Source: an uncultured Bilophila sp. (GTDB taxonomy: Bacteria > Desulfobacterota > Desulfovibrionia > Desulfovibrionales > Desulfovibrionaceae). From it: 64,000 bases of DNA. The translations under genes and the position numbers were made by a program. The notes under the pieces are model-generated. The model ran no database searches and was not told the DNA's origin. It worked only from the letters and a program-made list of their open reading frames with translations. The stretch lies in assembly GCA_910585945.1 (NCBI GenBank), contig CAJUHZ010000003.1:4240-68239 (forward strand). The letters run 5' to 3'. This document shows, in pieces, positions 1-64,000 of the stretch (the stretch's first letter is position 1; each line of letters starts with the position of its first letter).

Positions 1-372
1 GACCTTGAGCTTTTTCAGCATCGCCCTGCCAAGGCGGTTTTTGGGGAGCATGCCGCGCACGGCGATGGTGAGCGCCTCGGCGGGTTTGGCGGCCAGGAGC
101 TTGCCGAGCGTCGTTTCGCGCAAGCCGCCCACATAGCCGGAGTGATTGTAATACTTCTTGGTTGCGAGTTTTGTCCCGGTCACGCGGATTTTCTCGCAAT
201 TCACCACGACGATAAAGTCGCCGTTGTCCATATGCGGAGCGAATTCGGGTTTGTGCTTGCCGCGGAGGCGGTGAGCAATCTGCGCGGCAAGACGGCCGAG
301 AATCTGATTTTCGGCATCCACCACGAACCACTGGTGGTCAATATGCTCCGGTGTGGGGCTGAACGTCTTCAT
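1..372 (-). CDS. rplM: 50S ribosomal protein L13 (3' end cut by window edge)
   Basis: Absent from the ORF track because it runs off the left edge. Minus-strand translation from the ATG at 372..370 reads [44 protein letters not shown]..., a canonical L13 N-terminus. The listed 142..531(+) ORF is its antisense shadow. Confidence 0.93.
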
Positions 373-435
373 GCTGAAGCGTCTCCTCTGCTTGATCGCG
401 TACTCCGCAATCTGAAAAAATCTTGTGGAACGCGG

Positions 436-465
436 TTTATAGAATGGAGAAAGGGTGATTGTCAA
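436..465 (-). promoter_or_regulatory. Candidate sigma70-type promoter of rplM
   Basis: The minus strand reads TTGACA (465..460), 18 nt, TATAAA (441..436), about 65 nt upstream of the rplM ATG. Motif match only. Confidence 0.4.
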
Positions 466-649
466 GCGCCCCCGGCCGATTTTCCGGGGCGCGGGCAGGG
501 CGGCCGGCGTCGGGCGGGCCTGCCCCCTTGAAATCGCCCCGCGCCGCGTCTACAACATATGTTCATGAATCGCCTTTCCGGGGGATTCGTTGCCAGGGAT
601 TGTTTGTCGGAAAATGCGGTTTTTGACCAGGGCCTTGCCAGGAGGGATC

Positions 650-1921
650 ATGTCAGCCATTCGAAAGAGCCTGCTGCAACTCATGTTTTCGGGATCCTGC
701 ATGCGCCGGTGGAACGACAAGCTCCGCCCGGTGGAGCTGTACGAAATCGACAAGCAGGCGCACAAGATGATTGTGGCCTGGATGCTCACGCTGCTGAACA
801 GCCGGGAGCCGGACGCCGCCAGGGATATCGATCTCCAATATGAGGTGGTGGAGGGCGGCCTTTTCGATTACCTCTACCGGCTGGTCATCACCGACATCAA
901 GCCGCCCGTATTCTATAAAATCTGTGAAAACAGGCAGGACCGCGCCAAGCTTACGGAATGGGTGCTCGGCGAACTCCGCCCGGTGGTGGAGCCGCTGAAC
1001 GCCGGCTTCTGGGAGCGCCTCCGCGCCTATCACGGCGAACGCGATCGCTCCGGCCTTGCCGACCGCATCCTGCGCGCCGCGCACCTCTACGCTTCGGGCT
1101 GGGAATACAACGTCATCCGGCCGTTCAACGCCTTTGACGAGGAGGCGGACTACATCGCCGGCTCGTTCGTCTCCCAGCTTGGCGAAATGAAAGATCTCAA
1201 GGGGATGGACGATCTCATGGCCGGCGAAAACTTTTTCAGCGACGGACCTTCGGCCCTGGGGCGTTTCGCGCGGCTGTGCGGTCAGCTCCGCTTTCAGATC
1301 CGTTGGGCGGAAACCTCGCGCATTCCGGAAACTTCCGTGCTTGGTCACATGTTTCTGGTAGGGGGCTACGCCTATTTTTGCAGCCTTGTCGTCGGGGCCT
1401 GCCGGGCGCGCAGCGTCAACAATTTCTTTGCCGGGCTTTTTCATGACTTGCCGGAACTTCTGACGCGCGACATCATCACCCCCGTCAAGCGTTCGGTGGA
1501 TCAACTGCCCGCGCTGATCCGCGCCTACGAGCTTGAGGAACTGGAAACGCGCGTCTTCGGCCCTCTGCAAGCGGCCGGGCTGGACGCTCTGGCGCTCCGG
1601 CTCCGGTATTACCTCGGGCTTCTCGGTGACGTGCAGTCGGAATTTGAGGAGACCGTGCGCGACGCGTCCGGCGTGCGCCGGCTTGTCTCCTTTGAGGATC
1701 TTCACGCCAACGGCAACGCCAATGCCCTTGATCCCAAGGACGGGCGGCTGCTCAAGGCGTGCGACAGTCTGGCCGCCTTCATGGAGGCGCACGCCTCCAT
1801 CCGCAATGGCGTGTCTTCCACCGGCCTGTACGAGGCATTGACCCGCATCCGCGCCAGCTTCCGCCAGCAACCGCCTTTGGGCGCGCTTTCGCTCGCCACG
1901 CTGCTCGCGGATTTTGATTAG
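650..1921 (+). CDS. HD-domain metal-dependent phosphohydrolase family protein
   Basis: ORF 590..1921. The ATG at 650 is preceded by GGAGGG. H...HD...D signature present (QAHKM; GLFHDLPELLTRDI). Good coding GC3 pattern. Confidence 0.75.
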   Translation: MSAIRKSLLQLMFSGSCMRRWNDKLRPVELYEIDKQAHKMIVAWMLTLLNSREPDAARDIDLQYEVVEGGLFDYLYRLVITDIKPPVFYKICENRQDRAKLTEWVLGELRPVVEPLNAGFWERLRAYHGERDRSGLADRILRAAHLYASGWEYNVIRPFNAFDEEADYIAGSFVSQLGEMKDLKGMDDLMAGENFFSDGPSALGRFARLCGQLRFQIRWAETSRIPETSVLGHMFLVGGYAYFCSLVVGACRARSVNNFFAGLFHDLPELLTRDIITPVKRSVDQLPALIRAYELEELETRVFGPLQAAGLDALALRLRYYLGLLGDVQSEFEETVRDASGVRRLVSFEDLHANGNANALDPKDGRLLKACDSLAAFMEAHASIRNGVSSTGLYEALTRIRASFRQQPPLGALSLATLLADFD

Positions 1922-2069
1922 AAGTCATTTCATGATTCGTATGAAATACTTCTACCGCCAGACGAAAGTCTGGCGCGGCGCGAAAAGCGCCGTGAATGAG
2001 CCAAAAACCACGTTTTTTGGCGAATGATCTTCATAATTCAGCCCAAAGGCTGAATTATGAAATGAGTTC
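1921..2069 (+). repeat. Family-2 multi-hairpin intergenic repeat, copy 2a (strand = orientation of the shared core GTGAnTGAGC..GATC)
   Basis: About 85% identical to 11443..11590. Hairpins: gaagtcatttcat/atgaaatacttc, gccagac-gaaa-gtctggc, ggcgc-gaaaa-gcgcc, core 1992..2029, and ttcataattcagcc-caaa-ggctgaattatgaa. Starts at the last base of the TAG stop of the HD gene. Confidence 0.85.
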
Positions 2070-2092
2070 TGGGGGCAGTCGGACTTTCCCGC

Positions 2093-2248
2093 CTAGTGTC
2101 TAATTGCAAAAATTCTGCGCAGAATTCTGCGCAGAATTTCTGCAGGATCGTTCGCGAAAAAACGTGGTTTTTCGCTCACTCACGGCGGCTACGCCGCCGT
2201 AAAACCCTTACGGGTTTTGTAGTGTCTACTTTTGCAAGTAGACACTAG
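2093..2248 (-). mobile_element. Family-1 MITE-like element, copy 1A (156 bp)
   Basis: Termini are CTAGTGTCTA ... TAGACACTAG. It equals copy 1B plus a 12-bp internal duplication (ctgcgcagaatt). No ORF. Its right terminus contains the uppP stop codon. Confidence 0.85.
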
Positions 2249-3045
2249 CGCAGGAAGATGTAGACCAGCGGCGCGAGCGCCAGGCGGTACCAGGCGAAGG
2301 GGCGCAGGGTCAGTCTGCCCACCAGGGCGATGAAGGCGCGAATGGCCAGCAGGGCAAAAAGAAAGGAAAACACCATGCCGGAGGCGAAAAGCGGCACGTC
2401 TTCGGGGGTGAAGAGCGCCCATGTTTTCAGCAGTTCGTAGCCGGTGGCGCCAATCATGATGGGCACGGCCGCAATGAAGGAATACTCCGCCGCGACGTCG
2501 CGCCGAGCGCCGAGCAGCATCCCTCCCATGATGGTTGACCCCGATCGCGAGAAGCCCGGCCACAGGGCAAGGCACTGGCACAGCCCTATGCCCAGGGCCA
2601 TGCGCGGCGTCACGTCGTCCAGGCTCAGGCACACGGGCGGGCGCGCCGCGCTGCGTTTTTCGATCAGCAGCATGAGAAGCGCGCCCACGGCCAGCGCCGC
2701 CGCCACGCTTGCCGGCGTGAACAGGGTCTTGATATGCGAGCGCAGGAGCAGTCCGGCCGCACAGGCGGGGAGGGTGGTCAGCAGGAGCAGGCCGATGCCC
2801 CGTTTCCCGGCAAGGCCGGAGCGTCCCTTTGGACACAGCAGCCCAAGAAAGCGCTGCCGGTACAGAACCGCCACCGCCAGAATGGAACCGAGCTGAATGG
2901 CCACGCTGAACGTGCTCGCCTTGTCCCCGGTGAAGCCGAGCAGATTCCCGGCAATGACCAGGTGGCCGGTGGAAGAAATGGGGAGGAACTCGGTAAGCCC
3001 CTGCACAGCGCCCATGATGAAGCCGACGGAAAGCCAGGAATCCAT
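2245..3045 (-). CDS. uppP: Undecaprenyl-diphosphate phosphatase
   Basis: 266 aa. N-terminus GAVQGLTEFLPISSTGHLVI is the BacA/UppP signature. Multi-pass membrane protein. Confidence 0.93.
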   Translation of the reverse strand: MDSWLSVGFIMGAVQGLTEFLPISSTGHLVIAGNLLGFTGDKASTFSVAIQLGSILAVAVLYRQRFLGLLCPKGRSGLAGKRGIGLLLLTTLPACAAGLLLRSHIKTLFTPASVAAALAVGALLMLLIEKRSAARPPVCLSLDDVTPRMALGIGLCQCLALWPGFSRSGSTIMGGMLLGARRDVAAEYSFIAAVPIMIGATGYELLKTWALFTPEDVPLFASGMVFSFLFALLAIRAFIALVGRLTLRPFAWYRLALAPLVYIFLR

Positions 3046-3048
3046 ATT

Positions 3049-3633
3049 CTACTCGCAGGAATCGCAGGGGGTGATGGCGCGCGCCACGAAATGCACGGCT
3101 TCCTCATAGAGCCGGGGCGGCGCGTAGGGCGTCAGCACGCGGGTACGGTTGACGCCAACGACCATGGACATGATGAGCTGCACGGTTTGCGGCACAGGCA
3201 GATCGCGGATGGAGCCGTCTTCAATGCCGCGCCACAGTTCCTGTTCCAGCACCAGGTGCACTTCATTGAACTTGCGGAACATGATGTCCCGCTCGGCGCC
3301 GGTTTTCATGTCGCTGTACGGCGAGCAGCGGACGAGAACCAGCCAGTTGGAGTTCGGGTCCACCGAAAAATCAAGATAGGCGGTGGTGAAGTTGAGCACG
3401 CCTTCCCGGCCGGTTTTCCCTTTGGCGCAGGCTTCGCGCAGGACGCCGAGAAACTCGTTCAACACATCCATGCCGGCGGCGAGAAAAAGTTTTTCCTTGT
3501 TGCCGTAGTGGTGTGTGAGCAGGCCGAGCGCCACGCCCGCCCGTTCGGAAATTTTTTTGAATGTGGTTTCCGCGTAGCCGTATTCGCCAAAAAGCTCCTT
3601 GGCCGCTTTCAGCAGCGCTTCCTTTTTTGTCAT
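3049..3633 (-). CDS. TetR/AcrR family transcriptional regulator
   Basis: MTKKEALLKAAKELFGEYGYAETTFKKISERAGVALGLLTHHYGNKEKLF is a TetR HTH. Start chosen at the internal ATG after GGGGGAG. The ORF is open to 3672. Confidence 0.88.
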   Translation of the reverse strand: MTKKEALLKAAKELFGEYGYAETTFKKISERAGVALGLLTHHYGNKEKLFLAAGMDVLNEFLGVLREACAKGKTGREGVLNFTTAYLDFSVDPNSNWLVLVRCSPYSDMKTGAERDIMFRKFNEVHLVLEQELWRGIEDGSIRDLPVPQTVQLIMSMVVGVNRTRVLTPYAPPRLYEEAVHFVARAITPCDSCE

Positions 3634-3853
3634 GCAGGCTCCCCCTTCGGCGGCCGCTGCCAGTCTGATCAATCAACCGGTTTCATAACGTCGCCTTGGG
3701 GCTTCGTCAACGTGCGGGCGCGTCAGAGCTTTTCAGGTTCGGGGTCCGGATTCCGGCATTGCGGCGAAAAGGCGTCGGGGCAATTCCCCATGCGCCATGC
3801 GGAATTGCCCCGACGGGAGAAACGGGCGGCGGGCTGGACGGGGGCAATGCCCC

Positions 3854-5176
3854 CTATCGATCCGCCTCCGGGTTTGCAACGGGCAGGCGGATCCGGGCCT
3901 TCAGCGAGTCGTAGACCGGGGCGCAGCCAAGGCGGCTGGCGAGCAGCGAAGCCAGAAAGGCGACAAGCGCGGTTCCCGGCAGGCAGGCGACGGTTCCGGA
4001 CATTTCCAGCACCAGAGCGATTCCGGTCAGGGGCGCGCGCACGCTGGCGGCGAACAGACCGGCCATGCCGAACACGATAAACGCGTCCGCTCCCGCGGGG
4101 TCCATGAGACCGGCCGCCGCAAGCGCTCCGCCGGTCGCGTGACCGGCCAGAGCGCCGATGCACAGCAGCGGCATGAGCAGACCGCCCGGCACGTTCCCCA
4201 TATAGCTGAAAATGGAGAAGGTCATTTTCAGCACAAAGAGCAGCAGGAGCAGGCGCATGGGGGTGGGCGCGGTCCCCAGGGTAACGATCAGGCCGTCGCC
4301 CCCGCCGAGCACCTGAGGAAAGGTGAAGGCCAGCACTCCGGCCACGAGCAGGGCGGGCAGGGTGCGCAGACCCGTGGGCAGCGGGTTCCGCCTCGCTTCC
4401 GCGTCCTTGAAGCGGATCAGAAGGACGTTGTAGGCGACGCCAAGCACGCCGATCAGCCCGCCGAGAAGGAGCAGCGCCCACCATTGGGAAAACGGCGGCG
4501 GCGTGAAGTGCGCAAAAGGAAAAAGCCGCCCCAGGCCGAACAGCCGCGCGGCCACCGTTTGCGCGGCAAATGCGGCTGTCAGCGCGAAAAGAATGTTGAC
4601 CGGCGTGAGCCGATTCTTCATTTCCTCAAAAGCAAAAAGAATTCCTGCGACAGGCGCGCCAAAGGCGGCGGCCAGGCCGGCGGCCGCCCCGCCGATGACC
4701 CAGGGACTTTCAGTCGTTTCGGGGTGACGGGCAAAGCTCCCCGCGATCGCGCCCACGGCGCTTCCCATCTGCACGCAGGGGCCTTCGCGTCCCAGGGAAA
4801 GCCCGCCCAGCAGGGCCAGCCAGCTCCCGGCAAACTTGGCCGCCAGCAAGCGGGCCCAGGCCACGGGCGCAAGGACGATCCGTCCGGCCAGGGTCAGCTC
4901 AGTTTGTGGAATGCCGCTTCCCGGAATCAGCGGAACCGCCGCGACAAGACGGCCGATGAGCGCCGCCACGAGAACAAGAACCAGCCCCCAGAACGGAATG
5001 ATTGACCAGTGTTCACCCGCCGTGCCGAACCAGTGCAGGAGTTTGGCGGAACTCCAGTTGTGCACCGTGCGGAAACAGGCGACCACCACGCCGACGCAAA
5101 GCCCTGTGACAAGGCCATGCCCGCAGGCGGCGACGGGACCGGGCAGCTTCCCTCCGGGTAGAACGTCTTTCTCCAT
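3854..5176 (-). CDS. ClC family voltage-gated chloride channel / H+-Cl- antiporter
   Basis: 440 aa. Contains the ClC filter motifs GSGIPQ, GREGP and GAPVAGILFAFEE. Highly hydrophobic. Confidence 0.9.
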   Translation of the reverse strand: MEKDVLPGGKLPGPVAACGHGLVTGLCVGVVVACFRTVHNWSSAKLLHWFGTAGEHWSIIPFWGLVLVLVAALIGRLVAAVPLIPGSGIPQTELTLAGRIVLAPVAWARLLAAKFAGSWLALLGGLSLGREGPCVQMGSAVGAIAGSFARHPETTESPWVIGGAAAGLAAAFGAPVAGILFAFEEMKNRLTPVNILFALTAAFAAQTVAARLFGLGRLFPFAHFTPPPFSQWWALLLLGGLIGVLGVAYNVLLIRFKDAEARRNPLPTGLRTLPALLVAGVLAFTFPQVLGGGDGLIVTLGTAPTPMRLLLLLFVLKMTFSIFSYMGNVPGGLLMPLLCIGALAGHATGGALAAAGLMDPAGADAFIVFGMAGLFAASVRAPLTGIALVLEMSGTVACLPGTALVAFLASLLASRLGCAPVYDSLKARIRLPVANPEADR

Positions 5177-5244
5177 ATCTCCTCCAGATTGGAGGCAGGA
5201 TAGCGCACCGGCGGGAAACGTCCATTATAGGCGTTCCCAGCGGA

Positions 5245-5344
5245 GGCAAACGCTCGGCGGCCGCGAGAGCGGACGCCCGTGCCGAACAAGCGGGCAAACC
5301 GCGTTTTGCCGCGCCTGTCCCGCTCCGTAGGGAAGTGACGGCAA
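5245..5344 (+). repeat. Family-4 100-bp intergenic repeat, copy 4a
   Basis: About 95% identical to the reverse complement of 34926..35025 (ggcaaacgc.cggcggccgcgagagcggacgcccgtgccgaacaagc.gg.aaaccgcgttttgccgcgcctgtcccgctccg..gggaagtgacggcaa). Confidence 0.85.
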
Positions 5345-5383
5345 CCCCGCGATTGAAAACGAATATTTTCGATCGCAAATGTC

Positions 5384-5551
5384 TGGGGTCAGCCCTCATT
5401 AAAATGCCGTCCGCAAAAAGCCGTTTTTTCCGGCCGGCAAGGGGCAGACATTGGGCGAAGCTGTATTGGACATGGTCAATGTTGGTCCTGCAACGCCGCC
5501 GGATGTAAAAAGGCGGCTATGCGGCAGGCGGGTTCATGGGGGCTGATCCCA
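5384..5551 (+). mobile_element. Family-3 MITE-like element, copy 3a
   Basis: About 85% identical to 26716..26876 and to the reverse complement of 46692..46866. Termini are ggggtcagccctcat.. / ..catgggggctgatccc. Overlaps the 3' end of holB. Confidence 0.8.
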
Positions 5552-6437
5552 GCACATGCAGGCGGATCGCCAGCCGGTCCAGAACAAGCGCGGGGCTGAC
5601 CAGGGCATCGACGGACGCCTGGCTTTCGGCCAGAATGTCGCCTGCTTCCAGGCGAAGCAGATCGGGAAGTCGCGCCAGATGGTGGGCAAGGGTTCCGGGC
5701 GTGCACGGCGCGCGTCGGGCAAGGACGTCGGCCAGCGTTTTTTGCGTCAGCGCGATCACGCGGCGGGCCAGGGGCGCATCCACCGCGCCCTTGCGCGAAG
5801 TCAGGGCGAACCATCCCTGACCGGTAGCCGCGAAGCGGGCCAGGGCGGCTTCCCATTCACGCAGTTCCGGCGCGAGCGGGGCGGAGGCGTTCCAGGGCAG
5901 GGTCAGCGTCCAGCCGCGTGAAACAAGCGTGGGGAGCAGGCGTTGCCGTTGCGGCGCGAGGAGCAGAAAGCAAACGTCGGGCTTGGGTTCTTCCAGCGAC
6001 TTGAGCAGGGCGTTGGCGGCTTCCGTGCCGAGCGCCTGGGCTTCGGCAAAAATGACGACGCGCCTGCCTTCCCCGCGCGGCGGCTCGCCCAGGACGACGC
6101 GAAGTTCGCGCACGCTTTCGATTTTGATGCTTCCTTCCCGTCCGTCCAGAAAAAAGAGATCCTTGAAGACGCCGGCCCCGATTTGCAGACAGGACGGGCA
6201 TTCAAGACAGGGGCGCTCGCCCTCCGCCCGGCAGTTGAGGCGCGCCGCCTGCCACAGGGCCACGCTTGCGCGTTCGCTCGCCGTGCCGCCTTCCAGAATC
6301 AGCACTTGCGGGGGATCGTCCGCGATGCGGTCGAGGGTTTCCCGCAGGCGCGCCTGTCGCGGCGTCAGCGCTTCGGTGAACGCCTCCCGCGCCTGTTCCC
6401 GTGTGGGGAGTTCCGGTTCCGTTGGTTTTGCAGCCAT
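5517..6437 (-). CDS. holB: DNA polymerase III subunit delta-prime
   Basis: 306 aa. Clamp-loader pattern: CLECPSCLQI zinc module, VVIFAEAQALGTEAANALLKSLEEP, and TLVSRG sensor motif. Confidence 0.85.
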   Translation of the reverse strand: MAAKPTEPELPTREQAREAFTEALTPRQARLRETLDRIADDPPQVLILEGGTASERASVALWQAARLNCRAEGERPCLECPSCLQIGAGVFKDLFFLDGREGSIKIESVRELRVVLGEPPRGEGRRVVIFAEAQALGTEAANALLKSLEEPKPDVCFLLLAPQRQRLLPTLVSRGWTLTLPWNASAPLAPELREWEAALARFAATGQGWFALTSRKGAVDAPLARRVIALTQKTLADVLARRAPCTPGTLAHHLARLPDLLRLEAGDILAESQASVDALVSPALVLDRLAIRLHVLGSAPMNPPAA

Positions 6438-6467
6438 GACAGTCCTGCCTCTTGTCGCCCAAACCGT

Positions 6468-8210
6468 TCACATGCCGACGGCAAGGCGTTTTTCCAGATC
6501 CGGGGCGGGGCTGACCAACAGCCCTTCCTCATATCTGTCCACGCGCGTTTCTCCGGCGCGGCCGCCCCGCAGGGGGTGAACGTGACCGGCCAGGGCGCGC
6601 ACCACGTCCACGGGGCTTTCATCCTTTTTCCAGCTTTTGAGAATGGCCAGGGAGCCGGCTTCCTGAAGCGTGGCGGCGGGGATTTCCTGCCCGGCATGAT
6701 CCCGGCGAACAATCACATGCGCGCCGGGGCCGCCGCCCACATGCAACCAGAGATCGTGCGGGGCCGCCAGCTTGAGCACGGCGGCATTGCCGGCGGCGTC
6801 ACGGCCGCGAAGGATGAGAAAGCCGTCGGAACTCCGGAAGAGCTGGACGTTTTTCGGCCAGTCCCGCCCCCCATTCCGCCCGTGTCGGCGGGCGCTCTCT
6901 GTTCCCGGCGAGAGCGTCCGGGGCGTCCGGGGCCTTCCGGACGCGCTGACGCCGGCTCCGGATCGGGCTGGCTTGCGTGTCCCTTCAAGCCCGGCGCGCG
7001 CACGCACGGCCGCCTGCTCGGCCTGTTCGAGTTCGGCGGCCACGCTTTCCCGCCGTCCGGCGAGCATGGCAAGGCCGCGTTTGCCCCGGCGCGCCGTATG
7101 GAAGAGCGCGGCCATATTCTCCCGCACGGTCAGGCGAGGGTTCAGGACGATCCGGCGGCCCTGATTCGCATCGGGCCTTTCCGTGCCGCGCGCGTCCGGG
7201 ACATGCAACTCCGGGGCGCCCATCTCCGGCGCAGGCGTTTCCGGGGCGGAGAGCGCCGGGGGCAGGAGCACGGCGGCCTGTTTTTCATCCGGGCCAAACA
7301 GGTAGAGACAGGTCTGGAGGGCCAGGGCGTCGTCTCCGGCCGCCTGCATTCGGCTCAGGCGGGCTTCTTCATCGTCAAGTTTGGCAAGCAGGCGTCTCAG
7401 TCGCGCGGCTTCAGCCAGATGGGGACGGGCGCGCTCCGCGCCCGCGCGATCGGCCAGATCGCGCAGGACGCGGCGTTCGCCGGCCAGGGCCGCCGCTTCG
7501 AGGGCGTTTTCCAGCACGCGTTCGTTCAGATTTCCGCCGGGGGCGGGTCGCTTGCGCCGCACCTCCTCAGGCAGGGGCCAGGCGAAAAGTTCGCGCCTGC
7601 CGGCTTCGTCTTCATAAAGGAAGAGATCGCCGCCGCCGGCTTCCAGATCAAGCAGCAATGCGGCCTGTTCTTCTGGCGGAAGCGATGCGAGCGTCCGGCG
7701 CAGGGCAGGCGTGAGCACTGGCCAGTTCCGCCAGTCTTCCCCTTGCGCGGCGCGCGCCTGTTCGGGGGACGGCCAGCGGGGCGGCGGGGGATCGTCCGGC
7801 GCGCGGCGCAGCAGCCGCACGCCTTCCCGCAGATCAAGGCAGAGCCACAGCCCGCCGCATTCTCCCTGTTCCGAATCCGGAATGCGCTCTTGCCCCGATG
7901 AGGGAAAATGCAGGTACAGACGTCGTTCCACCCAATCGTCGAAAGCGGCGATCACACGCCGGCCAGCGAGGTGCTTGCGCAGAAACATGACGGAAGCGGG
8001 CGGCTGGCTTCCGTCGGAAATCTTGTGATCGGCAAGAAAGAGGAAGGGGGTCTTGCGCCCAGCCTTCAAAAAGAGGTAACGCTTGCGGCCATGCCCGTAC
8101 AGGGTGAAGACAGTGACGTCCGCCCCGGGCTGGTGGATTTTTTCCAGCCGGCAACCGGTGAGCGCCGGCGTCAGCTCCGCACAGATCCGGCGAAAAACAT
8201 GACAATCCAT
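6468..8210 (-). CDS. NFACT-family (FbpA/RqcH-like, DUF814) RNA-binding protein
   Basis: 580 aa. N-terminal NFACT-N-like region. The C-terminal FRSSDGFLILRGRDAAGNAAVL...LWLHVGGGPGAHVIV matches the NFACT-R/DUF814 signature. Confidence 0.75.
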   Translation of the reverse strand: MDCHVFRRICAELTPALTGCRLEKIHQPGADVTVFTLYGHGRKRYLFLKAGRKTPFLFLADHKISDGSQPPASVMFLRKHLAGRRVIAAFDDWVERRLYLHFPSSGQERIPDSEQGECGGLWLCLDLREGVRLLRRAPDDPPPPRWPSPEQARAAQGEDWRNWPVLTPALRRTLASLPPEEQAALLLDLEAGGGDLFLYEDEAGRRELFAWPLPEEVRRKRPAPGGNLNERVLENALEAAALAGERRVLRDLADRAGAERARPHLAEAARLRRLLAKLDDEEARLSRMQAAGDDALALQTCLYLFGPDEKQAAVLLPPALSAPETPAPEMGAPELHVPDARGTERPDANQGRRIVLNPRLTVRENMAALFHTARRGKRGLAMLAGRRESVAAELEQAEQAAVRARAGLEGTRKPARSGAGVSASGRPRTPRTLSPGTESARRHGRNGGRDWPKNVQLFRSSDGFLILRGRDAAGNAAVLKLAAPHDLWLHVGGGPGAHVIVRRDHAGQEIPAATLQEAGSLAILKSWKKDESPVDVVRALAGHVHPLRGGRAGETRVDRYEEGLLVSPAPDLEKRLAVGM

Positions 8211-8288
8211 GGAGTATGCTCCGGCCGCGGCCCGGCTGTGCCGGGAGAGGTTCTGATGAAAAAAGCCCCTTGCGGGGCTGGTTCGCGC

Positions 8289-8651
8289 TTATTCGCCGCG
8301 GATGGTTTCGCCTTCTTCCTGGCGGCTTTTGCAGTTGATGCACAGCTTGGTCACAGGGCGGGCCTTGAGGCGGGGGATGCTGATCTCTTCGCCGCAATCT
8401 TCGCAAATGCCGTAGGTGCCGTCCTCAATACGCTGAATGGCGGCCTGGATTTTCCGGATGAGCCGCCGCTCCCGATCGCGCAGACGCAAGGTGAATGAGC
8501 GATCCGACTCGGCGGAGGCGCGATCGGCCGGGTCCGCGAACAGTTCGTTGCTGTCGGTCAGATCTTCAAGGGTGGAATCGCCTTTATGTTGTGCTTCTTC
8601 CAGCATCCTGGTCAGCAGGGTGCGGAAGTACTCGACATCTTTTTGATCCAA
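8289..8651 (-). CDS. dksA: DksA/TraR family C4 zinc-finger transcription factor
   Basis: CEDC-N17-CINC zinc finger and a coiled coil with an acidic tip (ADPADRASAESD). TTG start at 8651 follows GAGGAGG. The upstream extension of ORF 8289..9008 looks non-coding. Confidence 0.82.
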   Translation of the reverse strand: MDQKDVEYFRTLLTRMLEEAQHKGDSTLEDLTDSNELFADPADRASAESDRSFTLRLRDRERRLIRKIQAAIQRIEDGTYGICEDCGEEISIPRLKARPVTKLCINCKSRQEEGETIRGE

Positions 8652-8905
8652 GTGGGCCTCCTCTCGGTTCGCGGCGGGGCAGGACTGCCCGCCTTCGGAG
8701 AACCGCTCCTGTAGAGTATGATACAGTGCTCCCGTATATGGGAAAAAAAGCCGCCCGTAAAGTCCCTGAGAGGCTGAAGGAGCACCAATTCTCATGTCTG
8801 CCCCGGGAGATTTTTCGCCCGGTTTTCCGGATGCCGCGGGGAGCCTGGCTTCCCCTCCGGGGCGTGTGCGCGGCTCTTCCGTTCGGCCGGCAATTGGCCT
8901 ACACT

Positions 8906-9010
8906 GGGGGTGGCCCTCATGAGAACGCTGTCCGCGAAAAGCCGACATTTTTCGGCCTGCTCGGTCAGGCAACGGGCGAAGCCGCCGGACATGCGGTTTG
9001 CCTGGCAAGG
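8906..9010 (+). repeat. Degenerate family-3-related fragment (3d)
   Basis: gggtggccctcatgagaacgctgtccgcgaaaagccgacatttttcggcc...gggcgaagc resembles the left half of family 3, but is diverged. Confidence 0.35.
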
Positions 9011-9062
9011 CCGCCCGAAGCGCGGGGGCAGACTTGCGGCAGCAGGGGGAATGGAGGCCGCC

Positions 9063-9206
9063 CTAGTGTCTAATTGCAAAAATTCTGCGCAGAATTTTTG
9101 CAGGATCGTTCGCGAAAAAACGTGGTTTTTCGCTCACTCACGGCGGCTACGCCGCCGCAAAACCCTTACGGGTTTTGTAGTGTCTACTTTTGCAAGTAGA
9201 CACTAG
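9063..9206 (-). mobile_element. Family-1 MITE-like element, copy 1B (144 bp)
   Basis: Termini are CTAGTGTCTA ... TAGACACTAG. Differs from the reverse complement of 35116..35259 at about 3 positions. Ends 32 bp before the glnN ATG. Confidence 0.88.
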
Positions 9207-9238
9207 GTGTTCCCGAAACTTTTTGAAGGAGATTCTGC

Positions 9239-11443
9239 ATGAGCGGAAGCAACGCCCGCAGCAATGCGATTCAGGCCATCACAAGTTACAAGTCCGAACC
9301 CGCACCTCTCAATTTCGCCGGCGCCAGACCCACCGAAATCTATGGGTGCAACGTGTTCAGCGACAAGGTGATGAAGGAGCGGCTGCCCCGCGTCGTGTAC
9401 CGTTCCCTCCGGGAAACCATCGAACGGGGGCGGCATCTTGATCCTTCCCTCGCGGACATTGTGGCCTCGGCCATGAAGGATTGGGCCATTGAAAAGGGCG
9501 CGACGCACTTCACCCATGTGTTTTACCCCCTGACCGGTCTGTCGGCGGAAAAGCACGACAGCTTTCTCAGCCCTGACGGCAGCGGCGGCGTGATCACCGA
9601 ATTCAGCGGAAAAATGCTCAGCCAGGGCGAGTCGGACGCCTCCAGTTTCCCTTCCGGCGGCTTGCGCAGCACTTTCGAGGCGCGGGGCTACACCGCCTGG
9701 GACGTGACAAGCCCGGCCTATCTCATGGAATACACGAGCGGCATTGTGCTGTGCATCCCCACGGCCTTTCTTTCCTGGACGGGGGTGGCGCTTGACCGCA
9801 AGACCCCGCTTCTGCGTTCCAATCAGGCGCTGAACAGGCAGGCCAGCCGCATCCTGCGTCTTTTCGACAAGAAGACGGATTTGCCCATCGTCTCTTTTGC
9901 CGGGCTGGAGCAGGAATTTTTTCTCATCGATCGCAATTTTGTCTTTGGCCGGCCGGATCTGCTCATTGCCGGGCGCACGCTGTTCGGAGCCAAGCCGGCC
10001 AAGGGGCAGGAGTTCGAGGATCAGTATTATGGCGTGATGCCGCGGCGCGTGCTGAGTTGCCTGAGCGAGACCGAGCTTGAACTGTACAAGCTCGGCATTC
10101 CCGTGCGAACCCGGCATAACGAAGTCGCTCCCAGCCAGTACGAGATCGCGCCGGTGTTCGAGGCGGGCAACCTTGCCATTGACCACAACCAGCTTATGAT
10201 GACGGTGCTGCGCAATGTGTCCAAACGGCACGGCCTGACCTGTCTGCTCCATGAAAAACCGTTCCTCGGCATCAACGGATCCGGCAAGCATCTCAATTAC
10301 TCCATCGGCAACGCCGAAGTGGGGAGCCTGTTCGACCCTGGCGACACGCCGCACGAGAACGCCATGTTTCTCGTTTTTCTGGTGGCGGCCATTCGCGGCC
10401 TGCACAAGTACGGGGGGCTGCTCCGGGCCACGGCCGCGGCGGCGTCCAACGATCACCGGCTGGGCGCCAATGAGGCCCCGCCCGCAATCATGTCCATGTT
10501 CCTTGGCGATCAGCTTGCGGATGTTCTGGAACAGATTCGCATCGGCAAGGTGCACGGTTCCAGGGGCAAACGGCTGATGAACGTCGGCGTGGACACGCTC
10601 CCGCCCCTGCCAGCCGATCCGGGCGATCGCAACCGCACCAGCCCCTTTGCCTTCACCGGCAACCGTTTTGAATTTCGGGCGCTCGGATCGAGCATGCCCG
10701 CCTCGGCCACCCAGGCGGTGCTCAACACCATCATGGCCGATTCGCTTGATTTCGCGGCCACGCGGCTGGAGCGTCTCACCGAGGGTGATCCGGGCAAACG
10801 CAACGCCGCCGTGCATACCCTGATCCAGGAGATTATGGAGGAACACAGCGCCGTCATCTTCAATGGCGACGGCTATTCCGAAGTCTGGCATCAGGAAGCC
10901 GAGCGCCGCGGCCTGCCCAACTACCGCACCACGCCCGAAGCCCTCATGGCCTATACCAGCCCCGACGCCATAGACCTGTACGGGCGGTACAATGTCCTGT
11001 CCCGCACGGAACTCAAGGCGCGGCAGGAAATCTACATCGAGCAGTACTGCAAGACGATCCGCACCGAGGCGAACCTGGTCATCCGCATGGCCCGAACCAT
11101 CGTCTACCCGGCCGGGCTTCGCTATCAGCGCGAACTGGCGGGCGTCTGCCTCGACATGTGCGCCATCAACAAGGAACTGAACCGCCCGAATCGGGAGCCG
11201 GACACGGCCTTGCTGGATCAGGTGGAAAGTCTGCTTGCGGCCTTGCGCAAGGCTGTCGACGGTCTGGAATCCGTGCTGGAAAACGGGGAGTACGCCAACA
11301 GCGTGCAGGAAGCCCATCATTACAGGGTGGAAGTGCTCCCGCGCATGGAGGAGGTTCGCGCTCTGGCCGACAGCCTGGAAACCCTGACCCCCGAAGATCT
11401 CTGGCCCCTGCCCAGTTATCAGGAGATGCTGTTCATCAAGTAG
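9239..11443 (+). CDS. glnN: Glutamine synthetase, type III
   Basis: 734 aa, the typical GSIII length. Contains the [12 protein letters not shown] catalytic motif and [22 protein letters not shown] lies upstream. Confidence 0.9.
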
Positions 11444-11590
11444 AAGTCATTTCATAATTCCCATGAAATGACTTTTCACGCCGGACGGGAGTCTGGCGCG
11501 GCCGAAAAGCGCCGTGAATGAAGCCCAAAAGACGTTTTTTGGCGAATGCTCTTCATCGTTCAGCCCCAGGGCTGGACGATGAAATGAGTT
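11443..11590 (+). repeat. Family-2 multi-hairpin intergenic repeat, copy 2b
   Basis: Same module order as 1921..2069. Starts at the last base of the glnN TAG stop. Core at 11514..11550. Confidence 0.85.
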
Positions 11591-11640
11591 GTAGAAAGGT
11601 GAACTGTGCCCCTGAGGGGAAGAGCAATAAAGGAGGCCGT

Positions 11641-12207
11641 ATGCCCGCAATCTCGTTTGATACGCTGGCCTATGCGAAAGAAGTGGAAGGCGCCGGTTTC
11701 ACCAGACAGCAGGCGGAAGCTTTTGCTTTGGCGCAAAAAAGACTTTTTCATGAGGTCATGTCCACAAGCGAACTGGCGACAAAGCTCGATCTGAACGATG
11801 TGCATACGGGGCTGAGTACTGAAATTCAGGACGTGCGCACGGAACTGAAGACCGAAATCCAGAACGTTCGCACGGAATTAAAGACTGAAATTCAGGAAGT
11901 ACGCACCGAACTGAAGACTGAGATCCAGAACGTTCGCACGGAATTAAAGACTGAAATTCAGGAAGTGCGCACCGAACTGAAGACTGAGATCCAGGACGTG
12001 CGTCTTGAAACCGAAAAGCTGCGCACGGATCTGAAAGCCGAGATCCAGGACGTTCGCCTTGAAACCGAAAAGCTGCGCACGGATCTCACGGAAAAGATGG
12101 AAGCCAACAAGCACGAAATCCTTAAGTGGATGCTGGGCACGGTTGTTGCGCAAACCGCGCTTATTGTCGCCGTCATCGGTGTGGCGATCGCGCTTGTGGT
12201 CAAATAG
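11641..12207 (+). CDS. DUF1640-family coiled-coil membrane-anchored protein with expanded tandem repeats
   Basis: ATG after AAAGGAGG. The N-terminus MPAISFDTLAYAKEVEGAGFTRQQAEAF and the C-terminus EILKWMLGTVVAQTALIVAVIGVAIALVVK fit the DUF1640 architecture. The centre consists of 11-aa and 18-aa repeats. Confidence 0.8.
   Translation: MPAISFDTLAYAKEVEGAGFTRQQAEAFALAQKRLFHEVMSTSELATKLDLNDVHTGLSTEIQDVRTELKTEIQNVRTELKTEIQEVRTELKTEIQNVRTELKTEIQEVRTELKTEIQDVRLETEKLRTDLKAEIQDVRLETEKLRTDLTEKMEANKHEILKWMLGTVVAQTALIVAVIGVAIALVVK
11821..12093 (+). repeat. In-frame tandem repeat array (5 x 33 bp + 2 x 54 bp) inside the DUF1640 gene
   Basis: Units encode EIQ(D/N/E)VRTELKT at 11821, 11854, 11887, 11920 and 11953, then EIQDVRLETEKLRTDL(KA/TE) at 11986 and 12040. 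Units 2+3 versus 4+5 form a 66-bp duplicate with 2 mismatches. Confidence 0.95.
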
Positions 12208-12268
12208 TTCGCAACGAATCGGGGCAGTTCCGGTTGCTGTTCAGAAATGCTCCGATCGTTTCTTCCAT

Positions 12269-12305
12269 GCAGAAAGGCCGCGGGAAAATACCGCGGCCTT
12301 TCTGC
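12269..12305. terminator. Bidirectional hairpin terminator between convergent DUF1640 gene and secG
   Basis: Perfect 15-bp stem gcagaaaggccgcgg / ccgcggcctttctgc with a 7-nt loop. Confidence 0.65.
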
Positions 12306-12321
12306 AATATGCTGATGCGGC

Positions 12322-12780
12322 TTACTGTTGCTGGCCGTCCGCTTCGGGCGCAACGCTTTGCGGGGCCGGCGTGGCCGGAGCGTCCGGGGGGGGAGCAACA
12401 GGGGCGGGAGCAGCCGGTTCCTGCGGGTTTTGCGGAGCGGCGGGGGCCGCCGGAGCGCCGGCAGTCGGGGCGGGCACGGACGGTGTGCCAGGCGCTGCCG
12501 GGGGCGTGGGCGCCTTTTCCAGTTGCACGTCAAGAATCGTCGATTCGTCCTCCGTGCGCGAACTGGTGACGTAGTTGTAGCTCAGGGACGTGATCACGAA
12601 CAGGACAGCCAGAAAGGCCGTGAATTTGGCCAGCAGCCCGCCCGCGCCGGAGCTGCCGAACACAGAGGAGTTGCCTCCGCCGAAAATGACTCCCATTCCT
12701 TCCTTGCCGGATTGCAGCAGAACAAGAACCACGAGGATGATGCATACAAGCACATGCAGGGAGAGGATCAAGGTTTGCAC
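12322..12780 (-). CDS. secG: Preprotein translocase subunit SecG with Pro/Ala-rich C-terminal extension
   Basis: The first ~75 aa (LLQSGKEGMGVIFGGGNSSVFGSSGAGG plus two TM helices) are SecG. Residues ~89-152 are a P/A-rich tail. Confidence 0.85.
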   Translation of the reverse strand: MQTLILSLHVLVCIILVVLVLLQSGKEGMGVIFGGGNSSVFGSSGAGGLLAKFTAFLAVLFVITSLSYNYVTSSRTEDESTILDVQLEKAPTPPAAPGTPSVPAPTAGAPAAPAAPQNPQEPAAPAPVAPPPDAPATPAPQSVAPEADGQQQ

Positions 12781-13014
12781 GGTGGGACTCCTCGGCCGGT
12801 CAAAGGCGGTTCAGAAGTTTTTTTGCTGGAACTCGTTTCGTAATGCTGATGAACCGAGTTCCAGGACGGGTTCATCTTGAGATTTTCCAGTCTCAAAGTT
12901 TGAAGGCGCGATCGTTTCGGCGTCAAAACGCGCGCATGACGCTTGCGCCTTGCCGCGGCCGCCTGCTCACGCAGTCAACGAAGTATTGCCGCGGCGAAAA
13001 CGCTCCGGGGCGGT

Positions 13015-13782
13015 TCAGGCTGTCTGCCCGGCGCGAATGATGCGCAAAAAAGTTTCCGCCTGTAAAGAAGCGCCACCTACCAGAAGACCGTCGACATTGT
13101 CAAGGGCAAGAATGCCGGCCGCGTTTTCGGGCTTGACGCTCCCGCCGTACAGGATGCGCACGGACTGGCCTGCCTCCGTCCCCGGCAGGGCGTTCAGCCG
13201 GCTTCGGACAAAGGCGTGCGCCGCGGCGATATCCTCGGCGGAAGCCACCTTGCCCGTCCCAATGGCCCATACCGGTTCGTACGCCACGGCAAGGCGGGAA
13301 ACGGCTTCCGCCGGAACATTGGCGAGTCCGTCGGCCAGTTGCGCCTGCAAAACGTCTTCCAGCCGGCCGGCCTCGCGCTCCGCCAGACTTTCCCCCACGC
13401 AGAGGATGACGCAAAGCCCCTGCTTCAGTGCGAACGCCGTTTTTTCCCCCACGAGGACGGACGACTCGCCAAGGATATGCCGCCGCTCGGAGTGGCCGGT
13501 CAAAACCCAGGAGCAGCCGGCGTCCAGCAGCATGCCGGGCGAAATTTCACCAGTGAACGCGCCTGATTCCGCGGGGTAGACGTCTTGCCCCCCAAAGTCG
13601 ATCTTCGCTTCTCCCAGCCCTTCCCGCACAGCTTCAAAAGCGGTGAAAGGAGGGAAAAGGACGACTTCTGCGGAAGGCGAAGCCGGGGCGGCGGCGAGCG
13701 CGTCAGCCAGGGCACGCGCAAGATCCCGCGCTTCGGCCCGTGTTTTGTGCATTTTCCAGTTGGCGGCAATGAGGTTTCGCAT
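13015..13782 (-). CDS. tpiA: Triosephosphate isomerase
   Basis: AANWKMHKT, GHSERR, AYEPVWAIGTG and YGGSV motifs. 255 aa. Confidence 0.95.
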   Translation of the reverse strand: MRNLIAANWKMHKTRAEARDLARALADALAAAPASPSAEVVLFPPFTAFEAVREGLGEAKIDFGGQDVYPAESGAFTGEISPGMLLDAGCSWVLTGHSERRHILGESSVLVGEKTAFALKQGLCVILCVGESLAEREAGRLEDVLQAQLADGLANVPAEAVSRLAVAYEPVWAIGTGKVASAEDIAAAHAFVRSRLNALPGTEAGQSVRILYGGSVKPENAAGILALDNVDGLLVGGASLQAETFLRIIRAGQTA

Positions 13783-13906
13783 GATTGATGCTCCGGACGA
13801 TGGGCGTCCGCGCCGGTGGGCGGGCGGAGTTCAGGGGTGGGCGCGGCCGAAGGCCGACCGCGAAAAACGCGTTCACCCGGCTTGACGAGCCGTGTCGCGT
13901 TGCGGT

Positions 13907-14404
13907 TCAGGCATCTGGGGCGGACCGCACATAGATCAGGGCGTCTTCACCGGTATCCGGGTAATAGCCGCGCCTGCGCCCGGCAAGGGCAAAGCCGAGT
14001 TTTTCATACAGGCCACGCGCGGGCGCATTGCTGGGGCGGACTTCAAGAACGGCTTTGCGTATGCCGCTTTTTTCCGCCTCCCGCAAGGCCCGGCGGAGCA
14101 GATTGGCCCCGTGCCCGCGCCGCCGCCTGTCGGCCCTCACCGCGATGTTGAGGATTTCCAGTTCATCCGGCGTGTGGTATACGGAAAGGTAGGCGACAAG
14201 TTCGCCTCCTTCATGGATGCCGCTGACGGCAAAGGCCGCGTGTTCGAAAGCCTGCCGGAACTGTTCTTCCGTCCAGGGCAGGGTGAAGCAACGGCGTTCC
14301 AGAGCCGCGACGGCAGGCGCGTCGCGCGCGTCAAGACGGCGGGGGACCGCCGAATCATTTGCCGGAAAGGAAGGGGAAGGATCATGCATGTCGGTAGCCT
14401 TCAC
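13907..14404 (-). CDS. rimI: GNAT N-acetyltransferase, RimI-like
   Basis: 165 aa. Acetyl-CoA motif RRRGHGANLLRRAL. An alternative start at 14389 is possible. Confidence 0.75.
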   Translation of the reverse strand: MKATDMHDPSPSFPANDSAVPRRLDARDAPAVAALERRCFTLPWTEEQFRQAFEHAAFAVSGIHEGGELVAYLSVYHTPDELEILNIAVRADRRRRGHGANLLRRALREAEKSGIRKAVLEVRPSNAPARGLYEKLGFALAGRRRGYYPDTGEDALIYVRSAPDA

Positions 14405-14965
14405 GCCGCTTCTGTCGTTGCGCCGTCGCGCGGGCGGCGTGCTTGCGCGCGCTCTGTTCCCGCCGCACGGGCAGGCGGGACGCCGGATGAGCTTGTCGAA
14501 TTCTTTGACGAACGGGATCGTCTTCTGCTCGTCGCTCCGGCGGGGGAAGCCGCGCGCCTTGGCCTGCGCCGTGCGGTGGTCGGCGTGGCTCTGCGTCTTG
14601 CAGGGGGCCGCCTGCTCGTGCGGCGACGTGGAGCTGGCCGTGAGGCGCGCCTGGATCTTTCGGGCGTGGCCCGCGTGCGGCCCGGCGAGGCGTGCGAGGA
14701 CGCCGCCTTGCGCGCCCTGGGACGCGCGCCCGATGATCCGGTTCGTCTGCTCCGTGCGGCCTCCGCATTTTTGTCCGCACCCGGTCTGCGCGTCGTGCTG
14801 ATCCTGGCCGGGCCGTATGTCGGGCCGCCCCCGGAAGACGGGGCGAATACGCTTGCCCTCGATCGGGATGAACTTGAGGGCGTCGCCCGGGCTGATCCGG
14901 ATCTGCTCACTCCCGCCCTGCTGTGGAGCGTCCGCTCCGGCCGGTTGTGGCCGACAGGGCGCTGA
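14384..14965 (+). CDS. Hypothetical protein with degenerate Nudix-like box
   Basis: C-terminal part of ORF 13892..14965, starting at the ATG at 14384. PGEACEDAALRAL resembles a Nudix box but lacks the REx2EE glutamates. It fills an otherwise gene-free 570-bp gap. The start overlaps the rimI start. Confidence 0.4.
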   Translation: MHVGSLHAASVVAPSRGRRACARSVPAARAGGTPDELVEFFDERDRLLLVAPAGEAARLGLRRAVVGVALRLAGGRLLVRRRGAGREARLDLSGVARVRPGEACEDAALRALGRAPDDPVRLLRAASAFLSAPGLRVVLILAGPYVGPPPEDGANTLALDRDELEGVARADPDLLTPALLWSVRSGRLWPTGR

Positions 14966-14976
14966 GCGCCGCGCTT

Positions 14977-15984
14977 TCAGTCGTATTCAAAGAAGAGATC
15001 CGCATACCTGGCCGGGGCGTCAAGGGTCGCGCCCGCTCCGCGGAGGACGGTGGTCAGCGGATCCGGGTCGATACGGACGGGCAGACCTGTCGCCTGAGTG
15101 ATCCGTGCGTCAAGGCCGCGCAACAGGGCTGTGCCGCCGGTGAGCAGGATGCCCTGACGCAGGAGATCCGCGCCGAGTTCCGGCGGCGTGTTTTCCAGCG
15201 TGGCCAGAATATTGTCCAGAATCAGCGCCACCACCGGCTGGAGCGCCTCGCGGATATGACCGTCGCTCAGCATGACGGTGCGAGGGCTTGCGGTGGAGAC
15301 ATCCTTGCCGGAAACTTCCATGCCGAGCGGTTCGGGCAGGGCGTCTACCGCCCCGAGAACAATCTTGATTTTTTCGGCCATGTTTTCGCCGACGACGAGG
15401 TGCATGGCGTCTTGCAGGTAACGCTGAACCGAGGCGGTCAGCGCGTCTCCGGCCGCGCGCGCCGAGCGCGAGCACACCATCCCGCCGAGCGTGAGCACCG
15501 CAATGTCCGCCGTTCCGCCGCCGATATCCACAACCATGCTCCCCACAGGATCAAGCACGGGCAGGCCCGCGCCTATGGCGGCGGCCACAGGCTCGTCAAT
15601 GAGCCGGATGTTGCGCGCGCCGGCCCGGGTGGCGGCCTCGATCACGGCCCGCCGTTCCACATCGGTAATGCCCGTGGGCACGCAGATGACCACATGCGGC
15701 TTGCGTTGCGTCCGGCCGCCGATAGCCTTGCGCAGCAAATGGGCGATGAGCGCGCTGGCCATGTCGAAATCGGCGATGACGCCATCCTTGAGCGGGCGGA
15801 TCGTGACGATGTTCCGCGGCGTCCGCCCGATGCATTCCTTCGCTTCGCCGCCTACGGCCAGAATGCGCTCGGTTACGGCGTCCCGCGCCACCACGGACGG
15901 CTCATTGAGCACAATTCCCTCGCCCTGCACGAATATCAGGGTATTGGCCGTGCCAAGGTCCATGGCCATGTGTTTGCGAAACAT
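14977..15984 (-). CDS. mreB: Rod shape-determining protein MreB
   Basis: MAMDLGTANTLIFV and VVDIGGGTADIAV actin-fold motifs. 335 aa. Confidence 0.95.
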   Translation of the reverse strand: MFRKHMAMDLGTANTLIFVQGEGIVLNEPSVVARDAVTERILAVGGEAKECIGRTPRNIVTIRPLKDGVIADFDMASALIAHLLRKAIGGRTQRKPHVVICVPTGITDVERRAVIEAATRAGARNIRLIDEPVAAAIGAGLPVLDPVGSMVVDIGGGTADIAVLTLGGMVCSRSARAAGDALTASVQRYLQDAMHLVVGENMAEKIKIVLGAVDALPEPLGMEVSGKDVSTASPRTVMLSDGHIREALQPVVALILDNILATLENTPPELGADLLRQGILLTGGTALLRGLDARITQATGLPVRIDPDPLTTVLRGAGATLDAPARYADLFFEYD

Positions 15985-15987
15985 GAA

Positions 15988-17028
15988 TCAATCATCCTCG
16001 TTGAGGGGTGGAGACGGGGCCGTGTCCGGATCATACGCCATGCTTCCGTCCCTGTGGATTCTGGCCCGCGGGAGCAGACTTTGCAGCCTGTGCCGCAGGT
16101 ACAGCGTTTCCAGCTGGCGGGAAAGCAGGGAAACGGCGACGCGGGCGAAGGAACGCAGATGCTCCGGCAGGGCGCGCGGCTCCATGCCGGCCAGGCACAA
16201 CACCCCGCACACGACTCTGTTCATGAATACGGGCAGGCAGATGACGGACTGGAACAGCGGCGTCTCGGGCGACTTGCCGTACAGCGGCGCGGCTGGCGAA
16301 GCCTCGCCTCCCTCGGCATGCACGGGCGCTTCGTTGCGGAATACCCAGCCGACAAGCCCGCCTGTGGCAAGCGGAATTTCGGGAGCGATCCCCTCCCGGA
16401 CGAGCAGGGGGGCGCTTTCTCCTTCCACCGTATAGGTGGAGGCCCCCTCGCTGCTGGTGGCGAAAGCCACATAATCAAAGCCGCTGCTTTCGGCCACCAG
16501 GGAGAGAAAGCCGCTCAGGTACTCACTCCAGTGCGGACGGCGCATGCCGAGATCGGCAAGGCGTTCGAGGCGGGAAAGATAGCGGCGGAGATCCTCGGCG
16601 TCGTCCGCCAGCACTTCCGAATGGGCCTGCCGCGCAATGTGTCGGGCAAAACGGAGCAACAGCGCCTGATCGTCCTCGGTATAGGCGCGGGGGCGCACGC
16701 TGTCGATGCACAGGGCGCCGCCCCTGGGCAGGTGGCAGCCCATGAAGGCGACAATGGCCTCCTCTTCGTCTTCCGCGTAATAGCCGAGGCGGCTGTGTCT
16801 TTCGAGGTCATTGACGATGACGGACTGCCTGTGCCGCAGGATCCAGCCCACCAGTCCCCGTCCCGGGGCGATGCGCGCTTCGCGCACAAAGGGCGCGGAC
16901 TCGGTGGAAGCCAGCGCCACCTCGCAGTTGCCGGCGCGATCCGGGAGAAAGAGCACGGCGCTGTGCGCGTCAAAGGTCGTGCGCACCAGTTCAAGGAGGG
17001 AGTCGTCGTTGTCGTACAGCACTGCCAT
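15988..17028 (-). CDS. Tandem GAF-domain protein
   Basis: 346 aa. Two GAF-like halves (GRGLVGWILRHRQSVIVND; GGLVGWVFRNEAPVHAE). Its stop lies 4 bp upstream of the mreB start. Confidence 0.75.
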   Translation of the reverse strand: MAVLYDNDDSLLELVRTTFDAHSAVLFLPDRAGNCEVALASTESAPFVREARIAPGRGLVGWILRHRQSVIVNDLERHSRLGYYAEDEEEAIVAFMGCHLPRGGALCIDSVRPRAYTEDDQALLLRFARHIARQAHSEVLADDAEDLRRYLSRLERLADLGMRRPHWSEYLSGFLSLVAESSGFDYVAFATSSEGASTYTVEGESAPLLVREGIAPEIPLATGGLVGWVFRNEAPVHAEGGEASPAAPLYGKSPETPLFQSVICLPVFMNRVVCGVLCLAGMEPRALPEHLRSFARVAVSLLSRQLETLYLRHRLQSLLPRARIHRDGSMAYDPDTAPSPPLNEDD

Positions 17029-17535
17029 CGGGTTCTCATCACCGTATGTTTTGCGGAAGCGGAAAGGGCGGCTTGCGTCCGACCGGGGAAAGCCGGGGAA
17101 GGGGCCGGGGCGGGATCTGCTCCGCTGAACCGCCTCCGCCTCAACCTAGCAAACGGGAGGGCAGACCTGCAACTGTCTTTTTGCCGCGGACAGCTCCGTG
17201 GAACCATGCAAGACAGGAGACGCCCCGAAAATCCGGGTGTTGTCAAAATCATGGCTATGGCGTAAGAACAGGAAAATGTTGAGCGCCGTCAAAGGCGCGT
17301 GGGGTGGATCGCGTCGCCGGGGCAGAGTATCGCCAGTGCCGGCGAAGGCGGCGATAAGACGAAAAATTCTTTTTTGGGCGTATCGGCGTCTGCCCGCTTC
17401 CGGGATCGATTCTTCCCGGGCCGCGCCAGACACGTTGTCGCAACTGTTGATGGATGAACGCCGTCCGCTGTACGAGCAGGAGGCCGGGAATTCCGGTTCC
17501 GGACGTCTGGCGGCCCGCGCGGGCGGAATCTGTCC

Positions 17536-18663
17536 ATGACCGGGGAGGCAGCTTTGATTAATGTGCTTGTCGTTGATGATTCGGCTTTTTTCAGAACAGC
17601 GCTCACCCGTATGCTCACCAGGGATCCGGAGATCCGGATCGCCGGCATGGCGCGTGACGGCGACGAAGCCATTGAGCTGACGCGCAAGCTGAAACCGGAC
17701 GTGGTGACCCTTGACGTTGAAATGCCGAAGCGTGACGGTCTTTCCGCGCTCCGTGCGATCATGGCGGAGTGTCCCACTCCCGTGATCATGGTCAGTTCCA
17801 TAACGCTGGAAGGGGCGGAGGCCACGCTCAAGGCGCTCGAACTCGGGGCTGTGGATTTCATTCCCAAATATCAGGCCGGGAGCGTCGCGCACATCGACAT
17901 GGACGCGCTGAGTTCCGAATTGTGCGCGAAGGTGAAGACCGTCGCCCAGCGCGCCCGGCGTTTTCCGTTGGCGGCGCGTGCGCGCTCTGGCGGCGCTTCG
18001 GCGGCTCGCCCCGGGGCTTTCGGTCTTTCGGCGGCTCCGCGTCCGCATGCGGCGCTTGCGACGTCCCCGCGCCCCGCGGGGCGGCCCGTGCGCGATTTTG
18101 TGGCTATCGGGGTTTCCACTGGTGGTCCGCCGGCGGTTCAAAAGGTGCTTTCCGCCCTGCCGGCTGATTTTCCGGCCTGCATTTTCATCGCCCAGCACAT
18201 GCCGGCCACGTTCACGGGGCCTTTCGCCAAGCGTCTGGACGCTGTCTCGAAGATCACCGTGAGGGAAGCCCAGACGGGCGATCGCATTCAGAACGGCATC
18301 GCCTACGTCTGCCCGGGGGGCAAGCATCTGCGCGTGGACACGCGCGGAGCCGTGCCGTACCTGCATGTGACCACCGAGCCGACGGACGCGCTGTACAAGC
18401 CTTCGGCCAATGTGCTCATGGAGTCGGTGGGCAAAAGCGTGGGCGCGCGTGCCCTTGGCGTGATCATGACCGGGATGGGCAGTGACGGCGCGGAGGGCAT
18501 GAAGGTGCTGAAGGCGAAGGGCGGCCATGTGATCGCCCAGAATGAAGCTTCCTGCGTCGTGTATGGTATGCCCAAGGCCGTTGTGGACGCCGGCCTGGCG
18601 GATGAAATCGTTGACCTGGACGCCCTGGCCGAAACCATCTGCTCGGCGTTGTACAAAAAATAG
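17536..18663 (+). CDS. cheB: Chemotaxis response regulator protein-glutamate methylesterase
   Basis: REC domain (VLVVDDS, LDVEMPKRDG) plus the methylesterase motifs IGVSTGGP, AQHMP and GMGSDGA. Confidence 0.93.
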   Translation: MTGEAALINVLVVDDSAFFRTALTRMLTRDPEIRIAGMARDGDEAIELTRKLKPDVVTLDVEMPKRDGLSALRAIMAECPTPVIMVSSITLEGAEATLKALELGAVDFIPKYQAGSVAHIDMDALSSELCAKVKTVAQRARRFPLAARARSGGASAARPGAFGLSAAPRPHAALATSPRPAGRPVRDFVAIGVSTGGPPAVQKVLSALPADFPACIFIAQHMPATFTGPFAKRLDAVSKITVREAQTGDRIQNGIAYVCPGGKHLRVDTRGAVPYLHVTTEPTDALYKPSANVLMESVGKSVGARALGVIMTGMGSDGAEGMKVLKAKGGHVIAQNEASCVVYGMPKAVVDAGLADEIVDLDALAETICSALYKK

Positions 18664-18729
18664 GAACATGACCGTTTTTCCGCGCATCCGCTTCCGGGAA
18701 AGCGTTCGTATGCCCTGGAGGGCTGACCA

Positions 18730-20673
18730 ATGAGCATAGGCACGAGCCAGGCGGAACAGGACATCCTGGCCAGACTGGCTTCCGACGATCCGGACGAGGC
18801 GCGCGGCGCCGCGTTCGAGGCAGGGGACATGGAGCTGGCGTCTGCTGTGGACCTGCTCGTCCGGCATATCCAGAGCGAGAATCTCGGGGTGCAGGAGGCG
18901 GCGGAAAACGCGCTGAGGCGCATCCGGGGGGCTGCCGCCGTGGCGGCCGTGGCTCCTCTGCTGCGATCCGAAGACGCGCCCGTGCGCAACAGCGCCATGG
19001 ACATTCTGCGCGAGATCGGAAGCGACGACATCAAGATCCTTGCCGCGCTGCTGCACGACGATGACCCGGATATCCGGATTTTCGCGGCCGATATCCTCGG
19101 CACGTCAAACTCTCCCGTGGCCGTTTCCATTCTCTGCGAAGCGCTTGAGCACGACCCGGAGGTGAATGTCCGCTACCAGGTCTGCATCAGCCTCGGATCT
19201 CTCGGATCGGCCGACGCCGCTCCGGCGCTGAGTGGAGCATTGCGCGACGAGGAGTGGGTGCAGTTCGCGGCGGTGGAGGCTCTGGCCAAGATCCGGGCCG
19301 AATCGTGTGTGGATATCCTGATCAGCGCCCTGCAGGATTGTTCCGAGCTTGTGGCTTCCACCATCATCAACGCCCTTGGGGAGATGGGCAATGTCCGCGC
19401 CGTGCCCATCCTGCTGCAACGGCTCGACACCTCAAGCGGACCGTTGCGCAACACCATCGTCAAGGCCATTGTGCAAATCCTCGGCGCGCCTTCTCTCGGG
19501 CTTTTCGCGCCCAAGGAGCTTGCCACGTTCCGCAGCTATCTCCTTGTCGCGCTGACGGACGAGGATGAGGAAATCGTGCAGGCCGCCCTGACCGGGCTTT
19601 CCGGGCTGGGGGACGTTGAAGCCACGCGCGCCGTGCTCAGGCTGGCGGGGCGGCTGGATCCCATGCGGGAGCATGATCTTCTGCTTTCCGCGCTGCATTG
19701 CCTGACGGCCATAGGTTACAACGAGGGGTTGCGCGAGGGGCTTGCCTCGGGCGACGAGCAGATCGTGCGCGCCGCGGTGGAAGTCTGCGGCAATGTGGGG
19801 TGCCGCCGGTGCGCCGGGCTTCTTGTGGAAGCCTTCGACACGCTGGATCGTGACATGCGCCGGGCGGCGGCGCATCACCTGTCGCGCATCGGTGACAAGT
19901 CGGACGTCAGTTTCTTCATGGAACTCCTGGAGAACGCCGACGATCCGCACATCATCAAGGAAGCGCTCCACTTCCTCGGCGTACAGACCTCGTGCGTGAA
20001 TTCGTCCCCGCTGCTTCTGCGCTGCATCGAACACCCCTACGACGACGTGAAGGAGGCGGCTCTCGAAGCCTGCCTTGCCCTGCATGATGATGAAGTGAAT
20101 GCGCGCCTGACCGGTATGGCGCATGATGCGGACCCGGTCCGTCGCATGATGGCGGTGTATTCCATGGGGCGGATCAATGCGGGGGACTACCTTTCTTCCC
20201 TGGAAGAAGCACTGGAAGATCCCGTGCCCGATATCCGCAAGGTGGCCCTGGAGGCCATAGGCGGGCTGTGCGGGGAAGATCCGAAGCGCTTTGAACTGCT
20301 TGCGCCGCGTTTGAGCGACGAAAGCCGCGAGGTGCGCCTGGGCCTGGTGGAACTCGCCGGAGAAGTCGTCACTCCGGAATCCACCGATCTTTTGGCCAAG
20401 GCTCTGGACGACAGCGACGACTGGGTGCGCATCCGTGCCGTGGAGTCGCTGGGGCGGCGGCGTGTCGCGAAAGTCCTGCCCGAGCTTGTGCATATGCTGG
20501 AAGACGGGGAGCTGCTCGTCACACTGAAAATCATTGAGGCCCTGGGGGCCATTGGCGGCAAGACGGCCTTCCGCGCGCTGTTGTCATTGACAGGGCATGA
20601 GGATCCGGACGTGCAGCGGGCTGTGGCCGAAGCCATAGCGCATATCCGGGAAGAACAAGGAGAGGATTTCTGA
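18730..20673 (+). CDS. HEAT-repeat (PBS-lyase-type) protein encoded within the che cluster
   Basis: 647 aa of about 30-aa repeats (D.DP.VR..A..AL...). Its stop overlaps the cheR ATG (TGATG). Confidence 0.85.
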   Translation: MSIGTSQAEQDILARLASDDPDEARGAAFEAGDMELASAVDLLVRHIQSENLGVQEAAENALRRIRGAAAVAAVAPLLRSEDAPVRNSAMDILREIGSDDIKILAALLHDDDPDIRIFAADILGTSNSPVAVSILCEALEHDPEVNVRYQVCISLGSLGSADAAPALSGALRDEEWVQFAAVEALAKIRAESCVDILISALQDCSELVASTIINALGEMGNVRAVPILLQRLDTSSGPLRNTIVKAIVQILGAPSLGLFAPKELATFRSYLLVALTDEDEEIVQAALTGLSGLGDVEATRAVLRLAGRLDPMREHDLLLSALHCLTAIGYNEGLREGLASGDEQIVRAAVEVCGNVGCRRCAGLLVEAFDTLDRDMRRAAAHHLSRIGDKSDVSFFMELLENADDPHIIKEALHFLGVQTSCVNSSPLLLRCIEHPYDDVKEAALEACLALHDDEVNARLTGMAHDADPVRRMMAVYSMGRINAGDYLSSLEEALEDPVPDIRKVALEAIGGLCGEDPKRFELLAPRLSDESREVRLGLVELAGEVVTPESTDLLAKALDDSDDWVRIRAVESLGRRRVAKVLPELVHMLEDGELLVTLKIIEALGAIGGKTAFRALLSLTGHEDPDVQRAVAEAIAHIREEQGEDF

Positions 20674-21548
20674 TGTCGCTCTTCTCTGGCGCCGTTACGC
20701 TCCGCAAGAATGTCGGCATAAGCGATGAGGAATTCGTCCAGCTTCGCGACTTCATTTATCAGCAGTGCGGCATTTTCATTGCGGAGAACAGAAAATATCT
20801 GGTTGAGAACCGGCTTTCCGGTCGTCTGAAGGATCTGAACCTCAAGACCTATGGCGAATATTACCATTACCTTCGGTATGACGCCAATCGGCGGCAGGAA
20901 CTGAACAGGCTTTTTGAGGTGATGACCACCAACGAGACAAGCTTTTTCCGCAATCCGCCGCAGCTTGAGGTCTTCCGCAAGGTGGTTCTCAAACGCGCCC
21001 TGGACGAACAGCGCAAAAAGGGGCGGAAGTTTCTCCGCATCTGGTCGGCCGGTTGTTCCACGGGCGAGGAGCCGTATACTATCGCCATTATTCTGAGCGA
21101 GGCGCTCGGCTCGGAACTTTCGCTGTGGGATATCAAGATCACCGCCAACGATTTGTCCGAAGCGGTGCTTGCCTCGGCCAGAAACGGCGTGTACTCCGAA
21201 TACAGCCTGCGCACCACGCCGAAAGACATTGTGGCCCGCTATTTCATCAAGCAGGGCATGGGCTATCGGGTTGATCCCAAACTGAAACGCCTTGTCAGCT
21301 TTGGTCAGATCAATCTGAACGACAAGCTGCAATTGCGGCGGGTGGAACGTTCGCATATCGTTTTCTGCCGCAATGTGATCATCTACTTCGACGACGAGAT
21401 GAAGAAAAACGTCATCAGCGCGTTTTACGACAACCTTTTGCCCGGAGGAGATTTGATCATCGGGCACTCCGAGTCTCTGCACAACATCAGCCGCACGTTC
21501 AAGCCCGAGCATCATCCGGGGGCTATCGTGTACCGCAAGCAGGGCTGA
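20673..21548 (+). CDS. cheR: Chemotaxis protein methyltransferase
   Basis: IWSAGCSTGEEPYTIAI SAM-binding motif. 291 aa. Confidence 0.93.
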   Translation: MSLFSGAVTLRKNVGISDEEFVQLRDFIYQQCGIFIAENRKYLVENRLSGRLKDLNLKTYGEYYHYLRYDANRRQELNRLFEVMTTNETSFFRNPPQLEVFRKVVLKRALDEQRKKGRKFLRIWSAGCSTGEEPYTIAIILSEALGSELSLWDIKITANDLSEAVLASARNGVYSEYSLRTTPKDIVARYFIKQGMGYRVDPKLKRLVSFGQINLNDKLQLRRVERSHIVFCRNVIIYFDDEMKKNVISAFYDNLLPGGDLIIGHSESLHNISRTFKPEHHPGAIVYRKQG

Positions 21549-21576
21549 CGGCAGGGCCGGCTGTGGAGCCTCGGGT

Positions 21577-22353
21577 ATGGACGCCAAAATCATTGCTGTC
21601 GCCAATCAGAAGGGCGGCGTTGGCAAAACGACCACCGCGCTTTCGCTCACTGCCGCACTGGCCCGGCAGGGAGCCAGGGTGCTGATCATGGACTTGGACC
21701 CGCATATCTGCGCGTCCATCCATCTTCGCGTCTACCCGGAGGAACAGCAACATACCATCCATGAACTGTTTACCGCCGATCCCGCGGCATGGCCCGGGGT
21801 ATGGCCGCGGCTCATTCTGCGGCAGGAAGAACAGGCGTGGGATGTGATTTCAGGCGATGTGCGCCTGGCGGAGATCGAGGGCGACGTGCGGGAGCGCCCG
21901 AACAAGGGTTTTATACTGCGCGACGCCTTGCGTTCGGTTCCGGCGGGGTATGATTACATCATGCTCGATTGCCCGCCGCAGATGGGGGTGCTGCTTGTCA
22001 ACGCGCTGGTGGCCGCGGACTTGCTGGTTATCCCCATTCAAACCGATTTTCTGGCCCTGCACGGCCTGAAACTGCTTTTTGACACGTTGCGCACGCTGAA
22101 CAAGGCGTTGCCCTCGCCCATTTTTTACCGGGCGCTGCCCACCATGTACGACAGGCGCGCCAAGGCATGCACGAGAGTGCTCGAACTGTTGCGAAGCAAA
22201 ATGGGCGACGCCATGTTTTCGAGCATCATACCTCTGGACACGCAGTTCAGGGAGGCAAGCGCGCTCGGACGAGTCGTGTACGATGTCGACCCCGACTGCC
22301 GCGGCGCTCAAGCCTATGAAAATCTGGCAAAAGAAGTGATGGCGATATGGTAA
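21577..22353 (+). CDS. ParA/MinD-family ATPase (chemotaxis-cluster ParC-like)
   Basis: Deviant Walker A motif NQKGGVGKTTT. 258 aa. Located between cheR and a CheW-domain gene. Confidence 0.88.
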   Translation: MDAKIIAVANQKGGVGKTTTALSLTAALARQGARVLIMDLDPHICASIHLRVYPEEQQHTIHELFTADPAAWPGVWPRLILRQEEQAWDVISGDVRLAEIEGDVRERPNKGFILRDALRSVPAGYDYIMLDCPPQMGVLLVNALVAADLLVIPIQTDFLALHGLKLLFDTLRTLNKALPSPIFYRALPTMYDRRAKACTRVLELLRSKMGDAMFSSIIPLDTQFREASALGRVVYDVDPDCRGAQAYENLAKEVMAIW

Positions 22354-23012
22354 AGTCCCCCATTGAGTACTTTGAATCCCAGACGTTTGACGCGAAGGCG
22401 ACAGGAACGGGGGGTCTCAGCCCGGCGGAACAACAGTTCATGCGCAAGTATCTTGGCGTGGACGGTTCGGCATCGGCGGCGATCCTCGAATCCATTCCCG
22501 AAGCGAAGGGCGATCCGGATTCCGCGCCGCACGATTTGGATCAGGACGTTTCCTACGAGGCGACGTTGCGCGAGGAGCCGCAGGTGCAGCTTGTGGGGTT
22601 CAACATGGACTCGCAGTTGTTCACCATCCCCACCATGCTGGTGCAGGAAGTCATTCGCACCATGGAACCCTCGCGACTGCCCATGACGCCGTCTTACGTC
22701 TCCGGCATCATCAACCTGCGCGGCAGGGTCACCCCGATGATCCGCCTGCGCGATCTTCTCGGTTCCACGCCGCCTCCGCGGGGGCAGGCCGATCGCTTCA
22801 CCATCATCTGCCGTTGCCAGGGGCTTCAGCTTGGCGTCCAGATCGACAGCGTGCGAAGCATGTATCGGATCAATCAGGAAGATATTCAATGGAATGTGGA
22901 AGTGGAACTTGGCATCAACGGCGACTGCATCGCCGGTTTGTTCAAGTTGAATGACAAGCTTGTTCCCATCATTTCCGTGGAACGCATTGTGGAAACCATG
23001 CTTCAGGAGTGA
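22347..23012 (+). CDS. CheW-domain coupling protein with ~80-aa N-terminal extension (ParP-like architecture)
   Basis: CheW-like domain from QLVGFNMDSQLFTIPTMLVQEVI...GIINLRGRVTPMI. The start overlaps the ParA-like stop (ATGGTAA). Confidence 0.85.
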   Translation: MVKSPIEYFESQTFDAKATGTGGLSPAEQQFMRKYLGVDGSASAAILESIPEAKGDPDSAPHDLDQDVSYEATLREEPQVQLVGFNMDSQLFTIPTMLVQEVIRTMEPSRLPMTPSYVSGIINLRGRVTPMIRLRDLLGSTPPPRGQADRFTIICRCQGLQLGVQIDSVRSMYRINQEDIQWNVEVELGINGDCIAGLFKLNDKLVPIISVERIVETMLQE

Positions 23013-23083
23013 CGGTTTCGGCCTGTGTTTCCGGGATGTTCCGGAAGCGGCCGGCCCGGGCGCCACGTCTGCCGGGAGGAGAC

Positions 23084-23452
23084 ATGAGCAAACAGATATT
23101 AGTGGTGGATGATTCCAAGACGGTTCGCAACCTTGTGGCTTTTATCCTGAAGAGCGAAGGCTTCAAGGTGACGACGGCCGAGGATGGACTGGATGGATTG
23201 GAAAAGCTCTATTCCATGCAGCATGTCGACCTGATTGTTTCCGATGTGAACATGCCCCGGATGGATGGTTTTACGTTCATCAAAAGCGTGCGCGAGCAGG
23301 ATGCCTACAAGGATGTGCCCATCATCATCCTTTCCACCGAGGGGCAGAGCAAGGATATCGAGGCCGGCATGAGCTTCGGGGCCAACTTGTACATGGTCAA
23401 GCCGGCGCAGCCGGAAAAGATGGTGCGCAACATCAAAATGCTGCTGGGTTGA
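23084..23452 (+). CDS. cheY: Chemotaxis response regulator CheY
   Basis: 122-aa stand-alone REC domain (ILVVDDS, SDVNMPRMDG, YMVKP). ATG follows GGGAGGAG. Confidence 0.92.
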   Translation: MSKQILVVDDSKTVRNLVAFILKSEGFKVTTAEDGLDGLEKLYSMQHVDLIVSDVNMPRMDGFTFIKSVREQDAYKDVPIIILSTEGQSKDIEAGMSFGANLYMVKPAQPEKMVRNIKMLLG

Positions 23453-23591
23453 CAGCGTTCGCCCATGACTCCCCGTCGGGCGAGAGCCTGACGGAGATGT
23501 GCGGGGCGGTTTGTGAAGCGGTTTCTTGACATGAGCATCGCAGGGCCTTTTGCCCGTACATGTTTTCGCCGTTGAATGAAGGTATGCGACT

Positions 23592-26576
23592 ATGAGCCAG
23601 GACTTCATGGATCCTGAACTTTTTTCGGATTTTATCGTTGAAGCGAAGGAACACCTCGAAACCATTGAGCCGAATCTTCTGGAACTGGAAAAAACTCCGG
23701 ACAATTTGGCGCTGCTCAACGAGATTTTCCGCCCCATGCATTCGCTCAAGGGCGCGTCCGGTTTTTTGGGTCTCAACCGGATCAACCGTTTGGCGCACAA
23801 GGCCGAAAACATTCTCGATGAACTGCGCAAGGGATCCATGGTGATCACTTCGGAGATCATGGATGTCATCCTGGCCGCCACGGATGCCCTGCGGCAGATG
23901 ATCGATTCCCTTGAGGCCACATCCACGGAAGGCGATGTGGAGATCGAGCCGATCTACGAGCAGATCGACGCCATAATGCGCGGAGAAAGCACCGCCGCTG
24001 CCGCTCCGGCGGAGGCCGCTCCGGCTCCGGAGCAGAGCGCCGCGCCAGACGCCCCCGCTCCCCAGGCGGGCGCGCCGGAGCCGTCGACGGCTCCGCGGGA
24101 CGCCGCGGGCGCTCCGGATCGTACCGCTTCCATGACGTCGAGCGAATGGATCATGACGCTCGCCGTGCGCGAAGGCTATTCGCTGACCGCGTTTGGGGAA
24201 GGGCATCTCAAGGATTTTATTGATGAGGCGTCGGAAATCACGGAAAACCTGACCTCGGGCCTGCTCAGCATGGAGCGCGAAAGCGAGAACGATCCCGAGC
24301 TTGTCAACGACCTTTTCCGGTATTTTCACAACCTCAAGGGCAACAGCGCCATCATCGGCTACCATGATCTGAACAGCCTGACCCATGAGGCCGAAACGCT
24401 CCTGAACCGCGTGCGGCATAACGAGATGCCGGCCTCGCCGGAGCTTATCGATCTGCTGCTTCTGGTGGTGGACGTCATCGAATCCCTGGTGGACAGGATT
24501 GACGCCGCAAACGGCACGGTACAGCCTTTTGACATTTCGGAAGTGCTCGGCAAGCTGCAGCAGGCTGTGGCGGGCGGGGCCATTGAACTTCCGGCCGCGC
24601 TCATGCCGCAAAGAAAGACCGCCGGCAGGAGCGCTCCGGCGCAGGCTGCGCCCGCCGGCGCGACGCCCCCGGACGCCGCTTCCGGCGACGCCGCGGCCGA
24701 CAAGGATGATGTGGCCGCCTTTGTCGCCACAGTGCGGCAGCAGCAGTCGATCGTCAGCGCCGCCCTTGACGAACTGGGCAAGGACGGAAGCAAGAAGGAA
24801 TACATTGACGCCCTGTACCGTTCTCTTGTCGCCATGCAGAACGCTTCCGGCTTCATGAAGCTGGAGGAGATCAAGGTGTACGCCGAACGCACCGCCGGCC
24901 TTGTCAGCCAGGGGCGCTCTTCGGACATGGATTTCGGATTGATGGTCGATCTGTTGCGGCAGGAAGTCGCGATCATCAACGACATGCTGGAAAAGGAGAT
25001 CGCCCGTCTGCACGACGGAGCTTCCGCCGGGGGCGAGGGTTCGCCGTCTTCCACGGGCATCGTTGTTTTGCCCGTTTCCTCCGCCAGCCCTGAAGCGCCT
25101 GCGTCCGAAAGCGAAAAAAGCGCCGGGGCGGCCGTTGCGCCGGCCACGCCTTCCACAACGGCTCCGGCGGCCCCTGCGGCCCCGACTCCCGCAACTCCGC
25201 CCGCGCCAAAGCCGGCGGCTCCGGCGGCCCCCACAGAGCCGGCGGCTCCCAAGCCCGGGGCCAAGGCCGCGCCTGCCGCAAGTCCGGCGGCTCCGGCAGC
25301 CCGGCCCGCGCCCGCCGCGGCCAAACCGGCGGCGGCCGCTCCGGCGGCAGGAGCCGAACACAAGTCTTCTTCCACCATTCGCGTGGACCATGAAAAGCTT
25401 GACCACCTGATGAACCTTATCGGCGAGCTTATCATCAACCGCAACCGCTACACCATGCTGGCGCGCCGTCTGGAAGAACCGGACGCCGAGAAGGATATCG
25501 GCGAGATCGCCCAGAATCTTTCTGAAACCACCTATGCCATGGCCCGCATTTCCGACGACTTGCAGGACACGATCATGAAGGTCCGCATGGTGCCTGTGGC
25601 GTCGGTGTTCTCGCGCTTCCCCCGGCTTGTGCGCGATCTCTCGCGCAAGAGCGGCAAGGAAGTGGAACTTGTTCTCGAAGGCGAGGAAACGGAACTGGAC
25701 AAGAGCGTTGTGGAAGTCATCGGTGACCCGCTGGTGCATCTTATCCGCAATGCGGTGGACCACGGCATCGAACCCGAGTCGGAACGGGTTCCCAAGGGCA
25801 AGCCGGCCAAGGGGCGGGTCACCTTGCGCGCCTATCACAAGGGGAATTCCGTCGCCATTGAAATCGAGGACGACGGCAAGGGGCTTGATCCGGACAAGCT
25901 CCGCGAGGTGGCGGTGCGCAAGGGCATCATGACTGCCGAGGAAGTCAAGCAGCTTGACGACCGTGAAGCGCGCGAACTCATCTTCGCGCCGGGCTTCTCC
26001 TCCGCGGAAAAAATTACGGACATATCCGGCCGCGGCGTTGGCATGGATGTTGTGCGTACCAATATCAAGACCCTCAAGGGGAGCATCAGCATCAGTTCCG
26101 AAGTGGGGAAGGGCACGCGCTTCACGCTTTCCCTGCCGCTGACTCTGGCGATCATCGACGCTCTGATGATCAACGTGGCCGGGGAAATGTACGCGATCCC
26201 CCTGGATGCGGTTTCCGAGACGACAAAGATCGAATCCGCGCGGTTGACCGATGTGAAGGGACGCAAGGCGGTGACCCTGCGCGGCGAAGTGCTCGGCATT
26301 GTGGAACTGGCCGACATGCTCGGTCTGCCGCACAAGGAATTGCCCGAAGTGCTGTCCGTGGTGGTCATTCACGACAACGAACGCCGCCTCGGCCTTGTGG
26401 TGGACAGGCTGCTGGAACGCCAGGAAATCGTCATCAAGCCTCTGGGGTCCTACCTTGGAGACATTCACGGCATTTCCGGGGCGACCATTATGGGCGACGG
26501 CGGGGTGATCCTTATTCTGGATCCGCACGAGATATACACCATCGCCACCTCTTCCAGAGGTGGGGCAACTGCCTAG
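23592..26576 (+). CDS. cheA: Chemotaxis histidine kinase CheA with three Hpt-like domains
   Basis: Hpt1 is RPMHSLKGASG (His codon at 23739) and Hpt2 is FRYFHNLKGNS (His codon at 24327). A third Hpt-like repeat, YRSLVAMQNASGF, has Val at the His position (24828). These are followed by a P/A-rich linker, a dimerisation domain, an HATPase_c domain and a CheW-like P5 domain. Confidence 0.93.
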   Translation: MSQDFMDPELFSDFIVEAKEHLETIEPNLLELEKTPDNLALLNEIFRPMHSLKGASGFLGLNRINRLAHKAENILDELRKGSMVITSEIMDVILAATDALRQMIDSLEATSTEGDVEIEPIYEQIDAIMRGESTAAAAPAEAAPAPEQSAAPDAPAPQAGAPEPSTAPRDAAGAPDRTASMTSSEWIMTLAVREGYSLTAFGEGHLKDFIDEASEITENLTSGLLSMERESENDPELVNDLFRYFHNLKGNSAIIGYHDLNSLTHEAETLLNRVRHNEMPASPELIDLLLLVVDVIESLVDRIDAANGTVQPFDISEVLGKLQQAVAGGAIELPAALMPQRKTAGRSAPAQAAPAGATPPDAASGDAAADKDDVAAFVATVRQQQSIVSAALDELGKDGSKKEYIDALYRSLVAMQNASGFMKLEEIKVYAERTAGLVSQGRSSDMDFGLMVDLLRQEVAIINDMLEKEIARLHDGASAGGEGSPSSTGIVVLPVSSASPEAPASESEKSAGAAVAPATPSTTAPAAPAAPTPATPPAPKPAAPAAPTEPAAPKPGAKAAPAASPAAPAARPAPAAAKPAAAAPAAGAEHKSSSTIRVDHEKLDHLMNLIGELIINRNRYTMLARRLEEPDAEKDIGEIAQNLSETTYAMARISDDLQDTIMKVRMVPVASVFSRFPRLVRDLSRKSGKEVELVLEGEETELDKSVVEVIGDPLVHLIRNAVDHGIEPESERVPKGKPAKGRVTLRAYHKGNSVAIEIEDDGKGLDPDKLREVAVRKGIMTAEEVKQLDDREARELIFAPGFSSAEKITDISGRGVGMDVVRTNIKTLKGSISISSEVGKGTRFTLSLPLTLAIIDALMINVAGEMYAIPLDAVSETTKIESARLTDVKGRKAVTLRGEVLGIVELADMLGLPHKELPEVLSVVVIHDNERRLGLVVDRLLERQEIVIKPLGSYLGDIHGISGATIMGDGGVILILDPHEIYTIATSSRGGATA

Positions 26577-26715
26577 AGCCACGCCACGGCTTTTGTCCTC
26601 TGTCCGCATCAAAAAGGCTTTTTATGAAGGGAATGTACTCTTATGGTACTTGCCCGGAATAAAAAGCCTTTTTTCTTGGCGGAGAACAACGTTTCTCGTA
26701 GCGTGAACACTCCCC

Positions 26716-26876
26716 GGGGGCAGCCCTCATGAAAACGCCGGTCGCGAAAGGCCGTTTTTTCCGGCCGGCAAGGGGCAAAGATTGGGCGAAGTTGTATTGA
26801 ACATGCGTCAATGCTGACCCTGCAACGTCGCCGGACGCCAAAAGGCGGCTATGCGGCAGGCGGGTTCATGAGGAAG
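26716..26876 (+). mobile_element. Family-3 MITE-like element, copy 3b
   Basis: Collinear with 5384..5551, including the identical segment ggcggctatgcggcaggcgggttcatg. Confidence 0.8.
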
Positions 26877-26897
26877 GATTTTTGTGATAAGACACCG

Positions 26898-26931
26898 GAA
26901 GCCATTTCATCATTTCATATGAAATGGCTTC
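26898..26931. repeat. Stand-alone TTTCAT/ATGAAA-class hairpin
   Basis: gaagccatttcat - catttcat - atgaaatggcttc (13-bp stem). Preceded by aagacaccgg, which resembles the family-1 terminus. Confidence 0.7.
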
Positions 26932-27024
26932 TCCCTTCAGGCGTGATCCGGCGGGGCTGAAAAACGCCGCACCTGAGCCAGAAACAATAAAAACGCTGTT
27001 TCTGTTTGTCCCGTATGGGCGCAA

Positions 27025-27078
27025 CGCGACAGGGCGTGCCCATGACCTGTAAAAAAGTCATGGGCACGCCCTGTCGCG
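27025..27078. repeat. Perfect 22-bp inverted repeat
   Basis: cgcgacagggcgtgcccatgac - ctgtaaaaaa - gtcatgggcacgccctgtcgcg. Lies 79 bp downstream of the ACT gene stop. Confidence 0.9.
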
Positions 27079-27156
27079 GGTGTGAAAGGCGGGCGGCCTT
27101 CCGGGCAACTCTGCGGCAAACGCCGCGTCGCCCCTGAAGGCGGCATGGGGGACACG

Positions 27157-27585
27157 TTACGCGTAGATTTTTTCGTTGGGCAGAATCGTGATATTCTTCG
27201 CCACAAGGGCTTCAATGGCCTGATCGATGCGATCGAAGCGGAAGATCATGGTCGCGCTGTTCCCGCCTTTCTGCACAAAGGCGTACATGTATTCGATATT
27301 GACGTTCCGGCCGTCCAGCGCCTGAAGGATGGCGTTCAGTCCGCCGGGCTGATCGTCCACCTGCACGGCCACGACAGCGGTGCGCCCCACGGTAAAGCCG
27401 GCTTCTTTCATGATTTCCTTGGCTTTTTCCGTATTGTCCACAATGAGACGCAGGATGCCGAAGTCGGAAGTATCCGCAAGGGAAAGCGCCCGGATGTTGA
27501 TGCCGGCGTTTGCCAGGGTTTTTGTCACTTCAGCCAGCCGGCCGGCCTTGTTCTCAAGAAAGATGGACAGTTGTTCGACTTTCAT
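27157..27585 (-). CDS. ACT-domain (amino-acid-binding) protein
   Basis: [31 protein letters not shown] plus a second ACT-like half. 142 aa counted from the internal ATG. Confidence 0.8.
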
Positions 27586-27679
27586 GATGGTTCCCTTTTC
27601 AAAGGTGCGTCCTGCGATGTGCCCCATGCCGCAATGTGGTCCCGGGCGACGGCGACAGCCCCGGCGCGTTTGCCGCGCT

Positions 27680-27877
27680 TCAGGCCGAATGGCTCGTGTC
27701 GTCGTTTTTCTTGTCCTTGGGAGTGATATCGATCTCGTCCGGTTCGGAACTTGCCCGTTTGAAATTGCGGATGGCGCGTCCCAGGCCTCCCCCGATTTCC
27801 GGGAGTTTCTTGGCTCCGAAAATCACGACGACGATGAGCAGAATAAGCAGCAGTTCCTGCATCCCAATACCGTACAT
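27680..27877 (-). CDS. tatA: Twin-arginine translocase subunit TatA/E
   Basis: [40 protein letters not shown] gives a TM helix, FG hinge and amphipathic helix. RBS GGGAGG. Confidence 0.88.
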
Positions 27878-28029
27878 ACAACCTCCCTGTCGTCTTTCCG
27901 GGCGCGTTCGGGCCACGGCGCGTTCGGGCGCATGGCGATCGGGGCGGATTGACGGCAGCAACGTGCTTTTGGGCGGAATCCCGGCCAGCGCGGCCGGACG
28001 GCGCGCCTTTGAAACGCGCGCGCTTCAGT

Positions 28030-28054
28030 TCATTTCATATGAATCATGAAATGA
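28030..28054. repeat. TTTCAT/ATGAAA-class hairpin
   Basis: tcatttcat - atgaatc - atgaaatga (9-bp stem) in the tatA upstream region. Confidence 0.55.
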
Positions 28055-28234
28055 TTTCCAAGGAAAGCATTCCTATAGCGTGGGCGCTCCGGCCAGGTCA
28101 AGCGGCCTGCCGTTTCGTTCTTCCTGTCCGTCCTGTACGCTGGTCAGGCCGCTGCGCCGCCTCACCCGTTGCGCCCGAGGCCGCATCAGGCTACATGTCT
28201 TGAGCCGGGGGCAGCCCGCCGGCAAGGATACGCC

Positions 28235-29194
28235 ATGCCTGCCATTCTTCCAAGTCTTATTGTGTATGTGCCGCTCATGCATCCGGAACTTTTGCCCTCC
28301 GGATTGCCGGAAGGGCTTTCCGTACTGTGGCCGGGGCTTCCGACATCATCGCGTTCTTTTCCCCGGGGCGGGCGGGTCGCCGCATGGCGGCCGCCCATGC
28401 CGTATTCTCCGGCAGAGGCGGCGGCCTGTCTGGCCGATCTTGAGGCGTTGGGCCGCGACATGCTGGACGGAGCGCCCGTGCATGCGGCCGGCGCGGCACG
28501 GCCGACTGCCGGGGGAGGTTTCGCCTCCGGAGAGGCTCTGGCTCTGAACCGTTTTGCCGGGCAGGGGAGGCAGTCGCCGGTTTCGGCCCCGTCAGCCTTG
28601 CCCGTTGCGGCGGACGCCGGGGATTCCGGTTCGTGCGAGACAGAGAGCGAGCGCCGCCGTGCGCAGCGGCTCCTTCTGCTCGCCTGGCTGCAGGAAGAGC
28701 GAGTTCGGGATATGGACGGCCTGTGGAACCGGTATCATGCCGGATCGGCCGCGCTTGCGGGCGCGCTTTGCGCGGATCGGGAAGGCGGCATCCCTGCCGA
28801 GTCGGAGTCGTTTTCATCCGATTTTGCCCCGGGGGCCGAGAGCGCCGGCGGGGATGCCCCTGCGGGCGCGCGCGCCTTTCTTCCGCCCTGGCGTTTCGTG
28901 CTGGAGCAGATGGCGTATTTTCTGCCCGAGGGCGCGGCGCTGTTCACGGCGGACCCCCGCCTTTTGCGGGAAGCGGCGTTCGCTTCCTCTCCGACGGCGG
29001 AAGAGGGCGGCGCGGCATGGCCGGACCTTGACGAATGGAATGAACGGGGAGGCTGGGACGAGAGCGTGCGCCGGCGTCTCCGGATTGGGCGCGCGCCGCT
29101 GTGGCGTCTTCTGGGCCTGCCTGGTCCGCAAGAGGGAAAACCCCGGCTTGATGCGGCCCGTCTCGTGATCATGCTCCATCAGAATGAAAAGTGA
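28235..29194 (+). CDS. Hypothetical protein (Ala/Pro/Gly-rich, no recognisable domain)
   Basis: ORF 28169..29194. ATG at 28235 follows AAGGA. Its stop lies 12 bp before the HAD gene. I recognise no motif. Confidence 0.45.
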   Translation: MPAILPSLIVYVPLMHPELLPSGLPEGLSVLWPGLPTSSRSFPRGGRVAAWRPPMPYSPAEAAACLADLEALGRDMLDGAPVHAAGAARPTAGGGFASGEALALNRFAGQGRQSPVSAPSALPVAADAGDSGSCETESERRRAQRLLLLAWLQEERVRDMDGLWNRYHAGSAALAGALCADREGGIPAESESFSSDFAPGAESAGGDAPAGARAFLPPWRFVLEQMAYFLPEGAALFTADPRLLREAAFASSPTAEEGGAAWPDLDEWNERGGWDESVRRRLRIGRAPLWRLLGLPGPQEGKPRLDAARLVIMLHQNEK

Positions 29195-29206
29195 CAGGGG
29201 CGTTGG

Positions 29207-29941
29207 ATGCGTATGCGTGAAACAGGACCCGAACAGGATGCCGCTCCGGAGCGCGTCCTTTCCCCGGATCGGACGGGAGAACGGACGCTTGAAGCGCGGT
29301 TGCGCGCCGCCTTTCCCCAGGGCGTGACCGGGCTGATTTTTGACTGCGACGGCGTGCTCGTTGATTCCAAGGACGCCAACATCGGGTATTACAACAGGCT
29401 GCTTGCGGAATTCGGCCGCCCGCCCATGCCCGAATCGTTCGTGGATTATGTGCAGATGGCCAGCGTTAACCAGGCGTTTGAACTTCTTTTCACGCCCGAG
29501 GAACTGCGACAGATCCCCGCGCTCACGAAACGTGTTCCCTACAGCACGGTTTCCCTGCCGCTCCTGCGTCTTGAGGAGGGCGTGCGCGATCTTCTGGAAC
29601 GGCTGCTCGAAAGGGGGGTTCGCCTCGCCGTGCATACCAACCGCGGATCGGGGGTGTGGGACGTGCTTGACATGTTTTCCCTGCGCGGCTTCTTTGATCC
29701 GGTCATGACCGTGGAGGACGTGGCCCCCAAGCCCGATCCGGAGGGGGTGCGACGCATTCTTGCCGCCTGGGGAGCGCGCCCCGGTGAAGTCGGCTTTGTG
29801 GGGGACAGCTCAACCGACGCCGGGGCCGCCGCCGGGGCCGGGGTTCCCCTGCTGGCGTACCGCAACCCCGCGCTGGCGGCGGCCGTGCATGTGGACGATT
29901 TCATGCGTCTTGGCGGCGCTCTGACCTCTCTGAAGCCGTAA
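29207..29941 (+). CDS. HAD-superfamily hydrolase (phosphatase)
   Basis: Motif I LIFDCDGVLVDS and motif IV FVGDSSTD. Confidence 0.85.
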   Translation: MRMRETGPEQDAAPERVLSPDRTGERTLEARLRAAFPQGVTGLIFDCDGVLVDSKDANIGYYNRLLAEFGRPPMPESFVDYVQMASVNQAFELLFTPEELRQIPALTKRVPYSTVSLPLLRLEEGVRDLLERLLERGVRLAVHTNRGSGVWDVLDMFSLRGFFDPVMTVEDVAPKPDPEGVRRILAAWGARPGEVGFVGDSSTDAGAAAGAGVPLLAYRNPALAAAVHVDDFMRLGGALTSLKP

Positions 29942-29971
29942 TGAACTGAACAGGTTGTACAAGGAGAATAT

Positions 29972-30271
29972 ATGTTTGTCGTGGGAAATGTTCTTTTTGC
30001 CGTGGCCAGGGTTCTCGACACGCTGCTGTCGCTGTACTTCTGGGTTATCGTGGTGGCCGCGCTCCTGTCCTGGGTTCGCCCCGATCCCTACAACCCCATC
30101 GTTCGCACCTTGCACACGCTGACGGAGCCGGTGTTCTACCGTATCCGCAAGGTTCTGCCGTTTACGTTCGTCAGCGGGCTTGACCTTTCGCCGGTGGTGG
30201 CGCTTATCATCATCCAACTGATTCAAATGATTGTCATCCGCTCGCTCTACCAGTACGCCGCCATGGTGTGA
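29972..30271 (+). CDS. yggT: YggT family membrane protein
   Basis: 99 aa. LLSLYFWVIVVAALLSWV...YNPIVRTLHTLTEPV is the YggT pattern. Confidence 0.85.
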   Translation: MFVVGNVLFAVARVLDTLLSLYFWVIVVAALLSWVRPDPYNPIVRTLHTLTEPVFYRIRKVLPFTFVSGLDLSPVVALIIIQLIQMIVIRSLYQYAAMV

Positions 30272-30554
30272 GCAGGGGCGGGGGGCGCTCCGGAGATTCC
30301 CTTTCTTGTTTTTTTGGGGTAAGCGTTCAATAATGCTTTCCGCACGTCTCCATACGGCGGGCGCACGGCGGTTTGCCGAAAAACAGTCTTTTCATTGCGC
30401 CCCGGCAGGGGCCTGCCGGCGCGTGTCGGTTCTGGAGCCGTTTGGCTTTCAAAATGTTCTGGCGGCCGCGAGAGCAACCGCCCTGCCGAAGGAACGGAAG
30501 CGACCGGAGCGCGCCCGCTCGGGCAAGGCGGATTACGGGCATCGACAGCAATGC

Positions 30555-30629
30555 AAACCGCGTTTTTTCGTGAACGATCCTGCACAACAAGTCACGCAAA
30601 CCATGCAGGCATGTTGTGCAATCAGACCC
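30555..30629 (+). repeat. Variant copy of the shared repeat core with a different hairpin
   Basis: aaaccgcgttttttcgtgaacgatcc + tgcacaaca...tgttgtgca + atcagaccc. The flanks match family 1 (cgttttttcgcgaacgatcc ... atcagacac), but the stem sequence has been replaced. Confidence 0.65.
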
Positions 30630-30674
30630 AATAGAGTGGAACACAACCCTTTAACCTGCCGGAGAATCCCTATC

Positions 30675-30908
30675 ATGGAACAGCGCGATCTCCTTCTTGT
30701 GGAAAAGTACGCCGCGACTCATCCCGAACTGAAAGAACTCTGGGAGGATCATATCCTCTACGAAAAACAGGTGGAGAAGCTGGAAGCCCGGACGTACCGC
30801 AGCCCGACGGAAGAACAAACGCTCAAGCAGTTGAAGAAACAGAAGCTGGAAGGCAAAACGCGGCTGCACGACCTGCTTGATCAACTGCGCCGGCAGGAAG
30901 AAAACTGA
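30675..30908 (+). CDS. DUF465 (YdcH-like) small coiled-coil protein
   Basis: 77 aa, MEQRDLLLVEKYAATHPELKELWEDHILYEKQVEKLE. Its stop overlaps the ilvB ATG (ATGA... context TGATG). Confidence 0.7.
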   Translation: MEQRDLLLVEKYAATHPELKELWEDHILYEKQVEKLEARTYRSPTEEQTLKQLKKQKLEGKTRLHDLLDQLRRQEEN

Positions 30909-32599
30909 TGTTGCGCACCGGGGCCGGGGTTTTGCTGGAAACCCTGAAGCGCGAAGGCGTGGAAGTGCTGTTCGGGTATCCCGGGGGATCGGTCATAGAC
31001 ATTTATCATGAACTTTCCGATCACCCCGAGATCCGGCACATTCTTGTCCGGCACGAACAGGGCGCCGTCCACGCCGCGGACGGTTACGCCCGCGCTTCGG
31101 GCAAAGTCGGCGTGTGCCTGGTCACATCCGGCCCCGGCGCCACCAATACCGTCACCGGCATCGCCACGGCGTACGCCGATTCCATCCCCCTTGTGGTGCT
31201 GACGGGGCAGGTGCCCACGGCGCTTATCGGGAACGACGCCTTTCAGGAAGTGGATATCGTCGGCATCACGCGGCAATGCACCAAGCACAATTTTCTGGTC
31301 AAGGACGTCGCAAAGCTGGCGCGCACGATCCGCGAGGCGTTCTACCTTGCGCGATCCGGTCGGCCGGGGCCGGTGCTTGTGGATATTCCCAAGGATATCC
31401 AGCAGGCGACCTGCGAGTTCGTCTGGCCGGAGGAAGTGAAGATCCGGAACTACTGCCCGACGTTCACGGCCAACCTGAACCAGCTCAGACGCGGCATGGA
31501 CGTGCTCATGACCTCGCAGCGGCCGGTTTTTGTGGCCGGCGGGGGCGTCATCATGGCCGACGGCGCGGAAGAGCTTCGCCGCCTTGCGCATCGGATGCAC
31601 GCGCCGGTGACCTCTACCCTGATGGGGCTTGGCGCGTTCCCCGGCGACGATCCGCTCTGGCTCGGGATGCTTGGGATGCATGGAACGTTTGCGGCCAACA
31701 AGGCCGTCAGCGAGGCGGACGTCATCCTGGCCGTGGGCGTGAGGTTTGACGACAGGGTCACCGGAAAGCTCTCCGCTTTCGCGCCCCGCGCCCGCATTGT
31801 CCATATCGACATCGATCCGACTACCCTGCGCAAGAATGTCCGGGTGGAAGTGCCGCTTGTGGCCGATTGCCGCGACACCCTGCGCGGTCTTGCGGCCATT
31901 CTGGATTCGGGCCATGCCCCGAAGGATTGGGAAAAGGACCATGCCGACTGGATCCGGCAGGTGCGCGAATGGCGCGACGGGCAGCCGCTCGCCTGGACGC
32001 CGGGCGACTGTCTCAAGCCGCAGCAGGTGCTTGAAGAACTGGACCGCCTGACCGGCGGCGAGGCGATCCTCACCACGGAAGTGGGGCAGAACCAGATGTG
32101 GGCCGCCCAGTTCTGCGTCTGCCGCAAACCGCGGACCTTCCTTACCTCGGGCGGGCTTGGCACCATGGGGTACGGGCTTCCCGCGGCCATCGGAGCGCAG
32201 CTTGCCTTTCCGGACAGGCTGGTTGTCGATATCGCGGGCGACGGATCCATTCAGATGAACATTCAGGAACTGATGACTGCCGTGGAGCAGCGCCTCCCGG
32301 TGAAAGTGCTCGTGCTGAACAACGGTCACCTGGGCATGGTGCGTCAGTGGCAGGAACTGTTCTACAACAACAATTGCGTTGCCACGAACATGCGGTGGCA
32401 GCCGGATTTCGTCAAGCTGGCCGAAGCCTACGGGGCCGAGGGCGTGCGTATCTCCACGGAACAGGATCTGGCGGATCTGCTCCCGGCGGCGTTGCGATCG
32501 CCGCGCGCCACCGTTATTGACGTGCGTGTCGAGCCGGAAGAAAACGTGTACCCGATGGTCCCGACCGGGGCGGCTCTGGATGAAATGTTGCTTGTGTGA
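30908..32599 (+). CDS. ilvB: Acetolactate synthase large subunit
   Basis: 563 aa. Motifs FGYPGGSVIDIY, GGLGTMGYGLPAAIGA and NNGHLGMVRQWQ (ThDP enzyme). Confidence 0.95.
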   Translation: MLRTGAGVLLETLKREGVEVLFGYPGGSVIDIYHELSDHPEIRHILVRHEQGAVHAADGYARASGKVGVCLVTSGPGATNTVTGIATAYADSIPLVVLTGQVPTALIGNDAFQEVDIVGITRQCTKHNFLVKDVAKLARTIREAFYLARSGRPGPVLVDIPKDIQQATCEFVWPEEVKIRNYCPTFTANLNQLRRGMDVLMTSQRPVFVAGGGVIMADGAEELRRLAHRMHAPVTSTLMGLGAFPGDDPLWLGMLGMHGTFAANKAVSEADVILAVGVRFDDRVTGKLSAFAPRARIVHIDIDPTTLRKNVRVEVPLVADCRDTLRGLAAILDSGHAPKDWEKDHADWIRQVREWRDGQPLAWTPGDCLKPQQVLEELDRLTGGEAILTTEVGQNQMWAAQFCVCRKPRTFLTSGGLGTMGYGLPAAIGAQLAFPDRLVVDIAGDGSIQMNIQELMTAVEQRLPVKVLVLNNGHLGMVRQWQELFYNNNCVATNMRWQPDFVKLAEAYGAEGVRISTEQDLADLLPAALRSPRATVIDVRVEPEENVYPMVPTGAALDEMLLV

Positions 32600-32672
32600 A
32601 TCGGCGCAGGCTGGTCCGGCGTCCCTGTAGTCCATCTCGGCGGCTTTATGCGGCCGCCCGTGCGGAGGAAGA

Positions 32673-33164
32673 ATGCGGCGAGTGTTGTCTGTTCTGGTGG
32701 AAAATGAACCCGGGGTTCTTTCCCGCGTGGCCGGGCTGTTCAGCGGGCGCGGCTTCAACATCGAATCGCTCAATGTCGCGCCTACGCTTGAGGAAGGCGT
32801 TTCGCACATGACGATCACCACGCGTGGGGACGAGCAGATCATTGAGCAGATCGTCAAGCAGTTGCGCAAGCTGGTCACGGTGATCAAGGTTGTGGATTTT
32901 GAAGGCATGTCCGCCGTCGAGCGTGAAATGATGATGATCAAGGTCCATGCCGAAGAATCCAAGCGCGGTGAAGTCCTGCGCATTGCGGATATCTTCCGGT
33001 GCAAGGTCGTGGATGTCAGCCTTGCGGATCTGACGCTGGAGGCCACGGGAGATTACGGAAAGCTCCGGGCGATCATCCAGTTGCTGCAAAAGTTCGGCAT
33101 CAAGGAAATGGCGCGCACCGGCACCCTGTCCGTACGGCGAACCATGCAGCAGGACGACGTGTAA
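32673..33164 (+). CDS. ilvN: Acetolactate synthase small (regulatory) subunit
   Basis: LSVLVENEPGVLSRVAGLFSGRGFNIESL ACT domain. 163 aa. Confidence 0.93.
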   Translation: MRRVLSVLVENEPGVLSRVAGLFSGRGFNIESLNVAPTLEEGVSHMTITTRGDEQIIEQIVKQLRKLVTVIKVVDFEGMSAVEREMMMIKVHAEESKRGEVLRIADIFRCKVVDVSLADLTLEATGDYGKLRAIIQLLQKFGIKEMARTGTLSVRRTMQQDDV

Positions 33165-33198
33165 GCTCTGTCGGGTCTGATGTTGCGGGATTCCGTTT

Positions 33199-33238
33199 CG
33201 CTGTTCCCGCCCTCATCCGGGGCGGGAACAGCGTTTTT
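33199..33238 (+). terminator. Rho-independent terminator after ilvN
   Basis: cgctgttcccgcc - loop - ggcgggaacagcg followed by TTTTTT. Confidence 0.8.
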
Positions 33239-33261
33239 TGCATTTTCGGAGCGTGGTCGCG

Positions 33262-34776
33262 TTACAAGGCCACGGAAGCTTTGGCGGCCAGCGCTTCGAG
33301 CAGATCGCGCATGGCGCGCAGGGTGGGGTCTCCGGCCAGGGCCGGGGCCAGCCTGTCCAGACGGGGAAAGGCCAGCCAGACGCCGCCGGCGTCTTCCCAC
33401 ACGGCGATGCGCAAGGGCAGGTCCAGCGCCAGGCTCTGATCCTTGAGCATCAGGTGTGTCCCCACCGCTGGCGCGCCAAACACGATCACCCGGGTGGGCG
33501 GCAGCTTCAGATCCGCCTCATGCGCGTTGCGCGCGTGGTCAAAGCGGGCGAAGACCGGAATACGCCGGCGGCTCAGTTCGTCTTCGACGCGCTGCATCAC
33601 CCGGTCTGCGTCGTCGGAGCACTCGCAGAGACAGATGCGGTCCGTATCGTGAGCCGGGGCCATGGCGCTCCCGAAGGCCGCGGCAATGCGCCGCGCCAGC
33701 CAGGTGAAGTCCACGCCTTCCCTGTTGGCCAGCAGGGTGACGCAGACGAGTTCCGAGGCGTCCGTGAAGCGGCTCAGAAAGGCGGAAAAGCCGGGGACGG
33801 ATCCCTTGATGTCCATCAGGCCCCGATGATGGTAAAAGTTCCAGCCGCTCATGGCCGGCACGCGCCTTCCGTCAGGAAGGGCGAAGGGCTTGTACAGAAG
33901 ATCGCGATTTTCGGGCCTGGTCACCAGAATGGACCCTGCGAGGCAGATATCCCAATAGCTGACGTCTTCGGCCGAGGCCCAGATATCCGCAAAGCCCTTG
34001 AAGGCGGCCGATTCGGGGCGCGGAACCGGCCGGCCGGCGGCGTCGTGGCCGGTGGCGTGCTCAGCCGGGTTGACAAAGATTTTCTCGCTCTTGAAGCGGG
34101 TGTGCAGATTGTTGGCGGCGGCCACGTCTTCTTCATGCAGCCGGGCCAGATCTTCGGAAAAGCAGGTGTGTTGCAGCCCCAGAAAGGCGATTTGCCGCTC
34201 GGTGACGAAATCGTGGTAGCTCTGCCCGGAAACACGCTCAATGATCTCGGCCAGAAGCAGAAAATGCGTCGCGCTTACCGCGGCGTCCGTATCGGGAGCA
34301 AAGGACGGGGGCGTGTCGCGCGCCAAATCGATCAGCTCACGGGCGGTCCAGCCGGCTCGGGCCGGGTCAAAGTCCGGATGGTTGCGGTAGTCGGGCAGGC
34401 CCGCGCTGTGCCGCAAGAGGTGCAGCACGGTGACGCCGGACCACGCGGGGGGCAGATCCGGCAGGAGATCCGTAATCCGGGCGTCGAGACGGAGTTGCCC
34501 CGCCTCGTAAAGCTGCATGACGGCCACGCCTGCATACGCCTGTGAAATGGGGCCAACAGGCCAGATCGTGCGCGTGGAGGCCAGCCGTTTTTGCTCCGGA
34601 TCGGCAAAGCCGTAGCCGACGACGCGCGGGATGTACGGCGCCTGGACAATGGCCAGAGTGAGGCCGGGAATGTCATGTTGCTGCATGAATTCGGCAATCA
34701 TCGCGTCGACGGTATGCCCGAGGTAGGCGACTTCGATATCGCCTCGGACTGTGGGGCGAACGGTGGGGGTCTCCAT
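33262..34776 (-). CDS. Beta-lactamase-fold serine-hydrolase-like domain fused to C-terminal DUF302 domain
   Basis: ATG at 34776 follows AGGAGAG. The N-terminal domain has a PBP/class-C-like pattern, but the SxxK position reads SQAY (Ser 34545..34543, Tyr 34536..34534). The C-terminus RIPVFARFDHARNA...VIVFGAPAVGTHLM...DLPLRIAVWED is DUF302-like. Confidence 0.75.
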   Translation of the reverse strand: METPTVRPTVRGDIEVAYLGHTVDAMIAEFMQQHDIPGLTLAIVQAPYIPRVVGYGFADPEQKRLASTRTIWPVGPISQAYAGVAVMQLYEAGQLRLDARITDLLPDLPPAWSGVTVLHLLRHSAGLPDYRNHPDFDPARAGWTARELIDLARDTPPSFAPDTDAAVSATHFLLLAEIIERVSGQSYHDFVTERQIAFLGLQHTCFSEDLARLHEEDVAAANNLHTRFKSEKIFVNPAEHATGHDAAGRPVPRPESAAFKGFADIWASAEDVSYWDICLAGSILVTRPENRDLLYKPFALPDGRRVPAMSGWNFYHHRGLMDIKGSVPGFSAFLSRFTDASELVCVTLLANREGVDFTWLARRIAAAFGSAMAPAHDTDRICLCECSDDADRVMQRVEDELSRRRIPVFARFDHARNAHEADLKLPPTRVIVFGAPAVGTHLMLKDQSLALDLPLRIAVWEDAGGVWLAFPRLDRLAPALAGDPTLRAMRDLLEALAAKASVAL

Positions 34777-34925
34777 AATCAACTCTCCTTGCAGGCGGCG
34801 CGGGCAGCGCCTCCACCTTGGCAGGCAGTTTTCAAAACAATCCGATGCCAACAGATGCCGTGGGGCCGATCATAGTGGCGCGTCGCATAAAATGTAATGA
34901 TATTTCACATGGTTTTTTCTGGGTA

Positions 34926-35025
34926 TTGCCGTCACTTCCCCGCGGAGCGGGACAGGCGCGGCAAAACGCGGTTTACCGGCTTGTTCGGCACGGGCGTCCG
35001 CTCTCGCGGCCGCCGGGCGTTTGCC
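34926..35025 (-). repeat. Family-4 100-bp intergenic repeat, copy 4b
   Basis: Reverse complement is about 95% identical to 5245..5344. Confidence 0.85.
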
Positions 35026-35115
35026 CACAATTCATTGGGAAAACGCTCCAACCCCAAACAGGAAAAGGATCCTGCCGGTGATGGAGCGCGCTTTTTGTTC
35101 CGCGCAAGCGTAATC

Positions 35116-35259
35116 CTAGTGTCTACTTGCAAAAGTAGACACTACAAAACCCGTAAGGGTTTTGCGGCGGCGTAGCCGCCGTGAGTGAGCGAAAAACCAC
35201 GTTTTTTCGCGAACGATCCTGCAAAAATTCTTCGCAGAATTTTTGCAATCAGACACTGG
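35116..35259 (+). mobile_element. Family-1 MITE-like element, copy 1C (inverted relative to 1A/1B)
   Basis: Termini are ctagtgtctac...cagacactgg. About 3 mismatches to copy 1B. Confidence 0.88.
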
Positions 35260-35366
35260 CGAGACATTGTGAAATCGGAGAGCGCCGGGGGGGGGGAAGA
35301 TACGAAAAGTGCTGCTCCCCTCCGGAAAAACTTGCCAGCCGGTGCGGGCTTGTGTAGGCTGACTCG

Positions 35367-35397
35367 ACACGGGCGAGAGATGTTCGCCCGTGTTTTT
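35367..35397 (+). promoter_or_regulatory. Terminator-like hairpin in the ilvC leader (candidate attenuator)
   Basis: acacgggcga - gagatgt - tcgcccgtgt followed by TTTT, about 95 nt upstream of the ilvC ATG. A possible TTGCCA-17-TAGGCT promoter lies just upstream. No obvious Ile/Val/Leu-rich leader peptide. Confidence 0.35.
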
Positions 35398-35450
35398 CGC
35401 TTCTTGCGATGCGCGGTCACTGTTCGGGCATACCGCGCTGCGGATGGTGA

Positions 35451-36491
<1,041 letters not shown>

Positions 36492-36846
36492 TTTCGGCGC
36501 TTCAACGTGCCTCGTGAAGAGTCCGGGCGGTTGTGCCGTCCGGACTCGCTTGCGTCAGGGCGCTCGCAGGCGCGCCTCCGCATCGGACCACAGGTCCGAG
36601 GCATCTGATAACGTGTTCCAGCTTCTTCCCTGAGTCGCGTCATGCGGGGCTGGGGAGCCGCTTTGCTCACGCGAAACCTTCGGCTTCGGGATGCCCGCAT
36701 CGTCGACAGAGCGCCCGCTCGGCGGGGCTTGACCGGAGGGGCAGGATCGTCTAGAAGGCACTTCATAAAAGCAAATCCTGGCCCGGCCTGCGGGCGGCAG
36801 CGGCATTTTTCAGGATTCAGAGGCTGAAGATCGACAGCAATTTGCA

Positions 36847-36878
36847 CCCGCCGTGCACGCGGCGGGGTATTTTTTTTT
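36847..36878 (+). terminator. Intrinsic terminator ~65 nt upstream of greA (leader terminator candidate)
   Basis: cccgccg - tgcacg - cggcggg, then gta and a run of 9 T. Confidence 0.6.
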
Positions 36879-36941
36879 GTCCCCGGCGTGTTTCGGACGT
36901 ATCCGTTCCGAACCTCGCCGGATCTCATTCAGGAGGTTCTT

Positions 36942-37421
36942 ATGGGCAATATCCCCATTTCGCGTGAAGGTTTCCAGGCGCTTGAACAGGAACTGGATCG
37001 TCTGAAGAAGGAACGCCCCGTGGTGATTCAGGCCATCAAGGAGGCCCGGGAGGAAGGCGACCTGAAGGAAAACGCCGGCTACGACGCGGCCCGCGAGCGC
37101 CAGGGAATGCTGGAGGCCCGCATCGCGTATATCGAATCGCGCATGCCCCAGTTCAACGTCATCGATCTGGCCTCCCTGTCCGGGGAAAAGGCCATTTTCG
37201 GCGCCACGGTCTCCGTGGAAGATGTGGACACCGGCGAAACAAAGCAGTTCACGCTGCTCGGACCGGACGAAGCGGACTATTCCAAGGGGAGCATTTCCGT
37301 CCATTCCCCGGTCGGGCAGGCGCTGCTCGGCAAGGAAGTGGGGGACGAAATCACCGTCAACGCGCCGCGCGGGCGCATCAATTACGAGATCACCGACATC
37401 CGCTTCAACCGGGCCAGGTGA
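36942..37421 (+). CDS. greA: Transcription elongation factor GreA
   Basis: MGNIPISREGFQALEQELDRLKKERPVVIQAIKEAREEGDLKENAGYDAARE. ATG follows AGGAGG. Confidence 0.94.
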   Translation: MGNIPISREGFQALEQELDRLKKERPVVIQAIKEAREEGDLKENAGYDAARERQGMLEARIAYIESRMPQFNVIDLASLSGEKAIFGATVSVEDVDTGETKQFTLLGPDEADYSKGSISVHSPVGQALLGKEVGDEITVNAPRGRINYEITDIRFNRAR

Positions 37422-37443
37422 GGCTTTGCCAGGTCTCGTGTCC

Positions 37444-37466
37444 GAAGTCGTTTCATAAATGAGTTG
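37444..37466 (+). repeat. Minimal family-2 derivative (both termini only)
   Basis: gaagtcgtttcat + aaatgagttg. This is the left end (gaagtcatttcat) joined directly to the right end (aaatgagttg) of family 2. Confidence 0.5.
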
Positions 37467-37485
37467 TCGTGATGGATTCCGAACC

Positions 37486-38931
37486 ATGCGCGCGGACTGG
37501 AGCTTTTTTCTCCTCACCTTCGGCTGCAAGGTGAACCAGTACGAAACGCAGGCTGTGCGGGAAGCATGGCTGCGTTACGGCGGCAGGGAAACGGACGATC
37601 CCGCGGGAGCCGACGTCGCCCTGCTCAACACATGCGCCGTCACGGCCAATGCCGTGACCGACGCCCGCCAGGCGGTCCGCCGTCTCCATCGCCTTGCGCC
37701 GGCCCTGCCTCTTGTGGTGGCCGGTTGCGCCTGCAGCGCGGCCCGGGAGGATCTGCTCGCCCTGCCCGGAGTCGTTGCGGCGCTTGCGCCGGAGCGCAAG
37801 GCGGATCTGCTTGATCCCGCACGTTTTTTCGCGTGTATCGGCTTGCGGGAAGACGCCGCATCCGTCTGCCTGCCGGAAGAGGGGCGAGTGGCGGCCACAG
37901 AGAATGCCCCGGCTGCGGCCCGGGGGGCGACGGGAGAGGCGGCGGGGGCGTTCCCGCCCTTTTCCATCACCGGTTTCCGGCGCGCCCGGCCGGTTCTCAA
38001 GGTTCAGGACGGTTGTTCCCGCGCGTGCGCCTACTGCATCGTGCCTCTGGCGCGGGGGCCGTCCCGCTCCCGATCCGCGGAGGACTGTCTGGCCGAGGCA
38101 AGGCGTCTGCTCGGGGCCGGATACCGGGAGATCATGCTTTCGGGCATCAATCTGGGGCAGTACCGGGATCCGCAAGGAGGAGCCGGCGATTTCTGGGAGC
38201 TTTTGCGCCTGCTTGATCGCGCTCTGACCCCGGAGTGGGCCGGGGTGGCCCGTTTGCGGATCAGTTCGGTGGATCCGGCGCAGTTGCTGGACGATCGCTG
38301 TCCGGATCTGCTGGCCGAGGCCCGCATGATCTGCCCGCATCTGCATGTGTCGCTGCAAAGCGGCAGTCCCGACGTGTTGCGGGCCATGCGCCGGCCGCCG
38401 TTCGCGCCGGAACGTCTGGCGGAAGCTGTCGGACGGATCGCGCGCGCCGCCGGCAGGTCAGGGCGCTTTGGGCTTGGCGCGGACATCCTGACGGGCTTTC
38501 CCGGAGAAAGCGAAGCGCATGTGGCGCAAACGCTCGATCTCGTGGACGCCCTGCCTCTGACCTACGCGCATGTGTTTCCCTATTCCATCCGTCCGGGCAC
38601 GGCGGCGGCGGGCTTTGCGGAGCAGGTTCCGACTCCTGTTCGCCGGGAGCGCGCGGCGCGTGTTCGCGCGCTGGTTGAAGCCAAACGCCGGGCGTTCTGG
38701 CAGGCCTCGCTGGAGGCCGGGCTGGCGCGTGTCGCCCCGGAAGGGGACGGCAGTCCCAAGGGGGTGGACGAATGTTATGTGCCGTGCCGCCTTGTCGAAC
38801 CTGTTCCCGAGGGGAGCGCCCCCCCCGGGAGGGTTCCGGGCGGCCAGGCGGATCATGCCCTGCTGGAAGCGCGCCCCGTGGCCGTCACGCGGGAAGGGCT
38901 GCTGGTGGAGGCCGTGGCTCGTCCGGCATGA
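37486..38931 (+). CDS. mtaB: Radical-SAM methylthiotransferase, MtaB-like
   Basis: FGCKVNQYETQ N-terminal cluster motif and CSRACAYC radical-SAM motif. The start could be 37459 or 37486. Confidence 0.8.
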   Translation: MRADWSFFLLTFGCKVNQYETQAVREAWLRYGGRETDDPAGADVALLNTCAVTANAVTDARQAVRRLHRLAPALPLVVAGCACSAAREDLLALPGVVAALAPERKADLLDPARFFACIGLREDAASVCLPEEGRVAATENAPAAARGATGEAAGAFPPFSITGFRRARPVLKVQDGCSRACAYCIVPLARGPSRSRSAEDCLAEARRLLGAGYREIMLSGINLGQYRDPQGGAGDFWELLRLLDRALTPEWAGVARLRISSVDPAQLLDDRCPDLLAEARMICPHLHVSLQSGSPDVLRAMRRPPFAPERLAEAVGRIARAAGRSGRFGLGADILTGFPGESEAHVAQTLDLVDALPLTYAHVFPYSIRPGTAAAGFAEQVPTPVRRERAARVRALVEAKRRAFWQASLEAGLARVAPEGDGSPKGVDECYVPCRLVEPVPEGSAPPGRVPGGQADHALLEARPVAVTREGLLVEAVARPA

Positions 38932-39036
38932 GCGCCCCGCCCCGAAGGCTGTTGCGGCCGCGCGTGCGCCTTGTGCGCGTTTCGCTTCTGGCGTAGGCTT
39001 GTTCCCCGACACACTCTGCAACCTTGCGAGGGGGGT

Positions 39037-39918
39037 ATGATGCGCAGCATGACGGGATTCGGCCGCACGGTCATGGAAGACGCCGACTGGACGCAGATAT
39101 GGGAGATCCGCAGCGTCAACAGCCGCCATCTGGATCTGAAGTGGCGTCTGCCCTCCCAGGCGCGCGGGCTTGAGCCGCGTTTCGAGCGGGTTTTGCGGCG
39201 TTTTGCCGTCAGGGGGCGGGTGGAAATCTCGCTCGTTCTGCAGCAGCGGGAGGGCGCGGGGCCGGCTCTGCGTTTTGACGCGGCCCAGGCTTCCGCCATG
39301 CTCGACGCGGTGGCCGCGCTGGCCGATCTGCATGGGGATGTTTTCGAGCCGGATTACAACCGCCTTTTTGCCGTGCCGTCGCTGTGGGAGCGCCCCGAGG
39401 AGGAAGGCGACGGCGATATGGAAGCCCGCCTTGAGGAAGGGCTTGCCGCCGCGCTGGAAGACTGGAATGAATCCCGCGAAACCGAAGGCGCCGCCCTGGC
39501 GGCGGATCTGGCCGCGCGGGCGGCGCGGCTGGGAGACTGGGTGGCGCTGATGGACGAACGCGCCCCCGCCATCAGGGAAGAACGCTTCGCCATCCTTCGC
39601 GAACGCCTGAGCGATGCTCTGGAAGCGGCCGGCGGCGAACTGGAAGAAGGGCGCTTTCTGCAGGAGATGGTCATCCTGGCCGACCGGCTGGACGTCAGCG
39701 AAGAACTGACCCGCCTTCGCGCCCATCTGGACCGCCTGACCGAATTGCTGACCAGCGGCGCGGACGCGGGCCGCAAGCTTGATTTCACCCTGCAGGAATG
39801 CTTCCGCGAGATCGCCACATGCGGCAACAAGATTCAGGATGCGCATGTTTCGCGTGTGGTTGTGGATTTCAAGAACGAACTGGAAAAATGCCGCGAACAG
39901 GTTCAGAATGTGGAGTAG
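39037..39918 (+). CDS. yicC: YicC family stress-induced protein
   Basis: MMRSMTGFGR...IRSVNSRHLD N-terminus and C-terminal QECFREIATCGNKIQD. 293 aa. Confidence 0.88.
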   Translation: MMRSMTGFGRTVMEDADWTQIWEIRSVNSRHLDLKWRLPSQARGLEPRFERVLRRFAVRGRVEISLVLQQREGAGPALRFDAAQASAMLDAVAALADLHGDVFEPDYNRLFAVPSLWERPEEEGDGDMEARLEEGLAAALEDWNESRETEGAALAADLAARAARLGDWVALMDERAPAIREERFAILRERLSDALEAAGGELEEGRFLQEMVILADRLDVSEELTRLRAHLDRLTELLTSGADAGRKLDFTLQECFREIATCGNKIQDAHVSRVVVDFKNELEKCREQVQNVE

Positions 39919-39924
39919 GCCCGT

Positions 39925-40194
39925 ATGCAGCGGGAACGGTTCATCAACCTCGGCTTCGGCAATTTTGTCGTGGCCTCGCGCGTCATCGGCATATTGAACC
40001 CGGCCTCGTCGCCCATGCGCCGGCTGAGGGAAGACGCGCGGGCGCAGGGGCGGCTTGTGGACGCGACGCAGGGGCGAAAAACCCGCTCGATCATCGTTAC
40101 CGACTCCAACCATGTGATTTTGTCCGCGATTTTGCCCGACACTCTGGGCCAGCGTTTCATCCCGCTGGTTTCGGACGAGCCTGGCGACGAGTAG
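39925..40194 (+). CDS. remA: DUF370 / RemA family protein
   Basis: [20 protein letters not shown]...[30 protein letters not shown]. Confidence 0.88.
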
Positions 40195-40204
40195 GGGGCA
40201 GTGC

Positions 40205-40897
40205 ATGAAAGAAACAGGAGAAAACGCCATGCCTGAAGCCAGCCAGCTTTCCTGCCCGCCGCGCGCGGGCGTCATGCTGGTCATCTGCGCTCCTTCGGGT
40301 GCGGGCAAGACCACGCTGATCCGCCGTCTTCGGGAGGAGTTCCCCTGTTTCGGCTACTCCGTTTCCTGCACCACGCGCGCCCCGCGCCCGCAGGAAGTGG
40401 ATGGAGAGGATTACCACTTCATCAGCGAAGAGACGTTTTGCGCCCGGCGTGCCGCCGGTTTTTTTGCGGAATGCGCCACCGTGCACGGGCATTTCTACGG
40501 CACGCCGCGGGAGCCTGTCCGCGCCATGCTGGCCCAGGGGCGGGACATGCTTTTCGATATCGACGTGCAGGGCGCGGCGCAACTGCGCCTCTCCCTTGTC
40601 GGCGGGGCGTATGTTTTTCTTTTTCCGCCCTCCATGCGGGAGCTTGAGCGGCGTTTGCGCGCCCGCGGCACCGAGGATGCGGCAAGCATCCGCCGTCGTC
40701 TCGAGGGGGCCGAACGGGAAATGCGCGAGGCGCACTGGTTTGATGCGTGGATCGTCAACGAGGACCTGGACCGCGCCTACGACGAATTGCGCGCCGCTTT
40801 TCTGGCCGCAACGCTTGATCCGAGGCGTCGTCCCTCTCTGGCAACCTCAATTGTGGAAGGATGGGAGCCTCATGCCGGAACTGATTGTCGCTCTTGA
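40205..40897 (+). CDS. gmk: Guanylate kinase
   Basis: APSGAGKTT P-loop and TTRAPRPQEVDGEDYHF. The start could be 40205 or 40229. The 3' end overlaps pyrF by 26 bp. Confidence 0.9.
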   Translation: MKETGENAMPEASQLSCPPRAGVMLVICAPSGAGKTTLIRRLREEFPCFGYSVSCTTRAPRPQEVDGEDYHFISEETFCARRAAGFFAECATVHGHFYGTPREPVRAMLAQGRDMLFDIDVQGAAQLRLSLVGGAYVFLFPPSMRELERRLRARGTEDAASIRRRLEGAEREMREAHWFDAWIVNEDLDRAYDELRAAFLAATLDPRRRPSLATSIVEGWEPHAGTDCRS

Positions 40898-41564
40898 TTA
40901 TACGGATGCCCTTGACGCCTTCACCATGGCCGGATCGTTGCGCCACGAGACGCGCTGGGTCAAGGTGGGGCTTGAACTGTTTACCCGTGAAGGCCCGCGC
41001 GTGGTGCAGACCCTGAAGGGCATGGGCTTCAAGGTGATGGTTGACCTCAAGATGTTCGACATCCCGAATACGGTGCGCGGAGGCGTGCGCGCGGCCTGCT
41101 GGATTGGGGCGGATCTGATCACGCTGCATCTGCTCGGCGGGGAGCGCATGATCCGCGCGGCGGTGGAAGAGGCGGCGGAGCGCGCCGCCACCGGCGGGGA
41201 GCGCCCCCTGCTTTTTGGCGTGACCGTGCTGACGAGCATGGAACCGGGGGATCTGCCCGGTTACGACGGGGATATCGCCGGGCTTGCCGGCGAGCTGGCC
41301 GACGGGGCGGCGGCCTGGGGGCTGGACGGCGTGGTCTGCTCCGGCTTTGAGGCCAGGGCCATCAAGAGCCGGCATCCGAATCTGCTGTGCCTGACGCCGG
41401 GCATCCGGCCCGCGGGCGGCGGTTCGGACGATCAGCGTCGGATCATGACGCCCGCGAAGGCCGTGGCCGAAGGGAGCGATTTTCTTGTGGTTGGCCGGCC
41501 GGTGACCAGGGCGGACGATCCCGCCGCGGCCGCGCGGGCCATTGTGCGGGAAATAGCCTCGTAG
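40872..41564 (+). CDS. pyrF: Orotidine 5'-phosphate decarboxylase
   Basis: LIVALDY, VDLKMFDIPNT, and the C-terminal VVGRPV. Confidence 0.92.
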   Translation: MPELIVALDYTDALDAFTMAGSLRHETRWVKVGLELFTREGPRVVQTLKGMGFKVMVDLKMFDIPNTVRGGVRAACWIGADLITLHLLGGERMIRAAVEEAAERAATGGERPLLFGVTVLTSMEPGDLPGYDGDIAGLAGELADGAAAWGLDGVVCSGFEARAIKSRHPNLLCLTPGIRPAGGGSDDQRRIMTPAKAVAEGSDFLVVGRPVTRADDPAAAARAIVREIAS

Positions 41565-41609
41565 CCGGCGCGCTCGCGCGGGCGAAACCTTTTTGTCAAG
41601 GAGATCGTC

Positions 41610-42524
41610 ATGAGCGAAACCCAGAATGATGCGCCGGGCGCGCAGAAGGAAAAAAGGATGCGGGGCGTTTTTTCGTCGCAGGAGGTTCGTGTCGTCGGTA
41701 CCGGAACCACCCGCCGCAAGTCGATTCACAAGGTTTTCTGGTTTGTGGAGCAGGACGAGAAGGGCGCGATCCAGGTGCAGCCCATCAACACAAACTATGT
41801 TCCCACCGGCGCGAAGAAAACCATCACTATGGAAGAACTCCTGGAAAAGTACTCGCCCGAGCCGGAATTTTATGTGCAGTCGGTCTTTCCCAAAATCCGG
41901 GAACTCAACGAATCTGTGGATCGTGGCGACAAGTGCCGGGAGAAGGGCGAAAACTTCAGCGCCGAATTCGCCTACGACAGCGCGTTGAAGCTGGATGAGG
42001 AAAACGTGCGCGCCAATTTCGGGATTGGCCTGACGTATCTTGCGCGCGGCGAGGTGGACAAGGCGGACAATATTTTTGAACGTCTTGTTCATCTGGATGC
42101 GGCCTTTGAAGAGGAGCACAAGCACCTTTTCAACGACTTTGGCATGAACCTCCGCAAGAACAAGATGTACAAGCAGGCGGAGGAATACTACGCCCGCGCT
42201 CTGGAACTGAGCAAGGCCGATGAAAACCTGCATATCAACCTTGCCCGGACGCTGCTTGAAGGCAAGGATATGGAGGGGTGCGCCAAGCATCTTGTGGAAG
42301 CGCTCAGGCTCGCGCCGGGCAATGAAACGGCCCTCAAGTTCCTTGACTGGCTGGAAAAGAAAAACCTCATCCCCCCCGATTTGAGAGAAACAGTGCACGC
42401 CGCGCGGGAAGGGCGCTTTGCCCCGCCGCCGGCCGAAGCAGGGGCCGGACTGTCGCTTGAGGCGGATGTTCCGGATGCGCCGGATGCGCCGGATGCGGCG
42501 GAGCAGGCCGGTTCCGATGAATAA
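41610..42524 (+). CDS. TPR-repeat protein
   Basis: TPR-like helices (ANFGIGLTYLARGEVDKADNIFERLV; YKQAEEYYARALEL). The C-terminus contains PDAPDAPDA. Confidence 0.75.
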   Translation: MSETQNDAPGAQKEKRMRGVFSSQEVRVVGTGTTRRKSIHKVFWFVEQDEKGAIQVQPINTNYVPTGAKKTITMEELLEKYSPEPEFYVQSVFPKIRELNESVDRGDKCREKGENFSAEFAYDSALKLDEENVRANFGIGLTYLARGEVDKADNIFERLVHLDAAFEEEHKHLFNDFGMNLRKNKMYKQAEEYYARALELSKADENLHINLARTLLEGKDMEGCAKHLVEALRLAPGNETALKFLDWLEKKNLIPPDLRETVHAAREGRFAPPPAEAGAGLSLEADVPDAPDAPDAAEQAGSDE

Positions 42525-42683
42525 ACGCGGCGGGAGCAGGGCGTTTCGGCCCGGCAGGGCGGCCCGGATTCCCGCTCTCCGGGGCGGCGGCCGTATTGCG
42601 TGCCCTGTCGTGCGCCCTGTCGCGCTGTTTGGCGTGAAGAGGACAGGACGCCGTATTGCGCGCGAGACGGCGCGGGGCGCGGC

Positions 42684-44417
42684 GTGAAACGCTGGCGATT
42701 CCGCGCTGCCGCGCCGGACGCCGGGGACGTCCGGAAAACAGCGGCCCGGCTCGGCGTGCCGCCCCTGATTGTGCGGCTTCTCCGCCAGCGGGGTCTTGCG
42801 GACGTGGCGGAAATGGACGCCTTCCTTTCTCCGAACCTGCGTCATCTGGCGGCGCCCGATCTGTGGCCCGGCATGGCGCGGGCGGCGGAAACCCTTGAAA
42901 AGGCCGCGCTGGAAGGCAAGACGATCGTGATCTGGGGTGATTACGACGTGGACGGAATCACCGGTTCCACGTTGGCCCTGGAGACGCTCTCCTTTCACGG
43001 CGTTTCCGCCCGTGTGCACCTGCCGGATCGCCGGCGTGAGGGCTACGGCCTGAATATTCCGGAACTCGAACGGCTGGCCGGCGAGGGCGCGAACGTGCTG
43101 CTGACAGTCGATTGCGGCATCAGCGACACGGCGGCCGTGGCCCGGGCGCGCGAACTCGGTCTGACCGTTGTTGTTTCCGACCATCATTTGCCGCCTCCCT
43201 GCCTGCCCGAGGCCCATGCCGTCGTCAATCCGAAGCTCCCGCCGGAACAGGGCGGCGGGGAAAATCCCTGCCCGCATCTTGCCGGTGTGGGCGTCGCCTT
43301 TTACCTCATGGCCGATCTCAACGCCCGGCTGGCCGCCCGTACCGGCCGCCGCATGGACATGCGTCAGACGCTTGATCTGGTGGCTCTGGGAACCCTGGCG
43401 GACATGGTCCCCCTCACGGGGCAGAATCGCATCCTGGTCAAGAACGGCCTGCTGAAAATCGCGGAAGCGCGGCGTCCGGGGCTGGCCGCGCTGAAGTCCG
43501 TGAGCGGGTATGCCCCCGCGGCTGTCCTGGGCGCCGGGCAGGTGGTGTTCAACCTTGCCCCCCGAATCAACGCCGCCGGACGGTTGGGAAGTCCGCGCCT
43601 GGCGCACGAACTGCTGCTTGCCTCGGAGCATGATGAAGCGGCCCCTCTGGCCGGAAGACTGGACGAGATGAACACGGCGCGGCGCGCCGAAGAAGAGCGC
43701 ATTTTCACCGCGGCGCACGAGCAGGCGCTGAACTGCCCGGACAGCGTCGGGCTTGTGCTGTACGGGGAAGACTGGCACCAGGGCGTCATCGGGATCGTGG
43801 CTTCGCGCATTGTGGAAGCCCTGTACCGGCCCGTGCTCATTTTGTGCGCGGACGGGGCCATGCTGAAGGGATCCGGGCGTTCTGTAAGCGAGTTTGACCT
43901 CCACGCCGGCCTGTGCCAGTGCGCGGACGTGCTGGCGGGCTTCGGCGGGCACAGACAGGCCGCCGGCCTGCGCCTTGATCCGAAACGCCTGCCCGAACTG
44001 CGCGAACGCTTTGACGCGGCGGCGCGCGCCGCCCTGGGCGACACGCCGCTGACCCCCTCGCTGACCATCGACAGTGAACTTGGCTTTGCCGAAGCCTCGG
44101 ATTTCACTGTGCTGAAGGCTCTGGAACTGTTGCAGCCCTTTGGCGTGGGCAATCCGGAGCCGGTGTTCGCCTCGACGCCGCTGCTGGTGCGCAAGCGCCG
44201 CGTTTTTGGTCACGGCAGGGAACATGTGGCGCTTGATGTGGTGGAGGAAAGCTCGGGCATCAGCCTCCAGGCCAAGGCGTGGAGGGCGGCCGAGGCGCTC
44301 CCGCCGTCAATCGCCGGCCGCCGCCTGCGCCTTGCGTTCACGCCCGGCATCAACGCCTATAACGGGATTGCGTCCATTGAACTCACGGTGAAGGATTGGG
44401 AATTCCTCGACGCCTGA
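42684..44417 (+). CDS. recJ: Single-stranded-DNA-specific exonuclease RecJ
   Basis: DHH motifs GDYDVDG, VDCGI and SDHH, plus a DHHA1 GGH motif. Start is uncertain: GTG at 42684, with the ORF open from ATG 42600. Confidence 0.9.
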
Positions 44418-44484
44418 ACCGTGTCCGGAATGCTCCTCGCCATTCAGCCATTGGGATGAATCACACAACGATTTGGAGGGAACA

Positions 44485-45084
44485 ATGAAAGAGCGCGCCT
44501 TGCGTATTGTCATGCTGGTTTTCGGGCTTGCCCTGGGGCTGTGCCTCATGCCGGCGGCGGACGCCGCAGCGGCCGGCGGGATGCCGCAAGTGGCGATCCA
44601 GACCAGCCTCGGTGACATTGTTGTGGAACTCGACACGGAGAAGGCCCCGGAAACGGCGCGCAATTTTCTCTATTACGTCAAAAGCGGCTTTTACAACGAC
44701 ACCATCTTTCATCGGGTCATTGACGGGTTCATGATCCAGGGCGGCGGCCTGACGGCCGACATGAAAGACAAACCCAACAAGCGCAAGCCCATTCGCAACG
44801 AGGCGGGCAACGGTTTGTCCAACAACGCCTACACCATCGCCATGGCCCGCACGCAGGAGCCGCACTCCGCCACGTCGCAGTTTTTTATCAACGTCGTGGA
44901 CAATCCGGCTCTGGATCACCGCAATGATTCGCCGCAGGGCTACGGGTACGCCGTCTTCGGCAGAGTGATCAGGGGGCAGGATGTGGTGGACAAGATCAGG
45001 CGCGTGCCTACCGGGCGATCCGGCATGCACGCTGATGTCCCGAAGACGCCTGTGGTGATCAAGGCCGTCGTGCCCGTGCAGTAG
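44485..45084 (+). CDS. Peptidyl-prolyl cis-trans isomerase (cyclophilin type), secreted
   Basis: Signal peptide [27 protein letters not shown] and cyclophilin motif [14 protein letters not shown]. Confidence 0.92.
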
Positions 45085-45287
45085 AGGTTCAATGGAAGCG
45101 CCTTGGAGACCCGGCGGAGAAAAAGCGCGGGGAGACTCTCCGGAATCGCCCTGTCCCGGAACGCAACCGGAGCGCCGGGGGCAGGGCGCATACGGAATTG
45201 CCCCCCGTCCGGCAATATGCTACTGCTACGAGACGTGCCGATACGCCGGCGGCGCAACGGGCAAGTCGCCGGCTCCAGGAGAGTTCC

Positions 45288-45749
45288 ATGAGAAAGCAGT
45301 TCAGCCTTGTCGTTGCCGTATGCGCGTCCCTTGCTCTGGCCGGGGGCTGTACCAATTACAGCGCCGACGTCTACTCGGGGTCTCAGGTGCGGAGCGTCCA
45401 GACGGTGGAATACGGCACGGTGGAATCCGTCCGGCCTGTCACCCTGGAAGAGGAACGCGCCCCTGTGCTCGGAACGGCCGCCGGCGGCGTTGTCGGCGGC
45501 ATTGTCGGCAACATGTTCGGCCACGGGCGCGGACGCACGCTTGCGACCATTGCTGGCGCGGCCCTGGGCGCGGGAGCCGGCTATGCCGGGGAAAAGGCCG
45601 TCACCAAACAAAACGGTCTGGAGATTGAGGTCAGGCTGGAAAGCGGGCAGATCCTCTCCATCGTGCAGGGGGCGGATCAGTCGTTCGCTCCGGGCGAACG
45701 GGTGCGTGTTCTGCGCGGCGTGGACGGAACCTCTCGCGTCTCGCGCTGA
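45288..45749 (+). CDS. Glycine-zipper outer-membrane lipoprotein (SlyB/Pcp-like)
   Basis: Lipobox LALAGGC and glycine zippers GGVVGGIVGNMFG and GAALGAGAGY. Confidence 0.8.
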   Translation: MRKQFSLVVAVCASLALAGGCTNYSADVYSGSQVRSVQTVEYGTVESVRPVTLEEERAPVLGTAAGGVVGGIVGNMFGHGRGRTLATIAGAALGAGAGYAGEKAVTKQNGLEIEVRLESGQILSIVQGADQSFAPGERVRVLRGVDGTSRVSR

Positions 45750-45881
45750 CGCGGGGCGGCGTCGGAAAGCGTTTTCCGCGGCGAGCCGGCTTCCCCGAGC
45801 GGGAGGCGTTGCCGCCGAATGGACAATACAGTTGCATCAGCCGCCGTGCCGCGCACGGCGGTTCAAACACAAGGAGCATCC

Positions 45882-46436
45882 ATGCTGGATCCGAAACAGT
45901 GCGTTCTTTTCAGCGGCGGGGCCGCGGGCACGGAACAGTTTTTCGGCGCCCAGGCCGAAGCCTGGGGCATCGAAGAAGTCAATTACAGCTTTGACGGGCA
46001 CCAGATCGAGCGCCGCCGGGGCGTCCGCATTCTCACCAGCGAGGAACTGGCGCTGAAGGACGTAAGCCTGACCTATGTTTCGCGTCTCATGGGGCGGGAG
46101 TTCACGCGCGCTCCCCTGTTCCGCAAAGTGTTGCAGTCCATTTGCTGGCAGGTGAGCAGCGGGCAGCAGGTTGTCGTCGTCGGCAGCATCCAGCCCGACA
46201 ACACCGTCAAGGGCGGCACTGGCTGGGGCGCGGAGTTCGCCAAAATCTGCAACAAGCCGCTGCTGGTCTTCGATCAGGAAAAGGACGCCTGGTTCTCCTG
46301 GAACAAGGACGCCTGGGAAGAAATGGCCGCTCCCTGTGTCGAGCACACGCATTTCACGGCTACGGGCACGCGTTTTCTGGAGGCCAACGGGCGCAAGGCC
46401 ATTTCCGACCTGTTCGCGCGTTCCTTCAACCGCTGA
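45882..46436 (+). CDS. Hypothetical protein with SLOG/DprA-like Rossmann signature
   Basis: ATG follows AAGGAG. N-terminal VLFSGGAAGTEQFFGAQAEAWG and later GGTGWGAEFAKICNKPLLVF resemble SLOG-type (DUF2493/DprA-like) motifs. This is weak, motif-level evidence only. Confidence 0.55.
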   Translation: MLDPKQCVLFSGGAAGTEQFFGAQAEAWGIEEVNYSFDGHQIERRRGVRILTSEELALKDVSLTYVSRLMGREFTRAPLFRKVLQSICWQVSSGQQVVVVGSIQPDNTVKGGTGWGAEFAKICNKPLLVFDQEKDAWFSWNKDAWEEMAAPCVEHTHFTATGTRFLEANGRKAISDLFARSFNR

Positions 46437-46691
46437 AAATCCGGGGCACTGCCCCCACGCGCAAAACGGGATGGGAGCAGGCGCATTTCGCGCCCGCTCC
46501 CGTTTGCTGAAAGCCGTTTCATCAATGTGACTTCTCCCGCCAGACGACAGATCGACGCAATGATGCGGCCGTTGCGCATGTGGAATGATGCCCGTCGAGC
46601 CGCACACATGCCTTTTGGGGCGCGGATGCCGGATGCCGGGCGCGCCGCATGGGGAATGTGTTTGTATTCCGGCCCCGATTTTGTTACCTGC

Positions 46692-46866
46692 TTAGGGTCA
46701 GCCCTCATGAAAACGCCTGCTGCAAAGCCGTCTTTTTGCGTCCGGCGGCGTTGCAAGGCGAACATTGACCTTGCTATGTTCAATACAGCTTCGCCCAATG
46801 TTTGCCCCTTGCCGGCCGGAAAAAACGGCTTTTCGTGGACGGCATTTTGATGAGGGCTGACCCTAA
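46692..46866 (-). mobile_element. Family-3 MITE-like element, full-length copy 3c (175 bp)
   Basis: Terminal inverted repeats TTAGGGTCAGCCCTCATGAAAA.GCC / GGCATTTTGATGAGGGCTGACCCTAA. The interior is collinear with the reverse complement of 3a and 3b. Confidence 0.88.
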
Positions 46867-47055
46867 CGCGCTCCTCCGCGCCCGCGCCAACGCGCCGCGC
46901 GGCTTTTCATGTCCCCGTTCGGGAACACAGCCTTGCCTTTCCGGGTGAGGTTTTTGGGGCGCCCCAAAGATGCTTTGCGCCGGGCGCCCACACAGAACTG
47001 TCGAGCAAGGGCTGGATCGTCAATCCTGTGACTATAGCTGGAAAGATATATTGCT

Positions 47056-48390
47056 ATGAGCAGCATCTGGACTTTTTTCGAAAATATGAATGAACTCGTC
47101 TATGTTGCCGACATGGATACATATGATCTTGTCTATATGAATAGAAGGACTCTGGAATCGTTCGAGTTTCATTCTGTCGAGGAAATCCGGGGGAAAAAGT
47201 GCTATGAAGTGCTCCAGCACAGCTCCGCACCCTGCGCCATGTGCACCAATCGGGAATTGAAGCCGACATATTTCAAGGAGTGGCAGTATTATAATCCTGT
47301 TGTTGAAAAATACTTCCTCCTCAAGGACTCCATGATAGAGGAAAGCGGGCGGCGTTTTCGCATAGAGTTCGCCCTTGATGTCAGCGCCCAGGAAGAACAG
47401 AACCGCGCGATCCGCGAGCATCATGATCTTGAGAAACTCGTGAACGAGGCATTGCGGATTGCGCTTCAGGCGTCCTCTCCTGACGAATCCATCAATATTC
47501 TTCTGGAGTACCTGGGGAAAGCCCTGAATGGGGATCGGACCTACATTTTTGAGAGAAATGAAGAGGGCGGAGATGACAACACCTATGAGTGGACAGCATC
47601 TGGCGTGACGCCCGAAAAAGACAATCTGCAGGATCTGCCCCCCGACGTCTGCGCAAGCTGGTATCGGATGTTCAGGAAAAACAAGCATATCATTATTGAT
47701 AAGCTGGAAGATATCCAGGAAGAAGAGCCAGTGCAGTACGAGATACTGAAACGGCAGAATATTCATTCGCTCGTGGTCGTTCCGTTATACGATGACGACA
47801 AGGTCATCGCTTTTTACGGCGTGGACAATCCTCCCGGGAAGTATGTGGAATATGCTTCGAACATGCTGCAAATCATGGGGCATTTTATCATTTCCGTGCT
47901 GAGGAGGAGAAATCTCGTCAGGCAGTTGCAGGAGATGAGTTACCTTGACCAGCTTACGCGGTTCGGCAACAGACATGCCATGGATGAGCGCATCGCGGAT
48001 ATACGGCCTGGCGAAAGTATCGGCGCTGTCTATTGTGATGTGACGGGGCTGAAACAGGTCAATGATACAGAAGGACATAAAGCCGGCGACAGGCTTATTC
48101 TCCGCGCCTGTGACTGTTTGCGGGAAGTGTTTGGCGACCAGAGCCTGTTCCGTATCGGCGGCGATGAGTTTCTGGTTTTGTGCGCGCGAATGGGTGAAAA
48201 GGAGCTTGCGGAGCGGGTGGAATCATTAAAAAGGGTTCTGCGGGAGCATTCCGTCATCCTGGCAGTGGGCGTCAGTTGGGTTGCGGACGGAGCCGGGAAG
48301 ATGGATGAGCTTTTATCTGTATCGGAAAGCCGGATGTACAAGGATAAAAGCATTCATTACAGGACGTTGCGAATAGACCGGAGAAAATAG
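47056..48390 (+). CDS. PAS-GAF-GGDEF diguanylate cyclase
   Basis: The C-terminus has GNRHA...YCDVTGLKQVND...RIGGDEFLVL (intact GGDEF). The N-terminus is PAS-like with a CxxC. The gene is visibly AT-richer than its neighbours. Confidence 0.88.
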   Translation: MSSIWTFFENMNELVYVADMDTYDLVYMNRRTLESFEFHSVEEIRGKKCYEVLQHSSAPCAMCTNRELKPTYFKEWQYYNPVVEKYFLLKDSMIEESGRRFRIEFALDVSAQEEQNRAIREHHDLEKLVNEALRIALQASSPDESINILLEYLGKALNGDRTYIFERNEEGGDDNTYEWTASGVTPEKDNLQDLPPDVCASWYRMFRKNKHIIIDKLEDIQEEEPVQYEILKRQNIHSLVVVPLYDDDKVIAFYGVDNPPGKYVEYASNMLQIMGHFIISVLRRRNLVRQLQEMSYLDQLTRFGNRHAMDERIADIRPGESIGAVYCDVTGLKQVNDTEGHKAGDRLILRACDCLREVFGDQSLFRIGGDEFLVLCARMGEKELAERVESLKRVLREHSVILAVGVSWVADGAGKMDELLSVSESRMYKDKSIHYRTLRIDRRK

Positions 48391-48526
48391 CGCAGGAGCC
48401 GACGGCGGGATGCGCACGTCAGGAGAGTTGCGTCTTCCGCTCCACGCCGCTCTCTTGCGGCCAGGCTTCGCTCTCGCATTCGACAGGCGTCTGTCCGTCG
48501 GCTCCTTCCCCAAATACGTTGCGTTT

Positions 48527-48934
48527 TCAGCGGGAGGGCGATCCGCCGCCGAGTTTCGCCTGAACCTTGCTCTCAAATCTGGCCTTGTCGACAATGGCCC
48601 GCTCATGCGTGCCTGTGCCGATAAGTCCGGCTTCATCGTAGGCGTTCACCCTGAAGGTGAGGATTTTGCCGTTGGGCGCGACTTCCGCAAGTTCCGTTTC
48701 AATGCGGACTTTCATGCCCGGAGGCGTCGCGGCCACATGCGAGACGTTCACCCGGGTCCCGACAGTCGTTTGCCCCGGCGCAAGCTCCGTTTCAATGGAA
48801 GCCGCCGCCGTGCCCTCAATGGCCGCAATCATCATGGGGGTGGCGTAGACGGCCACCAGTCCGCTCCCGGCGCGGCTTGCCAGAAGATCTTCCGTCACCG
48901 TCAGTTCCCGATGCCCCTTGATGCCTGGTTTCAT
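48527..48934 (-). CDS. Hotdog-fold thioesterase
   Basis: MKPGIKGHRELTVTEDLLA...GTRVNVSHVAATPPGMKV...: pattern of thioesterase-superfamily proteins (fluoroacetyl-CoA-thioesterase-like). Confidence 0.72.
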   Translation of the reverse strand: MKPGIKGHRELTVTEDLLASRAGSGLVAVYATPMMIAAIEGTAAASIETELAPGQTTVGTRVNVSHVAATPPGMKVRIETELAEVAPNGKILTFRVNAYDEAGLIGTGTHERAIVDKARFESKVQAKLGGGSPSR

Positions 48935-48993
48935 CCGTTTGCCCCTTTGAAAAAGACAGGTTGTCATGTGGGGCGCTGCCCCACCCCCCGCCG

Positions 48994-49008
48994 GGGGCAT
49001 GATGCCCC
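48994..49008. repeat. Palindrome GGGGCAT-G-ATGCCCC, copy 1
   Basis: 7-1-7 palindrome embedded in ccgccggggg...ccccgg, 60 bp upstream of the thioesterase ATG. Confidence 0.85.
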
Positions 49009-49134
49009 GGCCCCCTCAGTTAAGGTCACGAAATGCCTTGTGGCCGTTGGCAGGCAGAGTGAGCGCGTGCAAGCGGCCCACGCTCCACCCGCTCACGAGA
49101 GGTTTTGCCGCCAGGCAAAGCCGCCGCCGGGGGT

Positions 49135-49155
49135 GCAGGGGCATGATGCCCCTGC
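49135..49155. repeat. Palindrome GCAGGGGCAT-G-ATGCCCCTGC, copy 2
   Basis: Same 15-bp core as 48994..49008, extended to 10-1-10, located 144 bp from copy 1. It lies 51 bp downstream of the ackA stop. Confidence 0.85.
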
Positions 49156-49205
49156 CGGGGGGGGCGGGAAGCCCCCAACAGCTCTTGACCCGCTACCGCC
49201 GAATG

Positions 49206-50417
49206 TTACTTGCCTTCGGTCAGACGGGCCGTTGTCAGGGCGATTTCCAGTTCCTCATTGGTGGGAACGATGAGAACCGGCACGGCTGTTCCGGGCTTGC
49301 TGATCGAGCGCGGCGTGGAGGAGCGCACGGCGTTGGCGTCAAGATCCAGGGCGATGCCGAGGTGATCAAGGCCGTCGCACACCCGGGCGCGCACGATATC
49401 GTCATTTTCACCGATGCCGGCGGTGAAGACCACCGCGTCCAGCCGTCCGAGCACGGCCATGTACGCGCCGATGTACTTTTTGATCCGGTAGACGAACATG
49501 TCGAGGGCAAGCGCGGCCCTGGCGTCGCCCTTTTCGCAGGCGGCGTGGATGTCGCGCATGTCGTTCAGCCCGCAAATGCCTTTCAGGCCGGACTCCTTGT
49601 TCATCAGCATATCCACTTCCCCGGCGGATTTGCCCATTTTTTCCACGAGGAAAGGAACAATGGCCGGGTCGATGGAGCCGCAACGGGTTCCCATCATCAG
49701 GCCGTCCAGCGGAGTTGTGCCCATTGTGGTGTCGACGCACTTGCCGTTTTTCACCGCGGCCATGGAGCAGCCGTTGCCAAGGTGGCAGGTGATCAGGTTC
49801 ACTTCGTTGACGGATTTGCCGAGAAACTCCGCCGTCTTGCGCGTGACATAGCGATGCGATGTGCCGTGGAAGCCGTAGCGGCGCACGCGGTACTCCGTAT
49901 AAACCGAGTAGGGCAGAGGATAGAGGTAGGCGGCTTCCGGCATGGTCTGGTGAAATTCCGTGTCAAAGACGCCCACATTGGGCACGCCGGGGAAGAGTTC
50001 CTCGGCCACTTCGATGCCCGCAAGGTTGGCCGGGTTGTGCAGGGGGGAGAGGTGGAAGTTGTCGCGAATAAGTTCCTTGATCCGATCATCAATGATCACG
50101 GATTCCTTGATCGCTTCGCCTCCCATCACCACGCGGTGGCCGATGGCATGAACTTCATCCTTGGACTTGATCACGCCCTTCTGCGGGTCCGTAATGGCCG
50201 CCACAACCGCCTTCATCCCCTCAACATGGTTGGCGAAGGGGCGCTCGGTGGTGATTTTTTCTTCAGCGTCGCTGTCGGGAGCGATTTTATGCACCATGCG
50301 GCCCATGACTTCACCGATGCGTTCGACCAGCCCGCCGCACAGCACATGGTGCCTGTCCATGTCGATGAGTTGATACTTGAAGGAAGAACTGCCTGCATTG
50401 ATCACCAAGACGTTCAT
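49206..50417 (-). CDS. ackA: Acetate kinase
   Basis: MNVLVINAGSSSFKYQLIDM N-terminus and HLGNG. 403 aa counted from the internal ATG. Confidence 0.95.
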   Translation of the reverse strand: MNVLVINAGSSSFKYQLIDMDRHHVLCGGLVERIGEVMGRMVHKIAPDSDAEEKITTERPFANHVEGMKAVVAAITDPQKGVIKSKDEVHAIGHRVVMGGEAIKESVIIDDRIKELIRDNFHLSPLHNPANLAGIEVAEELFPGVPNVGVFDTEFHQTMPEAAYLYPLPYSVYTEYRVRRYGFHGTSHRYVTRKTAEFLGKSVNEVNLITCHLGNGCSMAAVKNGKCVDTTMGTTPLDGLMMGTRCGSIDPAIVPFLVEKMGKSAGEVDMLMNKESGLKGICGLNDMRDIHAACEKGDARAALALDMFVYRIKKYIGAYMAVLGRLDAVVFTAGIGENDDIVRARVCDGLDHLGIALDLDANAVRSSTPRSISKPGTAVPVLIVPTNEELEIALTTARLTEGK

Positions 50418-50596
50418 GCTTGTTCCTGTCCTGTTGAGGTGACGACGCCGCGTCGGGAATACCTCCCCGCCGCGCCTTTGCGGAGCCGCATCCATTGAGA
50501 TGGCGTCCGGATCTCAACGGATTTTCCCCGCAGCCGAAAAGGCGGGCGGACTGACCTCCGGCCTTCGCGGGCGCGGGGGCGGCTCGCGCGTCCCCG

Positions 50597-50656
50597 AAAA
50601 ACTGTCCGGAACAAGGCGTCTGCCGCACTGCCGCGTCAGACGCTTGCCCGGACAGG
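50597..50656 (-). terminator. Nested hairpin + T-run between pta and ackA
   Basis: On the minus strand: cctgtccgg...(gcgtctg...cagacgc)...ccggacag followed by TTTTT, immediately downstream of the pta stop. Confidence 0.45.
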
Positions 50657-50666
50657 AAAATGGCTT

Positions 50667-52793
50667 CTATTCAAGCGTAATAAGACCCTTTTCCGCCTGC
50701 GCCTGAATCGCCGTAATGGCCACGGTGTTGATGATGTCGGGCACGGTGCAGCCGCGCGAGAGGTCGTTGACCGGGCGGTTCAGTCCCTGCAGAACCGGGC
50801 CGATGGCGATGGCGTCCGCCGCGCGTTGAACCGCCTTGTAAGTGTTGTTGCCCGTGTTCAGATCCGGGAAGATGAAGACAGTGGCCCTGCCCGCCACCGG
50901 GCTTTTCGGAGCCTTTGTCCGCGCGACTTCCGGATCGATCGCCGCATCGTACTGCAAGGGGCCGTCGAGCGCCAGATCCGGCGCGTGTTCCCTGGCAAGT
51001 TTTGTGGCTTCAATGACCACATCCACATCCGCGCCCTTGCCGGACCCGCCGGTGGAGTAGGAAAGCATGGCCACGCGCGGCTCAATGCCAAAGACGCGCG
51101 CGGTGTGCGCCGAACTGACGGCGATATCGGCGAGCTGCGCCGCCGTGGGGTTCGGGTTGACGGCGCAATCGCCGAAGACGAGAACCCGATCCTTCAGGCA
51201 CATCAGGAACACGCTGGAGACGATGGAGGCGTTCGCCTTTGTCTTGATGATTTCAAACGCGGGGCGGATCGTGTGCGCCGTGGTGTTGATGGACCCCGAA
51301 ACCATGCCGTCCGCCGCGTCCTTGTACACCATCATGGTGGCGAAATACGTCGCGTCGGCCATGCGATCCCGTGCGTCGTCCAGGGTGATGCCCTTGCTTT
51401 TGCGCAGCTTGTGGTATTCCTGCACATATTCTTCGTACAGGGGCGATTTTTCAGGCTCCACTATCCGGACCTCCGGCAGCATCAGGCCCATTTCATCGAT
51501 TTTTCGGCGGATGGCCTGCTCGTCGCCAAGCAGGATGATTTCCGCCACCTCGCGCTGGCACAGGGCTTCGGCCGCTTTCAGGATGCGTTCTTCGGCCCCT
51601 TCGGGCAGGACGATGCGCATCCTGTGCCGTCTGGCCTGTTCGAGCAGCTTGAATTCAAACATCATGGGCGTCATGCGGCTGGAACGATGGTTGATGAGGC
51701 GGGGGGCGAGCACGTCCCCGTCCACATTGCGTTCAAACAGGGCAATGGCGGTATTGATCTTGCGGGTGTCGCCGGGAGCGATGGTGATGGTGTTCTGAAT
51801 CCTGGTCAGCGCCTGCAAGGCTTCGTAGGTGTTTTCGGGGACGGACAGGAGCGGCACGGGCGCGCCCGTCCACCCGCACGTCAGGCTGAGAATGGAAGTG
51901 GCCAGGTCCAGGCCGCCCGTCAGAAGGATGCCGGAAACATTGGGGTACGCCGGCGAGAGCCGGGAGGCGAGGGCCGCCAGCACAATGTCGGAACGATCGC
52001 CCGGCGTCACCACCAGAAGGCCGTTTTTGAGGTGATCAAGAAAATGTCCGGCCTGCATGGCGGCGACAACGTAGTCCTGCACGGGAACGTCAAGCGAGTT
52101 TTCCCCATAGATGATCTTGGCGTTCATGCTTTTCTGGATGTTCGCCAGGGTTGGTTTGCCGAGCAGGGGTTCGTCCTCGATCATGTAGATCGGAACAGCC
52201 GGGCAGGAGAATTCGTTGCACAGCACGCTCTTGCACTGTTCGCGTTCCTCGGGCGACAGCGTGACGCGATTGACGAACACGCAACTGACTTCCTGCTGCC
52301 GCGCCGTGAGCAGTTCCATGCTTGTTCTGGCGGAAGCGCGGATTTCGTCGGCGTTTTTGCCGTGCCCGCTGATCACAAGGGCGATGGGCATGTTGAGGTT
52401 GGTGGCGATTTCGGCATTCAGCTCGAACTGGAAGGCGGCGTTCTTGCCCAGGTAGTCTGTGCCCTGGCAGAGCACAAAGTCGTAGTTTGCTTCCAGTTGT
52501 TTGTATTTATGGATGATTTTTTCGATAAGAACAGAGGATTTGCCTTGCGTGATCAGCGCGCGCGCTTCTTCATACACGCAGGCGTAGGTGTCTTCATAGG
52601 GAATTTTGAGGTCGAACTGGCGCAGGATGAGTTCGACGTCATGATCCTGGCGCGCCGTATCCGTGGAATAGATGATGGGATGAAAAAACGCCACACGGTG
52701 AACATGGCGCTTGAGCATCTGCATAAGACCAAGGGTGATGGCGGATTTGCCGCTGTTCGGTTCCGTGGCGGTAATGTACAAGCTGTTCGCCAT
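50667..52793 (-). CDS. pta: Phosphate acetyltransferase (long form with N-terminal DRTGG/AAA-like domain)
   Basis: MANSLYITATEPNSGKSAITLGLMQ N-terminus and a C-terminal PTA_PTB domain. 708 aa. Confidence 0.93.
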   Translation of the reverse strand: MANSLYITATEPNSGKSAITLGLMQMLKRHVHRVAFFHPIIYSTDTARQDHDVELILRQFDLKIPYEDTYACVYEEARALITQGKSSVLIEKIIHKYKQLEANYDFVLCQGTDYLGKNAAFQFELNAEIATNLNMPIALVISGHGKNADEIRASARTSMELLTARQQEVSCVFVNRVTLSPEEREQCKSVLCNEFSCPAVPIYMIEDEPLLGKPTLANIQKSMNAKIIYGENSLDVPVQDYVVAAMQAGHFLDHLKNGLLVVTPGDRSDIVLAALASRLSPAYPNVSGILLTGGLDLATSILSLTCGWTGAPVPLLSVPENTYEALQALTRIQNTITIAPGDTRKINTAIALFERNVDGDVLAPRLINHRSSRMTPMMFEFKLLEQARRHRMRIVLPEGAEERILKAAEALCQREVAEIILLGDEQAIRRKIDEMGLMLPEVRIVEPEKSPLYEEYVQEYHKLRKSKGITLDDARDRMADATYFATMMVYKDAADGMVSGSINTTAHTIRPAFEIIKTKANASIVSSVFLMCLKDRVLVFGDCAVNPNPTAAQLADIAVSSAHTARVFGIEPRVAMLSYSTGGSGKGADVDVVIEATKLAREHAPDLALDGPLQYDAAIDPEVARTKAPKSPVAGRATVFIFPDLNTGNNTYKAVQRAADAIAIGPVLQGLNRPVNDLSRGCTVPDIINTVAITAIQAQAEKGLITLE

Positions 52794-52896
52794 GACGAGA
52801 CTCCGTGATGTGAAGTGGCCCTGCACCCGTGCCGGATACAGGGAAAACGGGGAGAAAGGCAAAAAGCCTTCCTCCCCGCCGCTGTTGCAGGAGAAG

Positions 52897-56511
<3,615 letters not shown>

Positions 56512-56861
56512 CTACCGGCCAGAGCCGGCCCTCAGCATACACGTTCTTCCAATATCTCACAATTGTCTGCCTTTCAAAAATCCGCAGACGCCTCCGTGCT
56601 CTGTCGCGTGTCGTCGGCAGGGCGTTTTCACGGTGAAAAGATTCTGCCATAAAATTGATTGATTGAACAGTTTATTTTTGCGGGGGTAGACGAAATCTTT
56701 TGTCGCCGTGCGGCCGATGTGTCGTCAGAATTCTGGCATGGAAAGAGATCACGCTGATAAACAGCATTGAATCTGCAGGGATACGCGCATTGGAACACAT
56801 ATTGCTTTCCCATTGTCAAAAACCCGTGAGAACCGGCAAGCCCCGGAAACGAGGAGGGCAT

Positions 56862-57425
56862 ATGTTTTTTCTTCTGGGCGGCAACGAGAAAAAGACGCGC
56901 AAAGCGCCGGCCAAGGCTGACGGTGTTTCCGAGCGTGTGAAAGAGCTGTTTCTGAGCGGGCGTTTCCCCGTGGTCACGACAGATCGGGTTGAAGGAAAGG
57001 AAATATCCAAGGTGCTCGGCCTGGTGTGCTGCCGCGGCTATGACTCCGAAGAGGCTTTTTTCGGCATGGCTTCCCGCGCGGTGAACAAGGGCGCGCACGC
57101 CATTGTCGGCTATATTGAAAATGTGGCCTTCCACCCCGACGGGAGCAAGTATTTCTCCTGCTACGGCACGGCGGTCATGTTTGAATGGGAGCCGGAGGAA
57201 AAATTCGGGGCGGCCGCGCTGCTTTCCCTGAAGCGTCCCCAGGTCTCCGGCGTTCAGGAAGAAGTCCGGCAGGACTTGTTGCGTGCCGCCTCCATGCGGG
57301 ACGAGAGCGTGCCGCCCCTTCGTCCGGGGATGCGCGTCAGCAAAGTGACGCCGCAAGACGACCTGGGCCTTGATCTTGAGGATTCGCTGGCCGAAGAAAT
57401 CGCCCCCCGCCAACGGCGCGGATAG
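56862..57425 (+). CDS. Hypothetical protein with YbjQ/UPF0145-like core and acidic C-terminal extension
   Basis: ATG follows GAGGAGGG. GAHAIVGYIENVAFHPDGSKYFSCYGTAVMFE resembles the UPF0145 C-terminal pattern. Motif-level evidence only. Confidence 0.5.
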   Translation: MFFLLGGNEKKTRKAPAKADGVSERVKELFLSGRFPVVTTDRVEGKEISKVLGLVCCRGYDSEEAFFGMASRAVNKGAHAIVGYIENVAFHPDGSKYFSCYGTAVMFEWEPEEKFGAAALLSLKRPQVSGVQEEVRQDLLRAASMRDESVPPLRPGMRVSKVTPQDDLGLDLEDSLAEEIAPRQRRG

Positions 57426-57560
57426 AGCAATTTTTCATGAAAAATTGCTCTGGCGGACGCGTATAAGCGGACGCCAGCGCCGTAATGAGCTTGAAAACCA
57501 CGTTTTTTCGCGAACGATCCTGCAAAAATTCTTCGCAGAATTTTTGCAATCAGACACCAG
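57423..57560 (+). repeat. Mosaic repeat (family-2-type left half + family-1-type right half), copy 1D
   Basis: Order: TAG stop, then hairpin gagcaattttt-catg-aaaaattgctc, then ctggcg...cgccag, then core gtaatgagcttgaaaaccacgttttttcgcgaacgatcc, then the 28-bp palindrome tgcaaaaattcttcgcagaatttttgca, then atcagacaccag. Confidence 0.8.
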
Positions 57561-57569
57561 ATGCCGATA

Positions 57570-57600
57570 CGCCTTGAGCGAACGCCTCAAGGCGTTTTCT
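57570..57600 (+). terminator. Rho-independent terminator
   Basis: cgccttgag - cgaacgc - ctcaaggcg followed by TTTTCT. Confidence 0.6.
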
Positions 57601-57657
57601 CCCGGCGGCGTCAATATGGAACAGGCTGACGCCGCCGGGTTGTCCTGATTCGCATTC

Positions 57658-58011
57658 CTACGCCCGGATGCCGTCGCGAAAAACTTCCAGATTGTTGGGT
57701 TCGCCTTCCTTGTGATCGTCGCGGTACAGGAGCGCCGACATGTAAAAGACGGAGCCGAGCGACAGGGAGTGTCGCGCCGCGGCGGAGAAGCGCTTCAACT
57801 GTTTCACAACGGTCTCGCGCTGATCGGGCGCAAGGCCGTCCAGATAAGGAGTCGCGTTCCTGAAAAGCTCCGCCAGCAATTCGGCTTTCTGGCGCATTGC
57901 GTCACGGTAGGCGTCGGCATCGCCGGCAGCGGCGGCCGCCTTGCCTCTTGCTTCCAGCGCGGCCACATCCTGGCAACGCGCCTCAAGCCACTCCGCAAAT
58001 GTCTTGTTCAT
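57658..58011 (-). CDS. Hypothetical helical protein
   Basis: 117-aa ORF with good GC3 bias. No recognisable motif. Confidence 0.5.
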   Translation of the reverse strand: MNKTFAEWLEARCQDVAALEARGKAAAAAGDADAYRDAMRQKAELLAELFRNATPYLDGLAPDQRETVVKQLKRFSAAARHSLSLGSVFYMSALLYRDDHKEGEPNNLEVFRDGIRA

Positions 58012-58189
58012 GGATGATTCCCCCGATATCTGCCGGTTCCCGAGTCGAGCGCGGGCCGCTCTCCAGCCTCAAGGCGATCTTTTGCCCATCCGCGGAAATA
58101 CAACGCGCGCAATGAAAATGGTATAGACTCCGACCGCAAGGCGGAACCCGGGCCGATTTTCGGATAGCACGGGCGAGGTTGTTTTTCAA

Positions 58190-59362
58190 TCATCCCCTTT
58201 CGCTTGCGCGGCGGCAGGCAAGCAGCGCGCAAAAGCCTCCCAGCGCAAGCAGCGCGCCGGTCACGGCCGTGGCCGGATACCCGAACCCGAGCCGCAGGGT
58301 CAGCCCGCCGCAGAATGCGCCCAGGGCGTTGCCGATGTTGAAGCCTACCTGCGCCAGGGCCGCGCCGAGCATCTCGCCGCCCTTGGAGTGCCGGATAAGC
58401 AGCATCTGTTGCGGCGCGCCCAGGGCAAACATGCTGGCCGTGCACACGAACATGAGGCAGAGGGCCGGCAGGGGAGCGGCGGCCAGAAAAAAGGTCAGCG
58501 CAAGCGCAAGGCACACGAGACCCTGCGTGGAGGCGGCGATGCCGCCCGGGCTGAAGCGGCCGGAGGCTTTGCCGCTCAAGAGGTTGCCCGCGACCATGCC
58601 AAGCCCGGCCAGAGCCATGATCAGCGGCATCCTGGCGGGGGCGAACCCCGCGGTTTCCGTCATCAGGGGCGTGATGTAGCTGTACCAGCAAAAGATCCCG
58701 CCGTTGCCGAGCAGAATGGCGAGCGTGAGCAGCCACGGCATGGGGGATTTGAGAAAGCGGAATTGATTCCGGAAGGCGGCGCGCCCGTGGCCTGTGGATC
58801 CGGGCAGGGCCGGAACCCACAGGGCAATGGCGGCGGCGATGAGGCATCCCGCCCCGGCCACCAGGGCATAGCCGGCGCGCCAGGAGACGAATCCGGCGAT
58901 CAGTGTGGCGCCCGGCACGCCGGCCAGGTTGGCGAACGTGGCTCCGGAAAAGACAATGGCCAGCGCCATGAGCGCCCTTGCGCGATCCGTCAGCCTGTCG
59001 GCCACAACGGCCGCCATGCCGAAATACGCGCCGTGCGGCAGTCCGGCCGCGAAGCGAGCCGCCAGCATGTCCGCGGAGCTTCCGGCCAGGGCCGTCCACA
59101 GATTGCCGGCGATGAAAACCGCCATGAGAATGAGCAGAACGCTTTTCGGCGGCCGTGAGCCGGCAAGGACAGCCGTGGCCGGAGCGCCGACGCACACGCC
59201 GATCGCATAGGCCGAAATGAAATGACCGGCATCCGGCACGCTGACGCCAAGCCCCGTCGCCACAGCCGGCAACATGCCCATCATGGAGAATTCGGACAGG
59301 CACATGCCGAACGTGCCGGCAGCCAGAGCCAGAAGACTTTTGGAAAGCGGGCTGACGGCCAC
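58190..59362 (-). CDS. MFS transporter (AraJ/sugar-efflux-like)
   Basis: 390 aa, about 12 hydrophobic segments. N-terminus LAAGTFGMCLSEFSMMGMLP is typical of the DHA1/AraJ subgroup. Confidence 0.85.
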   Translation of the reverse strand: MAVSPLSKSLLALAAGTFGMCLSEFSMMGMLPAVATGLGVSVPDAGHFISAYAIGVCVGAPATAVLAGSRPPKSVLLILMAVFIAGNLWTALAGSSADMLAARFAAGLPHGAYFGMAAVVADRLTDRARALMALAIVFSGATFANLAGVPGATLIAGFVSWRAGYALVAGAGCLIAAAIALWVPALPGSTGHGRAAFRNQFRFLKSPMPWLLTLAILLGNGGIFCWYSYITPLMTETAGFAPARMPLIMALAGLGMVAGNLLSGKASGRFSPGGIAASTQGLVCLALALTFFLAAAPLPALCLMFVCTASMFALGAPQQMLLIRHSKGGEMLGAALAQVGFNIGNALGAFCGGLTLRLGFGYPATAVTGALLALGGFCALLACRRASERG

Positions 59363-59391
59363 GGATTTTTCCGGCGCTTTTACTGAGGCTC

Positions 59392-59634
59392 TCAGACGAA
59401 ATCCGGATCCACAGCGGCCCGTCCGTCAGACAGCAGAACCTTGAGGAAGCGCACGGTGTGGTCATCCACGGGCAACAGCGGGAAGGGCTGGCCGCACGCG
59501 TCGCACAGCACCTGCGCCGGCTGCGTGGGCGCAAGCACGGTGGTCTTGCGGCCGCAGTGCGGGCACGGGTAGGAGAAAAGCAGTTGCATGTCGCAGGGAG
59601 CGACGGGTTGCAGAGGACGCCGGGATTTCATCAA
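59392..59634 (-). CDS. Small zinc-ribbon protein
   Basis: 80 aa with CPHC-N17-CDAC. Located 29 bp upstream of the MFS gene. Confidence 0.5.
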   Translation of the reverse strand: MMKSRRPLQPVAPCDMQLLFSYPCPHCGRKTTVLAPTQPAQVLCDACGQPFPLLPVDDHTVRFLKVLLSDGRAAVDPDFV

Positions 59635-59672
59635 TGGTTCCTTTTATGCGCTGGCGTTTTGTGGACCGGGCT

Positions 59673-61268
59673 TCATTCCGCCAGGTTGCGGCCCGTCATG
59701 GCGGCGGGCGGGGTTATGCCCCAAAGCCCCAGCAGCGTCGGCGCGATATCGCCAAGCTTGCCGCCCTGGCGCAGGCGCGCCGGCCGCTCCCCGGTTCCGT
59801 CGTCGCCCGATGCGGATCCTTCGCGCACGAGGAAGGGGACGGGGTTGCAGGTGTGGGCCGTCTGGGGGCGGCCGTCCGCGTCAAGCATCTCTTCGCTGTT
59901 GCCGTGATCGGCGGTGAGAACAAGACGTCCGCCCGAAGCCAGAACAGCCTTCTCAATGCGTTCCACACAGGCGTCCACGGCTTCCAGCGCACGGATTGCG
60001 GCCTGAATGTCGCCGGTATGCCCGACCATGTCGGGATTGGCGAAATTGCATACGATCAGATCGTAGGGACGCCCCTCCGCCCCGTCGCGCCAGGCCGCAA
60101 GCAGGCGCTCCGTCACCTGCGCCACGCTCATTTCCGGCTTGAGATCGTATGTCGGCACGTCGCGGGGAGAATCCACAAGGATGCGATCCTCGCCGGGAAA
60201 GGGATCTTCGCGTCCGCCGTTGAAAAAATAGGTGACGTGGGCGTATTTTTCCGTTTCCGCAATGCGCAGTTGCCTCATGCCGAGGCGGGACGCCGTTTCC
60301 CCCAGGGTGTCTCCAAGATTGTCCCTGGCAAAGGCGACGGGCAGATCAAGGCCGGCATCATAGGAGGTCATGGCGGCCATTCCGGCCACACGCGGGCGCG
60401 CGCCGCGATCAAAGCCGGCAAAATCGGCGCAATGGAACGCGCTTGCCAGCTCGCGGGCGCGATCCGCCCGGAAGTTGAAGAAGAACAGACCGTCTCCGTC
60501 GCGCACGCGGATATCGTCCGGGGCGCCGAACAGGCGCGGCTTGAGAAATTCGTCGGTTTCGCCGGCGGCGTAGGCGGCGGCGAGGGCGGCTTCGGGATCG
60601 GTCTCCCGCTGTCCGACGCCGCGCGTCAGCAGATCCCAGGCGATGTTGACGCGCTCCCACCGCTTGTCGCGGTCCATGGCGTAGTAGCGGCCGCAGAGCG
60701 TGCCGATGCGGGCGCTCACGCCGGCATTGTTTTCGGCATCGGCCATTGCGCGGCGCAGATCGGCCACAAGGCCCGCGCCGCTGGTGGGAGGCGTGTCGCG
60801 CCCGTCCGTGAACAGATCGAGCAGGACGGGAACTCCGGCCCGGAGCGCGATGTCGACAAGGGCCTTGAGATGGCGGATATGGCTGTGCACGCCTCCGTCG
60901 GAAAGCAGACCCAAAAGGTGCAGGCGTCCTTTGCTTTGCCCGACCGCGGCGAGCACGCCGGCAAGCGCCGGATTGGCGGCAAGTTCCCCATTTTCCACGG
61001 CGAGATCGATGCGCGTCATGTCCTGATACACGACGCGCCCCGCGCCGATGTTCAGGTGGCCGACTTCGGAATTGCCCATGTACCCGGCGGGAAGCCCCAC
61101 GGCGCGGCCCGAGGCTTCAAGCCGCGCGACGCCGGGGCGCGAGGCTTCCGGCAGGCCGATCAGCCGGTCCAGGCAGGGCGTTTTCGCCAGCGAGACGGCG
61201 TTGCCCGCTGAAGCGGGGGCAAGGCCGTAGCCGTCAAGGATGAGCAGCAGCGTGGGCGTGAAAGTCAT
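59673..61268 (-). CDS. gpmI: 2,3-bisphosphoglycerate-independent phosphoglycerate mutase
   Basis: LLLILDGYG, SEVGHLN, and the C-terminal TADHGN. Confidence 0.94.
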   Translation of the reverse strand: MTFTPTLLLILDGYGLAPASAGNAVSLAKTPCLDRLIGLPEASRPGVARLEASGRAVGLPAGYMGNSEVGHLNIGAGRVVYQDMTRIDLAVENGELAANPALAGVLAAVGQSKGRLHLLGLLSDGGVHSHIRHLKALVDIALRAGVPVLLDLFTDGRDTPPTSGAGLVADLRRAMADAENNAGVSARIGTLCGRYYAMDRDKRWERVNIAWDLLTRGVGQRETDPEAALAAAYAAGETDEFLKPRLFGAPDDIRVRDGDGLFFFNFRADRARELASAFHCADFAGFDRGARPRVAGMAAMTSYDAGLDLPVAFARDNLGDTLGETASRLGMRQLRIAETEKYAHVTYFFNGGREDPFPGEDRILVDSPRDVPTYDLKPEMSVAQVTERLLAAWRDGAEGRPYDLIVCNFANPDMVGHTGDIQAAIRALEAVDACVERIEKAVLASGGRLVLTADHGNSEEMLDADGRPQTAHTCNPVPFLVREGSASGDDGTGERPARLRQGGKLGDIAPTLLGLWGITPPAAMTGRNLAE

Positions 61269-61285
61269 GACTCCGATCCCCCACG

Positions 61286-61861
61286 TCAAAAAACATTTTC
61301 TGCCGGCGCGGCATGGATGCGTTTCATCCCGTCCGGATCATCGGGGCCGTCGGCCGCCTGACGGGCCGGGGCCGGAGAACGCAGAAACGGCGCGTCGCGC
61401 CACAGGGCTTCAATCCGGTAGAGTTCGCGCGTTTCCGTCAGGAAGAGATGCACGACCACATCATTGAGATCGACCAGAACCCATTGGCCGGCCTGGTACC
61501 CTTCCATGCGCAGGTACTCGTATTCGTGCAGCCGGCTCTGTTCGAGCAGGCCGTCGGCAAGGGCGCGGGCGTGGCGGGCGGATGTGGCTGTGGCCACGAT
61601 GAGCGCGTCCATGCAGGGATTCAGCCCTGTCACGTCAATGACGGTCACATCGGCCGCCTTGCTGGCTTCGAGCCAGTCAGCGAGGACAAGGGCCTTTTCC
61701 GGGGCCGGAGCAACGGAGTACCGGCGGTTTGCAGGATGAAGGGACGAGGCTTGCGGAGTGGGCGGGATGATCGCCGCATCGGGCGCGCCGGGACGGAGAA
61801 CAGCGGACGACGCGGGCGCTTCGCCCCGCGTTCCGCCGGAAAGATCTGTGTTTTGTTCCAT
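61286..61861 (-). CDS. rsfS: Ribosome silencing factor RsfS with ~60-aa N-terminal extension
   Basis: The C-terminal 120 aa (DVTVIDV...CMDALIVATATSARHARALAD...WVLVDLNDVVVHLF) is the RsfS/iojap pattern. The true start is uncertain. Confidence 0.8.
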   Translation of the reverse strand: MEQNTDLSGGTRGEAPASSAVLRPGAPDAAIIPPTPQASSLHPANRRYSVAPAPEKALVLADWLEASKAADVTVIDVTGLNPCMDALIVATATSARHARALADGLLEQSRLHEYEYLRMEGYQAGQWVLVDLNDVVVHLFLTETRELYRIEALWRDAPFLRSPAPARQAADGPDDPDGMKRIHAAPAENVF

Positions 61862-62124
61862 AGGCGCAAGGATATCCTACTTCGCGCCGTGCCGCAATGA
61901 TGCCCCGGCGGGCCGGCACAGCGCGCTCATGAGAAATCGCGGCGTCCGGCGCGGGTCTTGTCGGGCGACGTCTCCCTCCGATCCGGTCCCGGCCGAAACC
62001 GGCGTCCGTCTTTTCTTCACAAGGCATCATGTGTATTTTGGGGCATCACTGCATGTGACTGTGAACTGTACCTCCGCGCGGACTTTCCGAAAATGAAAAA
62101 AGCAATGGCACTCAAGGAGGGAAT

Positions 62125-62352
62125 ATGCAACGTCTCGAAAGTCAGATGCCCCGTGACGCGGAAGAACGGGAGTTCACCATTGATATCTCTACAGAACCGC
62201 ATGCGCTGGAACTGGCGATTCTTACCCTTGCGGCTTCCAATATTCTGCCCCGGATACCGGAGCAGCTTCCGCCGAAGGAGGCGGCACGAGATATTCTCGG
62301 TTTGTTCCTGAATATCCGCGAACTTTTTCTGAACGGCCCCGGGTCCAGGTAG
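62125..62352 (+). CDS. Hypothetical small protein
   Basis: 75 aa. Strong RBS AAGGAGGG 5 nt before the ATG. Lies in a lower-GC patch. No recognisable motif. Confidence 0.4.
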   Translation: MQRLESQMPRDAEEREFTIDISTEPHALELAILTLAASNILPRIPEQLPPKEAARDILGLFLNIRELFLNGPGSR

Positions 62353-62457
62353 CGTCGGGCCTTTGCCCTGGCGTATGCCATCCGTGATGCATTGCCCCAT
62401 ATCGCCTTTTTGCTGACATCCCTCGCCAGTGAAGAGGAGGGGCTTGCACTCGCAATA

Positions 62458-62489
62458 AGAGTGGTTTCATTTCAAGATGAAACCACTCT
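62458..62489. repeat. TTTCAT/ATGAAA-class hairpin
   Basis: agagtggtttcat - ttcaag - atgaaaccactct (13-bp perfect stem). Confidence 0.7.
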
Positions 62490-62607
62490 CGTGTCGCGGG
62501 CGGCAAAACAACTTTCTGGAAAAGCGTGGCTTTTTCAACTGGTCACGCTGAGCGTCCGGCTGTTGCCGCAAAAAAAAGCAGGCTTCCGAAAAAAAGTGAA
62601 AAAAAAG

Positions 62608-62636
62608 CTTGCCAAACGGTGAGGTCTTGCGTAATA
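62608..62636 (+). promoter_or_regulatory. Sigma70-type promoter of tRNA-Phe with A-rich UP-like region
   Basis: TTGCCA - 17 nt - TAATAA, ending 11 nt before the tRNA 5' end. Preceded by A-tracts at 62570..62607. Confidence 0.6.
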
Positions 62637-62647
62637 AACATTTCCGC

Positions 62648-62723
<76 letters not shown>

Positions 62724-62733
62724 TATGAATCCA

Positions 62734-62763
62734 AGGGGTTGCAGCAATGTGACCCCTCTTTTT
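62734..62763 (+). terminator. Weak hairpin + T-run after tRNA-Phe
   Basis: aggggt - 12-nt loop - acccct followed by CTTTTT. Confidence 0.45.
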
Positions 62764-63052
62764 GTGCCTATTTTTGTATCACCACTGTATCACCTTTTGT
62801 CTCACCAGCTTCCAAACCGGGCATCAGCGCCGCCGCCCGCGTCTGGCTTCCGGCCGTGACGTTGGGCGCAGGTTCGGTCAGCGGCAGTCGAATTGCGGGA
62901 TCCGGTTGAGCGGCGACGTTGCGTATGCGAGAACCGTTTCGCGATCAGTCGCTGGACGGTGGAACATATGCCGGGCGGACCCCGGAATCGCGCGCCCCGG
63001 CAGGAGGATATCTCTCCCGTCGGGGCGCGCCTTGCAATGCGGGGTGGTCAGG

Positions 63053-63799
63053 CTATTTCCGGCTGGCCATTTCGTCCATCTTTTTCGCGCGCTTGCCGGA
63101 GTTCGGGTGGGAAGAGAGGAAACCGCCGCTGGAGCCGAGGCTTTCCAGTTTGCGCAGGGAAGATCCTGCCGCGGCGGTATTGTAGTTGTTTTCCTTGAGG
63201 AAATTCATGGCGTAGGCGTCCGCGTCCAGTTCCTGGCTCTGGGAGAACTGGGCGTTGAGGAATTGTTCCGTCAGATCTCCGAGCATGGAGTCGCTCAGCA
63301 CGTCGGCGGAGGAATTCAGCGCGCCAATGCCCTGCCGGGCGGCAGCGGCCGTGTACGCCAGACGCATGGCCTTGAGCGAATGCCCCAGCGCCACATGGCC
63401 GATTTCATGGCCGATCACGAAACGCAGTTCGTCGTCGTCCATCATGTCCATAAGGCCGGAGTAGACGCGCACGGAACCGTCGGCCGAGGCGTTGGCGTTG
63501 ACGTCTTTTGTGATGTAGACCTTGTAGTTCAGGGGCAGGCCGTTGACGCTGGAGTGTTTGCCCATGATTCTGGTCAGGCGCGTCATGTAGCTGTTGTCCG
63601 GGGAAGCGACGGCGGCTTCGGCGTCGCCCTTCTGGCGCATCTGCACGCACATGGCCTTGAGTTCCGCGTCATCCAGCGTGGCCGCGGCGTGCAGGCTGGA
63701 AGCCGCCCCGCCGAGTTTGCCGAGGTTGACCTGGTCCACGCAGCCTGCCGACGCGAACAGCAGGCATCCGCCCATAAGCATCAGAAACATTTTTTTCAT
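63053..63799 (-). CDS. M48-family zinc metallopeptidase lipoprotein
   Basis: Signal peptide and lipobox MKKMFLMLMGGCLLFASAGC. HEIGHVALGH (HExxH) motif. 248 aa. Confidence 0.88.
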   Translation of the reverse strand: MKKMFLMLMGGCLLFASAGCVDQVNLGKLGGAASSLHAAATLDDAELKAMCVQMRQKGDAEAAVASPDNSYMTRLTRIMGKHSSVNGLPLNYKVYITKDVNANASADGSVRVYSGLMDMMDDDELRFVIGHEIGHVALGHSLKAMRLAYTAAAARQGIGALNSSADVLSDSMLGDLTEQFLNAQFSQSQELDADAYAMNFLKENNYNTAAAGSSLRKLESLGSSGGFLSSHPNSGKRAKKMDEMASRK

Positions 63800-64000
63800 G
63801 ACGTTCTCTCCTTCTCTCCTTGTGCGGCGGCAGGCGGTGGAAGCTGCACGGCATGGCGCATCATGCGCGGCATGGGCGCAGGCCGTCGAGCCGCCGTGAT
63901 TTTGCTACTCCACACGGGCGGGGAAGGCAAGAGAACCGGTGCAACTCAATGCATTGGGGACGGTTTGAAAATGGGAGGCGTGCCCCACGCCCTCCGGATG

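Follow-up and report, generated by a model that had tools for sequence, protein, structure and literature searches.

Undescribed families of short, probably IS630/Tc1-mariner-type MITEs share an internal hairpin core in gut Desulfovibrionaceae

BIME/REP repeats of enterobacteria have no terminal inverted repeats, do not duplicate a TA dinucleotide, and are linked to RAYT tyrosine transposases. In contrast, the Correia elements of Neisseria duplicate TA; we know of no parent insertion sequence (IS) for them, whereas a probable parent-type IS is identified below for one of the families studied here (family 1). BIMEs have been classed apart from MITEs (PMC2229807), and the RUP element of pneumococcus is a 107-bp MITE that is thought to be mobilised by IS630-Spn1 (PMC2229807). 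IS630/Tc1-mariner elements insert into TA and duplicate it (PMC2170065), and the title of Tenzen & Ohtsubo 1991, as cited in PMC2170065, gives 5'-CTAG-3' as the preferred context of TA for IS630.

The repeats described here were found in a 64-kb stretch of DNA from an uncultured Bilophila sp. (hereafter the window). Like RUP, they are short, non-autonomous and intergenic, are inserted at TA, and have terminal inverted repeats of the IS630-family type (PMC2229807). Unlike RUP, they are longer (135-150 bp), their interior consists of five hairpins that are not IS-derived, their families differ in the ends and share one internal core, the context of family 1 is strictly CTAG, and the host is a GC-rich member of the Desulfovibrionaceae. 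The likeness to Correia/NEMIS elements extends to size (about 100-155 bp), inverted repeat ends, a conserved internal functional motif (an IHF site in the 155-bp Correia), hairpin-forming transcripts and length variants (PMC2229807), but the IHF consensus was not found in the present core, and there are five separate hairpins here versus one long end-to-end stem. As with IS630 and ISY100, the TA target is duplicated, and the preference of IS630 for TA within CTAG recurs; unlike these ISs, the window elements carry no transposase and have in common with an IS only 18-20 nt per end. With BIME/REP repeats they share the organisation as intergenic mosaics of palindromic modules, often at the 3' ends of genes.

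Positions 1921-2069 of the window comprise exactly one element, without its flanking dinucleotides. This focal element, its parts, and the other elements and remnants in the window are as follows.

1921 to 2069, plus strand: family-2 MITE (the focal element), left TA at 1919-1920
1921 to 1952: terminal hairpin (H1) of the focal element
1956 to 1975: hairpin H2 of the focal element
1976 to 1992: hairpin H3 of the focal element
1992 to 2029: core of the focal element
2030 to 2061: hairpin H5 of the focal element
2057 to 2069: right inverted repeat of the focal element
2096 to 2245, minus strand: family-1 MITE, TA at 2094-2095 and 2246-2247
9066 to 9203, minus strand: family-1 MITE, TA at 9064-9065 and 9204-9205
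11443 to 11591, plus strand: decayed family-2 MITE, TA at 11441-11442 and 11592-11593
26897 to 26933, no strand assigned: solo terminal hairpin of family-2/3 type, GGAAGCCATTTCAT..ATGAAATGGCTTC
28029 to 28060, no strand assigned: solo TTTCAT/ATGAAA terminal hairpin fragment
30531 to 30629, plus strand: remnant that retains the right half-core, a long hairpin of variant form and a right end of family-1 type
35119 to 35256, plus strand: family-1 MITE, left TA at 35117-35118, right flank decayed to TG
57425 to 57557, plus strand: chimeric element, left TA shared with the TAG stop at 57423-57425 of a YbjQ-like gene

The window holds seven copies or remnants in its 64 kb. Hairpins run through the whole length of the elements, which have no coding capacity, as is typical of MITEs. 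In 1921-2069 and 11443-11591 the modules follow one another as reported in the preliminary description of this DNA, from the terminal hairpin through two GC hairpins and the core to the 14-bp hairpin and the tail. Several elements are in direct contact with genes. For instance, the left TA of the focal element is part of the TAG stop of an HD-domain gene, which ends at 1921, and its right flank (2070-2071) is TG in the window and TA in strains L170-175. Similarly, the end of the 2096-2245 copy gives the G of the TAG stop of BacA (gene at 2245-3045, minus strand), and the left TA at 11441-11442 belongs to the native TAG stop of glutamine synthetase III; the 9066-9203 copy lies 33 nt upstream of the start of glutamine synthetase III. 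In the 30531-30629 remnant, the left half is replaced by ATCGACAGCAAYGCAAACC, which is also present in L020. Elements often adjoin each other or enter each other's flanking TA, as at 1921-2245 in the window and at L073 and L016.

The families are joined by a core of 38 nt. The family-2 core, GTGAATGAGCCAAAAACCACGTTTTTTGGCGAATGATC, is matched exactly at 1992-2029(+), with no match expected by chance in shuffled sequence, and the family-1 core, GTGAGTGAGCGAAAAACCACGTTTTTTCGCGAACGATC, is matched exactly at 2146-2183(-), 9104-9141(-) and 35181-35218(+), with 0 expected in shuffles. At least seven core sites had been counted before, and all of them stand, four as exact copies (1992, 2146, 9104 and 35181) and three in degenerate or partial form: 11514 is a decayed family-2 version that has an indel besides several mismatches, 57482 is intact only over its 3' 26 nt, and 30555 is a right half-core only. 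The core follows the pattern GCS-A5-N6-T6-SGC, with a stem that is extended by tandem G.A mismatches. Family 1 and family 2 cores differ at 4/38 positions, and these make up two complementary pairs, for which the chance is ~2e-4 if four differences are placed at random. One of them, pair 11:28 (G:C in family 1, C:G in family 2), is the GCG/CGC versus GCC/GGC swap already recognised as compensatory, which is real; the second, pair 5:34 (G:C in family 1 versus A:T in family 2), had been missed. Since the L007 core combines A:T at 5:34 with G:C at 11:28, the two pairs vary independently. Additionally, the stem of the family-4 core (GCTTGAAAA/TTTTCAAGC) has nine paired positions and, in a hand alignment with the family-2 stem (GCCAAAAA/TTTTTGGC), shows three more compensated pairs. 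Within one family the core stem is nearly invariant, although the invariance of the 3' half is in part due to ascertainment because that half was fixed by the search pattern. Folded by itself, the ordinary core gives a hairpin of little stability (about -7 to -9 kcal/mol, z -0.2 to -2); in one subfamily (L013, L028, L064, L035 and L176) the tandem G.A mismatches are replaced by Watson-Crick pairs, and the hairpin reaches -26 kcal/mol. Inspection of the core by eye for IHF, sigma-54 and CRP/FNR-type motifs gave no convincing match, and a scan of viral contigs with the core gave no match.

Family-1 elements are bounded by C-TA-GTGTCTAMTTGCAAAA ... TTTTGCAATTAGACAC-TA-G, and their left terminal inverted repeat GTGTCTACTTGCAAAA matches the reverse complement of the right one, GTGTCTAATTGCAAAA. 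Family-2 elements are bounded by TA-GAAGTCATTTCAT ... ATGAAATGAGTTC-TA-G (the left end can also be written TA|GAASTCATTTCAT), and GAAGTCATTTCAT matches GAACTCATTTCAT as the terminal inverted repeats. The ends of family 4 are TA|GAGCAATTTTTCAT ... AAAATGCTC. At least three more architectures (family 3, represented by L019/L021/L029/L030; L031/L020; and L002/L070) have GAAG-type ends and other hairpins, yet contain the same core. All aligned copies have terminal inverted repeats and TA flanks. The earlier view that the families combine hairpin modules as mosaics around a single core is borne out.

To assess the distribution of the elements, the 3' half of the core was searched for in one genome of each species, which gave 37 loci. 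Approximately 27 of these hold genuine elements, every one of them from a gut member of the Desulfovibrionaceae (Desulfovibrio MAGs, Mailhella and isolate SGI.169), and the others are chance matches in unrelated taxa. A metagenome scan added 15 true copies, and copies are present in about 10 genomes and MAGs of Desulfovibrionaceae. Neither element was matched in a plasmid collection, and a literature search for MITEs or IS630 in Desulfovibrio gave nothing specific. The elements constitute MITE families of gut Desulfovibrionaceae (Bilophila and Desulfovibrio relatives) that have so far been undescribed.

Comparison of strains shows that family 1 is mobile. Contigs of the same species were found via the adjoining BacA protein, and several of these (L080/L081 and L170-175) have no family-1 copy at 2096-2245, in DNA that is otherwise nearly identical, and keep the family-2 copy. 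The empty site reads ..CTGCGC-TA-AGCTGG.. and the occupied site in the window reads ..CTGCGC-TA-[150 bp]-TA-GGCGGG.., which is a clean TA duplication for family 1 with two substitutions next to the site. The BacA stop is TAA in the empty allele and TAG in the occupied allele, where the G comes from the end of the element. An element near BacA in L024 was considered as an orthologous old insertion and was rejected, as it lies on the other side of the gene. The second family-1 copy, at 9066-9203, is absent from L082 and L180-type strains in otherwise near-identical DNA; in L082 the empty site has CCA where TA is expected. Therefore, on the basis of presence and absence between strains and one TA duplication, family 1 is recently mobile. 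Family 2 has TA on both flanks, and its copy after glutamine synthetase III is missing from a sister lineage, P0122, which has 54 unrelated bases behind the TAG. This copy (11443) starts exactly at the native stop, and the C-terminus ..YQEMLFIK is conserved in all orthologues. P0122 provides the sole empty site for family 2, where divergence of the DNA on the right leaves the position of the right boundary approximate.

Viral contigs were searched with the family-1 end, which identified a 1119-bp IS (L084; TA|GTGTCTACTTGCAAAA...CGCAATTAGACAC|TA) on a viral/metagenome contig. Its 356-aa ORF matches Pfam DDE_3 (2.5e-21) as well as HTH_32, HTH_23 and HTH_29, and homologues at 63-64% identity are named 'IS630 family transposase' by NCBI. 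Two relatives of this IS (L162 and L163; 81-84% identity) have identical ends and C-TA-G flanks. Judged by sequence, the L084-type IS is a parent-type IS630-family element for family 1. The match between family 1 and the IS is confined to the 18-20 nt ends, and the hairpins and core of family 1 are not IS-derived. Family 1 combines the TA target and its duplication with ends that match an IS, as expected of IS630/Tc1-mariner elements. The corresponding scan of viral contigs with the family-2 end found no parent IS; nearly all of its 76 matches are chance matches in AT-rich contigs, and the one in L142 belongs to an unrelated MITE, which has a family-3-like end but lacks the core. No full-length IS is present in the window or in the loci fetched around core copies. 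For family 2, we infer an IS630-like transposase.

The contact between elements and stop codons can largely be understood from the target. CTAG is extremely scarce in the 64-kb window, with 8 occurrences where composition predicts 220 and a Markov model 24; family-1 ends account for five of these eight, and stop codons for two of the remaining three. Among 43 distinct elements, 16 have an end at the TAG stop of an ORF whose GC3 is of coding type, and either element end may overlap the stop in either orientation. Outside elements, 14% of all TAGs terminate an ORF of this kind, which serves as the baseline, and the CTAG context offers two chances of TAG, such that the excess over the baseline is modest. 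Strong selection for the stop-codon association was thus rejected, and the association mostly follows target choice. With CTAG so rare, insertions often land on TAG stops and the stop is regenerated, since G follows TA at the start of all families and rebuilds TAG. The flanking TA has often decayed, so that CA or TG is found in its place and the site reads CCAG or CTGG, and it is polymorphic among strains; this resembles a loss of CTAG of the very-short-patch type, which may be its cause.

The element at 57425-57557 illustrates how new families may form. It is of family 4 up to the 5' half of the core and of family 1 from the 3' half of the core. In L176, a complete family-4 element directly follows the same YbjQ-like gene and is itself followed by a complete family-1 element. 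Relative to this arrangement, the window and L177 have a 149-bp deletion between the cores of the two adjacent elements, with the junction in AAAACC-CGTTTTT. As L176 has both elements side by side, the chimera originated by a core-to-core deletion, and the mosaic at 57423 is a recombination product at the shared core. In L178, the family-4 element instead precedes a 24-bp solo family-1 terminal hairpin that has TA on either side. The locus had initially been described as a hybrid of a family-2-type left half and a family-1-type right half; the right half is indeed of family 1, but the left half belongs to family 4, which is related to family 2 and is not family 2 proper.

RNA folding predicts a row of five hairpins in each element, on both strands alike, with z near -10 in family 2 and near -8 in family 1. 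Among 19 distinct family-1 copies, 96.6% of cells are paired, and 19/52 pairs have changed on both sides, in comparison to 6.1 +/- 1.8 in shuffles (0/500 reach the observed number) and 1-7 in slid controls. In family 2 (12 copies), 5/51 pairs have changed on both sides, which 3/500 shuffles reach. Covariation, which had been put forward as the check on the proposed structure, is therefore present in both families. The claim that pairing is maintained is upheld by this covariation, which is much stronger in the flanking hairpins; selection as RNA or cruciform, to which the claim ascribed it, is a possibility that has to be weighed against the weak core hairpin, the symmetric G.U pairs and the decay of old copies. 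The constraint seems to act on propagating lineages, or else hairpin-templated correction keeps the pairing. Paired changes in palindromes are also expected from such correction or from a dimeric DNA-binding protein.

Overall, the elements are very probably non-autonomous MITEs of the IS630/Tc1-mariner type that fall into several families (1, 2, 3, 4 and others), with a core that may be kept for propagation. A transposase supplied in trans by a full-length IS630-family IS would excise the element and insert it into TA, with CTAG as the preferred context for family 1 and TAG for family 2. With CTAG almost absent from the genome and TAG mostly a stop codon, many insertions would fall in gene stops, where the terminal G of the element would rebuild TAG and leave the protein unchanged. 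The cognate IS630-family gene would have ends GTGTCTAMTTGCA or GAAGTCATTTCAT, the latter being of family-2 type. The interior consists of five palindromes in a row: first a copy of the left end that folds back, then two GC hairpins and the core, and last a long hairpin overlapping the right end. The core is the one module common to the families, presumably retained because propagating copies need it, and is likely to be a DNA-level cis element that helps both ends of a short element to meet; bending by the A-tract and T-tract, hairpin extrusion, or a bound protein could each be the means. It also acts as a homology patch for recombination into chimeras. A cis requirement for moving so short an element is our best guess for the core, against which its off-centre position (~80-90 bp to the left end and ~57-60 bp to the right end) was counted. 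To our knowledge, nothing known of Tc1/IS630 transposases explains conserved internal hairpins. These transposases work on double-stranded ends and have no hairpin intermediates (PMC2170065).

Other explanations account for parts of these observations. The preliminary description had likened the organisation to BIME/REP repeats, which RAYT (an IS200/IS605-like tyrosine transposase) would spread and gyrase or IHF would bind. It is true that the elements lie between genes and are both palindromic and mosaic, and that a GTAG motif occurs in some family-1 hairpins, but the likeness fails as a mechanism and is scarcely credible: the elements have terminal inverted repeats and TA flanks, TA is duplicated relative to an empty site, the unit has a fixed size of 135-150 bp rather than being a cluster of variable make-up in which one REP alternates in orientation, the core shows no IHF consensus match by eye, and the ends identical to those of an IS630-family IS contradict it for family 1. 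An RNA-level role is unlikely for other reasons. Under it, read-through transcripts at the 3' ends of genes would fold and protect the upstream mRNA, terminate or be processed, or yield a small RNA, and the host would keep the hairpins, as reported for REP, ERIC and Correia elements. The folds are very stable (z = -8 to -10), many copies lie right after stop codons or between convergent genes, and compensatory changes are plentiful. Tandem G.A pairs are stable in single strands, and on the strand shown the core mismatches are tandem G.A in a Py-GA-Pu context, while the complement has pyrimidine-pyrimidine mismatches. RNA-level effects of bacterial MITEs have also been documented (PMC2229807). 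However, G.U pairs are equally common on the two strands (130 versus 147 in 43 copies), a single substitution in a core stem produces A.C and not G.U on the plus strand of the element, the core hairpin is weak alone, and old fixed copies decay, including in the core. Nor is orientation tied to the direction of the flanking gene, a relation that had been suggested as worth checking, as the elements occur in both orientations relative to the adjacent gene. In Rfam, only a tRNA in the window passes gathering thresholds, with nothing relevant at permissive thresholds either; the best sub-threshold matches in 1880-2280 are far under the cut-offs, and the element, which might have proved to belong to a known annotated RNA, has no match. 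A promoter and terminator scan was similarly unconvincing, with no promoter-like site and two marginal terminator-like sites, which is no excess over shuffles. Because G.U pairs have no strand bias and old copies decay, the data favour a constraint on DNA or propagation rather than on a strand-specific RNA.

The pairing could also exist without function, with the core spread by recombination or composite transposition and the arms kept complementary by hairpin-templated correction (quasi-palindrome template switching or repair). Core-to-core recombination is seen directly (L176 versus the window), elements often insert beside or into each other's TA, and strand bias is absent. Moreover, the H1 arms are still complementary in copies whose left end departs from the right inverted repeat (L023, L025, L072 and L077), which transposase binding fails to explain. 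This possibility has some merit but is on balance improbable, as the cores differ at few positions while the other modules are unalignable, so that the exchange would need to be recent and repeated across several genera. Additionally, the G.A mismatches are conserved and not corrected in most lineages, and variants such as GTGTCTGCTT/AAGCAGACAC are common to copies in different genomes, which makes them properties of propagating lineages. It is quite doubtful that the core is instead functional cargo, i.e. a regulatory hairpin with conserved tandem G.A that acts in a sequence-specific manner at the protein or RNA level and that was captured independently by at least four MITE families and spread to the 3' ends of genes by stop-codon-targeted insertion, as a mobile 3'-UTR/intergenic regulatory module.

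The elements explain why metagenome assemblies of these organisms break or are mis-joined where they are inserted. The combination of TA-in-CTAG/TAG specificity with extreme CTAG scarcity is a clean natural example of how insertions are funnelled into stop codons while the genes remain undamaged, and chimeric families are seen here to arise via recombination at a shared core. Finally, the conserved core and covarying hairpins bear on the cis needs of short Tc1/IS630-type elements.

Family-1 elements, the MITEs whose ends match IS630-family insertion sequences, vary internally. Their long hairpin holds a 12-bp tandem duplication, AATTCTGCGCAG, which makes the stem longer and is a strain polymorphism at one and the same locus. 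It is seen at:

9075-9100, 12-bp duplication (relative to comparison locus L078)
2105-2140, 12-bp duplication

In another comparison locus, L020 (7580-7720), an insertion of about 80 nt bounded by ATCGAC repeats splits the core, the 38-nt segment common to the element families, between GAGCC and AAAACC. The window remnant at 30555 (30531-30575) has the 3' end of that same insert.

At three loci from the window's own species (L166, L167, and L171), differing DNA is joined 3' of the BacA gene precisely at element ends. For instance, in L167 the family-1 end is cut after GTGTCTA and followed by foreign DNA, which includes, about 1.4 kb beyond the junction, a gene encoding a Mu-type transposase domain. 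These junctions are either genuine rearrangements at repeats or assembly chimeras. Two origins are likewise to be weighed for the solo terminal hairpins, each composed of a left inverted repeat and its fold-back copy:

26897-26933, solo terminal hairpin
28029-28060, solo terminal hairpin
L178 (comparison contig), within 1764-2033, solo terminal hairpin with TA on either side

They could be minimal transposable units of 24-35 bp or, alternatively, what is left after deletions running from the fold-back arm to the right end.

Another family of MITE-like repeats, with inverted ends TCAGCCCTCATSAAAAYGCC, has no match in Rfam and is present in the window at:

46695-46860, copy in which the two ends are both present
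5385-5541, copy
26716-26873, copy, 88% alike to that at 5385 over about 157 nt
8906-8995, copy

In addition, the viral/metagenome contig L142 carries a 133-bp MITE at 10634-10770 and 11447-11580; its ends, TAGAAGCCATCTCATAAATG, are identical to the family-3 left end, it is without the core, and it is flanked as GTGAC-TA...TA-GTGAC. Two other tracts lie within the window. Seven 33-nt (11-residue) tandem repeats occupy 11785-12069, within a gene 3' of that for glutamine synthetase; the product of this repeat-bearing gene differs in size by strain (131, 199, and 218 residues in L180, L181, and L082, respectively). The family-1 copy at 35119-35256 is followed, 30 nt further downstream, by a run of about 10 G (35286-35296).

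The tetranucleotide CTAG, within which family 1 has its TA target, is extremely depleted in the whole window, which has 8 sites where composition predicts 220 and a Markov model 24:

2093, 2245, 9063, 9203, 17146, 26573, 35116, and 36751, CTAG sites

Family-1 element ends account for five of the eight. The TA flanking the elements is frequently CA or TG, giving CCAG or CTGG, and this differs among strains. Together, the depletion and the strain-variable CA or TG at element flanks suggest that CTAG is removed by an active process.

Follow-up and report, generated by a model that had tools for sequence, protein, structure and literature searches.

Three unrelated genes in one stretch of bacterial DNA end in a TAG that is at the same time the first trinucleotide of a repeat, and a fourth gene, uppP, has its stop codon inside the terminus of another repeat. 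How do genes and repeats come to share these letters: do the repeats insert and bring the stop codon with them, is a hairpin kept at the stop by selection, or are the repeats drawn to stops that already exist? The stretch, hereafter the window, is 64,000 nt long (C3:4240-68239) and belongs to a Desulfovibrionaceae genome of 2.95 Mb, in 91 contigs with 60% GC. Close relatives of the window's repeats are carried by Mailhella and by Desulfovibrionaceae gut MAGs. The genes and elements concerned, the latter assigned to families named T1 to T4, are the following.

701..1921, plus strand: HD-domain (YfbR-like) gene (open reading frame and gene calls, PF12917/PF13023)
1921..2069, plus strand: T1 MITE copy, 149 bp (matched 46 times by BLAST over 120 nt or more)
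2072..2093, no strand: unique spacer, 22 nt, original HD-uppP intergenic DNA (kept in L021 and L022, both without T2)
2096..2245, minus strand: T2 MITE copy, 150 bp, hairpin (left) end at 2245 (presence or absence between strains)
2245..3045, minus strand: uppP (BacA) (PF02673)
9239..11443, plus strand: glnN, type III glutamine synthetase, stop TAG at 11441-11443 (GSIII_N, Gln-synt_C)
11443..11591, plus strand: T1 MITE copy (85% identical to consensus, with the TA...TA duplication intact)
56862..57425, plus strand: gene of 187 aa, stop TAG at 57423-57425 (gene calls)
57425..57557, plus strand: hybrid element, T3 left end (GAGCAATTTTTCAT hairpin) joined via a shared core to a T2 right end

All four coincidences of stop and repeat that the initial annotation had reported (the HD gene, glnN, the 56862-57425 gene and uppP) are present in the sequence, and public gene calls, on identical proteins, place the stops of HD/uppP, glnN and the 187-aa gene at the same positions. 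The stop of the HD gene (1919-1921) combines a target TA (1919-1920) with the base that opens the T1 terminal repeat (1921), and is followed by AAGTCATTTCAT; the continuation behind the glnN TAG (11441-11443) is identical. Behind the TAG of the 187-aa gene (57423-57425) stands AGCAATTTTTCAT. On the other strand, the TAG of uppP covers 2247-2245; it is again a target TA completed by the first base of a terminal repeat, that of T2, and falls inside ...GACACTAG. The hairpins at these stops fold as had been claimed, with the UAG paired at the base of a 15-bp stem. The 323-bp gap between HD and uppP does hold two elements, but it is not made of repeats throughout, as first described: the 22-nt unique spacer (2072-2093) separates them. 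The junctions in this gap are TA or TG dinucleotides. Elsewhere in the window, the 720-aa gene at 50667-52826 ends in a TAG followed by aagccattttcc (50655-50669, minus strand), apparently what is left of a decayed T1 left end.

The T1 family measures ~150 bp. Under stricter criteria, 34 copies count as full-length, with 77-100% identity to their consensus, and the genome contains many more in the form of partial copies or solo hairpins. The two ends, GAAGTCATTTCAT (1921-1933 in the HD copy) and ATGAAATGAGTTC (2057-2069), form an inverted repeat of 13 nt in which one position is mismatched. A third copy of this repeat, inverted and placed just within the left end, gives rise to the TTTCAT/ATGAAA hairpin. 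In the HD copy, whose fold has z = -10, it is the first of five hairpins (1919-1953) and includes the stop codon. T1 and T2 have the same five-hairpin layout with different stem sequences, and z values from -9 to -12. Across the families, terminal inverted repeats are 13-18 nt long and the elements, about 150 bp, are multicopy; they are short and non-coding (149-175 bp, no notable open reading frame).

The HD copy is flanked by TA on the left (1919-1920) and by a degenerate TG on the right (2070-2071), the glnN copy by TA on both sides (11441-11442 and 11592-11593). T1 flanking dinucleotides are mostly TA in general. Those that are not often match each other (TT/TT, AG/AG, TG/TG twice, AA/AA), which shows that this is a true 2-bp target duplication. 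A 3-bp duplication of TAG was considered and rejected. Under that model the two terminal repeats would be out of register by one base, and half the copies should have an A in front of AAGTC, where G is essentially invariant. The T1 target is asymmetric, with G following the right-hand TA in 85% of copies and a random base preceding the left-hand TA.

The duplicated TA beside element ends is often found as CA or TG (C-TA-G turned into CCAG or CTGG). Such decay affects 10/34 T1 right ends (e.g. C3:87816 and C2:59728) and more than half of the T4 flanks; where the TA is part of a stop codon, it stays TA. Very-short-patch repair of the Vsr type was considered for this right-end change of TA to CA, as well as for the scarcity of CTAG, and discarded, the genome having no Vsr homologue.

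The T2 family can be linked to a parent element. Its terminal repeat GTGTCTAaTTGCAAAA (consensus ends GTGTCTAmTTGCAAAA) is identical over 16 nt to the ends of an IS630-family insertion sequence. T2-type ends occur at contig ends, ~9 per end, and then run into non-MITE sequence, which corresponds to a multicopy insertion sequence of ~1.1 kb. Examples are C8:97578, C27, C40, C44, C52, C7, C37 and C54; the assembly lacks the interior of the insertion sequence. Many further contigs break off within T1 copies, and the repeats are a main cause of assembly fragmentation. A complete, diverged relative of the parent insertion sequence, ~1.1 kb long, is present in a related genome (L030): its transposase of 357 aa has an IS630-family architecture, HTH_32/23/29 followed by DDE_3 (5.5e-20), and of its ends one differs in the first bases and the other is diverged. 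T2, T4 and the insertion sequence all have flanks of the form C/Y-TA-G, with C or Y before the TA at both ends. A CTAG preference like that of IS630 is thus present in these three, and in T1 on the right side only. Adjacent elements often abut with one TA in common, because the sequence ...C-TA-G... recreates the target.

The T2 copy at 2096-2245, with TA on both flanks (2094-2095 and 2246-2247), is absent from two other assemblies of the same species (L021 and L022), whose flanks are 99.8% identical. There the HD-uppP gap is 171 nt long, and uppP ends at the same position in TAA. The BLAST blocks on either side of the copy overlap by TAG on the empty allele. Between this allele and the predicted pre-insertion sequence there are two base differences within 4 nt of the junction, so it is not a clean ancestor. 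In a position-by-position comparison of the window with L021 (~3.3 kb), six SNPs were counted, three of them (2056, 2090 and 2093) within 40 bp of the T2 junction. Their clustering suggests that the copy was gained or lost via a short recombination tract, or that the junction is unusually mutable.

For T1 the picture is less direct. An autonomous element with T1 terminal repeats was not found, which in so fragmented an assembly is weak evidence. Open reading frames enclosed by two T1 terminal repeats were inspected by eye and are ordinary genes, with nothing transposase-like among them; none of the T1 repeats at contig ends runs into non-MITE sequence; and the T1 copies at 1921-2069 and 11443-11591 have no terminal-repeat link to a transposase in this assembly. 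No empty site was seen for any T1 copy, the HD and glnN copies being present in the other strains examined. We infer that T1 uses the same chemistry as T2, with an autonomous partner that was not found here. Neither T1 nor T2 was found in the 30 nearest species representatives. T1-like copies of 75-90% identity have a patchy distribution among other genera of the family; in one of these, a reading frame open for at least 99 codons terminates at the TAG of such an element.

Repeats rich in hairpins could also belong to the REP/REPIN-like or IS200/IS605-type palindromes, which a Y1 transposase would insert 3' of a short target, here TAG, without duplicating it. The conserved TAG at the foot of the first hairpin recalls the 5' GTAG of the REP palindrome, and the orientation of T1 is fixed relative to TAG. 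REPs, which are linked to RAYT, lack terminal inverted repeats and target duplications, whereas the elements described here have both, 2-bp duplications of non-TA pairs included. Moreover, the T2 terminal repeats are those of a DDE_3 element, and the base before TAG is random rather than conserved. On these grounds a Y1 origin has hardly any probability left, the least of the readings we weighed.

TA-G junctions like those of T1 are shared by T2, T3, T4 and at least two further families. The T3 end reads GAGCAwTTTT... and that of T4 GGGTCAGCCCTCATGAAAA. T1, T2 and T3 have unrelated terminal repeats and a common core of ~45 nt (GCCGTGArTGAGCsAAAAACCACGTTTTTTsGCGAAyGATC), the reverse of most MITE families, in which the ends are conserved and the core is variable. 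Another IS630-type element, at C50:15246-16243, has one end similar to T3; its left end is TA followed by GAGCAATTTG, which T3 matches over the first 9-10 nt only. Its transposase is split over frames (1, then 2, then 1) and is either decayed or subject to programmed frameshifting.

The hybrid element behind the 187-aa gene (57425-57557) is flanked by TA (57423-57424) and CA (57558-57559). At this site, strain L024 (2064-2446) has T3 and T2 one behind the other, both complete; strain L026 (2064-2333) has a T3 with a solo T2 hairpin, and the window and L025 have the product of a core-to-core deletion. The polymorphism between strains is a recombination between the shared cores of neighbouring elements.

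If the elements had brought the stop codons with them, genes without elements should end elsewhere. We compared three genes (HD, uppP and glnN) with orthologues in congeners that have none of these elements. The HD protein ends there at the same residue (...ADFD*), with TAG in G013 and TGA in G005; uppP ends in TAG at the same position in both. In seven element-free congeners, glnN stops at the same codon position, with ...KTAG in 5 and ...KTAA in 2. In addition, a G follows the right-hand duplication in each of the 12 full-length T1 copies located at stops, which implies that the codon before insertion was TAG. The stops being present at the same position without the elements, the latter use existing stops and supply only the third base. 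Of the proposal that elements insert at TA or TAG and donate stop codons, the insertion mechanism therefore stands and the donation was overstated: element-free orthologues stop at the same position, mostly with TAG, an outcome named beforehand in the initial annotation as refuting it.

A stronger form of donation would have the elements create new stops by landing on a TA in the 3' part of a gene, for instance in a TAY tyrosine codon, and so truncate proteins. Any TA joined to the G of an element gives TAG, so this is mechanically possible, and five T1-associated stops are now TAA, the initial base of the terminal repeat having mutated. In the comparison with congeners, nevertheless, all three genes stop at the same residue, the strain with the empty site also stops there, and the invariable G behind at-stop T1 copies speaks against it as well. 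Stop creation is largely refuted for the genes of this finding, and we hold it to be very improbable as a general explanation.

The coincidence extends to the genome. Gene ends were taken from a crude codon-usage gene caller made for this analysis, which predicted 2231 genes with 1218 TGA, 590 TAG and 412 TAA stops. Taking the 15-mer that begins with the stop codon, we found it three or more times in the genome for 50/588 genes ending in TAG, 11/1216 in TGA and 3/412 in TAA. At TAG genes the sequence turns repetitive abruptly, between -4 and 0. Checked over 2.95 Mb, the enrichment of element ends at stop codons, suspected from the window, is far beyond chance and restricted to TAG. By pattern searches, 62 genes have a stop that overlaps a T1-T4 terminus; 16 more involve other families or variants. 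Altogether, ~78 genes are concerned (~3.5% of genes, ~12% of those ending in TAG), with at least six families, all with the TA-G junction.

CTAG occurs only 438 times in 2.95 Mb, and a C stands before 91 TAG stops. Counting both strands, ~4,700 TAG sites lie outside genes and repeats, so that stops make up ~11% of the TAG sites where an insertion is tolerated. The hairpin (left) end of T1 lies exactly on a predicted stop in 28/89 cases (31%, against ~11% expected; p = 2e-7), and among TAG-flanked left ends the share is 51% (p = 3e-13). Stops are thus preferred 3-5-fold over other tolerated TAG sites, and sequence preference alone is insufficient to explain the excess. It probably reflects the survival of harmless insertions, not an active targeting of stops.

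The ends of T1 behave differently at stops: against 28/89 hairpin ends, 0/47 right ends are found there (Fisher p = 2e-6). A part of this asymmetry arises because the target itself is asymmetric, with G after the right-hand TA, and C-TAR stops are scarce (140, against 590 TAG stops). From the target, ~4.6 right-end cases are predicted and 0 seen, a residual mild deficit (p ~0.01). For T2 and T4, either end is found on stops.

This brings us to the second initial proposal, that the position is selected: a hairpin on the stop would be kept for a role in the mRNA, as a barrier to 3'-exonucleases, an aid to termination or a ribosome brake. Such selection could add to an insertion bias instead of replacing it. 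E. coli REPs, to which it can be likened, lie within ~15 nt of stop codons and place a stable extragenic hairpin directly behind the stop, as the elements here do; Liang, Rudd and Deutscher reportedly found in 2015 that a REP hairpin near the stop lowers expression of the upstream gene in E. coli. The 3-5-fold enrichment at stops would agree with selection, as would the exclusive use of the hairpin end by T1 and the very strong folding, with one architecture in T1 and T2 despite their differing stems. Three indirect tests, on hairpin strength, copy divergence and orientation, gave it no support. The first hairpin is slightly less stable in copies at stops, with a median of -15.3 kcal/mol, than in the others (-18.0 kcal/mol; p = 0.02). 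T1 copies at stops are neither older nor better conserved, with a median identity to the consensus of 95.3% against 95.7% elsewhere (p = 0.41), and thus show no sign of differential survival by age. Away from stops, the orientation of T1 copies to neighbouring genes is unbiased, 13:13. The use of both ends by T2 and T4 also argues against selection for the hairpin, and the congeners' HD and glnN genes do without any element.

Nor do the elements resemble terminators. A promoter and terminator scan returned nothing in excess of shuffled sequence: no terminator-like site at the first hairpin, and two weak ones within T2 (2 found, 1.0 expected); a GC-rich stem with a U-run directly downstream of the gene, as in an intrinsic terminator, is not seen. 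In Rfam no family scored above threshold, the best being STnc40 with 28.8 bits against 45. Selection of the hairpin at the stop is, in sum, an unlikely account of its position. From the predicted folds, a role of the elements as structured 3' UTRs is possible.

The repeats are in all likelihood non-autonomous MITEs of the IS630/Tc1-mariner type, which insert at TA with a preference for (C)TAG and whose ends, starting with G, rebuild TAG on stops. A DDE transposase of this type would mobilise them, integrating at TA and duplicating it. With a terminal inverted repeat that begins with G in every family, the junction from flank into element reads TA-G. The preference is for a TA within (C)TAG; in a gene-dense genome of 60% GC where CTAG is very rare, TAG stops represent a large share of usable targets. 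They are also the least harmful ones, as the duplicated TA and the element's G restore an in-frame TAG and leave the protein unchanged. The 2-bp duplication, the short non-coding sequence, the mobility of T2 and the link of its terminal repeats to a transposase are all as expected of IS630-derived MITEs.

The chemistry is well documented in this family. Integration of IS630-family elements takes place at TA, which is duplicated, and occasionally at a site other than TA (PMC2170065); for ISY100 of Synechocystis, 34/39 insertions in vitro occurred at TA and 2/39 at AA/TT (PMC2170065). IS630 of Shigella sonnei is described as preferring the TA in 5'-CTAG-3' (Tenzen & Ohtsubo 1991, as cited in PMC2170065). 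The present elements resemble them in the HTH and DDE_3 domains of the parent transposase, in TA integration, in the 2-bp duplication and in the occasional non-TA site. Unlike them, they have no transposase of their own, the preference of T1 extends to a half-site only (TA-G) and its orientation is fixed, and the terminal repeats start with G, each junction being a stop codon. MITEPsy1 of Pseudomonas syringae, an IS5-related MITE of ~100 bp, inserts at CTAG or YTAA and duplicates its target (PMC3189936). It differs by a 4-bp duplication and an IS5-type parent, against 2 bp and an IS630-type parent here.

Bacterial MITEs that duplicate TA include RUP of pneumococcus, Nezha of cyanobacteria and Correia/NEMIS of Neisseria. 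They are ~100-160 bp long and intergenic in many copies, have terminal inverted repeats and a strong hairpin potential, and are often co-transcribed with the neighbouring gene. By description, the elements here are like them in size, terminal repeats, TA duplication and hairpins. In the MITE reviews covered, stop codons go unmentioned, and with them any systematic overlap such as the one seen here, which concerns ~12% of TAG-ending genes and at least six families. We thus have new families of a well-known kind of element, the IS630-type MITEs, and a result largely expected from known transposon behaviour.

Ordinary transposon chemistry accounts for ~3.5% of the genes in this genome, and ~12% of those ending in TAG, terminating in a mobile element. 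That MITEs can accumulate at gene ends while proteins remain undamaged is the joint effect of their target choice (TA in TAG or CTAG), the rarity of CTAG and the base with which the terminal repeat starts. In the annotation of Desulfovibrionaceae genomes, MITE termini at stop codons are to be expected, and in assembly these MITEs cause breaks, many contigs ending in them. Their insertion has also placed long structured 3' UTRs behind dozens of genes. One may speculate further, with little expectation of being right, that terminal repeats starting with G are an adaptation which makes the TA of a stop a 'safe harbour' from either side, any insertion there restoring TAG, and that the T1 hairpin, present in one orientation, has been co-opted to tune termination or mRNA stability. 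If this joint reading were true, T1 would be a 3'-end module for dozens of genes.

Follow-up and report, generated by a model that had tools for sequence, protein, structure and literature searches.

What kind of sequence is the 144-bp block, almost entirely made of hairpins, that lies immediately upstream of a glutamine synthetase gene in the 64,000 nucleotides of DNA analysed here (the whole stretch is called the window below), and how did nearly identical copies of it come to lie at other loci of the same window? A comparison of these copies with empty sites, with related repeats and with complete insertion sequences indicates that this sequence, designated family 1, is very likely a non-autonomous MITE of the IS630/Tc1-mariner superfamily, which has no gene of its own and is moved in trans by a matching IS630-family transposase. 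A search of the literature on Desulfovibrio MITEs found no paper describing these elements; family 1 represents a new family within a well-known class of elements. Its four loci in the window, the mosaic copy included, are present where a preliminary description made from the sequence alone had placed them:

9063..9206, + strand: copy 1B, family-1 MITE, 144 bp, CTAG to CTAG; between the divergent dksA-like gene (8289-8795, - strand) and the type III glutamine synthetase gene (9239-11443, + strand)
2093..2248, + strand: copy 1A, family 1, long-palindrome variant, 156 bp; in the TA of the bacA stop codon
35116..35259, - strand: copy 1C, family 1, inverted, left terminus degenerate (CCAGTGTCTGA); between a divergent beta-lactamase-family gene and ilvC
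57423..57560, - strand: copy 1D, mosaic; the family-1 part (about 85 nt, approximately 57476-57560) comprises the left end, the palindrome and the first core hairpin and is joined to another terminal-hairpin module (AGAGCAATTTTTCATGAAAAATTGCTCT), which directly adjoins the stop codon of a ybjQ-like gene (TAG, 57423-57425)

Copies 1B and 1C differ at exactly three positions (2, 10 and 28), in agreement with the approximate count given in the preliminary description. The same description presented 1A as 1B with a 12-bp duplication; the 12-nt insert (AATTCTGCGCAG) is indeed there and lengthens the palindrome to 40 bp, but two substitutions also separate these copies. Sub-motifs of 22-28 nt are found three to four times each in the window, where shuffled sequences lead one to expect 0.00-0.01 occurrences. 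The element is small (144-156 bp) and the ORFs that overlap it are judged spurious, so that the initial statement that it contains no ORF stands; exact-protein look-ups and a protein search gave no match for the ORFs reading through the element, and one flanking ORF has no record. Family 1 reaches four copies per 64 kb, and additional copies occur in other genomes. Their near-identity had first been attributed either to recent mobility or to strong selection: recent transposition suffices to account for it, and strong selection is not required.

The organization of the element, exemplified by copy 1B, is as follows:

9063..9079, + strand: left terminal inverted repeat, C-TA-GTGTCTAATTGCAA, in which TA is the presumed target duplication
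9075..9102, + strand: hairpin 1, a 28-bp perfect palindrome
9104..9177, + strand: conserved core, which starts with GATCGTTC and contains hairpins 2-4
9112-9133: hairpin 2
9141-9157: hairpin 3
9158-9177: hairpin 4
9178..9205, + strand: hairpin 5, terminal, in which an extra inner copy of the end motif is paired with the right inverted repeat
9190..9206, + strand: right terminal inverted repeat, TTGCAAGTAGACAC-TA-G

The terminal inverted repeat (CTAGTGTCTAMTTGCAA) is 17 bp long with one mismatch, CTAGTGTCTA[A/C]TTGCAA, and not 10 bp as initially reported. In an alignment of copies it is kept in 14 copies from at least five genomes; a lack of conserved termini genome-wide, which would speak against a mobile element, is thus contradicted by at least 14 copies belonging to several Desulfovibrio species. 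The hairpins that had been recognized by eye are those of the minimum-energy fold of the element, which has a z-score of -10.3 (DNA parameters) or -8.4 (RNA parameters). Covariation was evaluated on 14 copies, some of them from the window and the others from five or more further genomes. Pairing within the five local hairpins amounts to 96.5% in this alignment, and changes on both sides of a pair were found in 11 cells, a value matched by none of 500 shuffles; these compensatory changes mostly concern the terminal hairpin (three of its ten pairs, across species). The 40-bp palindrome, centred on GAATTC, which corresponds to the 28-bp one extended by the 12-nt insert, is found in 1A, L008, L011, L012, L018 and L051. 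In L008 and L018, which belong to other species, this longer palindrome is maintained by compensatory CA/TG changes. In the terminal hairpin and in the palindrome, it is thus the structure that is conserved. Pairing of the left end with the right end shows no co-variation in the 14 copies (the observed values equal the shuffled ones), which indicates that the two ends are conserved as sequences, the pattern expected of protein-binding sites. The wobble pairs do not show any strand bias (13 versus 10) and give no sign that one strand is the transcribed one.

All young copies of family 1 are flanked by C-TA on the left and by TA-G on the right. CTAG is extremely rare in the window (8 occurrences versus 220 expected from base composition, an about 27-fold depletion), and five of these eight sites are family-1 ends, two more being stop codons. 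The dinucleotide TA is itself under-represented 2.6-fold in the window (883 observed versus 2279 expected). The length of the target duplication can be read from a second family of repeats:

1921-2069: family 2, TA on both sides
11443-11591: family 2, TA on both sides

The base that follows the right TA varies in this family (G, A or C) and that following the left TA is G in nine of ten copies, a pattern that indicates a 2-bp duplication of TA rather than a 4-bp one; a 4-bp duplication of the IS5 type (YTAR) was therefore rejected. The same choice of target characterizes IS630 from Shigella sonnei and ISY100 from Synechocystis, which, like family 1, use a TA preferentially located in CTAG and duplicate it. 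That IS630 transposes to TA in 5'-CTAG-3' is the title statement of Tenzen and Ohtsubo 1991, as it appears in the reference list of PMC2170065. Elements of the IS630/ISY100 family move by cut-and-paste at TA and need only their terminal repeats in cis; those of ISY100 are short (24 bp) and are its sole cis requirement (PMC2170065), family 1 being likewise short-ended.

Recent movement can be observed directly. Three contigs that are 99.8% identical to the window (L001, L039 and L040) lack both 1A and 1B, and their empty sites are identical to one another. Seven others (L041, L043, L044 and L046-L049) were picked as contigs carrying the window's own allele of a CLC channel protein. Copy 1B is absent from L001, L039 and L040 and present in L041, L043, L044 and L047; the site of 1A (site A) is empty in L001, L039, L040, L044 and L049 and filled in L041, L043, L046 and L048. 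Three haplotypes can thus be distinguished: A-/B- (L001, L039 and L040), A-/B+ (L044) and A+/B+ (the window, L041 and L043). The A-/B+ haplotype implies that the insertion at the site of 1B (site B) preceded that at site A. Copy 1C was found in all five full contigs sampled, which points to an older insertion. A lack of insertion polymorphism, one of the observations that would have refuted the preliminary description, is therefore not what these 99.8%-identical contigs show: family 1 was mobile until very recently in this Desulfovibrio lineage of the mouse gut. Sulfate-reducing bacteria of the gut thus harbour an active transposon system, and strains differ in its insertions. As expected from a multi-copy repeat, copies are places where assemblies stop or jump to another locus (L037, L038, L042, L055, L057 and L058), so family 1 breaks metagenome assemblies.

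Which enzyme moves these elements? No transposase domain was found in the window, as first described, whether in the Pfam-annotated gene lists (1-21.4 kb, 33-39 kb and 42.9-64 kb) or by Pfam scans of ORFs elsewhere; a few ORFs at 27-29 kb are devoid of any Pfam match. Blastn searches against plasmids and phages did not retrieve anything significant with copy 1B, and a metagenome scan with the 20-mer of the right end retrieved two loci only. Scanning viral contigs with the end motif revealed a complete insertion sequence of 1120 bp in L059 (positions 6177-7297), C-TA-[GTGTCTACTTGCAAAAAT...CGCAATTAGACAC]-TA-G. Its ORF encodes a protein of 356 amino acids that matches the NCBIfam model NF033545 (IS630 family transposase) with 223.7 bits for a cut-off of 100 and also displays Pfam DDE_3 and HTH domains. 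Read inward, the MITE's right end is identical over 19 nt to the left end of this IS, as is the MITE's left end over 15 nt to the right end of the IS; the motif GTGTCTAATTGC of the left repeat matches the ends of IS630-family IS. Two other elements, whose transposases are 84% (L061) and 65% (L062) identical to that of L059, have related ends and are likewise flanked by C-TA...TA-G. The affiliation to IS630/Tc1-mariner, which was proposed from the outer TA in the preliminary description, is thus backed by complete IS630-family elements that share both termini and flanks. In L059, L061 and L062, the TAG stop of the transposase gene falls inside the right inverted repeat. Homologues of the L059 transposase are numerous and most of them are found on contigs of about 1.1-1.3 kb, which is typical of multi-copy insertion sequences.

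A transposase gene bordered by the same ends is therefore found in IS of the L059/L061 type on other contigs, and the window's own species yields 44 nt of such an IS. The assembly L055 encodes a PFOR protein identical to that of the window, which assigns it to the same species. At positions 3905-4087, beside a LysR gene, it carries a family-1 copy that shares one TA with CTAGTGCCTAATTGCAAAAATAAGG...; the sequence that continues after this TA (AAATAAGG) is IS-like, resembles the subterminal region of L059 and L061, unlike that of the MITE, and runs into an assembly gap after 44 nt. This truncated IS630-type left end probably belongs to the autonomous partner in the window's species. Following homologues towards the IS beside the LysR gene led to a contig that stops inside the repeat, before the IS; neither a scan of viral contigs nor a blastn search against plasmids and phages gave a significant match to this IS end. 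A further element with ends of the same type, 153 bp in length, lies in L052 (about 3050-3203), on a contig that also bears NRPS and ABC-transporter genes. Its inverted repeat, 27 nt long, is of family-1 type (CTAGTGYCTAYTYGCAAAAGTTCGTGT) and its interior is unrelated, which indicates that the same ends mobilize different cargoes; it has no significant blastn match in plasmids and phages either.

The movement of family 1 would thus involve the following steps. The two 17-bp inverted ends would be bound and cleaved by a DDE transposase supplied in trans by an IS630-family insertion sequence of about 1.12 kb that has the same termini (GTGTCTAMTTGCA). This transposase, which we infer to be encoded in the window's genome, would excise the element and paste it into the TA of a C-TA-G site, the TA being duplicated. 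Additional binding sites for the transposase may be provided by the hairpins of the interior and by the supplementary inner end motif, or these may act as DNA or RNA structures. Since CTAG is scarce in this genome (62% G+C in the window), the usable targets would mostly be stop codons and intergenic spots, so that copies would gather at gene boundaries. As the element starts with G on either strand, its insertion into a TAA or TAG stop would rebuild a TAG and leave the gene intact. This is what is seen at bacA, whose stop codon is TAA in the empty alleles and TAG (TA followed by the terminal G of the element) in the filled ones. The TA of a stop codon is used by four of the seven core-bearing copies of the window, those at bacA, the ybjQ-like gene, an HD-domain gene (1919-1921) and glnA (11441-11443), the latter two being copies of family 2; the G with which the elements start restores a TAG stop. 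The extreme depletion in CTAG combined with a CTAG-specific, stop-rebuilding element would be an example of a genome steering a parasite to harmless sites.

Filled and empty sites differ by more than the element and its TA. At site A, the sequence of every empty allele is CTTTCC-AGCT-TA-GCGCAGG, even in L044 and L049, two contigs of the window's lineage that also have its SNP at 2056, whereas that of every filled allele is CTTTCC-CGCC-TA-[element]-TA-GCGCAGG. The junction on the right is exact, as is the duplication of TA (once when empty, twice when filled), and two of the four nucleotides to the left of TA are changed. At site B, the single empty allele sampled, which comes from the other lineage, reads GCCGCCCCCAGG versus the expected GCCGCCCTAGG, i.e., CCCCCAGG instead of CCCTAGG, without TA and with CCA in its place. 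As the background divergence is only about 0.2% (17 SNPs in 8 kb), these changes of the left flank are tied to the insertions. The idea that the filled alleles were acquired from a divergent strain through homologous recombination was rejected, the changed bases being confined to 4 nt and the nearest SNP (2056) being also present in empty alleles. CGCC abuts the left TA in four of about ten young copies at unrelated loci, including L011, L029 and the second of the loci that are joined in L042, and the left flank of 1B is CGCCC. This recurrence suggests that a few nucleotides of the donor flank travel with the left end, which is not predicted by the standard mechanism. Our best guess is that they would stay attached to the left end on its non-transferred strand and then be ligated in. 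The transposase of ISY100 cuts the non-transferred strand 1-8 nt outside of the element in vitro, on linear substrates (PMC2170065).

The same replacement of target bases at both polymorphic sites (AGCT to CGCC at site A, 2-3 nt at site B), by bases that match the left flank of other copies, could also be produced by template switching or recombination between hairpin-rich repeats, replication copying the donor together with a few flanking bases via microhomology. Mosaics that swap ends at a shared core (1D and L017) would fit such a process as well. However, the right junction lies exactly at the end of the element, with TA, in both events, and all young copies share the same end bases, C-TA...TA-G, which random switching would not generate; moreover, the tandem junction of L055 shares exactly one TA. 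This explanation is consequently regarded as improbable.

Movement as single-stranded DNA by an HUH/Y1 transposase, family 1 being either a palindrome-associated element derived from IS200/IS605 or a REP/REPIN moved by a RAYT, appears even less probable. HUH/Y1 enzymes recognize terminal hairpins, not inverted repeats, and family 1 is indeed made almost entirely of hairpins, with a right-end hairpin maintained by compensatory changes, a GTAG within its end motif and asymmetric junctions, clean on the right and altered on the left. IS200/IS605-derived elements (PATE) and REP/REPIN sequences are characterized by subterminal hairpins, an absence of target duplication and an insertion site bordered on one side by a fixed tetranucleotide. 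To our knowledge, neither IS200/IS605 elements nor REPs have terminal inverted repeats or a flanking TA, whereas family 1 possesses a 17-bp inverted repeat, TA is found on both sides in two families, copies lie in both orientations and the ends are those of IS630-family DDE elements; furthermore, no Y1 transposase was found in the gene lists examined.

The possibility that a host function, rather than transposition by an IS630-type enzyme, accounts for these repeats calls for a comparison with known RNAs. In an Rfam scan of the window, only a tRNA-Phe passes, and no family reaches its threshold on the element, which thus does not correspond to an already curated Rfam family, as might have been feared. 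The best match on the element is RF02902 (Aggregatibacter sRNA 22), at 9097-9186 on the minus strand, over three hairpins, with 28.1 bits for a threshold of 39.8. It is below threshold and is not reproduced in family-2 loci, and the source paper is silent on repeats; it was judged to reflect a fortuitous similarity of one series of hairpins to another. A consensus scan lends no support to a sigma-70 promoter or a terminator within the element. A non-mobile regulatory element kept by selection (terminator or attenuator, small RNA, operator palindrome) is hence the least credible explanation of all, since its strong structure (z = -10.3), its location at gene boundaries, its perfect palindromes and the weak match to RF02902 (E = 0.001) are opposed by its presence or absence in near-identical strains, its occurrence on either side of genes, upstream or downstream, and in both orientations, wobble pairs devoid of strand bias, the lack of a consensus promoter, a sole terminator-like site that is no more than what shuffles give and the lack of any RF02902 match in related families.

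If family 1 is mobilized in trans by an IS630-family transposase, the origin of its interior calls for comment. Family 2 has ends (GAASTCATTTCATAATTC) that are unrelated to those of family 1 and yet the same architecture, i.e., a single left end motif, a palindrome, the same core and a right terminal hairpin; it is found in many genomes of Desulfovibrio and Mailhella (L002, L004, L006, L009, L016, L026-L028 and L030). The region of hairpins 2-3 is common to family 1, family 2 and others across both genera, and the hairpin core was found in at least three families with unrelated termini. Hybrids exist, namely 1D and L017, which combines a family-2 left end with a family-1 right end and occupies a site orthologous to that of a full family-1 copy in L025; such hybrids are most simply explained by recombination at the core that the families share. 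A partial shared core with a different left end (GGGTCTGATTGCACAAC...) lies at 30552-30587 in the window, and its right part recurs in L014. The interior of family 1 has features that would not be required in a mere deletion derivative of an IS, the core being common to families with unrelated ends and the terminal hairpin being kept by compensatory change. A more specific proposal, which we put forward as unlikely though conceivable, is that the shared core is a functional cargo or a cis-acting module instead of a leftover of an IS, and that the CGCC carry-over reflects an in vivo IS630-type movement of donor-flank nucleotides that overwrite the target. The core may then be a transposition enhancer, a site for a host factor or a structured DNA or RNA insulator at gene ends. 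The flank alterations and the shared core thus constitute leads on the mechanism.

Compared with known systems, family 1 is closest to the IS630-family IS, its ends being equal to those of complete elements (L059 and L061, with an NF033545 transposase), and to RUP of Streptococcus pneumoniae, which is an IS630-linked MITE. It differs from them by an interior that is a five-hairpin module and not an obvious IS deletion derivative, by a right end that is a hairpin with an extra inner copy of the end motif, by its hosts, which are gut Desulfovibrionaceae, and by the altered left flank at fresh insertions. Correia elements (CREE/NEMIS) of Neisseria have about 100-155 bp, terminal inverted repeats, a TA duplication and many copies at gene boundaries; their transcripts can fold into hairpins, length variants arise by internal insertion or deletion, and promoter, IHF-site and RNase III functions have been shown. 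They resemble family 1 in size and habit without any sequence relationship. We know of no transposase partner of Correia elements, whereas the partner family has been identified for family 1. REP/BIME and REPIN sequences are, like family 1, short intergenic palindromic repeats with mosaic modules and hairpins kept by compensatory change. However, REPs lack IS-matching terminal inverted repeats and a TA duplication, while family 1 has such repeats with a TA on both flanks, and no RAYT turned up in this analysis.

When one genome per species was scanned with a degenerate version of the core, matches were obtained in Desulfovibrionaceae only (Desulfovibrio spp. and Mailhella), originating from the gut of mouse, human and chicken; the contigs that encode proteins identical to those of the window come from mouse-gut metagenomes and MAGs. 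The ATG of glnA is located 33 nt downstream of the right end of 1B, and insertion differences directly upstream of glnA and on the bacA stop can alter expression between otherwise identical strains.

Other repeats were encountered in the window. A third, unrelated family of intergenic repeats (GGGGTCAGCCCTCAT...) is found at 5385-5549, 26716-26873 and 46695-46863 (inverted), with a partial copy at 8906-8995; a strain polymorphism consisting of two indels, at 5382-5385, falls exactly at the boundary of this family. Another repeat family is represented by a pair of 100-nt inverted repeats that are 95% complementary (5245-5344 and 34926-35025), one of which adjoins 1C. Lastly, the gene located downstream of glnA contains seven in-frame tandem repeats of 33 nt (11785-12069), and the Pfam matches of its orthologue in L001 are CCDC90-like and apolipoprotein.
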